A stretch of DNA of 64,000 nt from Candidatus Melainabacteria bacterium 17Bon1m (GTDB lineage Bacteria; Cyanobacteriota; Vampirovibrionia; Obscuribacterales; Obscuribacteraceae). Below the pieces are notes generated by a model that saw only the letters and a program-made list of their open reading frames with translations, was not told the origin of the DNA and did no database searches. The position numbers were made by a program, and so were the translations under genes. This document shows, piece after piece, positions 1-64,000 of this stretch (position 1 is its first letter; every line of letters begins with the position of its first letter). Location of the stretch: positions 160,001 through 224,000 of the forward strand of contig JAVLKG010000005.1 of NCBI GenBank assembly GCA_032128875.1. Direction: 5' to 3'.

Positions 1-294
1 GGATAGCAACTGGAAGAGCACCACTGGTGGTGCTAATCCAAAGCTGATCGCATCGCACAGCGAGTCGAGGTTGGCGCCCAGATCGCTGGTGACTCCGATG
101 GTGCGCGCAACCCGTCCATCGAAGGCGTCAAAGACCATGGCCAGGAAAATCAAGCCAGCGCTGACGTTGAGCAGATAGGGTTGGCTGCTGCTCAGAATCG
201 CGCAGATGATTGCCGAGAAGCCACAGACGGCATTGCCCAGCGTGAACATGTTCGGAATACTGCGTTTGACCTTGGCGCGTTTTTGTCCAGGCAT
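1..294 (-). CDS. pssA: CDP-diacylglycerol--serine O-phosphatidyltransferase, 5' part (runs off window start)
   Basis: Manual translation from ATG at 294: MPGQKRAKVKRSIPNMFTLGNAVCGFSAI...FDAFDGRVARTIGVTSDLGANLDSLCDAISFGLAP. Contains the CDP-alcohol phosphatidyltransferase motif DGxxARxxxxxSxxGxxLDxxxD; AGGAG RBS upstream. Not in the ORF track. Confidence 0.88.
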   Translation of the reverse strand, partial: MPGQKRAKVKRSIPNMFTLGNAVCGFSAIICAILSSSQPYLLNVSAGLIFLAMVFDAFDGRVARTIGVTSDLGANLDSLCDAISFGLAPPVVLFQLLS

Positions 295-317
295 ATTGCA
301 TTCTCCTAGTAGCGAAC

Positions 318-349
318 GAGCGAAGGCAGGTGTTTCGCCTGCCTCCGCT
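318..349 (-). other. Intergenic stem-loop between DUF2339 gene and pssA
   Basis: Minus strand GCGGAGGCAGG-loop-CCTGCCTTCGC hairpin; no strong U tract. Confidence 0.5.
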
Positions 350-375
350 GTTCTGTTCATCCTATGCGGATGACG

Positions 376-3126
376 TTATTTGCCTTCCGGCTGCTTCTCG
401 GCAGCGTCCTTCTCTTCGGTCAGCTTCTTTTCGAAGCGGGCGAAGATGAAGGCGGCGCCGATAGAGACGATGCCGGCCACGATGAAGATGATCACGCGCA
501 CGTACTGCTCGGCACCGCGGAGATCCCACAGGACAACCTTGCCGAGCATTAGAGCAAACACTGCGTGTGCGCTGTAGCGGAACACCTTATCGTTGAGTTT
601 GACACCGATCGTGAGCAGCACGATCGCTTCGATGGACCAGGCGATGGCCATCCACTGCCAGGCGAGCAAGTTGTAGCACGCCAGGGTCGTGAGCACCGTT
701 CCGGCAACAGCTGAAACTTGTTTCACCACTTCGACCTCGCGGTCGCCGAGTGAAATCGCATCCAGAAGACCTTGCGGCCGCGCTGCGTTTGTCGCAGGCA
801 ACATGCGGTACACGAAGGTCAGGGCGTAGAGCCCTGCCACTACCGGCAGTGTAGCCGTCCACGTCCAGGCGTTCAAGCTGAAAAGAAGCGCTGCCCCTGC
901 ACCCATCACACCAAGCGAGCCGAGCTGCCGGATGACGCCGTCCTTGAGGAAGAACCCGGCTGCAACGACAAGCGCACTCTCCAGCGTCAGCCAAAGAGCC
1001 AGGTGGGAAGCGTTGCCGACGTGAAGCGCAGTGAGCGCCCACATGATACCAACCGCCGCCACGCTGTACGCGTGATGGAAATTGATATTCAACACCTGAC
1101 CTTCGGTGCTGCTCGTGCTGCGCCATTTGTAGAGCGCGCTGGCAGCAAAGAAGACGGCAGCGTTCGCGAGGGTGGCGAAAGTACCGAGAGCTGCCACCGA
1201 CTCGTGGTTGATGAGTAACGCCGCACCGCTTGATGCCAGCATGGCGCCGGCAATCAGCTCGCCGATGCGGTCACGGAAGACATAGGCGTGCGCGAGGAAT
1301 GCCGCGCCTGCCAGTGCCCACCAGAGACCTTGCATCGAAGCTGTTGCAAGCGTGAGCGGCATCCACCAGGCGACGACGGCTGCCGCACCCAGGTAGAAGT
1401 AACGCCCGACTTCCTTTTCAACCGGATGCTGCGCACCTTCGAACGCCTTGACGCGGTAAGCGATTTCACTCACCACAAAGGCGACGATGGCGGTCAGACC
1501 GCTGACGACCTGGAAAGTGAGACCGAGCATGTCGCCGGTGAAGAGCCGACCTGCCGACAGAATCGTCACAGCCACGGCGAAGCCGCGGAATTCGATCATG
1601 CGCAAGCGCAGACCGGCAATGACCAGAACCGGGACTTCCAGCAGCCAGACCGCCGTGACGGCATTCGGACTCAGCCAGAGCGGAACCGCTGCGGTGGCGG
1701 TGCTAAGCGCAATCAGCGTGGAGAGCGTGCCCGTGAAAGGCAAGTTCTTTCCGCGTGCCATGTAAGCGAAAGTGCCGTATGCGGCGCCGACGAAGAGCAA
1801 GAAGAGATAGCGGTATTCGGCGAATTCCGTGCCCATCGCCAGAAGGTTCAGAGCGATGAAAGCGCCGGCATTGAGCATCGACGCAGGCACCGTGAAGCGC
1901 CGCGTCGCGTCGTTCTCTTCCGGCTCACGCACCAAGAAGTGAACGAGGCTGTAGACCAGCCAGTGCGCAGCCAGGAACGCACCTGAGAGCAGAAGCCCTT
2001 GTACGCCGGTCACGCTGCCCGTGATTTGCGGCTGCGTGAAAAGCACGAACGTGACGTACGAACCAATCACGCTGCCCAGGTAGACCATGAACCAGCGCAT
2101 GCGCACGATTACGACCGCCAGTCCCACCGCCATCAATGCCGAAGCCACGACCGTGAAGGCGGTGACAGGCGACAGAGAGAGTGTGACGAATGCGAGTAGC
2201 GCGGAGAGCAGTGCGACTGTTTCCGAGCGCCGGTATAGCGAATGCAGCATGCAACCGGTCGCCATGGCGAGGAGCAGGCACGAGTCGAGGACTAGATTGT
2301 CGATTAGTTTCACCGCGGCGATGTTTTGCATCGCATAGATGGTGAAGTAACCGACAGCGTAGCCGCCCGCCACGAGCGCCAAGCCGAACGGCTTGAAGCT
2401 CATGCGCCGGTAAGCGTATTCGCCCGCGCCCACGAGTGCGGCTGCACCGGCGAACCAGGAGAGGATCTTGACCAGCGGACCGACATGCTCGTAAGCAAGC
2501 ATCAGTCCGTAGCCCAGACCGACCACCAGCAAGCAGACACCTGTCCAGAGGTACCAGTAGCGGCCGATGGATTGTTCGAGGTCGGATTTGACCCGGGGGC
2601 CTTTTGGTAGGGTGGTTGGAGTGCCACCATTCGTAGTTTCGCCTGCCTCGTTCGCATTTTCAGCTTTGCCGCTGAAGAGTTTGTGCAGCACGATCCCGGC
2701 GACGACTGCCAGTCCGGCACCCAGCAGGAACGATTCGCTGAGCCACCAGACGATCGCTGCGATCACAAAGGCAGGCCAGATTGGTGCACCCGGCTCTCCA
2801 TGCTTCCGTGCCTGCGGACGGTTTGCCTCTTGAGCCTGCCCGTTGCCGTTCGCGGACGGTGCTGCTGTCGGAGGCGGAGTGGCAGGGGGTTGAACTTCAT
2901 TCTGTGTGACCACGGGCGCGCCGCTGGTCGTTGGGGTAACGGGAGCCGGGGCTGCGGCGCCTGTTTCACCCGATTGAACTGCTTGCGATTGAGCGGCGGC
3001 TTGAGCCACTGCCGGACGACCGGCTTTCAGCTCTTCGACCGCCTGCTCTAGTGCCTTGAGGCGCTCATCGTAGCGCTTAAGGTAATCTGGGACTTCGTCA
3101 CTGACGCGAGGAGAAGAATCTTCCAC
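376..3126 (-). CDS. DUF2339-family polytopic membrane protein
   Basis: 916 aa: N-terminal coiled coil (ERLKALEQAVEELK), Pro/Ala linker, LEQSIGRYWYLWTGV motif, more than 20 TM helices, C-terminal GKVVLWDL..RVIIFIVAG. GTG start with GGAGG RBS. Confidence 0.8.
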   Translation of the reverse strand: MEDSSPRVSDEVPDYLKRYDERLKALEQAVEELKAGRPAVAQAAAQSQAVQSGETGAAAPAPVTPTTSGAPVVTQNEVQPPATPPPTAAPSANGNGQAQEANRPQARKHGEPGAPIWPAFVIAAIVWWLSESFLLGAGLAVVAGIVLHKLFSGKAENANEAGETTNGGTPTTLPKGPRVKSDLEQSIGRYWYLWTGVCLLVVGLGYGLMLAYEHVGPLVKILSWFAGAAALVGAGEYAYRRMSFKPFGLALVAGGYAVGYFTIYAMQNIAAVKLIDNLVLDSCLLLAMATGCMLHSLYRRSETVALLSALLAFVTLSLSPVTAFTVVASALMAVGLAVVIVRMRWFMVYLGSVIGSYVTFVLFTQPQITGSVTGVQGLLLSGAFLAAHWLVYSLVHFLVREPEENDATRRFTVPASMLNAGAFIALNLLAMGTEFAEYRYLFLLFVGAAYGTFAYMARGKNLPFTGTLSTLIALSTATAAVPLWLSPNAVTAVWLLEVPVLVIAGLRLRMIEFRGFAVAVTILSAGRLFTGDMLGLTFQVVSGLTAIVAFVVSEIAYRVKAFEGAQHPVEKEVGRYFYLGAAAVVAWWMPLTLATASMQGLWWALAGAAFLAHAYVFRDRIGELIAGAMLASSGAALLINHESVAALGTFATLANAAVFFAASALYKWRSTSSTEGQVLNINFHHAYSVAAVGIMWALTALHVGNASHLALWLTLESALVVAAGFFLKDGVIRQLGSLGVMGAGAALLFSLNAWTWTATLPVVAGLYALTFVYRMLPATNAARPQGLLDAISLGDREVEVVKQVSAVAGTVLTTLACYNLLAWQWMAIAWSIEAIVLLTIGVKLNDKVFRYSAHAVFALMLGKVVLWDLRGAEQYVRVIIFIVAGIVSIGAAFIFARFEKKLTEEKDAAEKQPEGK

Positions 3127-3682
3127 GGTCTGACCTCCAAATAGGGACTTATTGAGATTGCCGTTTAAACTCGCAACGGCGCGAAACTTCCAGACCGGAC
3201 TTATACGGCGAGGAAACGATCCTCGATGCCGGTGTTCTCAGAGGCGTGCGTAAACGCGCGTGAGATTTGGTTTTGGGTTTTCCTCTGGGAAGTTAGAACG
3301 AACAGGTAACGGAACTTTGATGTTCCGAGATACGCCCTGGCAATAGCAGCGCTTGTAACGAGCGCCTTGATGAAACAGTTAGAGGACTTCCTCAGCCTTT
3401 CCTTTCAGATTCTTTTTGGACTGAACGGCTGAAATATGCTTGTCGGCGAAGGTTCTGCGGATTATTTTGGGGTACCAAAGCCGCATTTTGCCAAGAGGTC
3501 CGGTAAACCACCTACTTACGGAAATCTCAGTCACAGAGAGTTGTGCGAGGTTCGCATACCTCGCGCAAAAGTGGTCGCACGACGCAGAAAGACGATTTAG
3601 CCATTCGGAACGTCGCTCTAACAGCAGGTGAAACAACATCGGCTCGCTTGTGAGCACTGTTTCAAAAACTGTAAGAGCTGTT

Positions 3683-6349
3683 TCAGAAACTGCTTTCTAC
3701 CTTCTCTTTGTATTTGAGCGCTTCTTCGCGTTTTCCTAAACGCTCAGCACATTCAGCCAACCGTGAGTATAAATATTTTTCTGTCTGCGGCTGAATTCCT
3801 ACTATTACTCCGATTGCCACGGAATTTGCCTTGTTCAGAGCCTCTTCGGATTTCTTCAAGACTTCATAGGCTTTGTCAAATTGCGAGCGGCGCATGAGAA
3901 TTTCACCCATGTTATTAAGCATGCTCACTTTCGAGTAGTTGTCGACGCTGCGCATCGCGCTGGTTACTTGAATTGCTTTTGCATAGCTCTTTTCCGCATC
4001 GACAAGTCTTCGATTATTCGCCTGGAAGTCGCCCAGCGTTATTGCCATGGTACCGGCGAAAGCGTTGTGCTCAGTACGTTCCCAAATTGCAATCGCGCGC
4101 CTGGCAAGATTCTTTATCACTTTTGCATTGGCATCTGTGTATGGAATCTGCATCAAAAGCCGAGCTTTCCAGTAGAGTGCTACCGTCAAGTCTTTGTCTC
4201 TTTTCGGCATTACTCTTTCTTGTTGATCGAGCTGTTTGTTGAGAATTTCAAGCGCCGGTTCAATTTGACCGTTCTCCAGCAAAATTTCCGCATGCGTAAG
4301 CGCGCAGCGCAACGTATTGGAAGGATTTTTCTCTCCAAACTCAAAAGCCTGCTCTGCTCTTGCCAGCGAGCTTGCAGCCTCAGAAGCCCTCTGAATTCGT
4401 ATCTGCGACTCAGCCAGACGCAAGAAAGCTTCGCCTGCTCCAATACCTGAGAGGGCATTTTCATAGCGATATATTTCCAGTGCTTTATTGATCAAAGGAA
4501 TTCCGGATTCCGGATGAGAAGCGACCAAGTAGGCGTATCCCAAGTCCGATAGAAAGCGTGCTTTCGCCAAGGGAGGAATTCCTTCTTCGTTAAGCATGCT
4601 GTAGCACTTGGTCATGTAAATAAATGACTTTTGTGGATCCGTATCGATGTACATCGCCACCAGATTGAGAAGCGTACGCGGTATGACCGGGTCGTTGTCC
4701 GGCAGGAAATCTGTTGTCTTGTCATAAACCGCTTGCAACAAGTCGCTTGCTTCTAAGAGGTGACCTTCGAAAATCAGAATGTCTACAGCATCATTAGCGC
4801 TGTTCAAAATAAACGCTGCTTGCCGTTTGGCGTTTTCCTCTTGTGCGGGATCTTTCGAGTGTTGAAGCAGTTTCACTGATTGCAGAAGCTCGGCAATCGT
4901 GACTGCTAGTTTGCCTCTCTTTGTGTCCTTTTCCAGATCTCGAATTTTGTCTTTGAGCAGTTTTTTCTCTTCTGCGTTCTCGGTGGCGAAGGCAATATCC
5001 AACTTGCCGATGAGTTCTTCACGCTCTCTGACTTCCTTCTGAGTCACCGGCATAATGGACGCAAAATTCAATGCTTCGTCGTAGAATTTCTTTGCTGTTT
5101 CTAAATCTCCGTCATCGAATGCGTGTTGCGCTTTCAAATCAAGTTCTGACCAGTATCGGTCTGTGTGATCAGTAATCAGCTGCGGTCGAAGCGTAAGCGC
5201 TCCCATTGCAATCAAAATAACTGCAACTGAAATTGTGGCAGCGCGAGTATATCTGCCAAAACGTTTTGTATAACCGGCTTTCAGCCGTCGACCAAGTGCA
5301 AGGGTGTTTACGAGAATACCGCTGCGCAAATTCTTTTCCAGTCCGTCGAACTCTTGTTCGAGCCGGTCTGCGTCCTGATAGCGGTCGACTGGATGTTTTG
5401 CTAAACATTTGAAAACCACCTTCTCTATGTCGGCGGCGTTTCGAACGTTTTTCAAACTCGCTGAAAATGGCTTTGCTTGCTCCTCTAGGTGCATGCGAAA
5501 CGTATCGATCATCGATGCACCATCAAAAGGAACATGTCCGTTTAAGCACTCATACATTACGCACCCGAGCGAATATATGTCAGAGCGAGCATCAACTCTT
5601 TCGCCTCGGCACTGCTCAGGGCTCATATAATAGGGGCTTCCGAAGATCGTCCCCGTTAAAGTAAGCCCTTTGCCCGCTTCTTCGTCAGGGCGTGCAAGTC
5701 CGAAATCGACAACTTTGGCGCTGCTTTCGCCCCGCTCGTTTTGCACGATTACGATATTGCTTGATTTGATATCCCGATGAACGATTCCATGTTTATGCGC
5801 ATAAGAAAGGGCTTGTACGACTTGTTTCATCCAAGCAAGAAACTCGTCCAGGCTGAGAGGCCCTTTCTCTTTAAGTATTTCTGCCAGCGATTTTCCCTGA
5901 AGATATTCCATGACGAGAAACGGTTCTTCGTCCTCGGTGGTATTGAATTCGAATATTCGAACAATATTCGGATGGTCGAGAGCGCCGACAGCACGTCCTT
6001 CTCGCTCGAAGCGCAGTCGTTCTTCATCTGAATAATGCGCACCGGAGAGCAGCAGTTTGACTGCTACTTTCCTGTTGAGTGAGATATCGGTTGCGAGGTA
6101 GACAGCGCTTGAGCCCCCGCTTCCGATCCGCGATTCTAGTCGGTAATGACCACCAATTGTGGTGCCCAGCGCGCGACCATGCTGTTTTTCTTTTTTGTTT
6201 GATTGCGGGTTTTCATCAGCGTTTTTCAGAATAATCGTCGTGTCTTCGCTCAAGTGACCCGGAGGATCAGATTCGAAAACTGGTTCACTGGATTTTGATT
6301 TGTCGGACTTTTCGTCAGTCATACGACTCGCCGCCTGCCCCAAAACCAT
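3683..6349 (-). CDS. Hanks-type Ser/Thr protein kinase with TM helix and C-terminal TPR repeats
   Basis: IGSGGSSAVY, VAVK, HRDIKSSN, DFGLA and GSPYYMSPEQ motifs, then a hydrophobic segment and TPR-like helical repeats. Confidence 0.93.
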   Translation of the reverse strand: MVLGQAASRMTDEKSDKSKSSEPVFESDPPGHLSEDTTIILKNADENPQSNKKEKQHGRALGTTIGGHYRLESRIGSGGSSAVYLATDISLNRKVAVKLLLSGAHYSDEERLRFEREGRAVGALDHPNIVRIFEFNTTEDEEPFLVMEYLQGKSLAEILKEKGPLSLDEFLAWMKQVVQALSYAHKHGIVHRDIKSSNIVIVQNERGESSAKVVDFGLARPDEEAGKGLTLTGTIFGSPYYMSPEQCRGERVDARSDIYSLGCVMYECLNGHVPFDGASMIDTFRMHLEEQAKPFSASLKNVRNAADIEKVVFKCLAKHPVDRYQDADRLEQEFDGLEKNLRSGILVNTLALGRRLKAGYTKRFGRYTRAATISVAVILIAMGALTLRPQLITDHTDRYWSELDLKAQHAFDDGDLETAKKFYDEALNFASIMPVTQKEVREREELIGKLDIAFATENAEEKKLLKDKIRDLEKDTKRGKLAVTIAELLQSVKLLQHSKDPAQEENAKRQAAFILNSANDAVDILIFEGHLLEASDLLQAVYDKTTDFLPDNDPVIPRTLLNLVAMYIDTDPQKSFIYMTKCYSMLNEEGIPPLAKARFLSDLGYAYLVASHPESGIPLINKALEIYRYENALSGIGAGEAFLRLAESQIRIQRASEAASSLARAEQAFEFGEKNPSNTLRCALTHAEILLENGQIEPALEILNKQLDQQERVMPKRDKDLTVALYWKARLLMQIPYTDANAKVIKNLARRAIAIWERTEHNAFAGTMAITLGDFQANNRRLVDAEKSYAKAIQVTSAMRSVDNYSKVSMLNNMGEILMRRSQFDKAYEVLKKSEEALNKANSVAIGVIVGIQPQTEKYLYSRLAECAERLGKREEALKYKEKVESSF

Positions 6350-6457
6350 CTTAGACCATTGAAAACGCTTTCTCTAGCCGTTCGCGATAAAACTATGGCA
6401 TATAGTGTAGCGCGTGGGAAAATTTGGAAACCGAGAGGTAGATTGTTGGAGAACAAT

Positions 6458-6511
6458 TGAGGCTGGCGCGTAGAGCAAGTTTGCACCTACTCTCACGCGC
6501 CAACGTCTCAA
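6458..6511 (-). repeat. 54-nt conserved hairpin element, copy 1
   Basis: TGAGGCTGGCGCG-N25-CGCGCCAACGTCTCAA; flanks identical to the copy at 7066-7119; GCAA tetraloop on the minus strand. Confidence 0.8.
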
Positions 6512-6551
6512 TGCGGAAGACTCGATTCAGAAGTCTGGTTCCGGAATCGAC

Positions 6552-6992
6552 TTAATTGCAGGTTCGAGTGACCTTCTGCATAGACCCGCCTGATTCGAGG
6601 TTTTCCATCAGATACTTGAACGCCTCCGGCGTCGAAGGCATGTAGTTCGGCAGTCGCTTGATGATGCCGCACTGCGGAGTAAGAACAAGCGCAAAAGGCA
6701 GAAGCTCTTTCGGAATGCCCCAATCACCAGCAGTGGCGGTTGCGATATTGACATTCGGGTAATCGGCTTGAGCATACAAGAGCTGCTGAATCATGCGTCC
6801 GCATGACGAGCAGCCATTCTGATCAAGAACGAAGACGACCGTTGTTTTGCCTTCTTTGACGACGGATTTTTGAAATTCCGGCGGCGCCTCACTTTCCCAT
6901 TTGGAGAATTCTTCGATCTGGGTTGCGCCAGCGTGCATGGTGGAAAGACCGAGCATGCAGAAGGAGAGCAGAATTGCGATTTTGCTTTTCAC
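6552..6992 (-). CDS. Exported thioredoxin-fold protein (CxxC)
   Basis: Signal peptide ending AGA; VVFVLDQNGCSSCGRM active-site-like motif; LLPFALV cis-Pro-like region. Confidence 0.65.
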   Translation of the reverse strand: MKSKIAILLSFCMLGLSTMHAGATQIEEFSKWESEAPPEFQKSVVKEGKTTVVFVLDQNGCSSCGRMIQQLLYAQADYPNVNIATATAGDWGIPKELLPFALVLTPQCGIIKRLPNYMPSTPEAFKYLMENLESGGSMQKVTRTCN

Positions 6993-7065
6993 GAATTTTT
7001 CCTTTGGGCATTAGCCCTGTAAGAGTATTTCGACATCTTCGCGCAATGCACAAACTCCCTTCAGC

Positions 7066-7119
7066 TGAGGCTGGCGCGCAGGGCGGATCCAAATCCACCA
7101 TTGCGCGCCAACGTCTCAA
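7066..7119 (-). repeat. 54-nt conserved hairpin element, copy 2
   Basis: Same 13-nt and 16-nt flanks and the same 25-nt core length as copy 1, with a different but still base-paired core. Confidence 0.8.
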
Positions 7120-7199
7120 CATTCAGAAGCGATAGATACCTACCGTCTAGGCGATAGGTTCAGGTAAGTTCAGTTCCGTTCCGTTCGGTTCAACTCAGC

Positions 7200-7706
7200 T
7201 CAGCTCAGCCGAGCCAGCGTTGTCGCGATTTCTTTGACCGCGTTTTCTTTCCACGCGATCATCATCTGGTCGCATCCGACGTCGGCGGCTTTGAGCTTGG
7301 CCAGACCTTCGGCCATGACTTCCAGCCCCTTCTTGTTGCCTGACTCGGCGAGGCACTCGCCGAAATTGGCTTGCGCCAGGGCGACCTGGTGGCTGTCGGC
7401 GGCGTGATGCGCGCGTGCGACTGCGTATGCCGTGCGGCAGTGACGCAGAGCGGCTTTCGTCTGCCCCCGCTTCTGCGCGATGACGGAGCGCGCGAAGTAG
7501 TATTGGGTGGGCACGCGGTTTTCCAGTCCGCTCATATCGTAGAGCTTACTGGCGGCCGCCAGGTGAACTTCCGCCGCATCCAGGCGGTTACTGTTGACCC
7601 ACATAATGGCCAGATTGACCTTTATGTCGGCTTGAGAAGCGAAAAGCTCCTCGTCGGTAGGCTGGTGGTGGCAGTTGCAGCCTTCGTGATGCTCCTTTTG
7701 GGACAT
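7200..7706 (-). CDS. TPR-like helical protein with His/Cys-rich N-terminus
   Basis: Start MSQKEHHEGCNCHHQ after an AAGGAG RBS; TPR-like helices (VALAQANFGECLAESG). Confidence 0.6.
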   Translation of the reverse strand: MSQKEHHEGCNCHHQPTDEELFASQADIKVNLAIMWVNSNRLDAAEVHLAAASKLYDMSGLENRVPTQYYFARSVIAQKRGQTKAALRHCRTAYAVARAHHAADSHQVALAQANFGECLAESGNKKGLEVMAEGLAKLKAADVGCDQMMIAWKENAVKEIATTLARLS

Positions 7707-7820
7707 CGTGACGCTCCTTGCGTCTGCAATACCGTGCAGATTTCGGTGGACTGCACCATGCAATCCCTGTGGTTCCGCTGGTCTTGCGCCGGTTTTTCCC
7801 AGCGCAAGACGCCTGACCGA

Positions 7821-8168
7821 TTACTGGATGAAGTGGATGATCATCCCGTAGCGGTGCGGAACACTCGGATTGTTCGCCACTTTGATCATGGCGATGATCG
7901 GAGCGACTATGCTCCAGATCCCCACGATGAAGAGCGTGACGAATCCGATGGCCACGAAGCACAGCGGAATCGAGATCAGCGCGTAGAGAATCATCGTCAA
8001 CTGGAAGTTGAGCGATTCACGAGCGTTTTGCTTGACCGTGTCATTGTCGGCAATCGCCAGAATGGCAATCGGACCGACGATCGAAACGACAAGCGAGGTC
8101 AGCAAAGCGCAGGCATGCGCTAATACTGAGAGAAGCGAGCTTTCGCCCGAAGTAGAAGTTTGAGGCAT
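7821..8168 (-). CDS. DUF4870-family membrane protein
   Basis: LAH...GPI...VKQNARESLNFQLT...IIAMIKV...RYGMII pattern with three TM helices. Confidence 0.85.
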   Translation of the reverse strand: MPQTSTSGESSLLSVLAHACALLTSLVVSIVGPIAILAIADNDTVKQNARESLNFQLTMILYALISIPLCFVAIGFVTLFIVGIWSIVAPIIAMIKVANNPSVPHRYGMIIHFIQ

Positions 8169-8309
8169 GTGAGTGTCCTCTGGTTTGATGTTACAGATGA
8201 ACTTCGAACTGTCGCAGGGCGGCGCAAGACACACCGCCCCGCGTCAGGGTTTGAATCGCAGTGCGACAGTCAGGCAGAGCATTGAGATCTCTGCCTGGAC
8301 CTTCGCGAA

Positions 8310-8909
8310 TCAGCGATTCATGAAGAACGCGTCGAACTTCTCGCTGCGGGCGAATCCGCGCTTGAGAAGCTCCTCGCGCATGTCCTCGGGGTTTCCTGCG
8401 AAGGAAAAACTGCAGGACGAGCTTTCGCCGCAATCGTCGGGCAGATGATCGCCGAGAAGGTGCGAGACTTCCTGGTCGTATTGGCAGCCGACGCGGTCGA
8501 AATACGCAACAGGCGTCAGGACGAACCAATGCGGGTAATCCGGCGAATATTCGTCTTTGTCGTCAGACACGAAGAAATAGAAGTCCGCCGGCTCGAAAAG
8601 ATTTTGGTGCTTCTCGTAGAAGGCGTATGCCTCGTTGCTCATCAGGTTGTCGGCGAGTTCCTGGTCGGACTCCGACTCGTCGCTCAGGTCGAAGACTCCG
8701 AGCCCCTTGATCGTCGTCTTGACGATGGCGCCGTTCTCTTCGACAACGATTGCCTTCAGCGGCAACGTGCGGTGGTAGAAGAGGCGAACGATCGGCTCGC
8801 CCTTCTTGCCCTTCTTCGAAACGCGCTTGAAGTCTTCCGCGCCTTCGCCGAAATCGGCTGGCCAGGCGGCGACAATTGCGCGCTTGCAGTCCTCTGTTGA
8901 GATGGACAT
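8310..8909 (-). CDS. Hypothetical protein
   Basis: 199-aa ORF, high GC3, co-oriented with neighbours. Confidence 0.7.
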   Translation of the reverse strand: MSISTEDCKRAIVAAWPADFGEGAEDFKRVSKKGKKGEPIVRLFYHRTLPLKAIVVEENGAIVKTTIKGLGVFDLSDESESDQELADNLMSNEAYAFYEKHQNLFEPADFYFFVSDDKDEYSPDYPHWFVLTPVAYFDRVGCQYDQEVSHLLGDHLPDDCGESSSCSFSFAGNPEDMREELLKRGFARSEKFDAFFMNR

Positions 8910-8960
8910 GCGTTTTTCTTTCTGCTCTAAGCTTTGTACTGAAGCTGTGGGCGGTCTGCG

Positions 8961-9548
8961 CTAAGCCGACCAGCCACAATTCCAGAAGGCGACGATGCCC
9001 TTGCGTGAGAGCAAGGCGATCACTTCGTCGCGGGTTGCTTCATGGACTGCGCAACGCTGACTGGGGAATGCCTCGTAGTCTTCGATGACATTCTTTGTCT
9101 GATGGTTGCGGCAGCGTGGCGGAACGTAGTTGATGGCAATGCCCGCACCGGAGGTGAAGGAGCCACCATCTTCGCCTATGAAGGCGACATAGTCGCTGCA
9201 CAGGCGATTCCAAAGTTCTTTCGCTTCCCTGAGAGAGGCTTGGAACTCGACTGCGGCGATGTCCTTATCTTTGTAGGACGGACGGTCACCGTACTTCGCG
9301 TTCATGTGCGGAAAGACAACCACCCGCACCGAGACAGATTCAAACGTAGGCTTCACCGCCTTGGCGGCAGCCTCGTCTTCTGCGAAAACGATCAGTTCGC
9401 GCAAACCCACACGCACGTCGTACTTCTGCTTGTATGCCCACGGCGTTTCGCCCGGGCAAAGCTTCTTGTAGAGCGCGTTGCGTTTGGCGTTCAATTCATC
9501 GAACTCCTTTTGAGTGCCCGGTTTGATAGTAGTTTGCGTAGTCGACAT
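8961..9548 (-). CDS. Hypothetical protein
   Basis: Start MSTTQTT after a GGAGAC RBS; co-oriented cluster. Confidence 0.7.
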   Translation of the reverse strand: MSTTQTTIKPGTQKEFDELNAKRNALYKKLCPGETPWAYKQKYDVRVGLRELIVFAEDEAAAKAVKPTFESVSVRVVVFPHMNAKYGDRPSYKDKDIAAVEFQASLREAKELWNRLCSDYVAFIGEDGGSFTSGAGIAINYVPPRCRNHQTKNVIEDYEAFPSQRCAVHEATRDEVIALLSRKGIVAFWNCGWSA

Positions 9549-9573
9549 GCTCGTCTCCATGAATTGCGCAGGC

Positions 9574-10188
9574 TTACTTGCGCCAGCCTGCGTACTTTTC
9601 GCCCATCTTCGCGGCGTACCGCTCGATGTCGCCGCGGTTGATCACAGACACCGTCACCGTGCTGCCGTATTGGCTGCCGGTGTGATAGGAGCCGACGTCG
9701 TGTCCAATCGCGTGGATGTTCTTGCGCATGAACTGCAGCAGCGCCTGCGGCTCGGAGCCGGCGAACGACTTCTGCATCAGCGCGCGATCGAGGTCTTTCA
9801 TCGAGATGATCTGGTCATCGTCGTAGTCGATCTCGTCGAAGTTCTTCAGCGCAAACGGGACCACGCGCGAGACGTTGTCCATGTGCTCGAAAGCACGCCC
9901 GGGCGCCGAGTAGGCGGTGAGGAATGCGGACGCCCCGAGAGCCACTGAGAAGACGCCGGCGATGCCGAGCCAGCCCATCCACATCGGGAGCGCGGTGTAG
10001 ATCGCCCAGCCAGAGATCAACCCGGGAGCAGCGAGAACTGCCAGAGCGATGACACCAGCGATGGTGACCTGTCGTGTCAGAGCGAAACGACCCTGATGTT
10101 CGAACGTCGAGACGAGCCCGATTCCGATGAGCGTGCCAAATCCCACGGCAACCGCTGCGAGAAACAATGAGTAGCCGATTTCCATCAT
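9574..10188 (-). CDS. 3-TM membrane protein with C-terminal EF-hand-like domain (paralogue A)
   Basis: Three hydrophobic helices, then FDEIDYDDDQIISMKDL; clearly homologous to 10299-10916. Confidence 0.75.
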   Translation of the reverse strand: MMEIGYSLFLAAVAVGFGTLIGIGLVSTFEHQGRFALTRQVTIAGVIALAVLAAPGLISGWAIYTALPMWMGWLGIAGVFSVALGASAFLTAYSAPGRAFEHMDNVSRVVPFALKNFDEIDYDDDQIISMKDLDRALMQKSFAGSEPQALLQFMRKNIHAIGHDVGSYHTGSQYGSTVTVSVINRGDIERYAAKMGEKYAGWRK

Positions 10189-10298
10189 GCTCTCCTGGTT
10201 CGTGTTTCGTTTGCTTTGCGGTCTGCAAAACAATGTCTGCAGAACAATGAAGGTTGGCGCCTCGCTATGAAGCGGGGCGCCGTTGTTGTCGAGACGTC

Positions 10299-10916
10299 TT
10301 ACTGACGCCAGGCGGCGTACTTTTCGAAAGTCTTTTCCGCGTACCCTTCCAGATCGCGCGGGCTGATCACCGACACCGTCTTGCTCGACGACGTCGTGCC
10401 GTTGTAGGTCGTGTAAGACCCGACACCGTGACCGATCTCACTCATGTTGGAACGCATGAAGGTGAGCACTTCCTGGTCCTGGGCGGTGCCGAAAGCGGTC
10501 TGCATCAGCGCGTGCCCGAGGTCACCGTCCGAGAGAACTTTGTCGTCGTCGACATCGAGCGTGGTGAAGTTCTGCGTGGCAAACGGAGCCACCAGTGGCA
10601 CCATCTCGAGGAATTTGCGCACGCGAGCCGGAGCCGTGACAGCCGTGATTACAGCCGCCAAAAGGATTCCGCCGGCGCTGCCGCCGAGCATGCCGAAAGC
10701 GACCGGCCAGTTGCGGTCGGTGAAGATTTCGAATCCGAAGATAAGCGAGGGGATGATGACGAGTGCTGCCGCGACAACAGTGGCGATACCCACCTGTCGT
10801 GCCAGAACGCCTTTGCCCTTGTGCTCGAGTGCGCCGACGATTAGCCAGCCAATCAAGGCGCCAACCATCGCACACATGCTCCCGAAGAACATGAGGAAGA
10901 AGATTTCGAATGTCAT
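10299..10916 (-). CDS. 3-TM membrane protein with C-terminal EF-hand-like domain (paralogue B)
   Basis: FTTLDVDDDKVLSDGDL; shares LARQV, FMRxN, IGHxVGSY, VSVI..DLE.YA and KYAxWR motifs with paralogue A. Confidence 0.75.
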   Translation of the reverse strand: MTFEIFFLMFFGSMCAMVGALIGWLIVGALEHKGKGVLARQVGIATVVAAALVIIPSLIFGFEIFTDRNWPVAFGMLGGSAGGILLAAVITAVTAPARVRKFLEMVPLVAPFATQNFTTLDVDDDKVLSDGDLGHALMQTAFGTAQDQEVLTFMRSNMSEIGHGVGSYTTYNGTTSSSKTVSVISPRDLEGYAEKTFEKYAAWRQ

Positions 10917-10949
10917 TGATGTCTCCATCAGTTGCATGAATGAAGCGAG

Positions 10950-11264
10950 CTAGTCCTTGTCTTTGTTCGCTTGTTGCGATTTCTTTGCGTCGCCGCAAAG
11001 AGCGAAGATCACGCCTGACGTGAAGGACAGGAGTGCGACAGCGATCATGGCGGCGACGAACTTTGAGCCGATGACGAGCGCAAGAACGCCAGCCAACCAG
11101 TTCGATGCAAACGAGCCGAAGAGAATCGCCAGAATTAGAAGTCCGTAGGCATAAGGCTTCGCCTTGGGCGCCCACGAATACCGATGCAGTCGAACCCCGG
11201 CGAGCATGCCGCCGATCAGTGAGGATACTGCCAGAACGAGAGGCAGTAATTGATACTGCTCCAT
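10950..11264 (-). CDS. Small membrane protein
   Basis: 104 aa, 3-4 TM helices, AGGA RBS. Confidence 0.65.
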   Translation of the reverse strand: MEQYQLLPLVLAVSSLIGGMLAGVRLHRYSWAPKAKPYAYGLLILAILFGSFASNWLAGVLALVIGSKFVAAMIAVALLSFTSGVIFALCGDAKKSQQANKDKD

Positions 11265-11380
11265 GGAGCTAGTTCCTAGTTTCGTTTCAGGAAGGCGGGA
11301 CGGAGATTTCCTGCAAGTGTTTCTCGCGATGTTTTGCGCACTTGAAGTTCATCCCCGCCCGGCTTTCGTTTCTGATGGCC

Positions 11381-11695
11381 TTATACAGCAGGCGGAAGCC
11401 CGCTGCGAACACGGCCCGTTACGACGTTGTACGCGATGGTCAGTGCCGTAGTGGCAGCGAAACCCGCGAACATCCAGCCCGAGATTTCAAACGCGCTCTG
11501 CTTGATGCCGAGCTGCCCAACGAAGACGTTGGCGAACCAGGCGGACGTGAGCGGGCTGAAGTGCATGAAGACGAAGTAGCTCGCGACGCCGATGGCGGCG
11601 GCAACTTGTCCGACCGGGAGGATATGTGCAACGGCGATGCCCAGTCCGACAGCGATGAGGACCAGGACGAGTGTGAGAGCCTCGATGTTTTCCAT
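11381..11695 (-). CDS. Small membrane protein
   Basis: Start MENIEALTLVLVL after a GAGGAG RBS; three hydrophobic helices. Confidence 0.65.
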   Translation of the reverse strand: MENIEALTLVLVLIAVGLGIAVAHILPVGQVAAAIGVASYFVFMHFSPLTSAWFANVFVGQLGIKQSAFEISGWMFAGFAATTALTIAYNVVTGRVRSGLPPAV

Positions 11696-11858
11696 CTGAC
11701 TCCTCGCAAAAATAGCGTTGTTCGCTGGTCGATTTTGCGACCAGGGGTGGACGGGTCGACGATGAGCGGCAGCACTTGCGCGCTGCAACTCATCGCGTAC
11801 CCCGCAGGCTCTTAGCCGCCAGAGCCGTGGCACGAGGGCAATGCCCTCGCTTTTCTTG

Positions 11859-13547
11859 TTACGCTTGACCCGCGAATTCCTTTGCAGGGTAAGCATTGTC
11901 GACGATTTGCTTCGCGTCGACCTTTGCAGGCAGCGTGCCAAAGGCATAGCCGCCCGCATTCGTCAGTCGCGAGGCGACAAAAGCCTTTGCCGACTCTTCG
12001 GAAGCATCACGCAGCATCAGCGAAGCCTGAAGCGCGAGCGCCAGGCGTTCTACGAAGCGGCGAGCCGTCTTCTCGAGAGAGGCTGCAGCAGTGTTTGTGG
12101 CAGGCTTGGTCTTGAGCGCCTTGATGTCGTGTTTCACCGAAGCCACGAACATGTCGTAGCGCCGATTGCGACCCAATGCGCTGTCCAACTCGTCGACGAC
12201 TGCGTCGAGCGTGTTGGGGTTGGTCGAAACCGCCCTCAACACATCCAGGCAAATCACGTTGCCGGAGCCTTCCCAGATGCCCAGAAGCGGGCTTTCCCGG
12301 AAGAGGCGAGGCATCGGACCTTCTTCGACGTAACCGTTGCCGCCGAAGCACTCCAGTGCTTCCGCCACCGCCATTGGTGCACGCTTGCAGACCCAGTATT
12401 TGGCAATCGCGCTGACGATGCGCTTGAACTGAGCCTCCTTGGTGGACGTCTCCGCCTTGTCGTAGGCGTTCGCGACACGCATCATCAGACGCGTAGCTGC
12501 TTCCGACTCCAGAGCCAGGTCCGCCAGGACGTTGACCATCAGCGGCTGCTCACTGAGCAGCTTGCCGAATGCAGAGCGATGATGGCAGTGATGCATCGCC
12601 TGCAGAAGCGACTGCCGCATCAAGGCCGCTGAGCCGATGATGCAGTCGAGCCGCGTGTGGTTGACCATCTCGATGATCGTGGGCACGCCGCGCCCTTCGT
12701 CGCCGATCAAGAACCCGAGCGCGTTGTCCAGCTCAATCTCGCTGGACGCGTTGGATTTGTTGCCCAACTTGTCCTTGAGACGCTGGATGAAGATAGCGTT
12801 CTTTTCCCCGGTCGGCTTGAAGCGCGGCACCAGGAAACATGACGGACCCTTCTCCGTTTGCGCCAGGATCAAGAACGCGTCCGACATGGGCGCCGAGCAA
12901 AACCACTTGTGGCCGGTCAGGAAGTACTCCTTACCCGGTCCCGCAGCGCCGACAGGCACCGCTTTCGTGGTGTTGGCGCGCACATCCGATCCGCCCTGCT
13001 TCTCCGTCATTCCCATGCCGATGGTCACACCGGTCTTCTGGAAGTACGGCAGGAAGCGCGAATCGTACGCGTTCGACGTGATCAGCGGTTCCCAGACAGC
13101 GGCAATCTCCGGCTGCTTGCGCAGCGCAGGAATCGCCGAATACGTCATGGAGACCGGGCAGCAGTGTCCTGCTTCATTCTGGAACGCCATGTACAGCAGA
13201 GCTGCACGCGCCACATGCGCACCTTCGCGGGGATCCGTCCAGGGCAGGCTGTGAGCGCCGGCTTTGATAGAAGCAGACATGAGATGGTGATAGCTGGGAT
13301 GGAAGTCGACCTGGTCGATGCGCTCACCAAAACGCGAGTGCGTTTTCAGCACCGGCGGGTAGGTGTTCGCCTCGATGGCGCTTCCAATGCCAAAGGCGCT
13401 ACCGGCAAACAAGCCGAAGCCCTTAAGTCTATCCTCAGCCCAATCAGCGCCGTAGCGCTTGATCAAGTCTTGCAGCAAAGCATCGCTTTCGAACATGTTG
13501 TAGTCCAAAAGCGGCTTTGCTTGGTTGAATACAGCATGAGTTGCCAT
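11859..13547 (-). CDS. aidB: AidB-like acyl-CoA dehydrogenase
   Basis: THAVFNQAKPL N-terminus, GHCCPVSMTY, GMGMTEKQGGSDV, GHKWFCSAP, RLKDKLGNKSNASSE, GGNGYVEE, IWEGSGNV. Confidence 0.9.
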   Translation of the reverse strand: MATHAVFNQAKPLLDYNMFESDALLQDLIKRYGADWAEDRLKGFGLFAGSAFGIGSAIEANTYPPVLKTHSRFGERIDQVDFHPSYHHLMSASIKAGAHSLPWTDPREGAHVARAALLYMAFQNEAGHCCPVSMTYSAIPALRKQPEIAAVWEPLITSNAYDSRFLPYFQKTGVTIGMGMTEKQGGSDVRANTTKAVPVGAAGPGKEYFLTGHKWFCSAPMSDAFLILAQTEKGPSCFLVPRFKPTGEKNAIFIQRLKDKLGNKSNASSEIELDNALGFLIGDEGRGVPTIIEMVNHTRLDCIIGSAALMRQSLLQAMHHCHHRSAFGKLLSEQPLMVNVLADLALESEAATRLMMRVANAYDKAETSTKEAQFKRIVSAIAKYWVCKRAPMAVAEALECFGGNGYVEEGPMPRLFRESPLLGIWEGSGNVICLDVLRAVSTNPNTLDAVVDELDSALGRNRRYDMFVASVKHDIKALKTKPATNTAAASLEKTARRFVERLALALQASLMLRDASEESAKAFVASRLTNAGGYAFGTLPAKVDAKQIVDNAYPAKEFAGQA

Positions 13548-14014
13548 TTTAGGTTCCTCGTAGACTATTTTCAGCCGGAATAAACTTGCAAAAGTCCTTC
13601 CACCTCTCTCACCTTGGGCTTCTCCAATTCAGGCGTGCTGTTCTTTGACACAGGAGTGTCTTAAAAGCGCATTTGAATAAGCGTATTGACGCTGTTTTTG
13701 CTGGAGATGTCGTGGGAAAGAAGTAATGGGAAGGAAGGCTTATTACATAGCTGAAAAGAGGAAGAAACTTCTATGAAGTGGTGTAACGAGGTGCTTCGTA
13801 ATAGATCTCAATTAGAGAAAACACGGAATTGAAAACGCTTAGCACATGCGCGTTTTCATTGTTTTCCTTTGCACTGCTCGAACTTTATACAGCCGGTTTG
13901 CCTTGTTTTCTTTGCCGCAGTTTATCTATTCCGCGTAGTGCTAGCACCGCACTGCAAGCGTCCGGACTGATGTCAAGCGGCAAAAGTTAGGTGCCAATTC
14001 TTGTGGGAGAAAGG

Positions 14015-14602
14015 TCAGTTTTTCCAAGCTTCCGGTTCTGCCGTAACCGTTACAGTCAGTTTTGAGCTGGATGTAAGACCGGAAGCTCCCAGCTCTGCAA
14101 CCTTCTCTCTTTCTTCTACAAACTGATTTGTAGCGACCGAAAGTCGCCTCAGGTGAAAGTATGCGACCAAGTAACTTCCTTCGTATCTTATGATGACCGC
14201 TCTGCCGTAACCACCACACCAGCCTGCATACAGCACTTTTCCTTTCGCCAATGAATAAAGCGGACTGCCTAACGGACCATCGAAACGTGCTGTAAAAATC
14301 TGCTTTCCGCGATCTCTTTGAGGTGGTTCTACGGTGTGCACTCTTAGCGCATTGGCGAATAGTTCGTACTTGCCTGGCGAGGCTATATGAGTTCTCGAGA
14401 TTAGTTTTAAGTGTGAATTTGCAGCTATTTTTCTGACTGCGTCTTCAACAAATTCTCTTACTGGATGCTCGACACCGCTCTCGAAGATTGGAGAGGCTGA
14501 AGGTTCGCTTGCCGCAAACGTAGGAGGTGTCTGAACTGGAAAAAAACAAATTGAAAGCGCTAGAAGGGACGCGTAATGAAGTTTGCGCGATATGTGTTGC
14601 AT
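14015..14602 (-). CDS. Exported M23/LytM-domain protein, probably catalytically degenerate
   Basis: Signal peptide; GSPLYSLAKGKVLYAGWCGGYGRAVII..YFHL..V..GASG M23 pattern; HxxxD and HxH zinc ligands absent. Confidence 0.72.
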   Translation of the reverse strand: MQHISRKLHYASLLALSICFFPVQTPPTFAASEPSASPIFESGVEHPVREFVEDAVRKIAANSHLKLISRTHIASPGKYELFANALRVHTVEPPQRDRGKQIFTARFDGPLGSPLYSLAKGKVLYAGWCGGYGRAVIIRYEGSYLVAYFHLRRLSVATNQFVEEREKVAELGASGLTSSSKLTVTVTAEPEAWKN

Positions 14603-14683
14603 GGTTTCGTGACCAATTTGTCTGGCTATTATTGCAGACTCTGGTTTGATGACTTGAGTTACGACTAATGGTCGAAGCGCTCG

Positions 14684-15019
14684 CTATTGAGTTCCAGCCA
14701 TAAGTTCGATAACAAGCTTGAAGTAAGCCTCCAGGTCGTTGCGGGAGATGGAATCAAGCATTGAGTCTTCTCCTTCGTCAAACGAGTCAGCAATCGCCTC
14801 ACGATTATCCAGTAAAAACTGTATAAAGCTCTTCTCTTTGGCGTCTCTTCCCGGCGTCGTCAGCTCATCTTCAAGCTCGGTGTACTCCAGGTATCCGTTG
14901 CCGTTGCGGTCCAACGTGTCGAAGGTCTTGTACGCAAACTCTTTGATGCGTGTCAGCTCGTATGTCATTGAGCCTGAGCTGCCGCTGCCGAACCATGCGT
15001 TGTTTTCGTTGTCCGCCAT
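14684..15019 (-). CDS. Soluble EF-hand protein
   Basis: Canonical EF loop in FDTLDRNGNGYLEYTEL; second loop-like DSISRNDL; AGGAG RBS. Confidence 0.75.
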   Translation of the reverse strand: MADNENNAWFGSGSSGSMTYELTRIKEFAYKTFDTLDRNGNGYLEYTELEDELTTPGRDAKEKSFIQFLLDNREAIADSFDEGEDSMLDSISRNDLEAYFKLVIELMAGTQ

Positions 15020-15120
15020 GGGCTTCTCCTGCGCGACAAGGTAACTCCAATTCGAGGATTCTATTCCTCACTCAAAAGACTGTTCCCTGATTTAGGATGA
15101 ATTCCACGAATCGCCGCAAT

Positions 15121-15138
15121 TGGCAATTCTTCTCGCCA
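15121..15138. promoter_or_regulatory. Putative MocR-type operator (TGGC-N10-GCCA)
   Basis: TGGCAATTCTTCTCGCCA upstream of the TPR-MocR unit; similar element at 29751-29770. Confidence 0.3.
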
Positions 15139-15224
15139 AGTGAAGTGTCCTGTAATCAGCATTCGCATGTTGTTTCGTCCATGAAAAGTCGTGGGTACAT
15201 TTAGAGAACGAAACCGGCAATTGG

Positions 15225-16523
15225 TTGACGGTTTGGAGTGGAAACGTGCGGTTTGCAAAAACTTACCGATGTGGACGCACAGCGCTTATTCTGGCGCTGC
15301 TCTTTGCTGTTTCAACCAACGATGTTCAAGCGCAGATGGTGCAAGACCTCATCCGGCGCGGCGTTCAGGCATACAATGCGCGTCAGTACGCATCTGCGGT
15401 CAACAATTTGCAAGCGGCTGTTTCTCGCGACCCGGAAAATGACACTGCCCATTACTATTTGGGCAATGCTTTGATGGCCTGTGGCAATAAAACTCACGCG
15501 CTGCAGGAGTATTCGCGTGCATTTCAGTATTCGATGGATGGCGAAATGCTGGACAATTGTGCGCGCGTGTTAGAAGCCTACCGCCAGCCGTTGCCGCGCC
15601 GAACTCCACGTGCCCGCCGAAGTGCCGCTGGTCTCAACCCCTATACCACAGGCTCCGTACAGGAAATGAATCGGCTGGCCGAAACGCGTGTATCGCAAGC
15701 GCGCCGCGCGATGGAGAGCCATTCCAGTTCTCTCGATGTTTTCAAAACCGCTCCGGAGAATAAAGACGGCATGAATAGGGCTTGGGACGACTGGATTCTC
15801 AAATATCGCTATGCCTTTAACAATGTTTTGAAAACATATACCGGCGGTCGCAGGCGATCGGGCAAAACGCGCATGGTCTTTAGCGTGACTAGCGCTGGAC
15901 GCTTGCGTGGACGCATCGTCGACACAGATGCGCCGATATTTCTCACTGATGCAATGCTTGCTACGACACGCAAACTAGACGGTGACTCCGGACTTTCATT
16001 TCCGTCGGGTTCGCAAATTCCCGGCTTCAATTTCACGATGACTTACGACTACGGTGCGCCGGAGCCGGAGCCCACCACCACAGCTGCCCTCAGAACAACT
16101 AATACAAGTGCAGCGCTGCGAGCGCCGGGCGGACAGAGTGCGGTTGCAGGCAAACTCGCAGGTCCGCAGGTGAATTCGACTCTGTCATCGACGAGCACTT
16201 CGGCGGCGCTTGCTGCAAAAAATACGAAGGCTGGGCTGAAATTGCCTGAGGGCGACCGTGCCACTGCAGCCGGGACGCTTGCCGGCACAAACGTTGCAGG
16301 CAAGATGGGCGCCGGTTCTACGAGCGCCGGAATGTCTGCTGGAGCGGCTGACGGGCTGGGTGCCGATAGTGACGGAGGGCTGCCTAGTGTGAGCACCGAT
16401 GTAAGCGGTTTGCTTTTGCCCAAGCCCAAGATGGAAGAGCTTAAGGCTGCTCCTGCAAAGCTTTTGCAAAGCAAAGGTTCGTCTGGTAAAGTCTTGCCGA
16501 AAGGCAAAAACAAGCGGAAATAG
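15225..16523 (+). CDS. Exported TPR protein with TonB-C-like domain and low-complexity tail
   Basis: Signal peptide, TPR (DPENDTAHYYLGNALM), MVFSVTSAGRL..LSFPSGS TonB-C-like segment, Ala/Gly/Ser tail. Start position uncertain. Confidence 0.65.
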   Translation: MTVWSGNVRFAKTYRCGRTALILALLFAVSTNDVQAQMVQDLIRRGVQAYNARQYASAVNNLQAAVSRDPENDTAHYYLGNALMACGNKTHALQEYSRAFQYSMDGEMLDNCARVLEAYRQPLPRRTPRARRSAAGLNPYTTGSVQEMNRLAETRVSQARRAMESHSSSLDVFKTAPENKDGMNRAWDDWILKYRYAFNNVLKTYTGGRRRSGKTRMVFSVTSAGRLRGRIVDTDAPIFLTDAMLATTRKLDGDSGLSFPSGSQIPGFNFTMTYDYGAPEPEPTTTAALRTTNTSAALRAPGGQSAVAGKLAGPQVNSTLSSTSTSAALAAKNTKAGLKLPEGDRATAAGTLAGTNVAGKMGAGSTSAGMSAGAADGLGADSDGGLPSVSTDVSGLLLPKPKMEELKAAPAKLLQSKGSSGKVLPKGKNKRK

Positions 16524-16547
16524 GATAACAACGGCAGCAGAATTAGT

Positions 16548-18014
16548 ATGGATCTCTCCTTCTTAAAACAAACTGAAAGACGCAGCGGCGGGTCACGCTG
16601 GCTCAGTTCTGCGATTTCAGGAGCTATCGAGGAAGGAAGGCTTGTTGTGGGTGATCGCATGCCGTCTTCGCGTGACCTGGCACTTTTTCTTGGTATCGCC
16701 CGTGCTACCGTTGTATCGGCATATGATGAATTGATTGCCAGCGGTTATTTGTCAGCGGAGCGCGGCTCGGGGACGTTTGTCGCCGGTGGCAAAGCTAATA
16801 CTTTCAAGCAACATCCGGCATCTGTTTATAGCACAGATAAATTTGATTGGACTCTGATCGGAAGTGATAATGCCGAGCGGCTGCGCGCGCTGCCATCTCA
16901 ATTGGAAGTTTTGGGAGATTGGGATCCTCTTAATCACGGTGCATCGCCACCCGACCTTTTGCCTGTCAGGCAGTGGCGCAAAGTGATCATCAACCAATTT
17001 ATGGAAGAGTCTAATGCGATGCCGCACCATTTCATAGACATGCTGGGATATCTTCCTTTGCGGCAGGCAATCTCGGATTTTCTCAGGCGCACGCAGGGGA
17101 TTGTCTGCGATCCGGAGCAGATCGTGATTTTTTCAAGCAATCAAAGCGCGCTCAATCACTTGTTTTCGATGCTTGTCACACCCGGCGATCTTGCTGTGTG
17201 CGAAGAACCTTGTTATGCCGGCGTGAGAGAGCAGTTTAAGCTCAAAGGTGCGCATGTCGAGACTGTTCGCGTCGATGAAAACGGAATAGACCCCAACCTT
17301 TTACCCAAAGGAAAACAACCACGCTTTCTTTATTTGACCCCTGCCCATCAGGATCCGACCGGTGCGACTCTTTCTGCATCGCGTCGAGAACAGGTGCTCA
17401 GATGGGCTTACGAAAACAATTGCTGCATTATCGAAGACGCCTGGGACACTGACTTTCATTATTCTGGATCTCCTGCACCGACACTTTTCTCATTGGATAA
17501 AAGAGAGTGCGTGATCTACCTGTACACTTTTTGGAAAACCCTGTTTCCACTCGTTGCCACCGGCTTTCTCGTATTGCCTAAAGGGCTTGTGCCGCTGTTT
17601 AGAACAGCTAAGTACATGTTCGACATCCCGATACCGCTTATTGAACATATGGCGCTTGCAGAGCTGATTTCAGAAGGTGAGCTGGAGAGGCATATTCGTA
17701 AAGTCTGGAAGGTTTTGCGGCGCCGACGTCAGTCTTTTATTCACGAGATGACGCTTCGCTTCGGCGGTTCCGTCATTTTCCTTGCCGGTGGCGCGGGGCT
17801 GCATTTGGTGGCACGCTTTTCAGAGAAGTGGACGCCGGAAGTGATTGCATCTTCCGCAAGTGATGCTGGCATCCCGCTCACACCAACTACGGAGTGCTAT
17901 AACGGCGAGCCTGTAATCAACGAGTACATGGTTTACTTCGCCGGCATTCCTGAAGAGGAGACGGTTCAACGCGTTGAAAAATTCTCGCGGAATCTGACAG
18001 CGGTTATTTCATAG
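16548..18014 (+). CDS. MocR/GabR-family PLP-dependent transcriptional regulator
   Basis: GntR wHTH (MPSSRDLA..ARATVVSAYDEL..GYL..RGSGTFV) plus aminotransferase-like domain (TPAHQDPTG, IIEDAWD, TFWK). Confidence 0.9.
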   Translation: MDLSFLKQTERRSGGSRWLSSAISGAIEEGRLVVGDRMPSSRDLALFLGIARATVVSAYDELIASGYLSAERGSGTFVAGGKANTFKQHPASVYSTDKFDWTLIGSDNAERLRALPSQLEVLGDWDPLNHGASPPDLLPVRQWRKVIINQFMEESNAMPHHFIDMLGYLPLRQAISDFLRRTQGIVCDPEQIVIFSSNQSALNHLFSMLVTPGDLAVCEEPCYAGVREQFKLKGAHVETVRVDENGIDPNLLPKGKQPRFLYLTPAHQDPTGATLSASRREQVLRWAYENNCCIIEDAWDTDFHYSGSPAPTLFSLDKRECVIYLYTFWKTLFPLVATGFLVLPKGLVPLFRTAKYMFDIPIPLIEHMALAELISEGELERHIRKVWKVLRRRRQSFIHEMTLRFGGSVIFLAGGAGLHLVARFSEKWTPEVIASSASDAGIPLTPTTECYNGEPVINEYMVYFAGIPEEETVQRVEKFSRNLTAVIS

Positions 18015-18016
18015 CA

Positions 18017-18766
18017 TCATTTTTCGTCTAAGAAGTCAGCGAAGTCTCTGGATTCAACGCCTTTGTTGAGAACTTCAGCTTGCGTGCGCACTCGCCTAAA
18101 CCCTTTGGGAGCGGCGAACTCGCTGCCGTCCGATTGTCTTTTTTCGAATCCGTACAAACTAATTTCTTTGAGTGTTTCCCCGTCAAATCTGGAAAACTCC
18201 ATGGCAAGTGGAATTCCTGGTCCTTGAGGTACGGCGAGTAAATTTGCCACCATCTGATAAGCCTGACGCGGAAAACCGGGACGCGGATAAAGCCAGATGC
18301 GTCCGTCTTTCGGCAGCAGTCGCTTCCATGTTTTATCAGTGCCTCGACTGGCTTCTCGGGTTTCCATCTCATGAACTTCGCATGGGAAGCCTTTGAGCGC
18401 GGTGTTCTTCTTTGTGGTTAATCGCAAACTCGTGGGTGAACTCGGTCTGAACATCGCGGAAAACACAGCCGGCCCCACTTTCCATTCTTCTGTCTTGCAC
18501 TGGTAGTAGCGTTTGGTCTGCATGTTGGCGTAAATAACTTCCCAGTTTGGAGCGCCCATAATGAGCGCTATGCTTGATTTGCGGAAGAACATATTGACGC
18601 CGCTTTTGCCGACGAGAATATCTACGTCTCCCATCATTTCCGAGTGCTCTTTGAGAAACACCGCCGGCTCGAGTTGTTTTGCATCGGCTGGAAGAGTGCA
18701 AAACAAAAGCGTGCTGAATAGAAGGCTGGCCGCCTGCTGTTTTCCCTTGATAATTCCGTGTTTCAA
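18017..18766 (-). CDS. Exported protein, DUF4412-like; paralogue of 53319-54182
   Basis: Signal peptide; APNWEVIYANMQTKRY and GIPL..FAAPKGFRRV motifs shared with 53319-54182. Confidence 0.6.
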   Translation of the reverse strand: MKHGIIKGKQQAASLLFSTLLFCTLPADAKQLEPAVFLKEHSEMMGDVDILVGKSGVNMFFRKSSIALIMGAPNWEVIYANMQTKRYYQCKTEEWKVGPAVFSAMFRPSSPTSLRLTTKKNTALKGFPCEVHEMETREASRGTDKTWKRLLPKDGRIWLYPRPGFPRQAYQMVANLLAVPQGPGIPLAMEFSRFDGETLKEISLYGFEKRQSDGSEFAAPKGFRRVRTQAEVLNKGVESRDFADFLDEK

Positions 18767-19025
18767 AACGACATCCAGGCGTTCTAGCCAAAAGAGGTTT
18801 CACTCTAATGAAAATTAAAACCGATTGGCAATTTCGTTGTCCTAACCAATTTGTATTTCAAATACTGATGGATGTCGTCACCTGAACGCAGTAGAAAACT
18901 AAAGCTTATAGTAAAGACTCGGATTAAAAGAAGAGAAGAGCTGGTCATGCGGGTTTTTGCCGCTTGGGTCCAGTCTCCTCTTCATAAGTCGCTGATGATT
19001 GCTCACTTAAGCGACTTTGTGGCCA

Positions 19026-19211
19026 TCAGTGCGTGGCGAAAACGACCAGCACGACTGCCAAAATCACGAGTGCGAAGCCTGCACCGCCCTGGTCGAGAGC
19101 GTTGGTCTCATCGCCGGCAGCGCGGTAGCTGCTGGAACGGCGGAATGCAAACACCGCTGCGATGACGGAAATGACGGCGAAGACTGCGTAAACGATTGCT
19201 TCCACGCTCAT
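19026..19211 (-). CDS. Small 2-TM membrane protein
   Basis: 61 aa, two hydrophobic helices, GGGAGAC RBS, downstream of the PspA-like gene. Confidence 0.65.
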   Translation of the reverse strand: MSVEAIVYAVFAVISVIAAVFAFRRSSSYRAAGDETNALDQGGAGFALVILAVVLVVFATH

Positions 19212-19241
19212 GGTTGTCTCCCTTGTTGTGCGTGGATTTAA

Positions 19242-19313
19242 AGGACAAAAGGCGTCCGAAGCCAGCTCAACTCAAATCGTTCGAGTTGAAACTGACTCCG
19301 GAGCCTTTGCCCT
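19242..19313 (-). other. Long (about 32 bp) intergenic RNA hairpin
   Basis: Near-perfect stem with several G.U pairs that form only on the minus (transcribed) strand. Confidence 0.7.
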
Positions 19314-19394
19314 CAGGTGAGAAGTGGAGGCACCAACGCCTTGCGGCTAATTGATGCCCCACACCTTACTGAGACCGGAAGCTTGGCCGAAGCC

Positions 19395-20156
19395 TTACTT
19401 CGCGCCGGTGCGGCCCTTGATGATGGAGCCGAGACCCTGGGCGCGCTTGGCGGCTTCGAAGTCGCGCTGAGCCTGCGGGCCCTGAGCGTCCTCGAGCTGA
19501 GCCTTCGCCTGCTCGAACTCCTCGTTCACCTTGTCGCCCTCGCGAGCGATCTTGGCGCCGGTGGAGTTCATGCCCTTGAAGCTGTCGACCACGTCGGCGG
19601 CGCCGCGCAGAGCGCTGGTCGCCTTGGCCTTCGCCTCGTGCGACTTGACGGTGAGCTGCAGCTCCTTGAGCTTGGCCTGGGCGTCGGTGACGGCCTGCTT
19701 GGTGACGGCGACGGTCTGCTCGATGGAAGCGACGGTCTGCGCCTGGATGTCACGCTCGCTGGTGGCCGACTGGACGTTGGAGGCCTGCTGTTGCACCATG
19801 GCGTCGGCTTCGAGCTCGGCGTCCGTGATGTTGGGGTTCTTGCCCTTCGCCATGCTGATGGCGAGGTCGAGGTCGCCGTTGGCGGCTTCGAGGGCCTTCT
19901 CCTTGTCGGCGAGCTTGTTGCGCTCGTTGTTCAGGGTGCCACGCAGGTCGGACGCCTTGCGCGACGCGCTGGCGACGATGCCTTCCTGCTCGGCGATCAG
20001 GGCGAGCTCACGCTCGATCGGCGTGGTGAGCTTGTTGTTGCCCTTGCCCAGGAGGATGAGAACGTTGCGGCGGAACGACGGGGACACGACGCAACCGATG
20101 AGAGTGCCGACGACAGCGGCGCCAAGCACGTAAGCGATAAGAGCCCAAATGGTCAT
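19395..20156 (-). CDS. PspA/IM30 (ESCRT-III-like) family coiled-coil protein with N-terminal TM helix
   Basis: Start MTIWALIAYVLG after a CAGGAG RBS; long coiled coils; KAKATSALR..DSFKGM..DKVNEEFEQAKAQLE C-terminal pattern typical of PspA. Confidence 0.62.
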   Translation of the reverse strand: MTIWALIAYVLGAAVVGTLIGCVVSPSFRRNVLILLGKGNNKLTTPIERELALIAEQEGIVASASRKASDLRGTLNNERNKLADKEKALEAANGDLDLAISMAKGKNPNITDAELEADAMVQQQASNVQSATSERDIQAQTVASIEQTVAVTKQAVTDAQAKLKELQLTVKSHEAKAKATSALRGAADVVDSFKGMNSTGAKIAREGDKVNEEFEQAKAQLEDAQGPQAQRDFEAAKRAQGLGSIIKGRTGAK

Positions 20157-20384
20157 GGTGAATTCTCCTGTTTGAGTCGCATTGCGACTCGGTTGTTGCC
20201 CGTATGGGCACACTGACACGTTCGGAAAGACGCCCCAGCCGGTCGACTGCAACATGCAATCTGTTTTACCGGTCGGGGCGCTGCCTACCTAAAGGCATCA
20301 GATGCGGTTCGTCGCCGCATCCAAGAAATCCTGGCGTCACTCGACGCCAGGACTGAGACATCGCGAGCCGCTAGCGGCCGTCGA

Positions 20385-23300
20385 TCAATCGAAGCCGTTG
20401 TTGCTCGTCGTGGTCGACGAGCTGTTGTCGAAGCTCGAGCTGATGGTCGTGCTGGAGCTCTCCTGAGCCCGAGCAGCAGCAGCATCGGCGTCACGCTGAC
20501 GTTGCTCGGCCTGGCGTTGCCGCTCGGCTGCCTCGTCATCGAGCTGCTTCTGGTAGGCGACCGCCACAGCGATTGCAGTGGCGACTTCCTGCGCAGCCGT
20601 CTCTTCAGCCTTCTCAGCCGAACGATAGGCTTCGCCCGCCTTGGACTTGGCGCTCTCGTAGTCCTTGTTGTTGAACAGGGACTCGGCGGAGGTCAGCAGA
20701 GCAGCGGCGTTGGTGGTGTTGGCGCGGACGCTTTCACCGAACGTCTTGCTCGAGCCGCCGATGGTCTTCGACTTCCGGAAGGACGTGCCCCGGACGCCGT
20801 CGATCTTCTGCTGAGCCTGCTCGATGGCAGCTTCCGCTTCCGTGCCGGCCTTCTTGTCGGCAGCCGACAGTTCGCGGGCCTTCTTGCAGAGGTCCTTGCC
20901 CGCCTCGGTACGCTGAGCGATGGCGTTCCAGTCGGCCTTCGCAACGGCAACATCGCGACGCACATTGGCGAGCGCGGTGCGGCCTTCGCTGAGCTTGGAC
21001 GTGGTAGCCTGCCGCACGTACTCGTGCATGCACTCGCTGGCAGCCGTGTTGACCGCGGTTTCGAGTTCGCCGATGGCCTTGACCGCGTTGTCGTACGCAC
21101 GCTTCTCTTCGTCGATCTTGGAGTCGACGCCCTTCAGCGTGGTGAGCAACTCGTCGGCAGCCTTGGCGGCAGCCGGCCAGTCGGTGATGGGCAGAGCGAC
21201 GTCGGTCTGCTGACGCGTCAGCACAGGCTGAGCGCTGGCAAACGTGCCGTCGGTCTTCTGGGACGTGGTGAACGCGTGATCCTTGAGCTTGCGCACGAGC
21301 GCAGTCGCGAGATCGTTGGCGGCCTCCACGGTGGACTTGGCGTGGTCGCGCAGACGCTTCAGCTCGGCGAGCTTGGCGTGCACTTCCGTGATCGCGTCAC
21401 GCGAGTGCTGGATGTCGCCGCCGATGCCTTCGAGCAGAGCCCGACCGGCGAGGTAGCGCTGTTCCAGGAACGCAGTCTTGATCTTCGCCAGCTCGCCGTC
21501 CGTCTTGTCGCGGACCGCCTTGGCGGTGGTGAGCTTGGCCGGCTGACCTTCGAAGTTCTTCTTCAAGAACCCGGCGTTCAGCTCGTCGATGGCAGCATCG
21601 CCGCCCTCGATTTCGGACTTCAGCTTGCCGACCGCGGTGCGGATGCCCGGAACACCCTTCTGGATGAAGGCCGCCGCCGCCACGATGGCATCGACCAGGG
21701 TCGAGGCTTCGTTCGCCTTGCTCTCGGAATTCGACTTCGCCTTGTTGGCGTCATCGAGCTTTCCTTCGAGGACGAGCTTCAGCGCCGACGCGAGGAAATC
21801 GCGCGCGTCGCCGACCTGCTTGTCCGGATTGCCGTCCGCTTCCTGGAGCAGAAGGTTGACCGGCAGTCCGTCCGGAGCCTTGAAGCTGGCTTCCGGATAG
21901 GTGTAGTCGGCAGCCTTGGCGCGGGTGTCCGCCACCTTCTTGGCCGCCTTCTCGATCTGGCTCGCGGTGGTCGCCAGCGACTGCTTCAGAGCGATCGCCC
22001 GGTTGAGCGCCGCCTTCACAGCCGTGACGCCGTCTTCGACAGCCTGCGAGTTGTCGCTGGCTTCGAGCGGGTCGCTGTCCATGATCTCGAGGAACGCGGC
22101 CCGAGCCTTTTGCAGCTCAGCCATGCCCGCCTCGTACGGGGCGAACACCAGCTCGTTCTCGGCGAGCTTCGGCTTGAGCGCCTCGACTTCACCCATCAGC
22201 CGCTCGATGTCGGCCTTGTTCTCGCGGACCTTCTCGAAGGACTTCTTGAGGTTGGCGAGCAGCGTCTGGAGCTCAGTGTTGACCGTCTCCATCTCGGCCA
22301 TCAGGTCGGAGATCTTGTCGTAGGTCTTGGTGACCACGGCACTGCCGAACAGCGACTTCTGCTCAGTGGAGAGCAGGGCGCCCTGGACGGTGATCTTGTC
22401 CTCCGTGTAGGCCTTGATGACAGCGTTGTAGCCGCCCCAGCCGAACGGATTCTTCTGACCGGCGAAGTCTGCTTCTGCCTTGTCCAGACGCGCCGACAAG
22501 GTGAGCTTGCCGTCGGTGATCTGGGAGTACAGCGTCATCGCCTGCCGAACCGAAGCCAGCGAGCGATTCTTCAGCCGACCTTCCCAGCCCATGGTCTGGT
22601 CCAGGAAGCGCAGCCCCTTGTCCTGCAGGTCAGTGTAGTTCTGACCCAGCGTGTTGGCGTCGGTGCGAGCCTTCGTCAGCAGCGCCTCGGCGGTTGCACG
22701 CCGGCGACGAGAGACGACGAAGAGCGAGACCAGCACGATGATGAGCAGAGTCGGAGGACCGCCGTAGGTGAGCGCCGCCATGATGGTCGCGTTGCGCGCC
22801 GCAGCCTCTTGGGCAGCGATGCGGTCGGCTTCCGCCTGTTGACGTTGACGCTCTTGTTCGGCGATGCGGTCGCGCTCGGCACGTTGTGCGGCGGCAGCAT
22901 CGGCGGCGATCTTTTGATCGATGCTGGCGATGATGCTGTTGGCGATGTTGCGCATGTAGCCACGCACGTCACCGTTGCCGAGCAGGTGCTTGTTGCTGTC
23001 CATGTAGCTCTGCAGCGCAGCGTTGGAAACGCCGAGCGACAGTGCGCGTGGACCGAGGTTGCCGCTGCGTGCCGTCTTGGAGAAGTTGGTGCCGGGAAGA
23101 CCGTACACCGTGACGAGCACGTAGTTGTCCGAGTTGAAGCCGTTGGAGGCCTGGAATCGACGCAGCACGTTGTCGGTCATCTGGCGACCGAAGACGGTGT
23201 TGTCGATGTTCTCAGTGCCACGCTCGGCAATGACGAAGATGAACCGCAGGTTGTGCTTGTTGCCAGCCTGCTGCAGAGTCTGTTCCAGTCCGCTCACACC

Positions 23301-23447
23301 CACTTGCAATTGCGGGTCGACGTAGACGTTCTGGCTCGCATTGGGTTGCGGCTGCCAGGTGTCTGCGGCTTGAGCAGGAAGGCTGAAACTCAGCGCTGCC
23401 ACCAGGAGCACTGGTAGCATCAGAATTTTGCCAAACAGTTTGTGCAT
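20385..23447 (-). CDS. Signal peptide, TPM-like exported domain, TM helix and about 750-aa cytoplasmic coiled-coil/helical-repeat region
   Basis: AQA signal cleavage site; VYVDP..LEQTLQ..LRFIFVI TPM-like fold; TM followed by RRRR; Ala/Lys/Glu-rich heptads; Ser-rich tail ending GFD. Confidence 0.7.
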   Translation of the reverse strand: MHKLFGKILMLPVLLVAALSFSLPAQAADTWQPQPNASQNVYVDPQLQVGVSGLEQTLQQAGNKHNLRFIFVIAERGTENIDNTVFGRQMTDNVLRRFQASNGFNSDNYVLVTVYGLPGTNFSKTARSGNLGPRALSLGVSNAALQSYMDSNKHLLGNGDVRGYMRNIANSIIASIDQKIAADAAAAQRAERDRIAEQERQRQQAEADRIAAQEAAARNATIMAALTYGGPPTLLIIVLVSLFVVSRRRRATAEALLTKARTDANTLGQNYTDLQDKGLRFLDQTMGWEGRLKNRSLASVRQAMTLYSQITDGKLTLSARLDKAEADFAGQKNPFGWGGYNAVIKAYTEDKITVQGALLSTEQKSLFGSAVVTKTYDKISDLMAEMETVNTELQTLLANLKKSFEKVRENKADIERLMGEVEALKPKLAENELVFAPYEAGMAELQKARAAFLEIMDSDPLEASDNSQAVEDGVTAVKAALNRAIALKQSLATTASQIEKAAKKVADTRAKAADYTYPEASFKAPDGLPVNLLLQEADGNPDKQVGDARDFLASALKLVLEGKLDDANKAKSNSESKANEASTLVDAIVAAAAFIQKGVPGIRTAVGKLKSEIEGGDAAIDELNAGFLKKNFEGQPAKLTTAKAVRDKTDGELAKIKTAFLEQRYLAGRALLEGIGGDIQHSRDAITEVHAKLAELKRLRDHAKSTVEAANDLATALVRKLKDHAFTTSQKTDGTFASAQPVLTRQQTDVALPITDWPAAAKAADELLTTLKGVDSKIDEEKRAYDNAVKAIGELETAVNTAASECMHEYVRQATTSKLSEGRTALANVRRDVAVAKADWNAIAQRTEAGKDLCKKARELSAADKKAGTEAEAAIEQAQQKIDGVRGTSFRKSKTIGGSSKTFGESVRANTTNAAALLTSAESLFNNKDYESAKSKAGEAYRSAEKAEETAAQEVATAIAVAVAYQKQLDDEAAERQRQAEQRQRDADAAAARAQESSSTTISSSFDNSSSTTTSNNGFD

Positions 23448-24333
23448 AGTTTCTCAGTCTCCAGTCTGTTGGATGGAGTTGACTCGCCCGAGCAGATGCG
23501 AAAGGCTTCTTTGCCTGTCGTGTGCGCGCGGGTTGGAGGATTAGGAGAGTTTGCGTAGATGAATGCAGTTTGCGAAGAACTCGCCAACCACACCACCTAG
23601 CTCGCGCCTCCTCGGGGTGACTTTTTGCCCGTCCGCTCGGAATGCGAACGAGTGAAAACCGCTCAGCGGCTCTCACTCGTAGGCATTAGGTTTTGTCGGA
23701 ATTTAGCGGGTTGGTGCTGGTGTTCTCGGGAATTGGAAGGGCAAACGAAGTATGCCTGCACGCTACCAGAGGGGGCTGCTATTAAAGAAATCCGTGCGCA
23801 TGTGTTTAGAGCTATATGTCACGCCCACGCGTCGTCTCATTAGAGAAAACTCCTAATCCTCATATCGCCGCCGACTCGCCCCTTTGCAACCTTTGCGCTG
23901 TGAATTTTGGGGTGCCTGACCGCTGTTTTCCCTGCCTATTGTTGAGGACCTCTAATCTGAGCCTGTGTAGTGTTGCTAGCATAGGAGCGCGTTACACTTG
24001 TTACTTGGCAGCGGCGTGATTTCACCGCTCTTATCTGTCCGCGGCAAAACTCATATTACGTGCCTGGTTATTTGGTGGCTCTAAGACTTCTATCTAGTAC
24101 TTCGCGTACCTCGCGCGCGCGCGCGAAACCTATCGATTACTTCGAGTTAAGCGCTAGGAGTCGGAAAGATAATAACTCCGCACGCGTGGCAGTGCTGTGT
24201 CTTCGTGACCTACGCGGTAGTCCTGCCCGCCTGTGTGTGCGCATGCGTGCCCCCGTGAATGAGTATATACAGGCGCGCATCGCGTAAGCTGACGCAAGGC
24301 CGATGCTAGGCGCAAACCTGAGTTACTTAACTT

Positions 24334-26403
24334 CTAACCGCTTTGGCGCACTTTCCATTTTTGCCAGCGCATCAATTCGGCGACGGATGCAGAGAAAGCA
24401 AAACATCCACGAGGTGTGTGTGGTTTGTCGCCATCGATAATTTCGTTGACGCTACCTAAGGCTCCTTCGTTCTCTAGATTTTGAAACATAGGTTGCAGCA
24501 AAGAGTCGACCTTCGCGAGCGTGGCCATGGTATTGCCGTACACATTCACGTAAGCCTCGAGATAAAAGCCGAGCAGATAAGGCCAAGCTGTGCCCTGGTA
24601 ATAGCTCAAATCTCGGTGATACTGATCGGCATGTGCTAGCCCGCAGCCGTAGCGTCCTTGGTAGCTCTCGTCAGCTTGCGCTAGCGTTCGTACTCCTGTT
24701 GGTGTCAGAAGAAACGCGTCGATAGCCGTTAAGATCGACCTCTCTTGCTCTTTTTCTAGAGCCCTGAAAGGCATAGCCACTGCGAAAAGTTGATTTGGTC
24801 TAAGCGTATCATCGTTATTTTTGTCGCCTTTGCCACGTCCGTCGATTACATCGTAAAGATAGGCTGCATCAGGGTTCCAAAATCTCTGCATAGACTTATG
24901 AGCCTGGTCGCGCAAGCGTTCCATCTGCGTGAAAATCGTGCTCGTCATCCCTTCTTGCTGAGCGAAGTTGACGCAAACAGAAAGGAAGTTTAGCCAGAGC
25001 GCCTGAATCTCGACCGGCTTACCGGCTCGTTCGGTGATGGGGAAATCGGCTACCTTGCTGTCCATCCAGGTCAGTGCCTGGTCTCGGCGGTGGCAGAGCA
25101 GAAGACCATCCTTAGGGTCGACTCTGATACCGTCATTGGTGCCGCGAATGAAATGGTTGGCGGCTTCCTCTAGAAGCGGCAACTGGCTCTTCAAAATCTC
25201 TCTATCTTTAGAAGCCGTAACGTAATGATGAAGTGCCCATGCCCACCAAAGCGTCACATCCACTGCTGAGTATTCCGGCTCGCCCGAACTTTCAAGATAG
25301 CGCAGCGGCAATAGACCGTCCTTCATACGAGCCGGCTGGTTCAGCAAAATCTTTTTTGCCTCATCGTATCGATGCGTTGAGAGAGTCAAGCCAGGCAGCG
25401 ATATCAGTGTCCAGCGACCGAAGTCGGCGAACCAGGGATAGCCAGCCATTACGGTTAGCCTGTCTTCGCCTTTGTCCTTGACGATAAACTGGTCGCACGC
25501 CACTGAAAGCAGGCTATTCTGCACATTTTTCGGCAGCGCCGAGCGTTCCAATAACCCGCGCTGGCGTTTCAAATTCACTGCCACAGGCTCATTGATATCA
25601 CCTATCTCAGCGGGGCGGTCTAAAGACGCCGCTATCATCAACGGTTTGTCGGCACTAAGCTCGGCTGTCAGAGTGCCTACCAATAGCAGGTCTTCTGAAT
25701 CTTTCTCCCCTCTTGCTGTTTCCTCATGCCAAGCAAAGTCCCACCACCACTGGCGCTGCGGCTCATAGTCGCCGTGCGTCCAGGAAAGGCACAGGCGCCG
25801 GTCGGCTTCGTTGATGCGCACGACAGAGCCTTTGGGAGAAACGAATTGAGGATAGTGAAATTCCGAAGAGCCATGTACTTGGCTGTGAAATGAGCGAAAC
25901 GCTGCCAGCACGCGGATCTTGATTTGTACTTTGGGGCGGTCCGAGGGATGGCCGGGCACGAAATAATAGCTGGCGTAAAGCTCGTTGGTGCCCCATTTGA
26001 GTGTCAGCTGTTTCACTAAATAATGGTTGCCGATGGCGTAGACCCATGTCGGCGTCGGCAAAGTGGTAAAGGACTCCACCAGCTTGTAACCGCTCGGCGA
26101 TACCACCCCTGATGCCCACTCGTTGGTGGTCAGCTCGAATTCCTGCCCGTCCACCGTGACTATTTCATCAAGCTTACTCAGGATCACGTGCCTGTCGCGC
26201 GGGGGATTCAAAGCCGAAACAAGCAGCCCGTGATAGCGTCTGCGATTGGCGCCCGAAATCGTGCTGGAAGAATATCCGCCCAAGCCGTTGACCACGAGCC
26301 ACTCTCTGTTGTCGACCGAGCCCGTGGCAGGGTACCAGACCGGCACTTCGTAAGTGAGGTCGGGATGTTTTTGTTTGAGCCAGCTGATCAAACCAAAGGT
26401 CAT
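24334..26403 (-). CDS. Glycogen debranching enzyme (amylo-alpha-1,6-glucosidase, GDE_N plus GDE_C)
   Basis: REWLVVNGLGGYSS..RRYHGLL, AGYPWFADFGR, LTWMD, GKPVEIQALW, RPNQLFA, YYQGTAWPYLLG, EIIDGD.PH.PRGC. Confidence 0.92.
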   Translation of the reverse strand: MTFGLISWLKQKHPDLTYEVPVWYPATGSVDNREWLVVNGLGGYSSSTISGANRRRYHGLLVSALNPPRDRHVILSKLDEIVTVDGQEFELTTNEWASGVVSPSGYKLVESFTTLPTPTWVYAIGNHYLVKQLTLKWGTNELYASYYFVPGHPSDRPKVQIKIRVLAAFRSFHSQVHGSSEFHYPQFVSPKGSVVRINEADRRLCLSWTHGDYEPQRQWWWDFAWHEETARGEKDSEDLLLVGTLTAELSADKPLMIAASLDRPAEIGDINEPVAVNLKRQRGLLERSALPKNVQNSLLSVACDQFIVKDKGEDRLTVMAGYPWFADFGRWTLISLPGLTLSTHRYDEAKKILLNQPARMKDGLLPLRYLESSGEPEYSAVDVTLWWAWALHHYVTASKDREILKSQLPLLEEAANHFIRGTNDGIRVDPKDGLLLCHRRDQALTWMDSKVADFPITERAGKPVEIQALWLNFLSVCVNFAQQEGMTSTIFTQMERLRDQAHKSMQRFWNPDAAYLYDVIDGRGKGDKNNDDTLRPNQLFAVAMPFRALEKEQERSILTAIDAFLLTPTGVRTLAQADESYQGRYGCGLAHADQYHRDLSYYQGTAWPYLLGFYLEAYVNVYGNTMATLAKVDSLLQPMFQNLENEGALGSVNEIIDGDKPHTPRGCFAFSASVAELMRWQKWKVRQSG

Positions 26404-26426
26404 TACTTCGATCCTATCTTCTTGCC

Positions 26427-28142
26427 ATGACGTTTGCCATCCTCAATCAAGTGAAAAGTTGCCTTCAGATTTCTTGCGGCCACTTTTGTTGCTATTCCTC
26501 AATTTATGTCCGAAAAAGCCCGTTTGGGTATAGAACCACACGGGAACGTCCTTTTGAATTGACAAATCGATTTTCGAGCCGAGGAAAGTCTTTGCCGCCC
26601 CCAGACAAGCCGCACAACAATGACGTGATACCCATATCTCAGCCTCTCAAGCCCTGGGAGCAAGGCTATCGCTTTGACTTGAATGGACAAGACGGCGCTA
26701 TTCTCACAGGCGACGGGCAGACCGCCAAAGTCGAAGGGGCTCCCGGAATTTTGAACAAGACCGGCAGTGCAGATGTTCACTTACCAAATGCCACGATTGA
26801 TGAAAAACCAAAGGTTTTAGCTGAGGGATCGCCTTCTGAGCAAAACGAGAAATCGGAGCCTAAAGCCCTTACAAACGCTCAAGAGGCTGAGTCGCTCAAT
26901 CGCAGCTTTATCGATCCGACTTTGCGTGCCTTCAGTGCACGTTTTGCATACTTGGCGGCCACCGATGGTTTGACGGCTGACAATGCGTCTATAGCGAAAA
27001 CATTGAAAAAAGCCGGTCCGATGGGCGAGCAGCTATTGGGGCAGATGGCTGAGATGGAAAAGATTGGCTGGAAGTTGCAGCCGATCGGGCTCAATGACCG
27101 CTACCTGCAACTGGAAAGACCCAATCTTCTTTCTCGAATGAGCAAGATGTTGACCCTGTCGGGCTATCATTACGATGCTTTTAAGGGTGAAAACCTGCGG
27201 ACAATCGGCTACAACAACGTCAACAATGCCCTCGGCAGCGTGATGGGCTCCAGCTACGCAATGGGGAACACCGTCAAGCACGTGACCTCAATCGTGGCGC
27301 ATGAAATCGGACACCACGATAAGACAATTGCCGATTTTAGAGACATGTCCAAGCTCACCGTGCCTGAGCAGCAAACGCTTGCAAAACGGCTGCTGGCAAC
27401 AGAAACTCGCGCCATTCTTACTCAATTGCACGTTGCAGACAAGGTCGGTGATTTTCACTTGAGCAATGATTCTTTGAAAACAGCGCTGATGAAGCGGGAT
27501 TTGGGAGGTTTTATTCATGATGCCTGGGGTAAATCCAGCTCCACTTACAGTTCGTTTGCATCCATAGATCGTCAATACGCCAAGACTTTCGTCAACGAGT
27601 TCATCGATGATCTCGCGGTGAAGACGCAAACTAAGTTCAATAATGCCCTTGTCGATGCAAAAACCGGGCGGGTAGGTCTTTTCGACATCACCGAAGGGGC
27701 AGGCAATAAATTTGGAAACATTGCAGGCGACGAGGAGGTGCTCAGGCGCATGAACGCTCCTGTAGCGGAAGCGACTGCCAATCCCGGCCGCTTTGCTGCT
27801 TTTATGGAATCACGGACTGGGCGGGCTCTTGGGTACGGCATGAAGGGCGCAGCCGCACTCGGTTTGCTTGCTACTGCCGCGGATCTGAAAAGCGCATACA
27901 GTGAGAGTTTTTCGAAAGGAAACTCGCGCCTGGCACGCGTCGGTGTCGATTGGGCGGGCTTTGAGGCCGGTACGGTTGTCGGAACTCGGCTAGCTTCCAT
28001 GCTTGCTGTTTCTGCAAAAGTGAAACTGCCTGTGGTGGCAATTCCATTAGCGGCGATTTCATTTGGAATCGGCGGGTCATATCTTGCCGACAAAACACTT
28101 GGTGAAGGCGTCGAAAATTACGTCGGCCGCAAGTTTCCTTAG
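26427..28142 (+). CDS. Hypothetical protein with HExxH zincin motif and C-terminal Gly-zipper hydrophobic region
   Basis: IVAHEIGHH followed by LLATETRA (candidate third Zn ligand). True start may be TTG near 26559. Confidence 0.6.
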   Translation: MTFAILNQVKSCLQISCGHFCCYSSIYVRKSPFGYRTTRERPFELTNRFSSRGKSLPPPDKPHNNDVIPISQPLKPWEQGYRFDLNGQDGAILTGDGQTAKVEGAPGILNKTGSADVHLPNATIDEKPKVLAEGSPSEQNEKSEPKALTNAQEAESLNRSFIDPTLRAFSARFAYLAATDGLTADNASIAKTLKKAGPMGEQLLGQMAEMEKIGWKLQPIGLNDRYLQLERPNLLSRMSKMLTLSGYHYDAFKGENLRTIGYNNVNNALGSVMGSSYAMGNTVKHVTSIVAHEIGHHDKTIADFRDMSKLTVPEQQTLAKRLLATETRAILTQLHVADKVGDFHLSNDSLKTALMKRDLGGFIHDAWGKSSSTYSSFASIDRQYAKTFVNEFIDDLAVKTQTKFNNALVDAKTGRVGLFDITEGAGNKFGNIAGDEEVLRRMNAPVAEATANPGRFAAFMESRTGRALGYGMKGAAALGLLATAADLKSAYSESFSKGNSRLARVGVDWAGFEAGTVVGTRLASMLAVSAKVKLPVVAIPLAAISFGIGGSYLADKTLGEGVENYVGRKFP

Positions 28143-28191
28143 TTGAAATTGGTTCAGCCCTGCCAACGTTCTAATTTTGAAAGGGTAAACT

Positions 28192-29664
28192 TCAAGAAAC
28201 GTGCAGCTGGCGCGCGAATTCTTCAATTGCGTTGCTCAGCACGTTTTCATCCATGTTTGCATAGCCCAAAACATACTCGCCCTGCGGCCAGGGCAGACTT
28301 ATGTAATTAGCGCCTGTAGAGCGGAATGGCACGCCGCAGGTCATTGCCAATTCTCGCAGTCGATCGGAGTGAATCTCAGGCGGGAATCGCAATGTCATAT
28401 GCATGCCTGCATTCTCGCCGACTACTTTTACCTGATCGCCAAAGCACTTAGTGATGGTTTCTGTCAGCTTTTGCCGCTTTCGATCGTAGTAAGTCCGCAT
28501 CCGTCGAATGTGATGTTCGAGCGATCCGTCAGTGATGAAATCCGTGAGTGCAAGCTGTTCTATAAGTGGTGAGTTGTGGTCAGCCATGCGCTTCGCCCAG
28601 CAATATGTGTGCACGAGCTCTTGGGGGACAACCATGTATCCAAGGCGCAGAGACGGGAAAATCAGCTTTGAGAACGTACCTGTGTAAAGCGTCACTCCGC
28701 TGTCATCGAGCGCACTCAATGCTGGAATTGGCAGTCCCGAATAGCGAAACTCGCTGTCATAGTCATCTTCTACGATGACCGTATTGTTTTCCCTTGCCCA
28801 CTGCAGAAGCTTGAGTCGTCTGGGCAAAGGCAAGACGACTCCGGTGGGAAACTGGTGCGAAGGTGTGACGTAGATAAGCCGAGCATTGAAGGTAGTCATT
28901 TTCTCTAGCTCGTCGACACACAAACCGTATTCGTCGACTGGAATTGGTGCGAGTTTTGCACCACAAGCCGAAAGTGTGCGATGGGCGCCGAAGTAGCAAG
29001 GGTCTTCCACAATGGCTACGTCACCGCGATTGATGTGTGTTCGCACAATGAAGTCGAGAGCCTGCTGCGAGCCGCTGACGATTATCACCTGTTCCCAATC
29101 ACACTTAACGCCACGCGCGCGTCTCAAATATTCTACGATTGCTTCGCGCAAGGGGCGGTATCCGCCTGAATCTTTGCTGTACTCGAGCGCCTGCATCGAA
29201 GACACTTCCGTGTGTTTCATCAAAAGTTTGCGCCATTTCTTAAGGGGGGCTTGGTCGAAAGCGACAGAGCCGCCCGTCATCAGTCGCCCCTCTGTCTCGA
29301 AGTCACCTTGAGCCGCGAGGTACTTTCCGAACTCGGAGAGATGCTCCTGAAAGCGTCGCCCACTTGATTCCGATTGGCTGACTGGTTCGCGACCACCGGC
29401 AAAAAGGAGCTTGTCCGGCAGTTCGTTGGAGACGTACGTGCCGCTACCGGCAATACTTTTCAGGTAGCCTTCGCTGAGGAGTTGGTTGTATGCAGAGGTG
29501 GCTGTGGTCCTCGATATGTCCAGCAAGTCCGCCAATTCGCGACTGGAGGGCACTTTCTTTCCGGCAGCCCACTCCCCATTGAGAATGAGACGTCTGAATT
29601 CTTCGTATATCTGGCGATGTAGCGGTATACCGCTGCCAGGGTCGAGGCTGAGTTGCAGATCCAT
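28192..29664 (-). CDS. MocR/GabR (PdxR-like) PLP-dependent transcriptional regulator
   Basis: PSSRELA..ISRTT..AYNQLLSEGYL..GSGTYV; TPSHQFPTG; EDDYDSEFRY; GTFSK..PSLRLGY. Confidence 0.93.
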   Translation of the reverse strand: MDLQLSLDPGSGIPLHRQIYEEFRRLILNGEWAAGKKVPSSRELADLLDISRTTATSAYNQLLSEGYLKSIAGSGTYVSNELPDKLLFAGGREPVSQSESSGRRFQEHLSEFGKYLAAQGDFETEGRLMTGGSVAFDQAPLKKWRKLLMKHTEVSSMQALEYSKDSGGYRPLREAIVEYLRRARGVKCDWEQVIIVSGSQQALDFIVRTHINRGDVAIVEDPCYFGAHRTLSACGAKLAPIPVDEYGLCVDELEKMTTFNARLIYVTPSHQFPTGVVLPLPRRLKLLQWARENNTVIVEDDYDSEFRYSGLPIPALSALDDSGVTLYTGTFSKLIFPSLRLGYMVVPQELVHTYCWAKRMADHNSPLIEQLALTDFITDGSLEHHIRRMRTYYDRKRQKLTETITKCFGDQVKVVGENAGMHMTLRFPPEIHSDRLRELAMTCGVPFRSTGANYISLPWPQGEYVLGYANMDENVLSNAIEEFARQLHVS

Positions 29665-29750
29665 GATGCCGCGGACGGAGAAAGAAATACGGAAAACGGG
29701 CGGAAATGATAAAGGTGGGAAACAGTGAACCGGAAGTAAGTATAAAAGGC

Positions 29751-29770
29751 TGGCCTAATTCTTTTTGCCA
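29751..29770. promoter_or_regulatory. Putative MocR autoregulatory operator beside a TATACT -10 box (29739-29744, minus strand)
   Basis: TGGCCTAATTCTTTTTGCCA inverted repeat about 90 nt upstream of the MocR start. Confidence 0.35.
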
Positions 29771-30007
29771 CAAAACGGACAATCTTGCACGTATCTTTCG
29801 AGCCTTTTCGGAAGCAATGCCTTGAAGATTCCGGCAGCAAGTCTTTCCGCAACTCTTTCTTGTTGATACTATTTCATATAGCGGAACAGTTGGAAAAAAT
29901 GAGACGGGTAAATTTGGCCCTCAGGGTGATTTCTCACCATGGGTTCCAAACTCGCCCGTCTCAAGGAGTGTTTTTGAGCCTTGCCTAAGTGCTCAGTCGA
30001 AAACGCT

Positions 30008-30874
30008 CTACCGCGGAATCGTGGTGGTCGAAATCGGCAGCCAGGCCCCCTTCTTCTTCGTCTTGTCGATCCAGGTCCACTTGTAGCGAACACCGTTGAA
30101 CTCCAGACGGAAGAAGAGGCCGAAGTATTCGGCAGCCTTTCCACACGCGTGGAAAGAGTCGGCGAACCAGTCCAGCGAGACGATTTCCTTGATGCTGGCG
30201 ACCTTTTCGTCGATTCGCATCTGCAGGACGATCTCGCCGGTTGGCTTGCGGTGACCGGGGTTGCGCTCCACGTCGACACGGACTTCCGCCTGCTTGATGG
30301 CGAAGTTGACCCGGTCGTGTGCAGCGTTGTACCACCAGTTACGGCGAGCCAGCGTCCAGTTGCCGAAGCCGAGGCGGCGCAAGATGTTGAGCTTCGTTGC
30401 CTTGTCCTCGCGAACGCGGCGCTCGTCACCGATGCACTTGTCGGCAATCACCAAGATGGCGTGCGCGGCACTGTAGATGCCGTGCTGGAGCACCCTGCTC
30501 GAGCGGTGGTGGACGATGAGCTTGCAGACCGGCGCGTAAAATTCGTGAGGCACGTCGCGCTTCTTCAGGTATTCGCTCATCACACGCGCGCCTTCACGGT
30601 CGTGGTTGTCGATGTCGATCGAGCGACCCACGTCATGACTGCGCAGTGCCACCGGCAGGATGAACTCGCGAGTGACTTCGTCCAGCAAGGGACCGAAGAC
30701 CGCTTCCAGCTGCGGAAGCAGAGACTTCATCCCGAGGTCATGGACTTCTTCACCGTGGTGAGCATCATGTCGAGTCTGCCACGAGGAGTTCTTGTCCCCG
30801 GCAGCATAAATTTCGAGATATTCGCGATCCGTAGGCATGGCATCGCGAATCTCGATCAGTCGAGATAGTTCCAT
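30008..30874 (-). CDS. HD-superfamily phosphohydrolase
   Basis: HDAHH..V, SHDVGR, H..EGA, HHRSS, ILVIADK..RVR, HDRVNFAI and CGKAA..F.LEFN motifs. Confidence 0.8.
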   Translation of the reverse strand: MELSRLIEIRDAMPTDREYLEIYAAGDKNSSWQTRHDAHHGEEVHDLGMKSLLPQLEAVFGPLLDEVTREFILPVALRSHDVGRSIDIDNHDREGARVMSEYLKKRDVPHEFYAPVCKLIVHHRSSRVLQHGIYSAAHAILVIADKCIGDERRVREDKATKLNILRRLGFGNWTLARRNWWYNAAHDRVNFAIKQAEVRVDVERNPGHRKPTGEIVLQMRIDEKVASIKEIVSLDWFADSFHACGKAAEYFGLFFRLEFNGVRYKWTWIDKTKKKGAWLPISTTTIPR

Positions 30875-31484
30875 TGTTCTTACTTTCTCCAGTTTTTTCT
30901 TAGCGCTCTGCCACCCAGCAGGAACGCCCTTTTTTGCTAAGTCACTTCGGATGGATAAGTGTGAAACCCTCGCTCCGTCGAAGGAGTGCAGACATCTGGC
31001 TTAGGTGCAAAGTAGGTGCGGCCTTTAGGTCCTGATGTCTGTGTGTCTCCTTGTGCAAGTGCGAAAAATAGGGTTAGGCCTAGAAACTAGCTATACGAGA
31101 GCATCAAGAGCAATACCTGGGCTAAATATTTATGGCTAGTAAGGCTTACAAGTCTTTGAGCTAACTAGGTTTAAAGCCTTAAATGGGCCTGGAGCGGCTA
31201 TGCACAGCTAACTCAGTTGCGCGAGCGAGCTGCGCTCTTACACTTTTTCGTCCCTGCGCCAAACAGCATTGTCCGTTAGTGTGCTGGTCGTAGCGACGCA
31301 GAAGCAAAGCCGCGTTATTGACAGATTGAAGTGCGCGGCGGCAGAAATGTTCGCTGCGCCATTCGGACCTCTAAAAAAATGACCAAATTGGCACCACAGG
31401 CGGTGTCTTTAAGTTGATGCTGAAAGTTGTCGCGAGCGGCTGAAAGCCTTGTCTGCGCTTCCTTTTATCTTTAAGGCCAAAATA

Positions 31485-31510
31485 AAAGAGGCACTGATCA
31501 GTGCCTCTTT
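31485..31510 (-). terminator. Intrinsic terminator (perfect 26-bp palindrome)
   Basis: AAAGAGGCACTGATCAGTGCCTCTTT, followed on the minus strand by a U-rich tract. Confidence 0.8.
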
Positions 31511-31514
31511 CTAG

Positions 31515-31670
31515 ATGTTCGCAGGACCGGTGCTGCCCTCGGTATTGACCATCCCTGGTCTCTCTCTCTGGAGTACCTGCGTCGTATGTTTTGTTCTACG
31601 ACCCGCTCCAGCAATTTAGGAATGGCTCGAGAACAAATTCATACTAGCGCAGATAACACGTCGGTGTCTG
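31515..31670 (-). ncRNA. Candidate rod-shaped ncRNA with central bubble, possibly 6S RNA
   Basis: Nested stems GTGTT/AGCAC, CCATTCCT/AGGGATGG, CTGGAG/CTCCAG and GTCGTA/TACGAC with an internal bubble; G.U pairs favour the minus strand; terminator directly downstream. Confidence 0.42.
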
Positions 31671-31707
31671 TAGTGAAAGTACGAAATCTGTGAGAAGTTC
31701 GTAAAAT

Positions 31708-33546
31708 TCAGGCTTCCGACGTCATTTGCGATTGCAGTTCGTTTAACAGATGTTCGATAAGAACCTCTGCCTGACTGCGTCCTAGCTCATCCCAGTGAGG
31801 AACTTTGAACCTGCTCACAGAGAAGCTGTCAGCTTGTTCGTCCGACCAGCCCACAAGATCCAGCGCTCTGCCAAGGATCGTGAGGTAGTTTTGGTCTGTT
31901 ATTTCACCAAGGAAAGGTCCTTTCTGCGCAGGTGCTGCTGGGGCTTTTGGCGGCTCCGGTGGCGCGGGCGGTGCGGGCGGTGCGGGCGGTGCGGGCACCG
32001 GCTCAGGTGGTGCCGGGGGCTCGAACTGCTGAGATGGCGGCGTAGGAGCCGGACCGGTCATGTATGGTGCCGGGGGCGGTGTCAGAAAAGGAGATGATGC
32101 CGAGGGTGTCGGTGTCGGAATGAAAGGCGAAGATTCCGCTGCCGGTGGCGTGAACGGTGTTCCTCCTGGACCTGGCATCGCCGCAGGCGGTGGTGGTGGC
32201 GGTGGAGGACTGGGCTCAGGTGAGAACGACGGTTCAGGCGGCTTGGGCGGCTCGGGTATATCTTTGATCGCTGCATCATTCGCTGACTGTACAACCGAAG
32301 AGAACATATCGCCTGCTGACGAAGGTGACAAAGGTAAAGAAGTCGGAGCAAAGCTGGAAGAGGGGGTTGGCTCTGCCGGTTTGGGTGGCTCAATTGTCGG
32401 CGGCTCAGGAGGTTTTGGTGGCGCCTGTGGTTCGCTTGATGCTGTCGGTGACGAAAGGAAAGGGGACGACTTGAATGGATCTGCCGGAGGCGCAGGAGGC
32501 GTTGCAGGGCTAGAAGTCGAACTCACCGGCGAGAAGGTACCGGAAGTAGTTGGTGCTGCCGTTGCCGAGCTAGAAGGAGACACAGGCGTAATTGTTGGCG
32601 CTGGGGGCGCTGGAATCTCCTCTTCCTCATCTACATCAGTATCTAGTCTTTCAGCGTTTGAAAAGGAAGGTACTTCGCCTGTTGTCTCATCGGCTGAACG
32701 CGCGCTAACCAAAGCAGATTCATCTTCTGCGATTTCTTCATCGAGCTCTTCTTCCTCGAGCAATGCATCGGCTTCTTCCTCGCTCATTCCAACAGAAGGT
32801 GCGGGCGCAGGTGGCGGAGCAGGGGGTGCAGGCGGCGGCGGTGCATTGGGCTCTCCAATAATGCTGCGGCGCTCGGGTGCTCCTAGTGGAGTCGACAAGC
32901 CGGAGCCTGGAGTGGAGAAAGAACTCGAAGAAGGACCGACTTCAAAAGTTGATTCTTTCGGCGTTGCCGGCGCACCAATTATCGACGTCCTCTGGGGCGG
33001 CGGTGGAGGTGGGGGCGGCGGAGTGAATTCCACAGGAGGACCGGCGGAAAAATCAGGACCAATTGAAATTTCTTGCGGTGGAGCAGCTTTTGGCTCCGGC
33101 GCGAATTCGCGTTGCATGGGCTGCCATGGCGAAGACGGTTCGCCTTGCAGCTCTTGCTTGAGGGTGATGGAAATGAGCAATTGCCTCAATTCATCGATTT
33201 GTCTGGAAATTTCGATGAAGCGACGCTCGGTAAAATTGCGGAAGCCAATCAAGGCTTCGTTGAGAACTTCCGGATTTCCAGGCGGCGGCGGCAGGCCGAT
33301 GAGCTTCGGCGTAACGAGACCTTCGGCTTCCAGCTGCGGGCGGATCTGAGACGTAGGCCAGCCTTGCTCGACCAGCTCTTTGATTCGCTCAAGGACCGAC
33401 ATATCTTCAGAGCGGTATTGCCTCTGTTGCCCTCGCCCGCGCTTAATCTCAAGACCGAACATTAGCTCCCAGCGTCTCAACTGGTGAACTGAGAGCCCTA
33501 ATTTGGCTGCTACAGCATTGATTGAAAGCATATCGGCTTGGGACAT
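31708..33546 (-). CDS. MerR-type HTH protein with long Pro/Ser/Glu-rich linker and small C-terminal helical domain
   Basis: LSINAVAAKLGLSVHQLRRWE..GRGQQRQYRSEDM..IKEL..QGW; coiled coil; about 400 aa low complexity; C-terminal LVGWSDEQ..ELGRSQAEVLIEHL. Confidence 0.82.
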   Translation of the reverse strand: MSQADMLSINAVAAKLGLSVHQLRRWELMFGLEIKRGRGQQRQYRSEDMSVLERIKELVEQGWPTSQIRPQLEAEGLVTPKLIGLPPPPGNPEVLNEALIGFRNFTERRFIEISRQIDELRQLLISITLKQELQGEPSSPWQPMQREFAPEPKAAPPQEISIGPDFSAGPPVEFTPPPPPPPPPQRTSIIGAPATPKESTFEVGPSSSSFSTPGSGLSTPLGAPERRSIIGEPNAPPPPAPPAPPPAPAPSVGMSEEEADALLEEEELDEEIAEDESALVSARSADETTGEVPSFSNAERLDTDVDEEEEIPAPPAPTITPVSPSSSATAAPTTSGTFSPVSSTSSPATPPAPPADPFKSSPFLSSPTASSEPQAPPKPPEPPTIEPPKPAEPTPSSSFAPTSLPLSPSSAGDMFSSVVQSANDAAIKDIPEPPKPPEPSFSPEPSPPPPPPPPAAMPGPGGTPFTPPAAESSPFIPTPTPSASSPFLTPPPAPYMTGPAPTPPSQQFEPPAPPEPVPAPPAPPAPPAPPEPPKAPAAPAQKGPFLGEITDQNYLTILGRALDLVGWSDEQADSFSVSRFKVPHWDELGRSQAEVLIEHLLNELQSQMTSEA

Positions 33547-33735
33547 GAAACGACTCCAGAAGTAGGTTGTTCTACCATTATATACACTAACTAGCGCAGG
33601 TGGCGTAGCTCCGATACTTGCTTATTGAAACGTTGGTAACTCCTTAACTGGTTTGGGTTTTAAGCTTCTGGCATCGTTCAGTCCTATGCTTTTTAATCAC
33701 CCCAAAAGATACTAAATTGTGTAGTATTAACGAGC

Positions 33736-33777
33736 AAAAATGAAAGGGAGGAGCACCCGAAGGTGCCCGCTCCCTCC
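33736..33777 (-). terminator. Intrinsic terminator
   Basis: Minus strand GGAGGGAGCGGGCACC-TTCG-GGTGCTCCTCCCTTTCATTTTT. Confidence 0.8.
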
Positions 33778-33847
33778 GAACATCGCTCTCAACCGAAGTC
33801 ATCATCTGACTTCAGCTGAAAACCTCGGTTCGGCCGAGTTTCTGGGC

Positions 33848-34291
33848 TCAGTAGCCGTCGATGACGTGCTGCCGACCGTAGCTGTCGCGGTACACGTAGG
33901 CACCGAAATAGCTGTCCCAGTAGGCGACCACGCGAACGCGAACCGGTCGATCCTCCCACCCGTAGCGGGTGCGGATCTGGCGGTACTCCAGCACGGTGAC
34001 CGTGATGGTCTGTGGCGCTCTGTTGTAGTAACGGTCGCCGTAGTAGTAACGGCCGCCACGGTAGTCCGGGTAGCCGTACACGTCGTTGCGCGGATAGCGA
34101 CGATAGTCACCACCCCAGTGGCCGCCGTGGCGGTAGCCGTGGTTCCAGTTGGGGTTGCCGCGATACGAGCCGATCGAAACGCCGAAGCCGTCACGACCGA
34201 CGTAAACGCCGACGTTCTGGGCGTTTGCCGGGGTTGCCGCGAAGCCGATCATCATGCCGACGAACGCGAGAGCAATTGCTAGCTTTCTCAT
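33848..34291 (-). CDS. Exported Gly/Tyr/Arg-rich small protein
   Basis: Signal peptide (..TPANA), VGVYVG..GVSIG, Tyr/Gly/Arg-rich body; CAGGAG RBS. Confidence 0.75.
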   Translation of the reverse strand: MRKLAIALAFVGMMIGFAATPANAQNVGVYVGRDGFGVSIGSYRGNPNWNHGYRHGGHWGGDYRRYPRNDVYGYPDYRGGRYYYGDRYYNRAPQTITVTVLEYRQIRTRYGWEDRPVRVRVVAYWDSYFGAYVYRDSYGRQHVIDGY

Positions 34292-34901
34292 ACAGTCTCC
34301 TGTGATTTTTAGAGCGACGAAAACCCACCTGCGCGCTTGCCTCGCACATGTGTGAACTCGTTTATGCTCCGGTTATTGGTAGGTGAAAGACCTTGCAAAG
34401 CCAAGCCTACCGCTCAGTTTTGCAAGCTTCTGATTCCCAATCTGCAGTACCCGTGTGTCTTCCCCTCGCTTGCGCGAAAAGAAAGAGAGCTAGAAAGTGG
34501 CAAGGGTGAGCGCTTTCTTGGCAGGTATTTACGGACTAGGTCTTGAATAAAGAACAGAAGTATTTTGAAGCTAGCAAAGCTGCTCATGCCAACTCAATGC
34601 CACTGGGTGGCAACTTTGCACCTAAGTGTGGAAAACACGATGCGCGCTTTACAATTGGCATTGCCAAAAGCGTCAGCCTGCCGGGTTTTTCAATCTGCCT
34701 GCGCTAATGCCGCAAGCGGTTGCATTGCAGCAACATCTTGTCGTGAAGCACTTTTCTTCCCTTTCTCAGTGAAAGGTTTCGCACCTAACTTCGATCAAGC
34801 CCGACCAAAAAGCCGTAATATATGGGCTCGCTAATGTCCGGTGCCGCCTTCTGCAGTGCCGAACAAAACTCCGTCGGGCGAAATCACAAAGGTCGGCAAT
34901 C

Positions 34902-36164
34902 ATGAAAGAAAACGCGAGACGCGCAATTGTGCTGGTTATTGATGGCTGCGGAATAGGCGCGGCACCGGATGCGGAAGCTTTCGGCGATTCGAACAGCTGC
35001 AACACCCTAGCTAATACCGCACAAAAACTGGGCGGATTGAAGTTGCCTACAATGGAAAAATTAGGCTTGGGCAATATCACCGCTATCAATGGTGTTAAGC
35101 AACTTGACCAGTGCTTCGCACGCTTCGGCAAGCTTGAAGAGTCCTCCAACGGAAAGGACACTCAAACAGGGCACTGGGAGATGATGGGACTGGTAAGCGA
35201 GCAAGCGTTTCCCCTGTACCCTAATGGCTTTCCCCAGGATTTGATCGACGCTTTCATAAAAGAAACCGGCTGCAAGGGCATACTCGGAAATAAGCCTGCA
35301 TCAGGAACCGACATCCTCGAAGAACTCGGTGAAGAGCACAAGAAAACTGGCTATCCGATTGTCTACACTTCCGGCGACAGTGTTTTCCAAATCGCGACCA
35401 ATGTGGAAACCACCGACCTACCAACTCTTTATCGTTGGTGCGAAACTGCCCGCAAACTGCTCGATGGACCGCATCGCGTCGGTCGAGTCATCGCTCGACC
35501 ATTCAAAGGCAGCAAAGGCAATTACACAAGACTGGGTGGAGATCGCCGCGATTACGCTGTTCCACCGCCCAAAAAGACCTTGCTCGATATTCTGCTCGAT
35601 CAAAAAATCGGCGTATACGGCATCGGTAAAATCGAAGATATCTTTGTGAAACAGGGCTTGAGCCATGCCAAACACACAGGCACCAACGTTGAAGGTTTGC
35701 AGTTGACTCTGGATGCCATCACCGGCTCAACCGACTTGAGCTCTTACAAATTGGGTCCGAATATGCCCGACGACATTCAGATGATCTTTACCAACCTTGT
35801 TGATACTGACTCGCTTTACGGGCACAGACGCGATGTTGCAGGCTATGGCAAAGCACTCGTTGAAATTGATCAGTGGTTGGATCGCATTGTGAAAGCCATG
35901 CGCAGAGACGATTTACTGATTATTTCCTCCGACCATGGTAACGACCCGACCGCTCCCGGCACGGACCATACTCGTGAGTTTGTCCCATTCATCGGCTACT
36001 CTCCCGCCTTCATCGAGGGCGACAAGCCGATGGCTCAAAACAAAGCAAACGTTGGAACTCGCGCAGGGTTCATGGATATGGCAGCTACCGTTGCCGATTG
36101 GATGGACATCAAATGGAGCGGGCTCGGCACCTCCGTATTGGAAGGACAGGGAGCGAAAGTCTAG
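34902..36164 (+). CDS. deoB: Phosphopentomutase
   Basis: IDGCGIGAAPDA, SNGKDTQTGHWE, YTSGDSVFQIA, GRVIARPF, TNLVDTDSLYGHRRD, SDHGNDPT..TDHTRE. Confidence 0.96.
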   Translation: MKENARRAIVLVIDGCGIGAAPDAEAFGDSNSCNTLANTAQKLGGLKLPTMEKLGLGNITAINGVKQLDQCFARFGKLEESSNGKDTQTGHWEMMGLVSEQAFPLYPNGFPQDLIDAFIKETGCKGILGNKPASGTDILEELGEEHKKTGYPIVYTSGDSVFQIATNVETTDLPTLYRWCETARKLLDGPHRVGRVIARPFKGSKGNYTRLGGDRRDYAVPPPKKTLLDILLDQKIGVYGIGKIEDIFVKQGLSHAKHTGTNVEGLQLTLDAITGSTDLSSYKLGPNMPDDIQMIFTNLVDTDSLYGHRRDVAGYGKALVEIDQWLDRIVKAMRRDDLLIISSDHGNDPTAPGTDHTREFVPFIGYSPAFIEGDKPMAQNKANVGTRAGFMDMAATVADWMDIKWSGLGTSVLEGQGAKV

Positions 36165-36174
36165 CTCGGTAACC

Positions 36175-36223
36175 GTAGGGTGACGCCATGCGTCGACCGG
36201 GCAATGCATGGCATCGCCCCTAG
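36175..36223. repeat. GTAG-type REP-like doublet (two inverted units of about 25 nt)
   Basis: GTAGGGTGACGCCATGCGTCGACC plus inverted CTAGGGGCGATGCCATGCATTGCCC. Confidence 0.65.
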
Positions 36224-36268
36224 AAGAACCGCACACAGCAAGTTTATGAAACGTTAGGAGTAACGAAA

Positions 36269-36778
36269 GTGTCAGCAAAAAAACTAATTGATTTCACCGG
36301 TCAGGCTAAGGGTTTCCAAAAGCATGATCGCTTTGACGACAATGTAGTCAACGAGTTGAGAAAAGATGGAGCAGGTGGAGAAGTTGTGGTTATCGACTAT
36401 GCCATCGGTTTAAGCGAACCGGCTATCGTTTCCGATCACTTGAACTTGACCGGTTCGAGCCCTCTTTGCGGACCTAACAACCCAATCGGAGAGCGCTTCC
36501 CGGTGGTTAACGACATTTATGTTTGCGACGATGCGAAGTTGCCGAAAGGACTTCAATCATTGAAGAAAATTGTTATTGCAGGCTTGAAAGACGGCGTAAA
36601 AACCGGCGAAAAGGAACTTGAGCTGATTAAGTCGATGGGTGCGGAAGCCTTTTGTAAGAACGTCGTGCACACGATGATCGTGGCAGCTCATGCTAAAAAG
36701 AAAGTTCTTGCGATTGTTGTTCCGGAAGGAAAAACATTGAGCGCAGACCTTTTGGCTGCGATTGCTGAATTGAATTAA
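36269..36778 (+). CDS. Degenerate, truncated purine-nucleoside-phosphorylase-like protein
   Basis: SDHLNLTGSSPLCGPNNPIGERFPVVNDIY and GAEAFCKNVVHTMIVAAH..KVLAI match the C-terminal half of trimeric PNP; catalytic motifs absent; GTG start with AGGAG RBS. Confidence 0.78.
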   Translation: MSAKKLIDFTGQAKGFQKHDRFDDNVVNELRKDGAGGEVVVIDYAIGLSEPAIVSDHLNLTGSSPLCGPNNPIGERFPVVNDIYVCDDAKLPKGLQSLKKIVIAGLKDGVKTGEKELELIKSMGAEAFCKNVVHTMIVAAHAKKKVLAIVVPEGKTLSADLLAAIAELN

Positions 36779-36779
36779 C

Positions 36780-36804
36780 GGTCGACGCGTGGCGTCGACC
36801 CTAC
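36780..36804 (-). repeat. GTAG-type REP-like singlet
   Basis: Minus strand GTAGGGTCGACGCCACGCGTCGACC, near-identical to the unit at 36175. Confidence 0.65.
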
Positions 36805-36850
36805 AGAAACTTTCGAAAACTAGCTATTTATCGAACTAAGCGAGGATGAA

Positions 36851-37678
36851 ATGAGTCAAGCAGTTGCAGACAGAGCTGAGAATGCGGTTGCCTATTTGAA
36901 GGACAAAGTTACTGGTATACCGGCAGCAGCAGTGGTTTTAGGCTCCGGTGTCAGTGTTCTGGAAGGGCTTGTCGATAGCAAGAGTTTTCCATTCCTGGAC
37001 GTTTTTGGAATCTCTCCCAGTGTTCATGGACACTCAGGCAATGTCACCGTCGGTCGTTTGAGCGAAGCTGAAGATGCGCCGCTTATAGCTGTTTTCCGCG
37101 GTCGCTTCCATCTCTACGAAGGTCATGACTGGTCTGTAGTCACACTGGCTGCACGTGTCGTCGCTCTCTGGGGCGTGAAGAAACTCTTGTTGACGAACGC
37201 TGCAGGTGGACTCAACAAGGACTATCATGTCGGCGATTTAATGGTGCTCACCGGTTACAGAGACCATCTGAGTCCTGAACTGGCTCAGACGGGTTTGCTG
37301 TCAGCCATCGCAAAGCCGACGACAAAATGCAGCAATGCGCTTAGTGATGAGCTTTTGAAAGTCGGTGAACAACTGGCGAAAGACGACAAAGAGTTTCGCC
37401 CGCTTAGACAGGGCACGTACTGTGCGCTGGCTGGCCCTAACTACGAAACGATGGCGGAAATCGAGATGTTGCGCCGTCTGAAAGGCGATGCAGTCGGTAT
37501 GTCCACTGTTCCTGAAATGCTCGCAGTAGAAGGCACAGGGACAATGGCTGCTGCCGTTTCAGTCATCACCAATGTCTGGCGCGAAGACGAGCCTATGGGC
37601 GGTCATGAGGAAGTTCTCGAAGCTTCGAAGATGGCGTCCAAGAGACTCGATCAGCTCTTCAGAAAAGTTCTCGGTTAA
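36851..37678 (+). CDS. punA: Purine-nucleoside phosphorylase (trimeric/NP-I type)
   Basis: VLGSG, GRFHLYEG, LTNAAGG, GPNYET, GDAVGMSTVPE, VITN, HEEVL. Confidence 0.9.
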   Translation: MSQAVADRAENAVAYLKDKVTGIPAAAVVLGSGVSVLEGLVDSKSFPFLDVFGISPSVHGHSGNVTVGRLSEAEDAPLIAVFRGRFHLYEGHDWSVVTLAARVVALWGVKKLLLTNAAGGLNKDYHVGDLMVLTGYRDHLSPELAQTGLLSAIAKPTTKCSNALSDELLKVGEQLAKDDKEFRPLRQGTYCALAGPNYETMAEIEMLRRLKGDAVGMSTVPEMLAVEGTGTMAAAVSVITNVWREDEPMGGHEEVLEASKMASKRLDQLFRKVLG

Positions 37679-37862
37679 CGTCTGAAAACTGTTTTTGTTC
37701 TCAAATAACGCCGGTATTTGGATTCGACGGCGTTGTTTGCATTCGACGATGCTGCTTTGTAATTGAAAACAGAGCCGATGATGCCACCAATTACGGTGTC
37801 GTATGTGGTTGTGTCGTCGAACCCTCCTTGGATATACGATATAGAATCGTAGGGGTGGGCGT

Positions 37863-37893
37863 AAAAAACGAATGCCTCAGAACGAGGCATTCG
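37863..37893 (-). terminator. Intrinsic terminator
   Basis: Minus strand CGAATGCCTC-GTTCT-GAGGCATTCG-TTTTTT. Confidence 0.8.
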
Positions 37894-37987
37894 CCCGCGC
37901 TAGACCAGTCGCCCGGCATCCGCCACCAAAGGTGACCAATGCCGAGCTCCTGGCTGCACGGTAAAGCTTGACTTGAATCAGGCGCCG

Positions 37988-38557
37988 TTACTGGGTCTGA
38001 TGATCCTGGCAGTGTCCGCAGTTGTTGCAGCAATCGCCGGCGAGGGGCGTTGAGCAATTCCAACAGGCAGGCACCGTCCCCGGAAGATGGTGGTCGTTGG
38101 TGTAGACGACCGGGGGCGTGGTGCTGCGCGCGGCACTTTCCTGGAGCTTCTGCTCCAGCGTGGCGGCGTATGAAACAGGGTCGAGCAGATGGAACTTGAA
38201 CGTTCCGACCACTTGCCCGCCCGCGCTATCACGGCGCACAAGCACCGTCATCTCGCTGGGGAAGGGGTTGCGATTCTGGCTGCGGCTGCCACCAATGAGG
38301 TTGCGCAGCAGGCTGCCAGCGCCGGACGGCTTGGAAGCCGCGGGCACATCGATGGGAGTGGCGGGCTCGTCGAGCGCGACACAGGAAACCTCCTCACCGT
38401 CCACCTCGATGCACGCGTGGAAGCCAGGCTTCATCGCGAACGCGAGCATCTGAGGGATGGTGCCTTGTGGCACGCTGACGAATGTGGTGGTTCCGTCTTG
38501 TTCGACAAACCGATCGAACGTCTTGCGAGCGGTATCACATACTCGGACTGTGATCAT
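37988..38557 (-). CDS. Hypothetical protein with C-terminal zinc ribbon
   Basis: Start MITVRV after GGAGG; C-terminal CWNC..CCNNCGHC. Confidence 0.7.
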   Translation of the reverse strand: MITVRVCDTARKTFDRFVEQDGTTTFVSVPQGTIPQMLAFAMKPGFHACIEVDGEEVSCVALDEPATPIDVPAASKPSGAGSLLRNLIGGSRSQNRNPFPSEMTVLVRRDSAGGQVVGTFKFHLLDPVSYAATLEQKLQESAARSTTPPVVYTNDHHLPGTVPACWNCSTPLAGDCCNNCGHCQDHQTQ

Positions 38558-39221
38558 ATGCGTTTCTTCCTCCGAGAAAGCTCTCCGGCTGCAATTGCCT
38601 TCGAGGTTCTCTCTTGTGTTGCCTTCGTCATGAATCAAAGGCGGGGTTGAAGCGCCAAAGCCCAGTTGCAGGATTTCAATCCGCGCAGGGCAATGCCACC
38701 GCTCTGGTTTTTCTCAGCGGAGGCATGGGCGAATAAGCACGAAGCGACCAAGCACGATTGCTTGCGCCGCCATGGTTAGACTCGTCGTCAATCGTTTCGC
38801 TAAGCGTCAATCCAAACTTCCGTAACAAGTGCAAATTCGACAAGCTGTTTGCCTGTCGTTAAAGAGCGCTGGTTTGGGTGGAAATAGGGCTGGAAGTGGG
38901 CTGAAGCTCAGAAAGAACGAGAGAGAGATGAGTACGAATAACCTAACAACAGAACCTCTCCATGCCTAACGAGATCCTTCAAATCCCGCTTATCCAGGGG
39001 ATAAAGGAAAGGTTAAGACTCCTACGCTCGCGAGAAAATTGGAGGTTTGTGCAAATCCGAAGCCGCACATCTGGAGCGGGACTTCGGCGCTGTCTCCAGT
39101 TGGCTGCAAGAGCCCTGAGGTTAGCGCGAAGTGCCCGCCCCTGTGCGTCTATTAATCTCAGGCGATGCTCGTTTTGCTAGCGCAACTACGCTTCACAAAC
39201 TTTACGAAGCACCACCGGCGG

Positions 39222-40337
39222 TTACGATTTTCCTTCACTCGACTCGGGTTCGCCTGTGGCTGCAGGACCCGTAGCCGCCGGGCTGGACGCGCCCAACTGG
39301 TCAGTGCACGGGCAATAGCCGGAAGTGTGCACGACGACGCGATCGTGGCAGTGAGCCGGATCACGCATTGCCGTGATTTTCTTGAGCAGCTTTTCGGCTG
39401 CCTTCGAATTGCCGGCGTCATACGGGTTCAGATCCAGGTGCATGCGCACCCAGTACTGGTTGGTGTGGGTGACCGGCCAGCGGCTCGGCAGTTTCAGCTC
39501 GGCCGGGATGTGCTCGGCAGGAATGTTCTGCAGAGCGGCGAGCCAGGCTTCTTGAGAGCGAGTAAGCGGACGTGCCTTCTTTCCGTCTTCGGCTTTACGC
39601 GCAATGAACGCGTTCAAGCCCTCGCGAATCCCCTCGTACGCCAGCTCATGCTCGCCGTAGGTGAAGTTGTAGCCGAGCGTTTTGAAAAAACGCGCCACGT
39701 TGTACCAGCTGGGCACGGCGTCGATGCGATGGTAGCCGATTTCCTTGAGCAGCTTTGCTGCTTGGCGGACGAAGTGCACAGGCACTGCCGACATCGGTCG
39801 AGCCATTTGCCAGGGCGCGCGGCCCAGGAAGAAAGCCTGCGACCAGAGCGACATGTAGGTGTCGCGGTCGTATTGACGCCAGGCATAGAAGTCCGGGTCG
39901 GAGATGAAGTGTCCGACGGAATCTTCGACATCCAGTCCGTCGAGATATGTGGCAGGATCCCAGGAGTAGATGGAGAGCTCGGCGGCCAGAAAGCCTTCAG
40001 GCAAGCGGTTGCAGGCGGGATCGGTGTTGGGGAAGAAGGTCAGAGGAGACGATTGGTCGGTGCCGTCCAGTTGCCGATCGCGTAGAGCGCAGCGGAGAAT
40101 CGGCTTCTCGCTTTGCCAGCCTTCGATCAGAATGCGGATGCCGTCGTTGCGCACAAGAATGCGTCCCTTGTCGGTGACGTATTCATGCGACCGGACGCCA
40201 TCAGCATCTGTGACGGTTGCTTTGGCATCTTTCAGCGACAGTCCAATCAGAGAAAATACAGATGAGTGCACCAAACGGCTCAGAAGTTCCTCGCTAGGAA
40301 CTTGAGCCAGCTTGCTGCTCAGTTTTGTTTTCGACAT
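39222..40337 (-). CDS. Hypothetical protein, possible GNAT-like fold
   Basis: 371 aa, high GC3; IGYHRIDAVPSWYNVARFFKTLGY resembles GNAT motif B; C-terminal HCH..H..YCPC. Confidence 0.65.
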   Translation of the reverse strand: MSKTKLSSKLAQVPSEELLSRLVHSSVFSLIGLSLKDAKATVTDADGVRSHEYVTDKGRILVRNDGIRILIEGWQSEKPILRCALRDRQLDGTDQSSPLTFFPNTDPACNRLPEGFLAAELSIYSWDPATYLDGLDVEDSVGHFISDPDFYAWRQYDRDTYMSLWSQAFFLGRAPWQMARPMSAVPVHFVRQAAKLLKEIGYHRIDAVPSWYNVARFFKTLGYNFTYGEHELAYEGIREGLNAFIARKAEDGKKARPLTRSQEAWLAALQNIPAEHIPAELKLPSRWPVTHTNQYWVRMHLDLNPYDAGNSKAAEKLLKKITAMRDPAHCHDRVVVHTSGYCPCTDQLGASSPAATGPAATGEPESSEGKS

Positions 40338-41182
40338 CTTTCATGCCTCAGGTAGAGACCGTCAACCAGGTGGAAAACCTGGTCAGGTGATTGTTTAACA
40401 GGGGCAGCAAGAGAAATGGGGAAGTGAAGGAAGGACTCAAAAAGTGAGAAGGAATGAAGTGTGCTTGTACCTAACAAGTCCACTGATTCGTCATCAAGAA
40501 GCTAAGAGAAACCTAACTGGCCATAGCTTTAGACCTCTGCCCGGTCTTGAAAACTTTGTGAAAGCTGAAAACCTTTGCCCCAATTCCGATTGCGACAAAG
40601 TCTCGAAGATCCTCTTGGTTTCTGGCTCGCGGTGCTTGCGACACTCGCGCTAGTTATCAAGCGAATCTCTGTTTTCTTTCATCTTCGATTTGGTAAAGAG
40701 TCCCCTGAAAACCCTGTCTAGGCAAGGGTTTTCAAGTCCAGATCTGAAAAGCATGACGGGCCGGGCTTCGTCAGTTAAGTTCACCTTCAGACATATATCT
40801 TGCTTGTATTCATGAGCTTTCTCTAGATTAACTACGCATATTTGTTTTCTCTCTCGCTTAAAGAACCCCAAGTTCCAAAACCCAACCATCATCTGCTTTA
40901 GCTGTTTTCTTCACACCTAACTTCGTTAGGAGTAGTGTGTCGGGAGCAGCATTACTGGTGGTGGCATGGCGAGAAGAACAAGCTGCAGCTTGTAGCGTGT
41001 GTTGATATGACTGTCTCGATGTGCGCACGCCGAGATAGCCTCCGTAACGCAGAATGCGGAGCGGCATCGACACACAAAGCAATCGATCGATTCTTAGTTT
41101 TAGCGACCCAAGCGTTGTTATGAGTGTGCGCTCATCGCAACGCCGCAAGTCGCGTGCCAGTTCTACTGGAGGACCAACAACT

Positions 41183-41755
41183 ATGAAAGCTAGCTTCGTA
41201 GTAAATCCCGCTCTGAAGGGAGCAGCCGGTGTCGAATCCGTCGAGACCGATGTGCTTCTTCTCTGCACTGTTGCAGGAACTGAACTCGGTCCTACCACTC
41301 GTGCCGTCGATCAGAGTCTGAACGGGCTGATCACCCGCAAGCTTCAGACGAAGAAGAACGGTTTCACGGGAGAAGTCGGCCAGCTCATCAGCATCGCTCC
41401 GAAAGGGGCTCCGGCGAAGCGCATCAGCATCGTCGGTCTGGGTGAGATGGGGACTCTTCAGCCACGCAATCTCTGCAAGGCAATCCACACGACCGTCGAG
41501 GATGCGCTCAAGCGCAATGCATCTCGGCTTTCCATTCCCGTCGCCGCCAACAGCATGAGCCAGATCAAGCTCAAAGGCCAGGCCAAGATCATCCGTGAGG
41601 TGGTCGAATCGCTCCTGGCTTCGGCTGCCCACCGCGACAAGGAAGGGGAATTCGAGGTCGAACTGCTCTGCACTCCGCAAGCCGCACATCTGATTCAGCA
41701 AGGACTCGACATCGAGCCCAATCTGGACAGCGTGTGCTGCCTGGACGACGAGTAA
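41183..41755 (+). CDS. Stand-alone M17 leucyl aminopeptidase N-terminal (macro-like) domain protein
   Basis: ETDVLLL..VDQSLNGLI..FTGEVGQ..PAKRISIVGLG pattern; stops after about 190 aa with no catalytic domain; GGAGG RBS. Confidence 0.75.
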   Translation: MKASFVVNPALKGAAGVESVETDVLLLCTVAGTELGPTTRAVDQSLNGLITRKLQTKKNGFTGEVGQLISIAPKGAPAKRISIVGLGEMGTLQPRNLCKAIHTTVEDALKRNASRLSIPVAANSMSQIKLKGQAKIIREVVESLLASAAHRDKEGEFEVELLCTPQAAHLIQQGLDIEPNLDSVCCLDDE

Positions 41756-42073
41756 CAAGACGGCGACAAGGATTGTCTAACCGCAGGTTGCCACTGAAGT
41801 AACCGAGTTAAACTGCAAATCGCAGAATCGCTGTAAGTGAACGAAGGGCGGGGTTCGGTGAAAGGCGCGACCTAGATTGGTCTGCGGCCGCATCGGACCC
41901 CGCCTGGAGTTTGCTGAAGCAAACATCTTTTGCGCTGTATGAGCCTCCAAAACTCATACATGCGCATTTTGTTTTTGCGATTTTAATACTAAAGCACGTA
42001 GTACGATCTTCGTTTTCTGAGAGTATCAGCTGTTCTTGAGCTTGTATGCACATTCGATTTCGGTCTGAGTATT

Positions 42074-42514
42074 TTACTTGCCGACGGTTTCGGCGAGGCT
42101 TTTTCTGCATGGGTCGTACCGTCTGAGTGGTTGCTCTGGTGCGTCGAGATACATTTCTGCGGCGTGTCGACGTTGAATGCTGGCGTTTCGCGCACCGCTG
42201 CCGACGAGTGCTCGCACGATAAACAGTGCAATTAGAGGCAAGCCGACACAGGCTCCTGCAATGCTGAAAAACATGCTCAGCACGCCCATCATGCATCCAT
42301 CACTTTCTGACGGTTTACTGTCATCAAATGATGTAGAGACGCCGGACAAGTAGTCGTAATCAACGTTTTGATATGAGTTGGTCGTTGATTCTTGTTGCGA
42401 TTCTACTAAGTACTACTGCGCCTGTGCTGGCTGCGATGCGGATATAGAGAGGCAAGAGAGAGCGGCAATAAAAACTAGCACGTATGCAAATTTCGGCAAA
42501 CGGATGTTGCGCAT
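42074..42514 (-). pseudogene. Signal-peptide plus TM protein interrupted by in-frame TAG at 42413-42415
   Basis: GAGGA RBS, then MRNIRLPKFAYVLVFIAALSCLSISASQPAQAQ*YLVESQ..., continuing in frame into ORF 42074-42349. Confidence 0.65.
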
Positions 42515-43124
42515 TCAGTCCTCGCAAGGGAATGTGATGACGGGAAGATATTTCTGATGGGCGTACTTTATGTTGCAGCAGGACGCGTGGCAGCCGTGTG
42601 ACACAATCCTAAACGTGGTTATCGGAAATCGACGCAACGAAATGTCTTGTTCTTTAAATATGCGATGCGTGTTCGCTAACTAGGAAAAGCTAGCGCGAAG
42701 CTCATTAAAAGCCGGTTGAGGTCGGTTTATTGCCGGGCAAGTAATCAATGCGCATATAAAGATCAAACTATAACTTCGCGCTAGGGTTTAGGTTTTCTTA
42801 GTGACACAAAACGATGGAATTAGAGCTATGGAATGGTTTTCTGGCTCTTCAGTTTCATAAGGTAAAAGCGTCTTTTTCATTTTCTTGTCCTAAGGAAACC
42901 TCGAACTCAGCAGCTCTTTCAGCCAATCGCATACGCAATCTTCCGGCTTTTAGTGCTGTTGTCTTCGTGTCGAAAAAGACTTTCTGCGACTCTCTGCATA
43001 TGACTTGACGAGGACATTCCATCCTCTATCTTGCCCGCACAGAGCCGCTCACCGCGCTGGTGCCACCGAGCCTGCCTGGACTCAGGTGCCCGTGCTAACA
43101 AACAACCAGGTAAGGAAAATTTCA

Positions 43125-43940
43125 ATGACTAACAAGACCAGCCACCCGACCTTCAAAGCAAGCTCCAGCCAGAGCGAGCTGCCCGTCTACAAGCACTCTG
43201 ATGCTGCCGAGTTCATCCGAATCGAGGACTTCGACCTCTTCGAGATGACGCTCTGGCACCAGGGTGCTGCTCGCGATCAAGCCAACGCCAAGGCGGAAGA
43301 GCTGCGTCGCAACGGCGTCATGTCGCTGCGCAACAGCCCCCATGCCGATGCCGCTGCGAAGTGCCGCATTCACTTCGAGACCCTGCAGCAGGCATTCGAT
43401 TGCCTCCAGTCGCTCAAGGAGCAAGAGAAGCTCGCTCGCCAAAACCGTGGTCAGGCCAAAGGGCGCTTGATTCCCGGCTGGCAAGACTTTGTCGCAAATG
43501 CCGGCAAGGGCTCCAGCAAGAAGGTCGATCCGGCGCACTCCGATACCACGCGCTCCAGCCTGGAGCGTCTGCACAGCTACAAGGTGGCGTCAACCGGCTG
43601 TGATGTGATCGCGATGATGCAGCGTCCGGCCTGGCAGCGCCTCAACCTGGCGCAGAAGGAACTGTCCCGTCGCCTTTATCTCATTCACAACACGACGCTG
43701 AAGGAGATGGCGATGAACAACATTCTGTGCGCGCGCCAGCTCCTGCTCAGCAAGGAGTCCGCGAACACCGACGCGACCGAGCAGCGCGAGAGCTCGACGC
43801 TTTCGTGCGCAACGCAGTTCTTGATCAGCGATCAGTGGGATGCCGATGAGTCCGGCGAAAAGCTGCGCGGTGGCGACTCGGCACATGCCGAAGAGCGCTC
43901 CGTCGGCTGGGGCAACATGCCTTCGCCCGTGGACTACTAA
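43125..43940 (+). CDS. Hypothetical helical protein
   Basis: Start MTNKTSH after an AAGGA RBS; high GC3; followed by a terminator. Confidence 0.7.
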   Translation: MTNKTSHPTFKASSSQSELPVYKHSDAAEFIRIEDFDLFEMTLWHQGAARDQANAKAEELRRNGVMSLRNSPHADAAAKCRIHFETLQQAFDCLQSLKEQEKLARQNRGQAKGRLIPGWQDFVANAGKGSSKKVDPAHSDTTRSSLERLHSYKVASTGCDVIAMMQRPAWQRLNLAQKELSRRLYLIHNTTLKEMAMNNILCARQLLLSKESANTDATEQRESSTLSCATQFLISDQWDADESGEKLRGGDSAHAEERSVGWGNMPSPVDY

Positions 43941-43990
43941 GAGGTAGTTCGCTGAACAACAGCGTTTTGCTGTCGTAAAGTGACTTGAAG

Positions 43991-44039
43991 GTACGGGAGG
44001 TCGGCTTCACAACCGACTTCCCGTATCCTTCTTTCTTTC
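43991..44039 (+). terminator. Intrinsic terminator
   Basis: GTACGGGAGGTCGG-loop-CCGACTTCCCGTAT followed by a pyrimidine/U tract. Confidence 0.65.
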
Positions 44040-44234
44040 GAATTTATTACTAAATAAACTAGTAGAAAATTTTGGAAAAAACAAAGGAGGGAAGACCGGC
44101 TGCTCATCTGACATGAAGCCACCTGGGCGGTGCGACGAATTGGAGTATTCGTACACACCGCCCGGCAGCAAGATGGTGACCTGTCGAGCTTCATTCGGCT
44201 CGACAGGCAAGTCACCTATGAACGCGAACCTGGC

Positions 44235-44675
44235 TTACTGAGCCAGGTTGAACATGACCACGCTGAACGCCACCTGTCCGGCGATCGCCAGAACGGTGAT
44301 GAGCAGCGCGGCGCCGATGGTGGCACCGAAGGACTTCACTGCGAGCGACTTCTTCATCACCTTGGACGCGCCCCAGATGGACAGCGCCAGGGTGAGGATG
44401 TCGGCGGCCATGAAGCTGAGCTCGTAGGTGGCAGCGGTTGCGAAGCCGCGACCGAGGATGCCGACCAGCGCGACGGCCCAGAACTGGGCTGCGATGTTCA
44501 GCGCGATGCTCAGAGCGCCGTAAACGGCGGTGATGCCGAGGACGGCGACGCTGCGCCAGACGAACGGCTTGTTCTCGCTGGCGGCGAATGCCACGTTGCC
44601 TGACGTGAGCCAGGGCGAGGCATAACGAAGTCCCACCGCTGTTGCGATGGCATAGATAATCAGGCTTGCAAGCAT
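44235..44675 (-). CDS. Membrane protein with 4-5 TM helices
   Basis: Hydrophobic helices; last gene of the patatin cluster. Confidence 0.7.
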   Translation of the reverse strand: MLASLIIYAIATAVGLRYASPWLTSGNVAFAASENKPFVWRSVAVLGITAVYGALSIALNIAAQFWAVALVGILGRGFATAATYELSFMAADILTLALSIWGASKVMKKSLAVKSFGATIGAALLITVLAIAGQVAFSVVMFNLAQ

Positions 44676-44743
44676 GATTTTCACTCTCAGGTTAGGTTGA
44701 GAGCGCGGCGTCATTGCCGCGCTCCTGCGTGACGGTGTTCCGT

Positions 44744-45028
44744 CTACGCTTCGTCGTGAATCACTCCTTCGTCCTCGTCGTCGTCGTAGAGCTCATCTTC
44801 GTTGGACTGCGCACGCGACGCGTCCGAGAAGTTGAAGTCAAAACGCGGGCCGAAGTCTCCGAGACCATGCTCGGCGACGATCATCTGGGCGAATTCCATC
44901 AGGTCCTGGCGCTCGTCCACCGGAAGCGAGTCGAGCGGATGGATGATGGTCATCGCCAGCGGACCGTTGCGGCGCACCGGCTGGAAGATGCCGTACTTGG
45001 CGAGGAGGAGTGTGTCAACGCGAGCCAT
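44744..45028 (-). CDS. Small acidic hypothetical protein
   Basis: 94 aa with acidic tail; AAGGG RBS. Confidence 0.6.
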   Translation of the reverse strand: MARVDTLLLAKYGIFQPVRRNGPLAMTIIHPLDSLPVDERQDLMEFAQMIVAEHGLGDFGPRFDFNFSDASRAQSNEDELYDDDEDEGVIHDEA

Positions 45029-45115
45029 CTAAATTCCCTTTCTTGACGAAGACCAAGTCCGACGAACCGAATGTTTTGCACCCGGGTCGTACTTTCGCGT
45101 GCAGCAGCGTTGCGT

Positions 45116-45367
45116 TTAGCTTTGCTGCTGAGAGTCTTCTGAAACTGCACCGGCGGTGTCGAGCGTGTCGAGATGGTTTTCGACGCGCTCGCCACCTTCG
45201 AGTGCAATTTGCAATGCCACGAACTGAGGCGGTGAGCTGTTCAGAACGTGGGACGGAATGCCGAGTCCGAGCGTGTCGACCAAGGAAGTCAACTCACTCT
45301 GCGGCTCGGCAACGCCGTCACGATGGGCGAAGGAGAGGATTCGTTTTTGTAGTTGCAGTGACTTCAT
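45116..45367 (-). CDS. Small hypothetical protein
   Basis: 83 aa; AAGGAG RBS immediately after the patatin stop. Confidence 0.6.
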   Translation of the reverse strand: MKSLQLQKRILSFAHRDGVAEPQSELTSLVDTLGLGIPSHVLNSSPPQFVALQIALEGGERVENHLDTLDTAGAVSEDSQQQS

Positions 45368-45387
45368 TCTTGTTCGTCTCCTTCGTG

Positions 45388-46242
45388 TTAGTCCGCAGTC
45401 GCTGCGCTTTCGCTACCGCTTTCGGCAGAGCCTTCCAGCTTGCCGTCGGCAATCGCCTTGCGCAGCACCTGCATGCCGTGCTTGTATCCCTGCTCGTACA
45501 TCCACATGCAGCGCTTCGTGCTCAGATTGAACGCGAGCCCGCAGATGTCGTCCGCCTCGTGCGCGACGAGCACATGGCGTTCTTCGTCGACCTTGGTGGG
45601 CTGGTGCACCACCGGAAGATAGACTTCGCGCCACTGGAAGTAGGCAGAGATGGGGTCTTGCAGCTCGAGGCTGAGCCGCGTAGCAAAACCGAGCGCCGAG
45701 ATGATGGCGGTCGTCTTGCAGAACTCATCGGGGTTGCGGTGGTAAGCCGCGCCGTCGATGAGCATTTTGTCGTCGAAGTGCACCGGCAGAAACACGCCGG
45801 GCAGAGCACCGGAAGCGCTCAAGGCGAGGTGCAGCTTGTAGCTGGTGCCCTCGAACAGCACTGCCTTCTTTGTGCGCGCGTCGCAAGCGACAATGCGCAG
45901 CCGGTCGTTGGGCATCAAACCGAGATGCTCAACGGTTTCTTCCCATGGCTTCTCGAGGCTCAGGAAGCTCATTCCGACCAGGAAGCTCTTCATGTCCGGC
46001 ACCGTGACGGCGCTGGCCAGAAGAAGAGGGTTGCCTGATTTTTCATGAGCTTCCAAGAAGAGCTTCAGAATCTGGTCGGAGTTCATGCCGTTCGTGAAGA
46101 AGGTGGCGATAATCGCACCCACACTCACGCCCGTCACTTTGTCGACCTTGATACCGAGCTCTTCAACAGCCTTGAGCAGACCGATGTGGAAGTAGCCCTT
46201 GACGCCGCCGGCGCCAAAGACCAATTCGACAGATTTGGTCAT
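45388..46242 (-). CDS. Patatin-like phospholipase
   Basis: GAGGVKG glycine loop, GVSVG nucleophile, ASGALPG, IDGA. Confidence 0.9.
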   Translation of the reverse strand: MTKSVELVFGAGGVKGYFHIGLLKAVEELGIKVDKVTGVSVGAIIATFFTNGMNSDQILKLFLEAHEKSGNPLLLASAVTVPDMKSFLVGMSFLSLEKPWEETVEHLGLMPNDRLRIVACDARTKKAVLFEGTSYKLHLALSASGALPGVFLPVHFDDKMLIDGAAYHRNPDEFCKTTAIISALGFATRLSLELQDPISAYFQWREVYLPVVHQPTKVDEERHVLVAHEADDICGLAFNLSTKRCMWMYEQGYKHGMQVLRKAIADGKLEGSAESGSESAATAD

Positions 46243-46905
46243 GACATAGCTCCTGAATACATGCTCGCCGCACTGTCCTCACGGGGGTTCAGTAGCGCGC
46301 GAACGGGTTGCAGATTTCGGCAACATCCGGAGGAAACCGGAATCACCGTAACGATTTCCTCCGTTGGACCGCATTAGATGCGACCCTACACAACGCAGCT
46401 CTTGCGAGTTTGCGCTATGCAATCGACCAAATTCGGCAGCTTCCCAACGACACGTGAATGCCGTTCATCTCTCTGAAGTTGGTGAAGGAAGTAGCCTTTT
46501 GGTCTGATCTGAAGTCTTTTGTTGAGGGGAAATTGAGAGATACTTATGTGGTACTAGAGCTGAAAGACTAAAGCCTATAAAGTCATGTAAAGTCGTGCTC
46601 TTTACATGTCATTACAAGCTTCATATAGGAAGCCTTTTGGGGCTTTTCTAGGAGACAGGCGCCCGAGATCAAATCGCTTTTCTTGGAGGATGCATTTTTC
46701 GCTCGTTTTTCCGGTTAAAAACGACCCTTAATTCTCAACGTAAATCAGTTCGCTCTTGTGCGCTAGTCTCTAATGTAGAGATTGCACAGTCATGCACAGC
46801 GATAGTGTTCTCGAATACACGGCAAATTAGGCGACACAAGATTCCTTAGCGCGAGTGACGAGAAACACGGACTGTTGGTACCGTATCTGATACCGATTGC
46901 CTGTT

Positions 46906-47136
46906 TCAAACTTCGTGTACTCCGGCTGGATTTAAATTGGACTTTGCCAGGCACTCAAGAACTTTCTGTTGGTTTTCCTTTTCTAAGAGCTCGAGTGACA
47001 TTCCGCAAATTGCCGAGCCTAAGCCCGGAGGGGTTGGAGTAGGTCGAGCCGCAGTTTTGGTGGTCTCATTATTTCGCAGAGCTTTCTCGGCGGCGAGCAC
47101 TTGATGCAAAGTGGGAAACGTCAGAATGGTGCGCAT
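46906..47136 (-). CDS. DUF3343-family protein (putative S/Se carrier)
   Basis: ILTFPTLHQVLAAEKAL..PTPTP..CGMSLEL pattern. Confidence 0.8.
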   Translation of the reverse strand: MRTILTFPTLHQVLAAEKALRNNETTKTAARPTPTPPGLGSAICGMSLELLEKENQQKVLECLAKSNLNPAGVHEV

Positions 47137-47311
47137 TTGAACAGTATTGTTGTCTTTGTGTAAAACCGATTCTCCCACCCCTAAAAATACGTTTCTAAGT
47201 GTTAGGTAAGAGGGAAGTAAAAAATGGGGAAAGACTAAAGACCCAAACCGGATCAGCCGTTTCGCCAAAATTTACTCTGTTATACTCGAATTAGAGAGAG
47301 GGGTCTTCAAA

Positions 47312-47515
47312 ATGCTTTATTACTTGTGTTCTCGTTGTCAATTTAGAATTCAGGCGAACAAGCACATTTGCCCCACTTGCGGCTACAAAGTTCCGGCGTC
47401 GAAGCCCGAACAGACCGAAGAGCAAGCTTCTCCGCGTGCCAACGCGTTGCTGAAAATGCTGGGTCTGGGCGAAAAGAAAGAAGCTTCGCACGAAAAACCT
47501 GCACTTGCTGAATAG
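47312..47515 (+). CDS. Small zinc-ribbon protein
   Basis: CSRC..CPTCG; GAGGGG RBS; TG-TATACT -10 box upstream. Confidence 0.7.
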   Translation: MLYYLCSRCQFRIQANKHICPTCGYKVPASKPEQTEEQASPRANALLKMLGLGEKKEASHEKPALAE

Positions 47516-47551
47516 CATGTAGTTAGCGGTGGTTGCAAAAAAAGTCTTGTG

Positions 47552-47580
47552 AGGCGGTGCATTGCATCGCCTTTTTGTTT
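47552..47580 (+). terminator. Intrinsic terminator
   Basis: AGGCGGTGC-ATT-GCATCGCCT-TTTTGTTT. Confidence 0.75.
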
Positions 47581-47689
47581 GATGCAAACGATTCGCGAGC
47601 GAGCCGCTTGTGTAGCAGGGGCGCCGCATGCCACGTAGTATTCGGGCAGCCGCATGTGGCTCCCTGACAGGGAAGCGCATGTGCTTGCC

Positions 47690-49942
47690 CTACTTAGAAT
47701 AGAGCTGCTGGTAGGTCCAATAACTGCCGAAGACTTTGCGCACATAGTCGCGGGTTTCACGGAAGGGGATGTTCTCGACAAAGAGATCGAAATCCCCTGA
47801 TGTATGGCGACGCATCCAACTGCCTACTGCGCCGGGACCACCGTTATAGCTCGCTACGCCCAGCATAGCGTTGCCGCCGAAGCGTTGGATTGCATACGAC
47901 AGGTAATATGTACCGAGCTTGATATTCACCTCCGGACGGGTGATATCGCTCTCTCCCGAGAGAGTAATGCCGACTTTTTTGGCCGAACCGTATGCGGTGC
48001 CGACCAAGAGCTGCATTAAGCCTAATGCATGCGATCTTGATACTGCAGAAGGCTTGTATCTGGACTCTTCTCGAATTAAGGCGTGAACAAGTAGCGGGTC
48101 AACTCCTCGCATGGAAGCATTTTCGGACACGTAAGTCCCGAATTCCAGCGGATACGATTCCTGCCAGAGATCATTCTTGATCGGCTTGCCATCAGCTATT
48201 TTGCTTGCAGCTCCAATAGCTTCCATGTTCATTCCCAGTTTAGCTAGCAGTGCTGACTTGAGAGTTCTAGGCGCCGACGACGGTAGAAGCTCGACACATT
48301 CGTCCCACTGGTTGAGGCGAAACAGCGACATGAACGTCGGATCGAAAGGAGCATCAGCTCCTGCTTTTGCGGTCGGTAGTTCAGGCTCAGGCCAGCGCCA
48401 ATTCGGTTGAGGATGTTTTCGCCCTGTCTTCGTTGACCAGCCTGCATCGCCGCCTCCGGGCTTCAATGCTGCCAGTCGGTGCCGTGCGCGATAGCCGTAG
48501 TAGTTGCTGGGAAAGCGTTCGTAAGCGGCTGTGTAAGCGTTGATCGCCATGCCTTTCTGACCCATGCGTTCTTGCAGTTTGCCGATCCAGAAAAGTAATC
48601 TTGCGGCCTGTCTGGTTTCTGGATATTGGTGCGCTGCCTGTGTTCCAATTTGAATTGCAGTGGGATAGCGTTTTTTATCGCCTGTCTTCGCCTCGTGCCA
48701 GAAGAGCCACCATGATGATTCTGCTGCAAATTCCGAAGTGGGAAAACGTTTGATAATTTCACGAAAGTAAGGCAGACCCTCATCTCCGTTCGCTCTGATG
48801 CCGATGTTCCACAGAGCTGCGTCCGCATGAACAGGCGCAGCGGCCAGGCAAGCTTTCCATAAATCCAGCGCTTGCGCTTTTGTTAGGGGATTGCTTAAAA
48901 GCGTACCGGCGGCGGAGTACGAACGGCTTTGCGGATCATTCTTTATGGCTTGCAGGAGTGTTGCACGCGCTTCTTCATGTTTGTTCAAGCGACTGAGGGC
49001 AATTGAGCGGAGGAATAAATTCTTGCCAGGATCGGCTCTATCCCAGGCTTTGAGAGCGGCACTCGAATTGCCGAAGTTGTAATAAGCTCTGCCGAGAACA
49101 TCGTAGTCGGCTGGGGTGAGTTGTATTGTTCCTTGCGCTGCCATGGCTTCTAAACGTCCAGCAATTTCTGGTGCGAAACGGCCGTCATGAGCATTTTTCA
49201 AATAATCTTTGAATAGGCCAATGGCTTGTTCTGCTGCTTCCGGTGTGGGGGCTGGTGTTGTTTTGAGCAACAGATCGCCGATGTAATAGGAAGAACCGTA
49301 TGAATACTTGCTTGTGGGGGCTTCCTGTTTTACGGTCTGAAAAAGCTGCATCGCGGCATCGTATTCGCCTGCTTTGAGAACGGTCTGTCCAAGCGTGTAG
49401 TCTGCATATGCTTTTTCTTCCGCAGACTTGGAAGTAGATTTGAGAACTCTCAAGCATTCTCGAATTTGAGCGTCGTCACCGGCCTTTGTTGCGATGTCCA
49501 AAAGATGCTTGCTGGAGCGTTGGCTGAGAGGCGCATATTTCGCGGAGTTCTTGAACAGTCCGACCATGGTCGTGTAGGTTTCGTCAGTCTGCCCGCCCGT
49601 GGGGGCTGGGCTCCAGTCTTTTTTTAGCAGTTTGGCGAGAACGTAGCTCGCTTCCTGCTTTGTTGTTTGGCTGACTCCGCCATGATTGAGTAATTCATTG
49701 ATTTTCTCGATCGTTGATTGACGTGGCTCGCTGTCTAGCTTTTCTACAATCTGATCGAGCGATGGTGCACCCGATATTGCGGCTATCGCACTGTACCAGC
49801 CGTTTTTGCCATCTCCAGCCCCACCACCTAAAGCACAGCCGGATGCCAGGCAAGCCAGCACAACAAGAGAAAGCGCGCTGCCTTTGCGCACTGAAACTTT
49901 TCCCACTTTGAAGCTTTGAGATTGCTTGCGTGAATTTCGCAT
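47690..49942 (-). CDS. slt: Soluble lytic transglycosylase (Slt70-like) lipoprotein with TPR repeats
   Basis: Lipobox-like LASGC; TPRs; IREESRY..A.S..ALGLMQL, ASYNGGPG, ENIPFRETRDYV. Start trimmed to avoid overlap with 50050. Confidence 0.9.
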   Translation of the reverse strand: MRNSRKQSQSFKVGKVSVRKGSALSLVVLACLASGCALGGGAGDGKNGWYSAIAAISGAPSLDQIVEKLDSEPRQSTIEKINELLNHGGVSQTTKQEASYVLAKLLKKDWSPAPTGGQTDETYTTMVGLFKNSAKYAPLSQRSSKHLLDIATKAGDDAQIRECLRVLKSTSKSAEEKAYADYTLGQTVLKAGEYDAAMQLFQTVKQEAPTSKYSYGSSYYIGDLLLKTTPAPTPEAAEQAIGLFKDYLKNAHDGRFAPEIAGRLEAMAAQGTIQLTPADYDVLGRAYYNFGNSSAALKAWDRADPGKNLFLRSIALSRLNKHEEARATLLQAIKNDPQSRSYSAAGTLLSNPLTKAQALDLWKACLAAAPVHADAALWNIGIRANGDEGLPYFREIIKRFPTSEFAAESSWWLFWHEAKTGDKKRYPTAIQIGTQAAHQYPETRQAARLLFWIGKLQERMGQKGMAINAYTAAYERFPSNYYGYRARHRLAALKPGGGDAGWSTKTGRKHPQPNWRWPEPELPTAKAGADAPFDPTFMSLFRLNQWDECVELLPSSAPRTLKSALLAKLGMNMEAIGAASKIADGKPIKNDLWQESYPLEFGTYVSENASMRGVDPLLVHALIREESRYKPSAVSRSHALGLMQLLVGTAYGSAKKVGITLSGESDITRPEVNIKLGTYYLSYAIQRFGGNAMLGVASYNGGPGAVGSWMRRHTSGDFDLFVENIPFRETRDYVRKVFGSYWTYQQLYSK

Positions 49943-50049
49943 GCTTGCCTCGCTTGTCAATTCTTCTTTTGCCTGTTTCTTCAAAGCAGAAGTCTTGGTT
50001 GAATTTAGAAATGCTAGCATGGCAGTTCTGCACCTTGCTTTGTTGAAAG

Positions 50050-51288
50050 ATGAATCCAGAAGGCGCCACCGCCCAGCCCATCTACATGGATAATGCCGCC
50101 ACCAGCTATCCCAAGCCGGAGGGGGTATATATCGCTGCCGACCAATATTTTCGCAGTGCGGCCAACCCAGGGCGCGGCGCTCACAAAAGGGCACTGGATT
50201 CGGCTCGGCAGATTTTTGAGGTGAGAGAGAAGGTCGCCAAGTTTTTGAAGGTGCGTGATACCGAACGCCTGATCTTTACCCCGGGGTGTACCTATTCGTT
50301 AAATATGGTTTTGCAGGGGCTGGCAAAACCCAATCCGATTACAGGGCAGAGCGCTTTTTTAAAACGCGGGGATGCCGTCCTGGTTTCATCGCTGGAGCAC
50401 AATTCGTTAATGCGCCCGCTTACCAGACTGGCGGCAGAACTTGACCTGCATGTGGTTCGTCTCCCGTATGAGGCGGGAAAAATTTTTTCTGTTGCAGAAC
50501 TGCGGCGATTGTTGAACGAGGTTCGTCCAAGTTTGGTCGCAACGGTACATGCCAGTAATGTCACCGGCGAAGCTATTGATATTGGCGCTGTAGCGGCAAG
50601 CTGCCATGTGGCGCGCACACCGCTTTTAGTTGATGCTGCGCAAACTGCTGGGCTTGAAAAGCAGCACTTGATCCATCCAGGTATCTCCTTCTGGTGCGCC
50701 TCTGCGCATAAGGGACTGTTCGGGCAACCCGGGCTGGGATTATTGCATGTATCCAAAGAATATGATCTGGAGCCGATTATCTCAGGCGGTACTGGATCAG
50801 CTTCAGAAGAATTGACCATGCCGGTTGTCTATCCGGATAGACTGGAGCCAGGTTCTGTTGCTGGTCCTGCTATTGCAGCTCTTGGTGCGGGTGTTGATTT
50901 CATTGAAAGTGTCGGCGCCGATCAGATCCTTCAACACGAAATCAGGCTGAGCGATGCGTTCATTTCATTTTTGAATGCATCTAATAACATTCGCGTCTAT
51001 TCGCCCGGCAGTGTTAACAACAGTAATTCGATAATCCCGCGTGTGGCCAACGTTTCCTTTGCCGTACCAGGGATGACGGCTGACCGTGTCGTCGATGCGT
51101 TGGACAAAGAGTTCAACATTGCGGCGCGTGGAGGTCTGCACTGCGCGGCGGTTGCGCACGAAACACTCGGAACAACCAAAGAAGGTTTAGTGCGTGTGAG
51201 TTTTGGATATTTCAATACAGAGACTCAGGTAAACGAGCTTGCCAGGGCTGTTCACGAGATAAGTCAGCGAGCCGCAGCTACCGCGTGA
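50050..51288 (+). CDS. Cysteine desulfurase family protein (class V aminotransferase)
   Basis: YMDNAATSYPKP, EHNS, HASNVTG, DAAQTAG, SAHKGLFG, GGTGS, RGGLHCA, RVSFGYFNT. Confidence 0.92.
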   Translation: MNPEGATAQPIYMDNAATSYPKPEGVYIAADQYFRSAANPGRGAHKRALDSARQIFEVREKVAKFLKVRDTERLIFTPGCTYSLNMVLQGLAKPNPITGQSAFLKRGDAVLVSSLEHNSLMRPLTRLAAELDLHVVRLPYEAGKIFSVAELRRLLNEVRPSLVATVHASNVTGEAIDIGAVAASCHVARTPLLVDAAQTAGLEKQHLIHPGISFWCASAHKGLFGQPGLGLLHVSKEYDLEPIISGGTGSASEELTMPVVYPDRLEPGSVAGPAIAALGAGVDFIESVGADQILQHEIRLSDAFISFLNASNNIRVYSPGSVNNSNSIIPRVANVSFAVPGMTADRVVDALDKEFNIAARGGLHCAAVAHETLGTTKEGLVRVSFGYFNTETQVNELARAVHEISQRAAATA

Positions 51289-51507
51289 CCTTGTTGAAAC
51301 CGACAAAAATTTTGCGTCGTGCAATTGCAAAGCGGCATGTTTGCTAAGAAGTTCTAACTTAGACGCAAAAGCGGGAACTTGACTGTCCCTACTGCGTCAC
51401 TGGGTTGGTTGTCCCCTACTGGGCGTATAGACACTCTCGAATCGTCATCCTAAGACCTTTTCTTATGATTGACACTTTAGGACTGACATTGCGCCAAGGA
51501 AGTGCGT

Positions 51508-52095
51508 ATGAAACGTAAGACGTTCGAAGGAGTCATCGCTAGCGCATCTTGCCTTCTTTCTTTGATAGCTATTGCACCAGCGTTTTCTCAAACAACTATG
51601 TTGATGGGCTCAGCCACCCATAACACAGCACCTACAAAAGCTTCTGCCAGTACCTCGACTGTACGGCTAACACCCCCTCAGACTCCGCGCTATGACTACC
51701 GCCCCTCGCCACAACCGGCCCCACGGACTGTTTATCAAACGCGAACAGTATATGTAAAAGACAATAGAACTTATTTTCAAAGACATCCTAAGGTAAAAGC
51801 TGCGACTATCGGTGCCGGTGTAGGCGCAGGAGCCGGCGCTTTGACCGGTCTTGTTACCGGGCGCGGTGTTCTGCGTGGTGGCGCCATTGGTGCGGGCACT
51901 GGTGCAGGCGTCGGTTTGGTTCGCTCCAGCACGACTATGAAACGCCATCCTATTATTCGTGATGTTGCCACAGGCACGCTCGTCGGCGGTGGTCTCGGCT
52001 GGGCCGGCTCACGTCGTCGCGGCACCATTGCTAAGACTGCAGGCGTCGGCGCGGCGCTTGGATTGGGCGTTGGATTGTTCAAGCATCTTCAATAA
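51508..52095 (+). CDS. Exported glycine-zipper protein
   Basis: Signal peptide; repeated GAGVGAGAG / GGAIGAGTG zippers; two HP..K/R-led units. Confidence 0.75.
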   Translation: MKRKTFEGVIASASCLLSLIAIAPAFSQTTMLMGSATHNTAPTKASASTSTVRLTPPQTPRYDYRPSPQPAPRTVYQTRTVYVKDNRTYFQRHPKVKAATIGAGVGAGAGALTGLVTGRGVLRGGAIGAGTGAGVGLVRSSTTMKRHPIIRDVATGTLVGGGLGWAGSRRRGTIAKTAGVGAALGLGVGLFKHLQ

Positions 52096-52107
52096 CGGGT
52101 TAATCTC

Positions 52108-53187
52108 ATGTCTATGAAATTTCCTTCGACGTTGGCATTGGTTGTTATCGGTGCCTCTGCAATTGGCTTTGCAGGCTGCGCTCAGCAGAAAGATGCCGTG
52201 TCTCTTCGAAATGAGGCGCAGCTCCTGACTAACAAGGCTGAATTCTCGCGAGCAGAAGAGTTGCTGCGCACACAGCTTGCTCATGACGAAAAAGGTTATG
52301 GGACAGATTCGATAGAAGTCACGCCCAATCTGGATTTGCTTGGAGACCTGTATTTGCGAGAAGGTCGTCTAGGCGAAGCAGAGACAATGTACAAACGAGC
52401 TGTTGCTATTAAAGAGAAGAACCTCAAGCCGCATATGATGGATCTCTCTACCAGTCTGAACGGACTTGGAAGGACGCTTACAGCGCGGGGGCACATGGTT
52501 CAAGCTCAGCCTGTCTTGGAGCAGGCGATTCAATTGCGTGAAGAAAATGACACTACAAATGGTGTCGCGATTGCCGATAGCGAAAATAGTCTGGCATCGT
52601 TTTATGTAGGTTCTGGTCACTATGCCGAGGCCGAAACGTTATACAAGCAATCAATAGCGCATTATGAAAAGTCAGTCGGTAAGGGCAGTATGGAAGCTGC
52701 CAATGTTCGCAACAACCTGGCTAGCCTTTATTACGTTCAACAAAAGTACGATCTGGCTCAACCGATGTTCGAGTGGGTTCTTTCCATTTACGAGAGAAAT
52801 CTGGGCGATTCACATCCGGATGTTGCCAGCGTTTTGAACAATTTAGCCGAATTGCATCGGCATAAAAAGGAGTATGGAGTTGCCGAATCGCAGTACAAAC
52901 AGGCGATTCAGATTTTTGAAAAACGTCCGGGTGCCGATACTAATCCGTCGCTTGCTTGCATCTTGAACAATCAAGCACTTCTATACGCTGCACAAAATCG
53001 CAATCTGGATGCCGAGCCATTGGCGCGGCGTGCTGTAGCAATTTACGAGCGCTCTGCCGGCGCATCGCCGGTTGCGGTCGCCAATGCTCTTCGCACTCAC
53101 GCAACGATTCTTTCTGCATGTGGTCGTGCAGAGGAAGCGAAGCAGGTGCAAGAAAAAGCGTCGAGATTGCTCTCAGCTAGTCGTTAA
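52108..53187 (+). CDS. TPR lipoprotein (kinesin-light-chain-type TPRs)
   Basis: Lipobox FAGC; repeats of SLNNLA.LY..QG.Y..AE..Y..A..I.E. Confidence 0.88.
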   Translation: MSMKFPSTLALVVIGASAIGFAGCAQQKDAVSLRNEAQLLTNKAEFSRAEELLRTQLAHDEKGYGTDSIEVTPNLDLLGDLYLREGRLGEAETMYKRAVAIKEKNLKPHMMDLSTSLNGLGRTLTARGHMVQAQPVLEQAIQLREENDTTNGVAIADSENSLASFYVGSGHYAEAETLYKQSIAHYEKSVGKGSMEAANVRNNLASLYYVQQKYDLAQPMFEWVLSIYERNLGDSHPDVASVLNNLAELHRHKKEYGVAESQYKQAIQIFEKRPGADTNPSLACILNNQALLYAAQNRNLDAEPLARRAVAIYERSAGASPVAVANALRTHATILSACGRAEEAKQVQEKASRLLSASR

Positions 53188-53318
53188 ACCGGTCTATTCT
53201 TCAGAATAGATCCAGCAATCTGCACTCAATCATCGTCTTTCGAGTGCTTCAAAAGTTTCTCCCCACCATCAGCGAGCCGTGCATTCAGTGCACGGCTTGT
53301 TGACTTTAACGGTTAGTT

Positions 53319-54182
53319 TTGAGCATTGGCAGGCATGTATTAATTGTGATCGATTCAAGTCGGTTGGGAAAAAGCGGCGTGTCCTTTCGAAATAGAATTG
53401 GTGCTTCGTATCTTTTCTTTGTTTTTGCGCATTATGCTGTTTCACCGTCATCGGCGGCACCGGCACCAGCACCGTCCCAGGAAAGTAGGACTTCTTCCCC
53501 TGTCAACAAAAGAGTTTCGTCCCGAAACGAAACAGCTTCTCTCAGGCACAAAAACGTTTCCACCAGCGACAAAAAAGTCTCGCCCAGTGGCAAAACCAAG
53601 TGTTGGTTTTTCATGCAGACCAACAAAATCTTCGGAGACTGTGATGTTTACGCCTGTCCTCAAGGTCTGAAGATAACTTTCTCAAACCAAAAATGGGCTA
53701 ACCTGGCTAAACCACCGGATTGGGATTTATATGTTTTCAATCCCAAGGCTAAGGTCTATTGCCGAATGCCGCTCAAAGACTGGCGCGCGCGTAAATTGGG
53801 GATGTCGTTTGTCAGAAATTTGAGGACTGTTGGCAAAGAAGAGACCATTGCAGGCATGAGGACGAAAATCTATGACGCCAAGCCGCTCGACCAAGAAAGG
53901 CGGTCGACCAGAATATTTATGGTGGAAAATCTCGGACTTCCCAGGCAAGTCAGCGTAATACTTTGCGGCAATGACGCTATACCGGAGATGAAGGGCGTTC
54001 CTTTTCGAGTGCAGCACTATGGTGGGGATGCGGCAGGCAAAACCATAGAGACACATGTGGCTAAAGAAGTTTATGTACCGGCCGGTTTTTTCGACGTGCC
54101 AAGCGGTTTTCGCCTGGTGAAGAAACCTGAGGATGTAATCACCGGGGGGATTTCCGACATCATCGAGGAGATGGCGCGGTAG
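53319..54182 (+). CDS. Exported protein, DUF4412-like; paralogue of 18017-18766
   Basis: PPDWDLYVFNPKAKVY, ETIAG, GVPF, FDVPSGFRLV. Start position uncertain. Confidence 0.6.
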   Translation: MSIGRHVLIVIDSSRLGKSGVSFRNRIGASYLFFVFAHYAVSPSSAAPAPAPSQESRTSSPVNKRVSSRNETASLRHKNVSTSDKKVSPSGKTKCWFFMQTNKIFGDCDVYACPQGLKITFSNQKWANLAKPPDWDLYVFNPKAKVYCRMPLKDWRARKLGMSFVRNLRTVGKEETIAGMRTKIYDAKPLDQERRSTRIFMVENLGLPRQVSVILCGNDAIPEMKGVPFRVQHYGGDAAGKTIETHVAKEVYVPAGFFDVPSGFRLVKKPEDVITGGISDIIEEMAR

Positions 54183-54305
54183 GTTTGAGCGCCATTTACG
54201 TCTGATATTCTGCCTTGTTTCCCTGTTCGAAAACAGCTTCTATCGCCGGAAAGTTGGGCTGCCAGGGTATAAAGACCTCGTCTCCGGCGTGCGACTAGAG
54301 TATCT

Positions 54306-55913
54306 ATGAGCGAAAGCGCGCAAGCATCTTCCGACAGCATTTGCCCTCGCTGTGGCCTGAAAATAGGTCAGGTCGGTTCGTTCACATATTGGATTTTCAA
54401 GGATGACCGCTGCCAATGTCCCGGAGCGGTTCCTGGTCCGCCGGGAGCAGCCGCACCGAAACCGGTCGACCCGCCGCCAAAACATGTTTTGAACAACCGT
54501 TATGAACTGGTTGAGTGCGTCGGCAAAGGCGCCATGGGTTTTGTTTACAGAGCCATAGATTTGACCAACGGCGACGTTGTTGCTTTGAAGATAATGCGTC
54601 CGGAATTGGCGCAGAATGAGTTGGCTGTGAAACGGTTGATGCGGGAAGTTGCGGTGGTTTCAACCCTGAGTAACTCGCATCTGGGGCAGGTGCACGGCTA
54701 TGGTCAAGAAAAAGATGGCGCGCCTTATCTCGTCATGGAGTTCGTGGAAGGGCAAAATCTCGCGGAAATCATCCAAGGTGAAGGAAAGCTCAAGATGGCG
54801 CGGGCTCTCGATATTTTTATCCAAATTTGCTCGGGTCTGATGTGCGCGCACACGAATGGCATAATTCATCGCGATCTCAAGCCAAGCAATGTGATCATTC
54901 AATCGAAACAAAGCGGTCAGGATCGCGCAGCAATTGTGGATTTTGGCTTTGCCAGGCTGTTGAGCGATGCGGCCGAGACGGTTCGATTAACACAACAAGG
55001 CGAGGCATTCGGCAGCCCTGCCTACATGAGTCCCGAGCAGTGCCTTGGAGAAGAGCTCGATGTTAGATCGGACATTTATTCTCTAGGGTGTCTGATGTAT
55101 GAAACTCTCACGGGCACGCCACCGCTGGTTGGTGAGAATGTGCTTTCCACTGTTGCAAAACAAGTGCGAGAAACGCCAATTCCCATGAGAAGCCACAATC
55201 CGACACTGCCGGAAGCGATTGATGATCTTGTAATGAAGTGTCTCAGCAAAGAGCCGGTTCTGAGATACCAGAAAGCGAGCGATTTGCGAATTGATCTTGA
55301 AAAGATCAAGAGCGGTGACTATGTGAATGTCACCGCCAAACGCCCGAATGTAGCAGCAAAATCGGAGAAGTCTCAAGAGAGCAAGGCGCTTCGCAGCACT
55401 GAAGACGGCTATCGGAAGTTTGCATCACTGGCGGGAATAGTTTTACTTGCCGCTGTCGTTGTTGGTGGCATTACGGGCGGTGTCGTCTGGTTTGTAATGC
55501 AGAGTTCGGGTTCGCAAAAGACGGCGACTGTCCAAACGGCTCCATCTCTTCAGACGGCTCCGTCTGTTCCGTTCCCACCCACTGGGCAAATCTCACGGTC
55601 TGGGCATGTTCAGCACTCGGTTCAGCCTCCATCATCGAGGCGTTCTGCTACAGGTGAACAAACAGAACCGGTTGGTAAAACCGTATCTTCCGAGCAAACT
55701 ACGACGATGGCACAACACTCAAGAATTGTCCGACCATCGTCCGCTAAGACTTCGGCTAGAAGCAGTGCGGTTGTTGTTTCTCACTCGAAACCCGCTGTTC
55801 ATGCGGCAGCAGGCGTAAGGCATACTGTTGTACCACCGAAAAGAATTCAGCGAAACGAGGCAACCAATTCAGCAGGATGGGCTCAACTTAAGGAACTTCG
55901 GGTGCACAAATGA
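54306..55913 (+). CDS. Hanks-type Ser/Thr kinase with N-terminal Cys motif, TM helix and low-complexity exported tail
   Basis: VGKGAMGFVY, VALK, HRDLKPSN, DFGFA, GSPAYMSPEQ. Confidence 0.93.
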   Translation: MSESAQASSDSICPRCGLKIGQVGSFTYWIFKDDRCQCPGAVPGPPGAAAPKPVDPPPKHVLNNRYELVECVGKGAMGFVYRAIDLTNGDVVALKIMRPELAQNELAVKRLMREVAVVSTLSNSHLGQVHGYGQEKDGAPYLVMEFVEGQNLAEIIQGEGKLKMARALDIFIQICSGLMCAHTNGIIHRDLKPSNVIIQSKQSGQDRAAIVDFGFARLLSDAAETVRLTQQGEAFGSPAYMSPEQCLGEELDVRSDIYSLGCLMYETLTGTPPLVGENVLSTVAKQVRETPIPMRSHNPTLPEAIDDLVMKCLSKEPVLRYQKASDLRIDLEKIKSGDYVNVTAKRPNVAAKSEKSQESKALRSTEDGYRKFASLAGIVLLAAVVVGGITGGVVWFVMQSSGSQKTATVQTAPSLQTAPSVPFPPTGQISRSGHVQHSVQPPSSRRSATGEQTEPVGKTVSSEQTTTMAQHSRIVRPSSAKTSARSSAVVVSHSKPAVHAAAGVRHTVVPPKRIQRNEATNSAGWAQLKELRVHK

Positions 55914-56854
55914 ACCCTAGATTGCGTGATATAAGCTGCTTACTCGTTGGTTGTGTCCTCTTATCGCAAGCCTTTCCCGCCCTTGCTCAAACATCGTCCG
56001 AGATCAATGCATTGTTGCGGAAGTCCAAGTTTGTCGACACTGGGCGTGAAGTGAACACCTCAATTGGCAAAGACGTGACGACAATTTCGACATTCAGCCA
56101 TCCACAGGCAACCGATCAGGATTGCAAGGTCACCGCGCTGTTGATGTTGAAAGAGTTGAGGCAGCATTACAGCAATATCCATCGCATCCGTGTGTTTTTC
56201 TATGACCCGGCAAACATCCGCTCCTATCGAGAAGTTTCTGTCCAGCAGTCTGATGTAGCGCAGGTCGACATGGGCAAGTCGTTGAAATCAGTTTTATCAC
56301 AAGTTGCTGTGCGGCGAGTGAGTGCACCAATGACTGCGGCTGGCGGTTCTTCTTCTTCTTCTTCTTCTTCTTCTTCGTACTCGAGGCAAAGAGGAGCGAG
56401 TCGCACCCAGGAATATACGAATTTTACTTCGCAAGATGGTGATCTCAGCATGCAGTGTCCTGCGGGTTGGACACCGCAGCCGACAAACATTTATTTAGTC
56501 AAGCTCTACACTGCTAGAGGTCCTTCAAGTGCAACTGTTACTTTGCTGCGTCAACACTTTGAGTTTGCCGGCCCATCAATTGAAGACCTCGTAAACAAGC
56601 AAGAAACCGCACTCCTAGCCCGAGGACCCGGTGTGAAAATTAAGGCGAAGAGAAGCGAATCGTGCGGTGGAACACCAGGAATTTACCTGGAGGCTAGTAC
56701 TCACATAGGCAATACCGAAGGTGTGGAAAGAATGCTCATTCTGCGTAATCCGAAAGCCTATTTCTTGCTTTCGATGACTTCGGTAGGAATGGACGAGCGT
56801 GAGATGGGAGCGGTGTTTAGCAAGATGTCGAGTTCTTTAAGAATTCGCGGGTAG
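55910..56854 (+). CDS. Exported two-domain protein with poly-Ser linker and PsbP/DcrB-like C-terminal domain
   Basis: Signal peptide; 4-nt overlap with the kinase stop; LSMQCPAGW..F..M.SSLRI pattern. Confidence 0.6.
   Translation: MNPRLRDISCLLVGCVLLSQAFPALAQTSSEINALLRKSKFVDTGREVNTSIGKDVTTISTFSHPQATDQDCKVTALLMLKELRQHYSNIHRIRVFFYDPANIRSYREVSVQQSDVAQVDMGKSLKSVLSQVAVRRVSAPMTAAGGSSSSSSSSSSYSRQRGASRTQEYTNFTSQDGDLSMQCPAGWTPQPTNIYLVKLYTARGPSSATVTLLRQHFEFAGPSIEDLVNKQETALLARGPGVKIKAKRSESCGGTPGIYLEASTHIGNTEGVERMLILRNPKAYFLLSMTSVGMDEREMGAVFSKMSSSLRIRG
56348..56377 (+). repeat. (TCT)n trinucleotide microsatellite encoding poly-Ser
   Basis: Run of about nine TCT codons. Confidence 0.85.
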
Positions 56855-56859
56855 CAGAA

Positions 56860-57990
56860 ATGAAAAAGGACGACCCTCTTACTAAAGATCGAAAGCCGCA
56901 GACGCTCGAAGAGTTAAAGGCTCAACTGGAGAAGAGTACCGAGCGCTTGCACAATAGCGAATCTCGAATTCGCACTCTGATAGAAACAATTCCAGTCGGT
57001 TTGCTAATCGCTACGCAGGAGGGTGTAGTCGAGTCTGGCAGCCCGGTTTGCCTGAATTTATTTAACTGCACCTATGCTGATTTACATGGTCGCAGCCTTG
57101 GAGAATTGTTTCACTTTGAAGGAAAGATGGACGAGTTTCTATCGACCATTGATTCGAACGAAACCAAGGAATTCATGGCCCGAAGGCGCGACGGAAGCGA
57201 GTTTCCCGCAGCAATTAAAGTCAGCAGTTTTGCTAGTTTTTCCACGCCCGGGTTACTAGTGGTGGTTGAAGATGTTTCAGCAAAACACGAATTGGAAAAG
57301 TTGAAACAAGAATTTCTTTCCATGATGGCGCATGATTTGCGCACACCATTGACCTCTATAAAATGCTTTCTGGAATTGGTTTCTGAGGGTGTATATGACG
57401 GTCGTATAGATGAGTTGAAGCGTCGCTCGTCTGGTATCGGCAACGATACCACTCGTTTGATCAACATGATCAGCAGTTTGCTCAACTTGCACAAACTTGA
57501 AGCGGGGCGATTGCAGCTTAGTGTGGAAGTAGTGCCAGTCAGCGAGATAATATTCAGGTCGATGCAGTCGCTCGCGTCGTGGGCTGAGAGTCGCAATATT
57601 CCACTCGATGTGCCTACGCCAAAGCCAAACTTGCTCGTCAGCGCCGACGGCGATTATACGGTGCAGGTCTTGGTCAACCTATTATCCAATGCAATTAAAT
57701 TCTCGCCCAAAGGTAGCCCGGTTTCCATCGCTCACGAAGCTCATGATGATTTTGTCAAAATCAAAGTTATCGACAAAGGCAGAGGCATCCCTAAAGACGT
57801 TCAAGCGCGCCTGTTCAACCGCTTCGAGCAAGCCAGACTTTCAGATGCCCGAGTGGAAGGCGGTAGCGGACTTGGGTTGGCAATTTCCAAAGCGATTGTC
57901 GAAGAACAAGGCGGTAGCATTGGCGTAAACAGCGAGCCTGGGCAAGGTTGCGAATTCTGGTTCACTATGAAAAGAGAAACCGCTGACTAA
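56860..57990 (+). CDS. Cytoplasmic PAS-domain sensor histidine kinase
   Basis: PAS/PAC (RRRDGSEFP), AHDLRTPL, QVLVNLLSNAIKF, DKGRGI, GSGLGLAI. Confidence 0.93.
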   Translation: MKKDDPLTKDRKPQTLEELKAQLEKSTERLHNSESRIRTLIETIPVGLLIATQEGVVESGSPVCLNLFNCTYADLHGRSLGELFHFEGKMDEFLSTIDSNETKEFMARRRDGSEFPAAIKVSSFASFSTPGLLVVVEDVSAKHELEKLKQEFLSMMAHDLRTPLTSIKCFLELVSEGVYDGRIDELKRRSSGIGNDTTRLINMISSLLNLHKLEAGRLQLSVEVVPVSEIIFRSMQSLASWAESRNIPLDVPTPKPNLLVSADGDYTVQVLVNLLSNAIKFSPKGSPVSIAHEAHDDFVKIKVIDKGRGIPKDVQARLFNRFEQARLSDARVEGGSGLGLAISKAIVEEQGGSIGVNSEPGQGCEFWFTMKRETAD

Positions 57991-58828
57991 TTGAGGCTGT
58001 GAAACACATGGATATCCGGCAGGAAGTAGCCGTGCGTGTCATTCTTGAAGTGCGTTTAAGCGGAGCGTTGGGTGCTGTCTAATTTATTCCCACGAACAAA
58101 AAAAAATCGCCGATGGCGACCGAGCTGAGATCAACGTTTTTGAATACCCCAAATTATGGTTTTGCTTTAAATAACAACCCTGGGATTCAAAAGTGCTCCC
58201 AAGAAATAAAGTCGCAGAGCCCTGGGAGCTAATTGGTGACTGGCTTTCGCGGCTCTGCCATTATATATGGTGGCATGAAACATAATACAGTTTATTGGGC
58301 GCTGGGGGTTTTCGTGTGGCCAGTCCAGCTCTCGAAACTGTGGCCGGCAAGACTTCTTGGCGCTCCTACTTTTGTGCTTCTTGAAATCACCAAAAGGTGT
58401 GATCGCGCGAACTGCAATCAGGGACTGTCCGCAAACCAGCAACTGGATTGGCTGTGCGAGTGTGTATCTTAACTGGCAGTCATCAAAACAAGACTAGCGC
58501 TAGGATTTCGATTGCCTTAGATTCTTGCTTCTCTTGGCTCGCAAGGCTTTGCCTTGTTTGAGGGTCTGGCTGTAACGATTGTTTCCTGCATTACAGATAG
58601 TAACGAAAATTCCACCCAGCTTACATTTCGGGATTTCAGACCTTTCGGTTTGTTAGGTTCAAGGTCCACCTTTTTAACCGATAAGCAGAAGCGGAATCCC
58701 AGGCTCAGCCTAAATCCCAAGCACTGAAACAGACACGAAACCCAGCAGCAAGCGCTGTCTATGTTTCGTGTCGTCTGCTTTTGCCCGGTCGAATCGGTGC
58801 AACGAACAACTTCCCAAAAGGAAAAGAT

Positions 58829-59854
58829 ATGAACTTAAGAAAGACATTCCTCGCGCTTGGCGCGATGATTCTCGGCGTCGGCTTCCTCGGCGCATTCCCG
58901 CAACAGGCAAACGCGCAAGCAATTACTTGCACTGCTGTTCCCAAGTCGATCACTGACTGGCCATATGCAGGCTCCACAAATCCTGCCAGATACTGTGGTA
59001 CGGCAACTTCTGCCAATGGCGTAACCGTTGGCGATTCGCTGCATCAGCTCCCAAAAGGCTATCTCGAAAGCTCGTACACTCTCTTGAAGAATGTGGCACC
59101 TTTCTATGTTTTCAAGAACAAAGCGGAGTTCCAAACGTATTGGAATCAGCAGAACTCGAATCCTCCTCCTGGCGTAACAGTTCCGAATCCCGCTGATACA
59201 GCGCCTGGTTTCACGTTTTACACAGGCGCATTGGCACCTGTCTATACAGTCGTGTTTGTACAGGCCAAGACTTCTTCTGGGGCAACGGTCAACACGAACA
59301 TGAGAAACACCACCGTCCACGAGGCCGGGCACTGGCTCGACTATTTCCACCGAACAAAGTTTAGCGGTGCGGTATCAAAAGTTACTGAAGGCACGGCCTG
59401 GGCGAATAACCTTGCTGTTGACTGGAACAACTTCAACGGTAAACCTAATTGCGGAACAAATGGCGTGTTTCGTGGCAAAAAGAATCACATGGGAGCATTC
59501 ATTTGCTCTGGTCTAAATGGTGTCGGCGGTTCTCCGATTTACTCTGGCAACAACCAGGCTGTTCTGAATGCTGCCTGGCCAGGCTTTTTCAATCTGCCGA
59601 AGGAAATTTTCGCAGAAGAATTTGCGGCTGACAATAATGCTGCCGACGGCGGCGGCCAGATGGGTATCACTCAGTATCTTTCAGGTTTTACCTGCACAAA
59701 AACAATCGTCCATTCGTTGGGTGATTATGGTACCAAACCTGGTGTCGCGCCGACACACGACGCAGCAGGCAACCCGATTACTAACGGCCCAGTCGTCACT
59801 TGGATTCCTTCGACTCCCGGTGGGCAACAAGCATGTGTGGTCAACATAAACTGA
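58829..59854 (+). CDS. Secreted zinc metallopeptidase (anthrax-LF/PPEP-like signature)
   Basis: Signal peptide MNLRKTF..ANA; TTVHEAGHWLD and KEIFAEEF motifs; six Cys. Confidence 0.7.
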   Translation: MNLRKTFLALGAMILGVGFLGAFPQQANAQAITCTAVPKSITDWPYAGSTNPARYCGTATSANGVTVGDSLHQLPKGYLESSYTLLKNVAPFYVFKNKAEFQTYWNQQNSNPPPGVTVPNPADTAPGFTFYTGALAPVYTVVFVQAKTSSGATVNTNMRNTTVHEAGHWLDYFHRTKFSGAVSKVTEGTAWANNLAVDWNNFNGKPNCGTNGVFRGKKNHMGAFICSGLNGVGGSPIYSGNNQAVLNAAWPGFFNLPKEIFAEEFAADNNAADGGGQMGITQYLSGFTCTKTIVHSLGDYGTKPGVAPTHDAAGNPITNGPVVTWIPSTPGGQQACVVNIN

Positions 59855-59870
59855 TCACTGACTAGCTTCG

Positions 59871-59902
59871 GGGAAGACCTGCAATCGCAGGTCTTCCCTT
59901 TC
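59871..59902. terminator. Terminator hairpin between convergent genes
   Basis: GGGAAGACCTGC-AATC-GCAGGTCTTCCC-TTT. Confidence 0.8.
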
Positions 59903-60424
59903 CTACATCGCTGCTTTTGTAAGGGTAATTCTTTCGCCTAAGCCTGTCGAAATACTCAGTTTGTCTTTGTCAATGACCTTGTATGTCAATGTGATTTTTT
60001 CTTGATTGTCGTCGACGACTTGCAGGTCTACACTTTGTTCGGAATATTGAATGAGACTGACGTTGCTAGGCTGACCGCACATCATGAAAGAACTGTCAAA
60101 TGATCTAGATCTTCCGAAAGCACCGAACTTGCCTTCTTCCATTATCGTGACTTGCGTTTCAATTCGCCCATCTTTAGCACTTTTTCGAAGGCCAATCATC
60201 GAGCCATTGCTAACCGGAGTCCAGATTTCCTCGATTTTCGTATTGCCACTGGAACCTTCCCACCGTCCAACCAAAAAGGAAAGAACTTCTACGCTTGGGT
60301 GATTGACGTATCCTGGTGCTGTTTGAACTAAGGTTTGGTCTCTGTCCGTTTCTGAATTTTGCGCCAAAACAGGCGAAAACACAGAAAACGCGATCAACAG
60401 TAAACTTGGAACTTTGGTCTTCAT
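59903..60424 (-). CDS. Exported DUF6265-like beta-barrel protein
   Basis: Signal peptide; LSFLVGRWEG..IEEIWT..GSMIG.RK pattern. Confidence 0.65.
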   Translation of the reverse strand: MKTKVPSLLLIAFSVFSPVLAQNSETDRDQTLVQTAPGYVNHPSVEVLSFLVGRWEGSSGNTKIEEIWTPVSNGSMIGLRKSAKDGRIETQVTIMEEGKFGAFGRSRSFDSSFMMCGQPSNVSLIQYSEQSVDLQVVDDNQEKITLTYKVIDKDKLSISTGLGERITLTKAAM

Positions 60425-60602
60425 TAGTTTCACCGCCTGAAGTAAGTGACAGATAACGCACATCATAAGACGAGAAGCTCATATCATTCGATTTTTTTTG
60501 AACCCCTTAATAATAGACCGGTCTGTCTAATACATAAAGTCGGTTATCGGACTTGAGCGTCCAAATGGCGCGACCGCTTCATTGCGCCCGAATTGCTCGA
60601 AA

Positions 60603-61790
60603 TTAGCCTTCGGTGTCAGCAGGATGCGAGTGTTTCCGCAGTCCAAGCTCTTCCAGTGCGTCGTCCAGGCTGATTTGGTTCTCTCTAGCAAACTGAAGTG
60701 TCTTGATAGCATCCTCTAACGTGATCAAGTCGTGTTTCAAGAGATACTGGCAGCGCAATGACGAAATCAAAGTCGCCTCGTCGATGGCGCCCGAAATGAC
60801 GAGCATCTTCCCTATTAAGGAAGGATATTTGTTGCTTAGGTCGACTGCCTCCTGGATGTCTGCATCAGTGACGAATCCGGTCATCTTCAGCAATTCGCCA
60901 AGCAATGGAACATTCTGACCGCCATCCTTTGCCTCAGAGCCAAAGACAAATTTGTGCATCTCCTCCGTCGCATCTTTGAGCGTCCGCTCGCCGGAGGCAA
61001 TCTGGCTATAGACTTCCTGCGCCTGGTAGTAAACACGGCTGGAGATTAGCCCGAGATTGACGATTGCTTCACCCAGGGTCTGACCTTTCTCCATGCTGAT
61101 CTCGAGAGCATTGAGAATTTCACTCTCGGTGGCCAATCCACATAAGATAATGAATTCACCAAAGCGTACCTGCTTGTTGCCCGGCGCTGGTGCCATTGAA
61201 TAGGCTTCCAGTTTGATAGGCATGCTTGCTTGTTTCGATAGAGCGGTGTTGAGCATCATTACGCCCTGTTCTAGCGAGATTCGGCGCTCGCGAATCGAGT
61301 GTTGTATTTCCAGTGCTTTCGTAAGCATCTGGTGATTGATGAAGCCGTTGAGGAGAAGAACCCGACCGAATCTCATTCCCGAGGAGTAACTGACCTTTTT
61401 GGCTTGTTCTAATTGCTCTTGATTAATGACGCCTGCTTCGAGAAGTAAGGCGCCGATCGTTGCTTTCTCGGTTGAATTGAGAACGCCTATTTCCGACAAT
61501 GCCTGGGAAGGCGTGAGTTTTTTGGCTTTTAGAGCATTTACCGCGCCCTTGGCCTTATCTATAGAAACAGTTTGACTGGCTATAAGTGGCTGGAGTTCGA
61601 CCACGAGCTGAAGTTCTTCGTCCGTGAGGAAGCCCGTCAGCACCAGGGTCCGCCCGATTGGCAAGCCGAACTGTGGCGCCACTTTGAGCGCATCGGCGAG
61701 GTCTTCTTCCCCAATCAACTTCAGCCTGACGAGGAGATCGCCGAACTTCAAAGCTCTAGCAGGTGATCTGCTTTCTGTGCTCAAATCCAT
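60603..61790 (-). CDS. Stand-alone multi-MshEN (GSPII_N) repeat protein, putative c-di-GMP receptor
   Basis: Eight RLGxxLxxxGxIxxxxLxxAL-like motifs, e.g. RFGRVLLLNGFINHQMLTKALEIQ; no ATPase domain. Confidence 0.75.
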   Translation of the reverse strand: MDLSTESRSPARALKFGDLLVRLKLIGEEDLADALKVAPQFGLPIGRTLVLTGFLTDEELQLVVELQPLIASQTVSIDKAKGAVNALKAKKLTPSQALSEIGVLNSTEKATIGALLLEAGVINQEQLEQAKKVSYSSGMRFGRVLLLNGFINHQMLTKALEIQHSIRERRISLEQGVMMLNTALSKQASMPIKLEAYSMAPAPGNKQVRFGEFIILCGLATESEILNALEISMEKGQTLGEAIVNLGLISSRVYYQAQEVYSQIASGERTLKDATEEMHKFVFGSEAKDGGQNVPLLGELLKMTGFVTDADIQEAVDLSNKYPSLIGKMLVISGAIDEATLISSLRCQYLLKHDLITLEDAIKTLQFARENQISLDDALEELGLRKHSHPADTEG

Positions 61791-61894
61791 TCCTCGAGAA
61801 GGCGTTCCTAATATTAGACCAGTTCAACAAAAATAAACCCTCATGGATTCCTAACTTTCCATTTTGGGTAGTAATCCATGAGGGAGGAAAGATC

Positions 61895-64000
61895 ATGATT
61901 ACTAACAAAGTCTGGAAAGGAAAATCGGCGAGACTGCCTCTGGCAGTTGGTTTGGTGGTTTGTTTGACGGCGCCACAAGGTGCTTTGCTTTCCGCGGGCG
62001 CTGCAAATGTGGCTCCGAAGGCGGCGGCAGCAGCAAAAACGGCCAAGCCGGCGGGTGCCAAAGGGACGCTTCCGCTTCCGGCATCCCACAACCAGTCCGG
62101 CACACCCGCGAAAGTGCAGCAGGCGCTTTCTAATTTCAAAGGTGACAAGTGGGCGGTGGTGATTGGCGTTAGCCGCTTTTCGGACGGCAGCATTCCTCAA
62201 CTCAAGTACTCAGCCAAAGATGCGCAGGATTTCTACGATTACCTGACAGACCCTAATTACGGGCACTTCGCGAAGGATCACGTCAAGCTTCTCCTCAACG
62301 AAGACGCGAGCAAAGTCAATATTATGGATGTGATCGGCGACTCCTTCTTGCCGCACGGAGCCGCACCCGGAGACCTCGTCGTCATTTATCTTTCCACTCA
62401 CGGCTCTCCTGCCGGCGCTGATATCCGCGGCGTCAACTACGTCGTAGCCAGCGATTCGAGGGTCAACAAGCTATTTGCTACTGGCATCGAGATGCGCCAA
62501 TTGCTGCGTACGGTTAAGGAGCGCGTGCATACCAATCGCGTGGTGCTCGTTCTCGATACTTGCTACAGCGGCGCCGGTACCGAAGGCGCGCACAAAGGAA
62601 TTGCCCGCAGAAATGTCGATACCGAAGCGCTCGCCTCCGCCTCCGGTAGTGTTGTGATTTCTTCCAGCTCTGCGGACCAGCAGTCATGGGAAGCGGATGA
62701 GGTAAAAAACAGCTATTTCACTAAGTATTTGCTCGATTCGTTGCGCGATCCTGCGGTTGGAAACGACCTCGAGCGCGCGTTCAATAGTATGAAAGACCGG
62801 GTTCAGTCTGCGGTTTTGAAGGATAAAGGCGCCCTTCAGACCCCGGTCATCGGTGGAGCAGTGAATGCTCGCGGTTTGGCACTTGGTGCCATGCCCTCGG
62901 TGACTCGTGAAGCACCTGTCGTCGCCTATGCTTCTCCAGTGACCGGAAGCACCACCGGTATCAGTGATGGTTCGCGTGGCGGAATGGCCATTGATCTTTC
63001 CGATTATGGTCAGCGAATGCGCAATGCCTACAATTTTAGAAATTCGCACAAGAGCTGGGATGCAATCCACGAATTGCAAGCCGCGCAGAAGATCAATCCG
63101 AGTTCAATCGAAGCCTTCATGCAGGCTACCGACATTTTGGATGAACAGGGTCGCTACGCCGAAGCGCTCGAGTCCGCGAAAAAAGCTGTGCTCAATTCGG
63201 AGCATTCTTCTGAAGCGCACTTCCGCCTTGGTCGCGCCAACCTGCGCGTCGGCAACAAAGAAGAAGCATTGAGGCAAGTACGCCTGGCGCTTAGTTTGGA
63301 CCCAGGCAATGCAATGGCATACAACTGGCTGGGTTTTATAAACCAGAATGATCTTCAGCGTATCGATGAGGCCGAGCAAAATTATCGCAAGGCACTTGAG
63401 CTAGATCCTCTTAACGCGCGCGCCATGGTTAACCTCGGACTTCTCTTGCAGTCAGATCCAAAGAAAACCGATGAGGCCGAGAAGCTCTTTCGACGCGCAC
63501 TTGAAGCCGACTCTGAAGACTGGCAAGCACGCATGTCGCTCGGTTATCTGTTGTTTTACCTGAAGGGCAACAAGGTTGCAGGTGCTAAGGAATTGCGCAA
63601 AGCAATCGAGTTGGACCCTGCCAATTCGCGCTTGCACTCAGAGCTGGGAGAGATGCTTTCTGACAATCCTGATGAGCACAGTACCAGCGAAGCTGAGTTT
63701 CGCAAGGGCATTGAGCTTTCTCCGAAATCGGGACTTGCTCACTTCAAACTGGCAGAGTTTCTCGCCCTCAAAACCAATCGCGTGGAAGAAGCTGAGAAGG
63801 AGTATCGCGAAGCAATTCAGCTGGACGCCTCGCTTGATGCCGCGCGCGTTGGCTATGCGTATTTATTGATTGACCAAAAGCATATTTACGACAAGTCGTA
63901 CGATCAGCTCAAAGAGGCTATCAAGATCAACCAGAGGAATGCCAAAGCCTACCTCGGTCTTGGTCGAATTCAAATGGAGCTGTACAAAAACTATCCGGCG
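61895..64000 (+). CDS. Caspase-family (C14) peptidase with TPR repeats (runs off window end)
   Basis: Manual translation from ATG 61895 (GGGAGG RBS): KWAVVIGVSRF..LKYSAKDA..YLSTHGS..LDTCYSG (His-Cys dyad), then TPRs. Not in the ORF track. Confidence 0.9.
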   Translation, partial: MITNKVWKGKSARLPLAVGLVVCLTAPQGALLSAGAANVAPKAAAAAKTAKPAGAKGTLPLPASHNQSGTPAKVQQALSNFKGDKWAVVIGVSRFSDGSIPQLKYSAKDAQDFYDYLTDPNYGHFAKDHVKLLLNEDASKVNIMDVIGDSFLPHGAAPGDLVVIYLSTHGSPAGADIRGVNYVVASDSRVNKLFATGIEMRQLLRTVKERVHTNRVVLVLDTCYSGAGTEGAHKGIARRNVDTEALASASGSVVISSSSADQQSWEADEVKNSYFTKYLLDSLRDPAVGNDLERAFNSMKDRVQSAVLKDKGALQTPVIGGAVNARGLALGAMPSVTREAPVVAYASPVTGSTTGISDGSRGGMAIDLSDYGQRMRNAYNFRNSHKSWDAIHELQAAQKINPSSIEAFMQATDILDEQGRYAEALESAKKAVLNSEHSSEAHFRLGRANLRVGNKEEALRQVRLALSLDPGNAMAYNWLGFINQNDLQRIDEAEQNYRKALELDPLNARAMVNLGLLLQSDPKKTDEAEKLFRRALEADSEDWQARMSLGYLLFYLKGNKVAGAKELRKAIELDPANSRLHSELGEMLSDNPDEHSTSEAEFRKGIELSPKSGLAHFKLAEFLALKTNRVEEAEKEYREAIQLDASLDAARVGYAYLLIDQKHIYDKSYDQLKEAIKINQRNAKAYLGLGRIQMELYKNYPA

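Follow-up and report, generated by a model that had tools for sequence, protein, structure and literature searches.

Purine nucleoside phosphorylases and related systems

Purine nucleoside phosphorylase (PNP) serves as a textbook example of an obligate homotrimer and is also a target for drugs. In the deoB-punA type of nucleoside salvage operon, of which Bacillus subtilis drm-pupG is an example, phosphopentomutase and PNP are encoded together. Among enzyme-pseudoenzyme paralogue heteromers, examples are the plant PDX1.2 with PDX1 and the trypanosomatid AdoMetDC prozyme. The subunit contacts of trimeric PNP are described in PMC9916683 as a head-to-tail arrangement, in which loop 141-168 (calf numbering) of one subunit docks on residues 87-91 and 196-205 of the next; these acceptor segments border the active site of the subunit that carries them. 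In the same paper, calf PNP made monomeric through interface mutations is reported to lack activity, and disruption of the whole interface to abolish it, whereas the human F159A variant is said to keep an intact trimer and nearly unchanged activity. On this account it is the loop as an interface that matters, and not the Phe alone; why PNP must be a trimer is there said to be still under discussion (PMC9916683).

The locus considered here lies in a 64,000-nt stretch of a Candidatus Melainabacteria genome (the window), in which deoB, a short PNP-like gene and punA follow one another on the + strand (Table 1). PunA shares its fold, full-length homology and catalytic motifs with the homotrimeric enzymes (PNP-I/NP-I; calf, human and M. 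tuberculosis; PF01048, TIGR01697), but it falls below the NCBIfam cut-offs. The interface predicted between PunA and the short protein uses the elements described in PMC9916683 (the loop against 87-91 and 196-205), except that here the two halves are carried by two polypeptides, one of them truncated and non-catalytic. Phosphopentomutase and PNP are encoded together as in other deoB-punA operons, but with a conserved gene for a PNP-like pseudoenzyme inserted between them. As in the enzyme-pseudoenzyme heteromers, a dead paralogue is under selection alongside an active enzyme that it is predicted to bind; here, however, the pseudoenzyme is a truncated core, and the half of a cyclic interface that it retains is the one missing from the enzyme. 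The other NP-I enzyme of the genome, S-methyl-5'-thioadenosine phosphorylase (MTAP), belongs to the same superfamily and is present in one copy (G000:C2:590428-591144), but it is a separate complete enzyme unlinked to the pair (NF005876, 345 bits, cut-off 306). A full-text literature search, with subscription journals largely outside its coverage, returned no heteromeric or split nucleoside phosphorylase.

Table 1. Features of the deoB-punA locus, in window coordinates
Feature	Position	Strand	Basis
deoB (phosphopentomutase), first operon gene	34902..36164	+	NF003766 E 6.8e-143, 476 bits vs cut-off 256
REP-like palindromic repeat copies, deoB-short spacer	36174..36222	.	read from sequence
Short PNP-like gene, 169 aa	36269..36778	+	ORF; PNP models; AF2; Foldseek; omega
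Retained PNP interface ("donor") loop with F77, short protein residues 55-84	36431..36520	+	alignment to canonical loops
REP-like palindrome, short-punA spacer	36780..36804	.	genome-wide match count
punA, 275 aa, full-length PNP with replaced interface loop	36851..37678	+	PF01048; solved PNPs; AF2
Acceptor segment 1, PunA 88-92 (LYEGH; calf 87-91)	37112..37126	+	alignment
Replacement of canonical loop, PunA residues 135-166	37253..37348	+	alignment
Acceptor segment 2, PunA 194-203 (AGPNYETMAE; calf 196-205)	37430..37459	+	alignment

The deoB-punA locus

The short gene begins with GTG and has a GGAG-type ribosome-binding site 8-11 nt upstream. In 16 of the 19 loci of the same taxonomic order compared with the genome described here (G000), the gene immediately upstream of the short gene is a deoB homologue; it is missing from that position in G016, and the upstream DNA of G004 and G027 is too little to judge. 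The three genes would form one salvage operon leading from nucleoside to base and ribose-1-P and on to ribose-5-P, their co-transcription being suggested by the gene order. Four runs labelled RNA-Seq contain the whole stretch, as one near-identical contig per run with flat depth (records over the stretch of 13-22 kb, longest contig per run up to 156 kb); these contigs look like genomic DNA, perhaps that from which the window itself derives, and the runs, dropped for that reason as transcript evidence, are silent on transcription and co-transcription. A promoter and terminator scan was uninformative, its 1 promoter-like and 4 terminator-like sites falling below the shuffle counts.

Both spacers contain REP-like sequence. 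The element at 36780-36804 has 64 matches in the genome at up to 3 mismatches, versus 0 for the reversed control, and the repeat copy in the deoB-short spacer is, as read by eye, its reverse complement minus one base. Several other contigs from runs X1-X4 carry matches of 25-31 nt to positions 36196-36222 of that spacer. Within the window alone an 11-nt repeat motif is not enriched (3 matches, 1.3 expected).

PunA, a catalytic PNP without the canonical loop

Aligned to PNP family models, PunA matches PF01048 well above the cut-off (E 8e-32, 110.9 bits versus 25.1), and falls short of the cut-offs of NCBIfam TIGR01697 (181.9 versus 197.1) and NF006054 (196.3 versus 218). Solved PNPs are matched at E 6e-41, and the AF2 model has a pLDDT of 90.5. 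As reported in the first-pass annotation, every catalytic motif is kept: GSG (31-33), GRFHLYEG (84-91), GPNYET (195-200), GMST (216-219), TN (240-241) and HEEV (252-255). The catalytic and phosphate-binding residues given for calf PNP in PMC9916683 (Ser33, His64, Arg84, His86, Tyr88, Glu89, Ala116, Phe200, Glu201, Met219, Ser220, Thr242, Asn243 and His257) correspond, in an alignment to calf chains, to PunA S32, H61, R85, H87, Y89, E90, A117, Y198, E199, M217, S218, T240, N241 and H252, all of which are invariant in 19 orthologues.

The canonical loop, in agreement with the same annotation, is absent. The segment in its place (residues 135-156 read GYRDHLSPELAQTGLLSAIAKP) is unrelated in sequence to calf 141-168, is 7-9 residues shorter and has no RFP motif, and a closed PunA homotrimer through the canonical interface would therefore be unexpected. 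P142 and G148 of the replacement are invariant in 19 orthologues, and the model shows the segment as a pair of short helices (142-147, 149-154). Since it is both conserved and modelled as ordered, PunA may have a self-sufficient solution of its own, which is compatible with the short protein being a modulator that binds a PunA active by itself, i.e., an inhibitory or tuning pseudoenzyme that caps, for example, the active-site face. On its own, PunA would then rely on its replacement loop to stabilise a new state, either monomeric or homo-oligomeric. The reported inactivity of interface-mutated monomeric calf PNP speaks against such a modulator, and the small effect of F159A in the human enzyme speaks for it (PMC9916683).

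The short protein, a loop-bearing relative of PNP

The short protein is recognised as a PNP relative by NCBIfam PNP models (E 1.6e-10, covering model positions 126-233 out of 274), but not by Pfam, where no match was found at E<=1; PF01048 is weakly matched by 3 of 22 relatives. Solved PNP chains in the PDB are matched at E 1e-8. Its AF2 model is confident (pLDDT 93.5, pTM 0.89), and in Foldseek the top matches of this model are trimeric PNPs (E ~2e-9, TM ~0.6 normalised to the query). The protein had been described as lacking the N-terminal half of PNP; the missing part is smaller and amounts to the first ~75 residues, as residue 4 aligns with position 80 of the M. tuberculosis chain, which has 268 residues. 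The loss of the catalytic residues, in contrast, was described correctly: the N-terminal segment with the equivalents of Ser33 and His64 and the segment with those of Asn243 and His257 are absent, GRFH.YEG is replaced by GQAKGFQK, GP.YET by KDGVKT and GMST by CKNV, and no PNP ligand-binding residue is left in the alignment to PNPs. The interface loop was likewise found to be retained. Residues 55-84 (SDHLNLTGSSPLCGPNNPIGERFPVVNDIY) align with the canonical loops, and the loop DHLNLTGSSPLCGPNNPIGERFP carries the equivalents of Asn137 (N59), Asn145-Pro-Leu and Phe159 (F77). The residues D56, N59, P65, L66, G68 and F77 do not vary among 22 members of the family, and in an alignment of 19 sequences 11 of the 18 invariant columns fall within residues 56-84. 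Its sequence and predicted structure mark the short protein as a genuine homologue of PNP, with matches far stronger than expected by chance, that folds well but is catalytically dead.

Complementary halves of the trimer interface

All 9 loop-less PunAs in the alignment retain both acceptor segments, which the short proteins have lost; where PunA reads LYEGH and AGPNYETMAE, the short protein has GFQKH and KDGVKTGEKE. For the donor loop (NPL.G.N...G.RFP...Y) the pattern is the opposite: short proteins carry it, as do canonical PNPs, and another segment stands in its place in each of the same 9 PunAs. The complementary design proposed for the pair is thus fuller than was claimed, as the acceptor segments remain only in PunA and the donor loop only in the short protein. 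Such complementary loss would be an unusually clean case of complementary degeneration after duplication at the level of half-interfaces.

As PunA has the acceptor half and the short protein the loop, the short protein would dock its loop, with N59 and F77, on the active-site face of PunA and stabilise the PunA geometry; PunA would supply the catalytic site together with the acceptor half, and its partner, a truncated dead PNP fold, the donor loop. Each protein bears only one half-interface, which makes a 1:1 heterodimer the most likely assembly; a closed trimer, whether 2:1 or 1:2, would not be expected.

A complex model of the two proteins reached an ipSAE of 0.94 in 3 of 3 runs, versus 0.00 for the best of 3 controls. 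In the calibration set, 58 out of 80 solved complexes attained this mark, as did 2 out of 110 pairs that were mismatched; the calibration is only roughly valid here, the model having been built with user-supplied alignments. At least 98% of contacts agree between runs, and the pLDDT of the partner is at least 91. The predicted interface sets PunA 88-91 and 194-203, including all ten residues of the latter, against short protein residues 56-81 (56-64, 66-70 and 76-81), and the loop lies on the active-site face of PunA as in the solved homotrimers. PunA E203 contacts N59 and PunA Y198 contacts F77, which match the Glu205-Asn137 and Phe200-Phe159 neighbourhoods given in PMC9916683. Of the suggestion that the loop donates its Phe to the neighbouring active site, the placement holds in the model, where F77 of the RFP motif meets PunA 196-198 in canonical PNP geometry; its importance is doubtful in view of the reported F159A result in human PNP. 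Invariant residues make up 9 of 33 positions of the short protein at the predicted interface and 9 of 136 elsewhere (hypergeometric p 0.002, phylogeny ignored).

The model supports binding between PunA and the short protein, but its pass may reflect a remembered likeness to solved PNP homotrimers, which the prediction may simply reproduce, rather than binding. It would also serve a modulator equally well. The predicted contacts, however, are those of the productive trimer interface and not of an occluding pose, and the short gene lies within the salvage operon, where in relatives it is closely spaced or even overlapping; taken with the evidence above, we regard a modulator of a self-sufficient PunA as unlikely. 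Instead, PunA and the 169-aa protein probably form a heteromeric PNP with a pseudoenzyme partner, with PunA activity expected to depend on that partner. Behind this reading stand the sequence complementarity, the synteny, the selection on the short gene and the passing complex model.

Synteny, selection and distribution

In a first sample of 41 genomes, 19 short-punA pairs were found, with gaps of -4 to 86 nt. A survey of the class covered 151 genomes; within the same taxonomic order, 22 genomes have both genes, 14 have neither and 0 have only one, and the genes are adjacent in 22/22 genomes having either. Joint presence and absence within the order was rejected as independent evidence, and is a weak argument, because adjacent genes are expected to be lost together. 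Purifying selection on the short gene is strong: between G000 and G011 the dN is 0.018, the dS 0.715 and omega 0.025, and over 15 pairs with dS<2.5 omega averages 0.058 (range 0.025-0.11), with a mean of 0.039 for PunA.

A decaying tandem-duplicate remnant or a mis-called frame, without function, would account for a truncated product that lacks catalytic residues and a Pfam match. It would not account for frames of ~165-190 aa that stay intact in two families of the order at identities as low as 35-40%, for an omega of about 0.03-0.1, for the ribosome-binding site, for the confident fold prediction (pLDDT 93.5), or for the at least 96 clusters of the family in public data (101-213 aa, mostly named "hypothetical"). 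This explanation is refuted so far as sequence data can do so, and we find it barely credible.

Loop-less PunAs occur in six families (f1, f2, f4, f7, f8 and f10), all of which carry the short domain. In five others (f3, f5, f6, f9 and f11), 72 genomes were sampled and 69 gave a match; all 69 have a canonical PNP, and, as judged by frame length, none has the short gene as a separate one. The short domain was thus found only in lineages whose PunA lost the loop. At the level of single genomes, the loop-less PunA of G032 (91% complete) is diverged, and two queries found no partner for it, a point in favour of a PunA active by itself with the short protein as a modulator. In G058, two copies of PunA are accompanied by a single short gene.

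Origin of the short family

In a quick tree the loop-less PunAs form one clade and the short proteins another, and since each group is one clade, their co-occurrence reflects one evolutionary event. The first-pass annotation took the two genes for duplicates. The free quick tree places the long stem of the short family (2.58) beside two out-of-class PNPs; a tree constrained to group the short proteins with the loop-less PunAs has a likelihood higher by 4.7 log units (p-AU 0.625). These trees are compatible with an origin of the short family by lineage-specific duplication.

Unlinked short genes and the ArgJ fusion

Outside the order, the short gene is not adjacent to punA. In f7 and f8 it lies apart from punA and after rsfS (rsfS-short-gpmI in f8), and in G038 its neighbour is purQ. 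The short domain forms the N-terminus of ArgJ in f4 and f10, with 18 of 22 matches in frames of 492-610 aa. A family-profile search for longer proteins gave one match at E<=1e-8, a 508-aa fusion with ArgJ; the same search found no short-PunA fusion, which is by nature weak evidence.

Both the unlinked genes and the N-terminal fusion are what would be expected of a short domain with its own function unrelated to PunA, e.g., as a ligand-binding or assembly module for ArgJ in some families, in which case the adjacency to punA in the order would be a duplication relic or a secondary arrangement. A weak Atlas lead points to other PNP-like clusters of ~200 aa elsewhere, in the same direction. However, conservation in the family is highest in precisely the PNP docking loop, the domain keeps no PNP ligand-binding residues and was found only in lineages with loop-less PunAs, and the complex model passes in the canonical geometry. 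An unrelated function is, on balance, quite improbable.

Implications

On the preferred reading of a heteromeric PNP, a more specific scenario may be put forward tentatively. In this Melainabacteria clade, a cyclic homotrimer may have been split into an obligate two-gene heterodimeric PNP, one protein keeping the active site with the acceptor half and the other a minimal dead core that only presents the donor loop, with the donor module grafted onto ArgJ in one sister family; we hold this to be possible, though short of probable. Members of the short family are missed or mislabelled by annotation pipelines, and the conserved fusion of the short domain to ArgJ deserves to be flagged. If the scenario is true, the graft would physically tether purine nucleoside phosphorolysis to an enzyme of arginine biosynthesis, and the split interface would be a natural test of which part of the interface the PNP active site needs.

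Genes of the deoB-punA region

PunA, a product of 275 aa, matches PF01048 with an E value of 8e-32 and solved trimeric PNPs with E values of 6e-41 to 1e-27, and falls just under the NCBIfam equivalog cut-offs (196.3 vs 218; 181.9 vs 197.1). Using the residue list printed in PMC9916683 and an alignment to calf PNP chains, active-site residues were located at S32, H61, R85, H87, Y89, E90 and A117 in the first half of the protein and at Y198, E199, M217, S218, T240, N241 and H252 in the second; every PNP motif quoted for PunA by the first-pass annotation is present in the translation. PunA is a member of the trimeric PNP superfamily, predicted from its sequence to work like a trimeric PNP, but one of the defining features, the interface loop, is missing from it. 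In the segment that replaces this loop, predicted as two short helices in the structure model, P142 and G148 are invariant among orthologues.

The neighboring 169-aa protein has no Pfam match at E ≤ 1, and is nevertheless a PNP homologue: it matches the NCBIfam PNP models (E 1.6e-10, model positions 126–233 of 274) and solved PNPs (E 1e-8), and its AF2 model, made from 22 aligned sequences (pLDDT 93.5, pTM 0.89), finds trimeric PNPs as its best Foldseek matches (E ~2e-9). It shares with these enzymes the fold and the loop, present as DHLNLTGSSPLCGPNNPIGERFP...Y as had been reported for this gene, but has none of their catalytic features, all catalytic motifs being replaced and the segment bearing the equivalents of Asn243 and His257 missing. 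The gene had been described as lacking the N-terminal half and the catalytic residues; the latter are indeed gone, but alignment to solved PNPs begins at about residue 76–80, so that only about the first quarter and the C-terminal segment are missing. With this one correction, the first-pass description of the two genes is confirmed. Clustering at 90% identity divides the short family into at least 96 clusters (101–213 aa), nearly all named "hypothetical"; the names borne by homologues point to Melainabacteria/Obscuribacterales as the source lineage. In an alignment of 19 sequences, 11 of the 18 invariant columns fall in residues 56–84, and D43, D56, N59, P65, L66, G68, F77, Y84 and A139 are invariant across 22 members, distant ones included. 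A separate Atlas match, scoring 0.89 to the short protein, is a lead to other truncated PNP-like proteins elsewhere: its members are 203 aa long, are named "hypothetical" and occur most often in Actinomycetota, and 30% of them carry PF01048.

Coordinates of features in the window and in loci (L) cut from sampled genomes (G)
Feature	Location	Strand	Remarks
612-aa ORF	window 31708–33546	minus	MerR-like N-terminal helix-turn-helix, then ~450 residues of Pro/Ser/Ala-rich low complexity
147-aa ORF	window 33848–34291	minus	signal-peptide-like start; repetitive Tyr/Arg/Gly/Asp-rich body
deoB, 420 aa	window 34902–36164	same as short gene and punA	NF003766, E 6.8e-143
REP-like copies	window 36174–36222; 36780–36804		in the two spacers around the short gene
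short gene, 169 aa	window 36269–36778	same as deoB and punA	GTG start; GGAG 8–11 nt upstream
punA, 275 aa	window 36851–37678	same as deoB and short gene	PNP by PF01048 and solved PNPs
short gene	G039 L047 1953–2375		after rsfS-like gene
short gene	G033 L048 1800–2138		after rsfS-like gene
short gene, f7	G045 L070 1222–1809		after rsfS-like gene
ArgJ fusion	G035 L050 1420–3030
ArgJ fusion	G040 L051 1492–3105
ArgJ fusion	G059 L062
ArgJ fusion	G065 L068 1498–3396	minus
short domain	G029 L052 1447–1797		separate ORF
loop-less punA	G032:C7, L071 549–1289		1.6-Mb genome
doubled punA	L064 (G058:C39:12300–16600)		deoB, punA copy b, opposite-strand antitoxin/PIN-like pair, short gene, punA copy a

In several relatives the spacing is −4 to 25 nt; the greater width of both spacers around the short gene here is accounted for by a palindromic REP-like element (consensus about GGTCGACGCATGGCGTCGACCCTAC) present in each, which at up to 3 mismatches has 64 matches in the genome vs 0 for a reversed control. 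Opposite the 612-aa ORF, the other strand has a by-product open frame of 429 aa. Four runs labelled transcriptomic RNA-Seq (X1–X4) yield contigs of up to 156 kb with flat depth, identical to the window over the 34300–38200 compared; these libraries behave like genomic DNA, and the window itself may derive from them.

Complementary halves of the PNP interface

According to PMC9916683, the calf PNP interface is formed mainly by loop 141–168 of one monomer (the donor loop) against 87–91 and 196–205 of its neighbor (acceptor segments 1 and 2). These three segments were excised from a joint alignment of 4 canonical PNPs of the class, 9 loop-less PunAs and 6 short proteins. All three are present in the canonical enzymes. 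The donor loop is also present in the short proteins, and in the PunAs it is replaced by a segment 7–9 residues shorter, in line with the earlier description of PunA as lacking the canonical loop. The PunAs keep both acceptor segments (LYEGH and AGPNYETMAE), where the short proteins read KDGVKTGEKE in the second, and in the first GFQKH in the window's copy and nothing in 2 of the 6. Each protein therefore carries a single half of the interface, PunA the acceptor and the short protein the donor.

Complex prediction from the PunA and short-protein alignments, with the short protein entered as the partner, gave an ipSAE of 0.94 in all three runs, whereas the best of three controls reached 0.00; 58 of 80 solved complexes attain this mark, as do 2 of 110 mismatched pairs, a calibration that is only rough given the use of our own alignments. 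At least 98% of contacts are shared between the runs, with a partner pLDDT of at least 91. The predicted interface comprises PunA residues 57, 59, 88–91, 139, 144–150, 153–154, 194–203, 205–206, 209–210, 248–252 and 255, and short-protein residues 56–64, 66–70, 76–81 and some within 102–141. In the model PunA E203 (calf Glu205) contacts short-protein N59 (calf Asn137), and F77 (calf Phe159) contacts PunA 196–198 (calf 198–200), the same contacts as are named for the calf trimer in PMC9916683. A serious caveat is that PNP homotrimers have been solved, and the prediction may simply echo their interface; it shows continued compatibility of the two half-interfaces rather than binding. Conservation in the short protein is higher at the predicted interface than in the rest (mean top-residue frequency 0.79 vs 0.57), with 9 of 33 interface residues invariant vs 9 of 136 elsewhere (p 0.002, uncorrected for phylogeny); in PunA the effect is weaker and confounded by catalytic residues.

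Linkage and selection in the window's own order

In an initial set of 41 related genomes, 19 pairs of short gene and punA were found on a common contig, separated by −4 to 86 nt, one genome having two pairs; of the 19 other own-order loci checked, 16 have deoB upstream of the short gene. The two diverged deoB-short-punA sets of genome G020 (G020:C24 and G020:C181; L024, L045), which is 77% complete with 3% contamination, may reflect duplication or a mixed bin. The class was then surveyed in 151 genomes, each at least 85% complete. Among the 36 of the window's own order (families f1 and f2, the window's genome included), the two genes occur together, always side by side, in 22, are both missing from 14 and never occur singly, a pattern that is expected of adjacent genes and so by itself weak evidence. 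Mean omega within the genus (Nei-Gojobori) is 0.058 for the short gene (15 pairs, dS < 2.5) and 0.039 for PunA, synonymous sites being saturated in many pairs; the closest within-genus pair gives 0.025 for the short gene (dN 0.018, dS 0.715). The short gene is not decaying.

Distribution, fusion and origin of the short domain

Loop-less PunA also occurs in families f4, f7, f8 and f10. The short gene stands alone in f7 and f8, as in f1 and f2, but without linkage to punA. Both genes occur in all 11 f8 genomes and in 6 f7 genomes, a further f7 genome having neither and another, G032, PunA alone; there a profile and a family-specific query found no short partner, and PunA has the diverged motifs TAASGG and GMSM. 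In G038 the short gene lies beside purQ. In f8 the gene order is rsfS-short-gpmI, and the short gene overlaps the start of gpmI, whose product (iPGM) belongs to the metalloenzyme superfamily of deoB. In G058, PunA is doubled but the short gene is single, and a toxin-antitoxin-like pair is inserted in between; the canonical motifs of copy a are replaced in copy b by AVAMST, HRYEG and GPNYES.

In f4 and f10 the domain mostly forms the N-terminal 140–157 residues of ArgJ (PF01960, E 1e-102 to 8e-115), a stretch otherwise without annotation, and 18 of 22 profile matches lie inside frames of 492–610 aa. PunA is present in all 23 f4 genomes and the domain in 21 by profile search, plus G065 by inspection, where an extra repeat-like insertion caused it to be missed; in G089 both the domain and ArgJ are missing from the assembly. 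The single f10 genome has both. This fusion is the main support for a rival explanation, an independent function of the short domain. In the fused and f8 forms the loop is shortened, with the Phe and the Tyr seven residues after it retained.

The remaining families (f3, f5, f6, f9 and f11; 69 of 72 sampled genomes matched) have a canonical PNP, the match lying inside a frame of 255–346 aa, and no separate short copy was found in them, these families being assigned by frame length with coordinates checked in some genomes. Among 121 genomes sampled across the phylum, all 31 matching genomes outside the class have the match in frames of 270–436 aa, and a stand-alone short gene was found in none of those searched. 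In the tree, the loop-less PunAs group as a single clade (SH-aLRT 100) within the canonical PNPs of the class, and the short proteins as another clade (SH-aLRT 100). The two genes had been called duplicates: a tree holding them together is slightly better (p-AU 0.625), but the free tree places the stem of the short clade (length 2.58) beside two out-of-class PNPs. A lineage-specific duplication of one ancestral gene into both is compatible with these sequence data.

A probable two-protein PNP

Heteromers of an enzyme and a pseudoenzyme are known in other families; a full-text literature search, covering few subscription journals, found none described for nucleoside phosphorylases. The first-pass annotation proposed a catalytic PunA with an obligatory partner supplying the loop, and with it the Phe159 equivalent, in trans, and listed 1:1, 2:1 and 1:2 heteromers as models to compare. 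Since each partner has one half of a head-to-tail interface, ring closure is impossible, which disfavors 2:1 or 1:2 trimers; the assembly would instead be a 1:1 heterodimer. PMC9916683 states, citing its reference 16, that human PNP F159A is still trimeric with nearly unchanged activity, and that changing six interface residues to alanine leaves the enzyme mainly monomeric and inactive, so that the emphasis shifts from donating this Phe to providing the whole interface. The proposal is partly supported: the two-protein architecture has good computational support, and a strict need for the partner, the stoichiometry and expression are predictions. We lean toward a functional complex of the two proteins, a heteromeric PNP in which the pseudoenzyme loop would complete and stabilize the active-site face of PunA.
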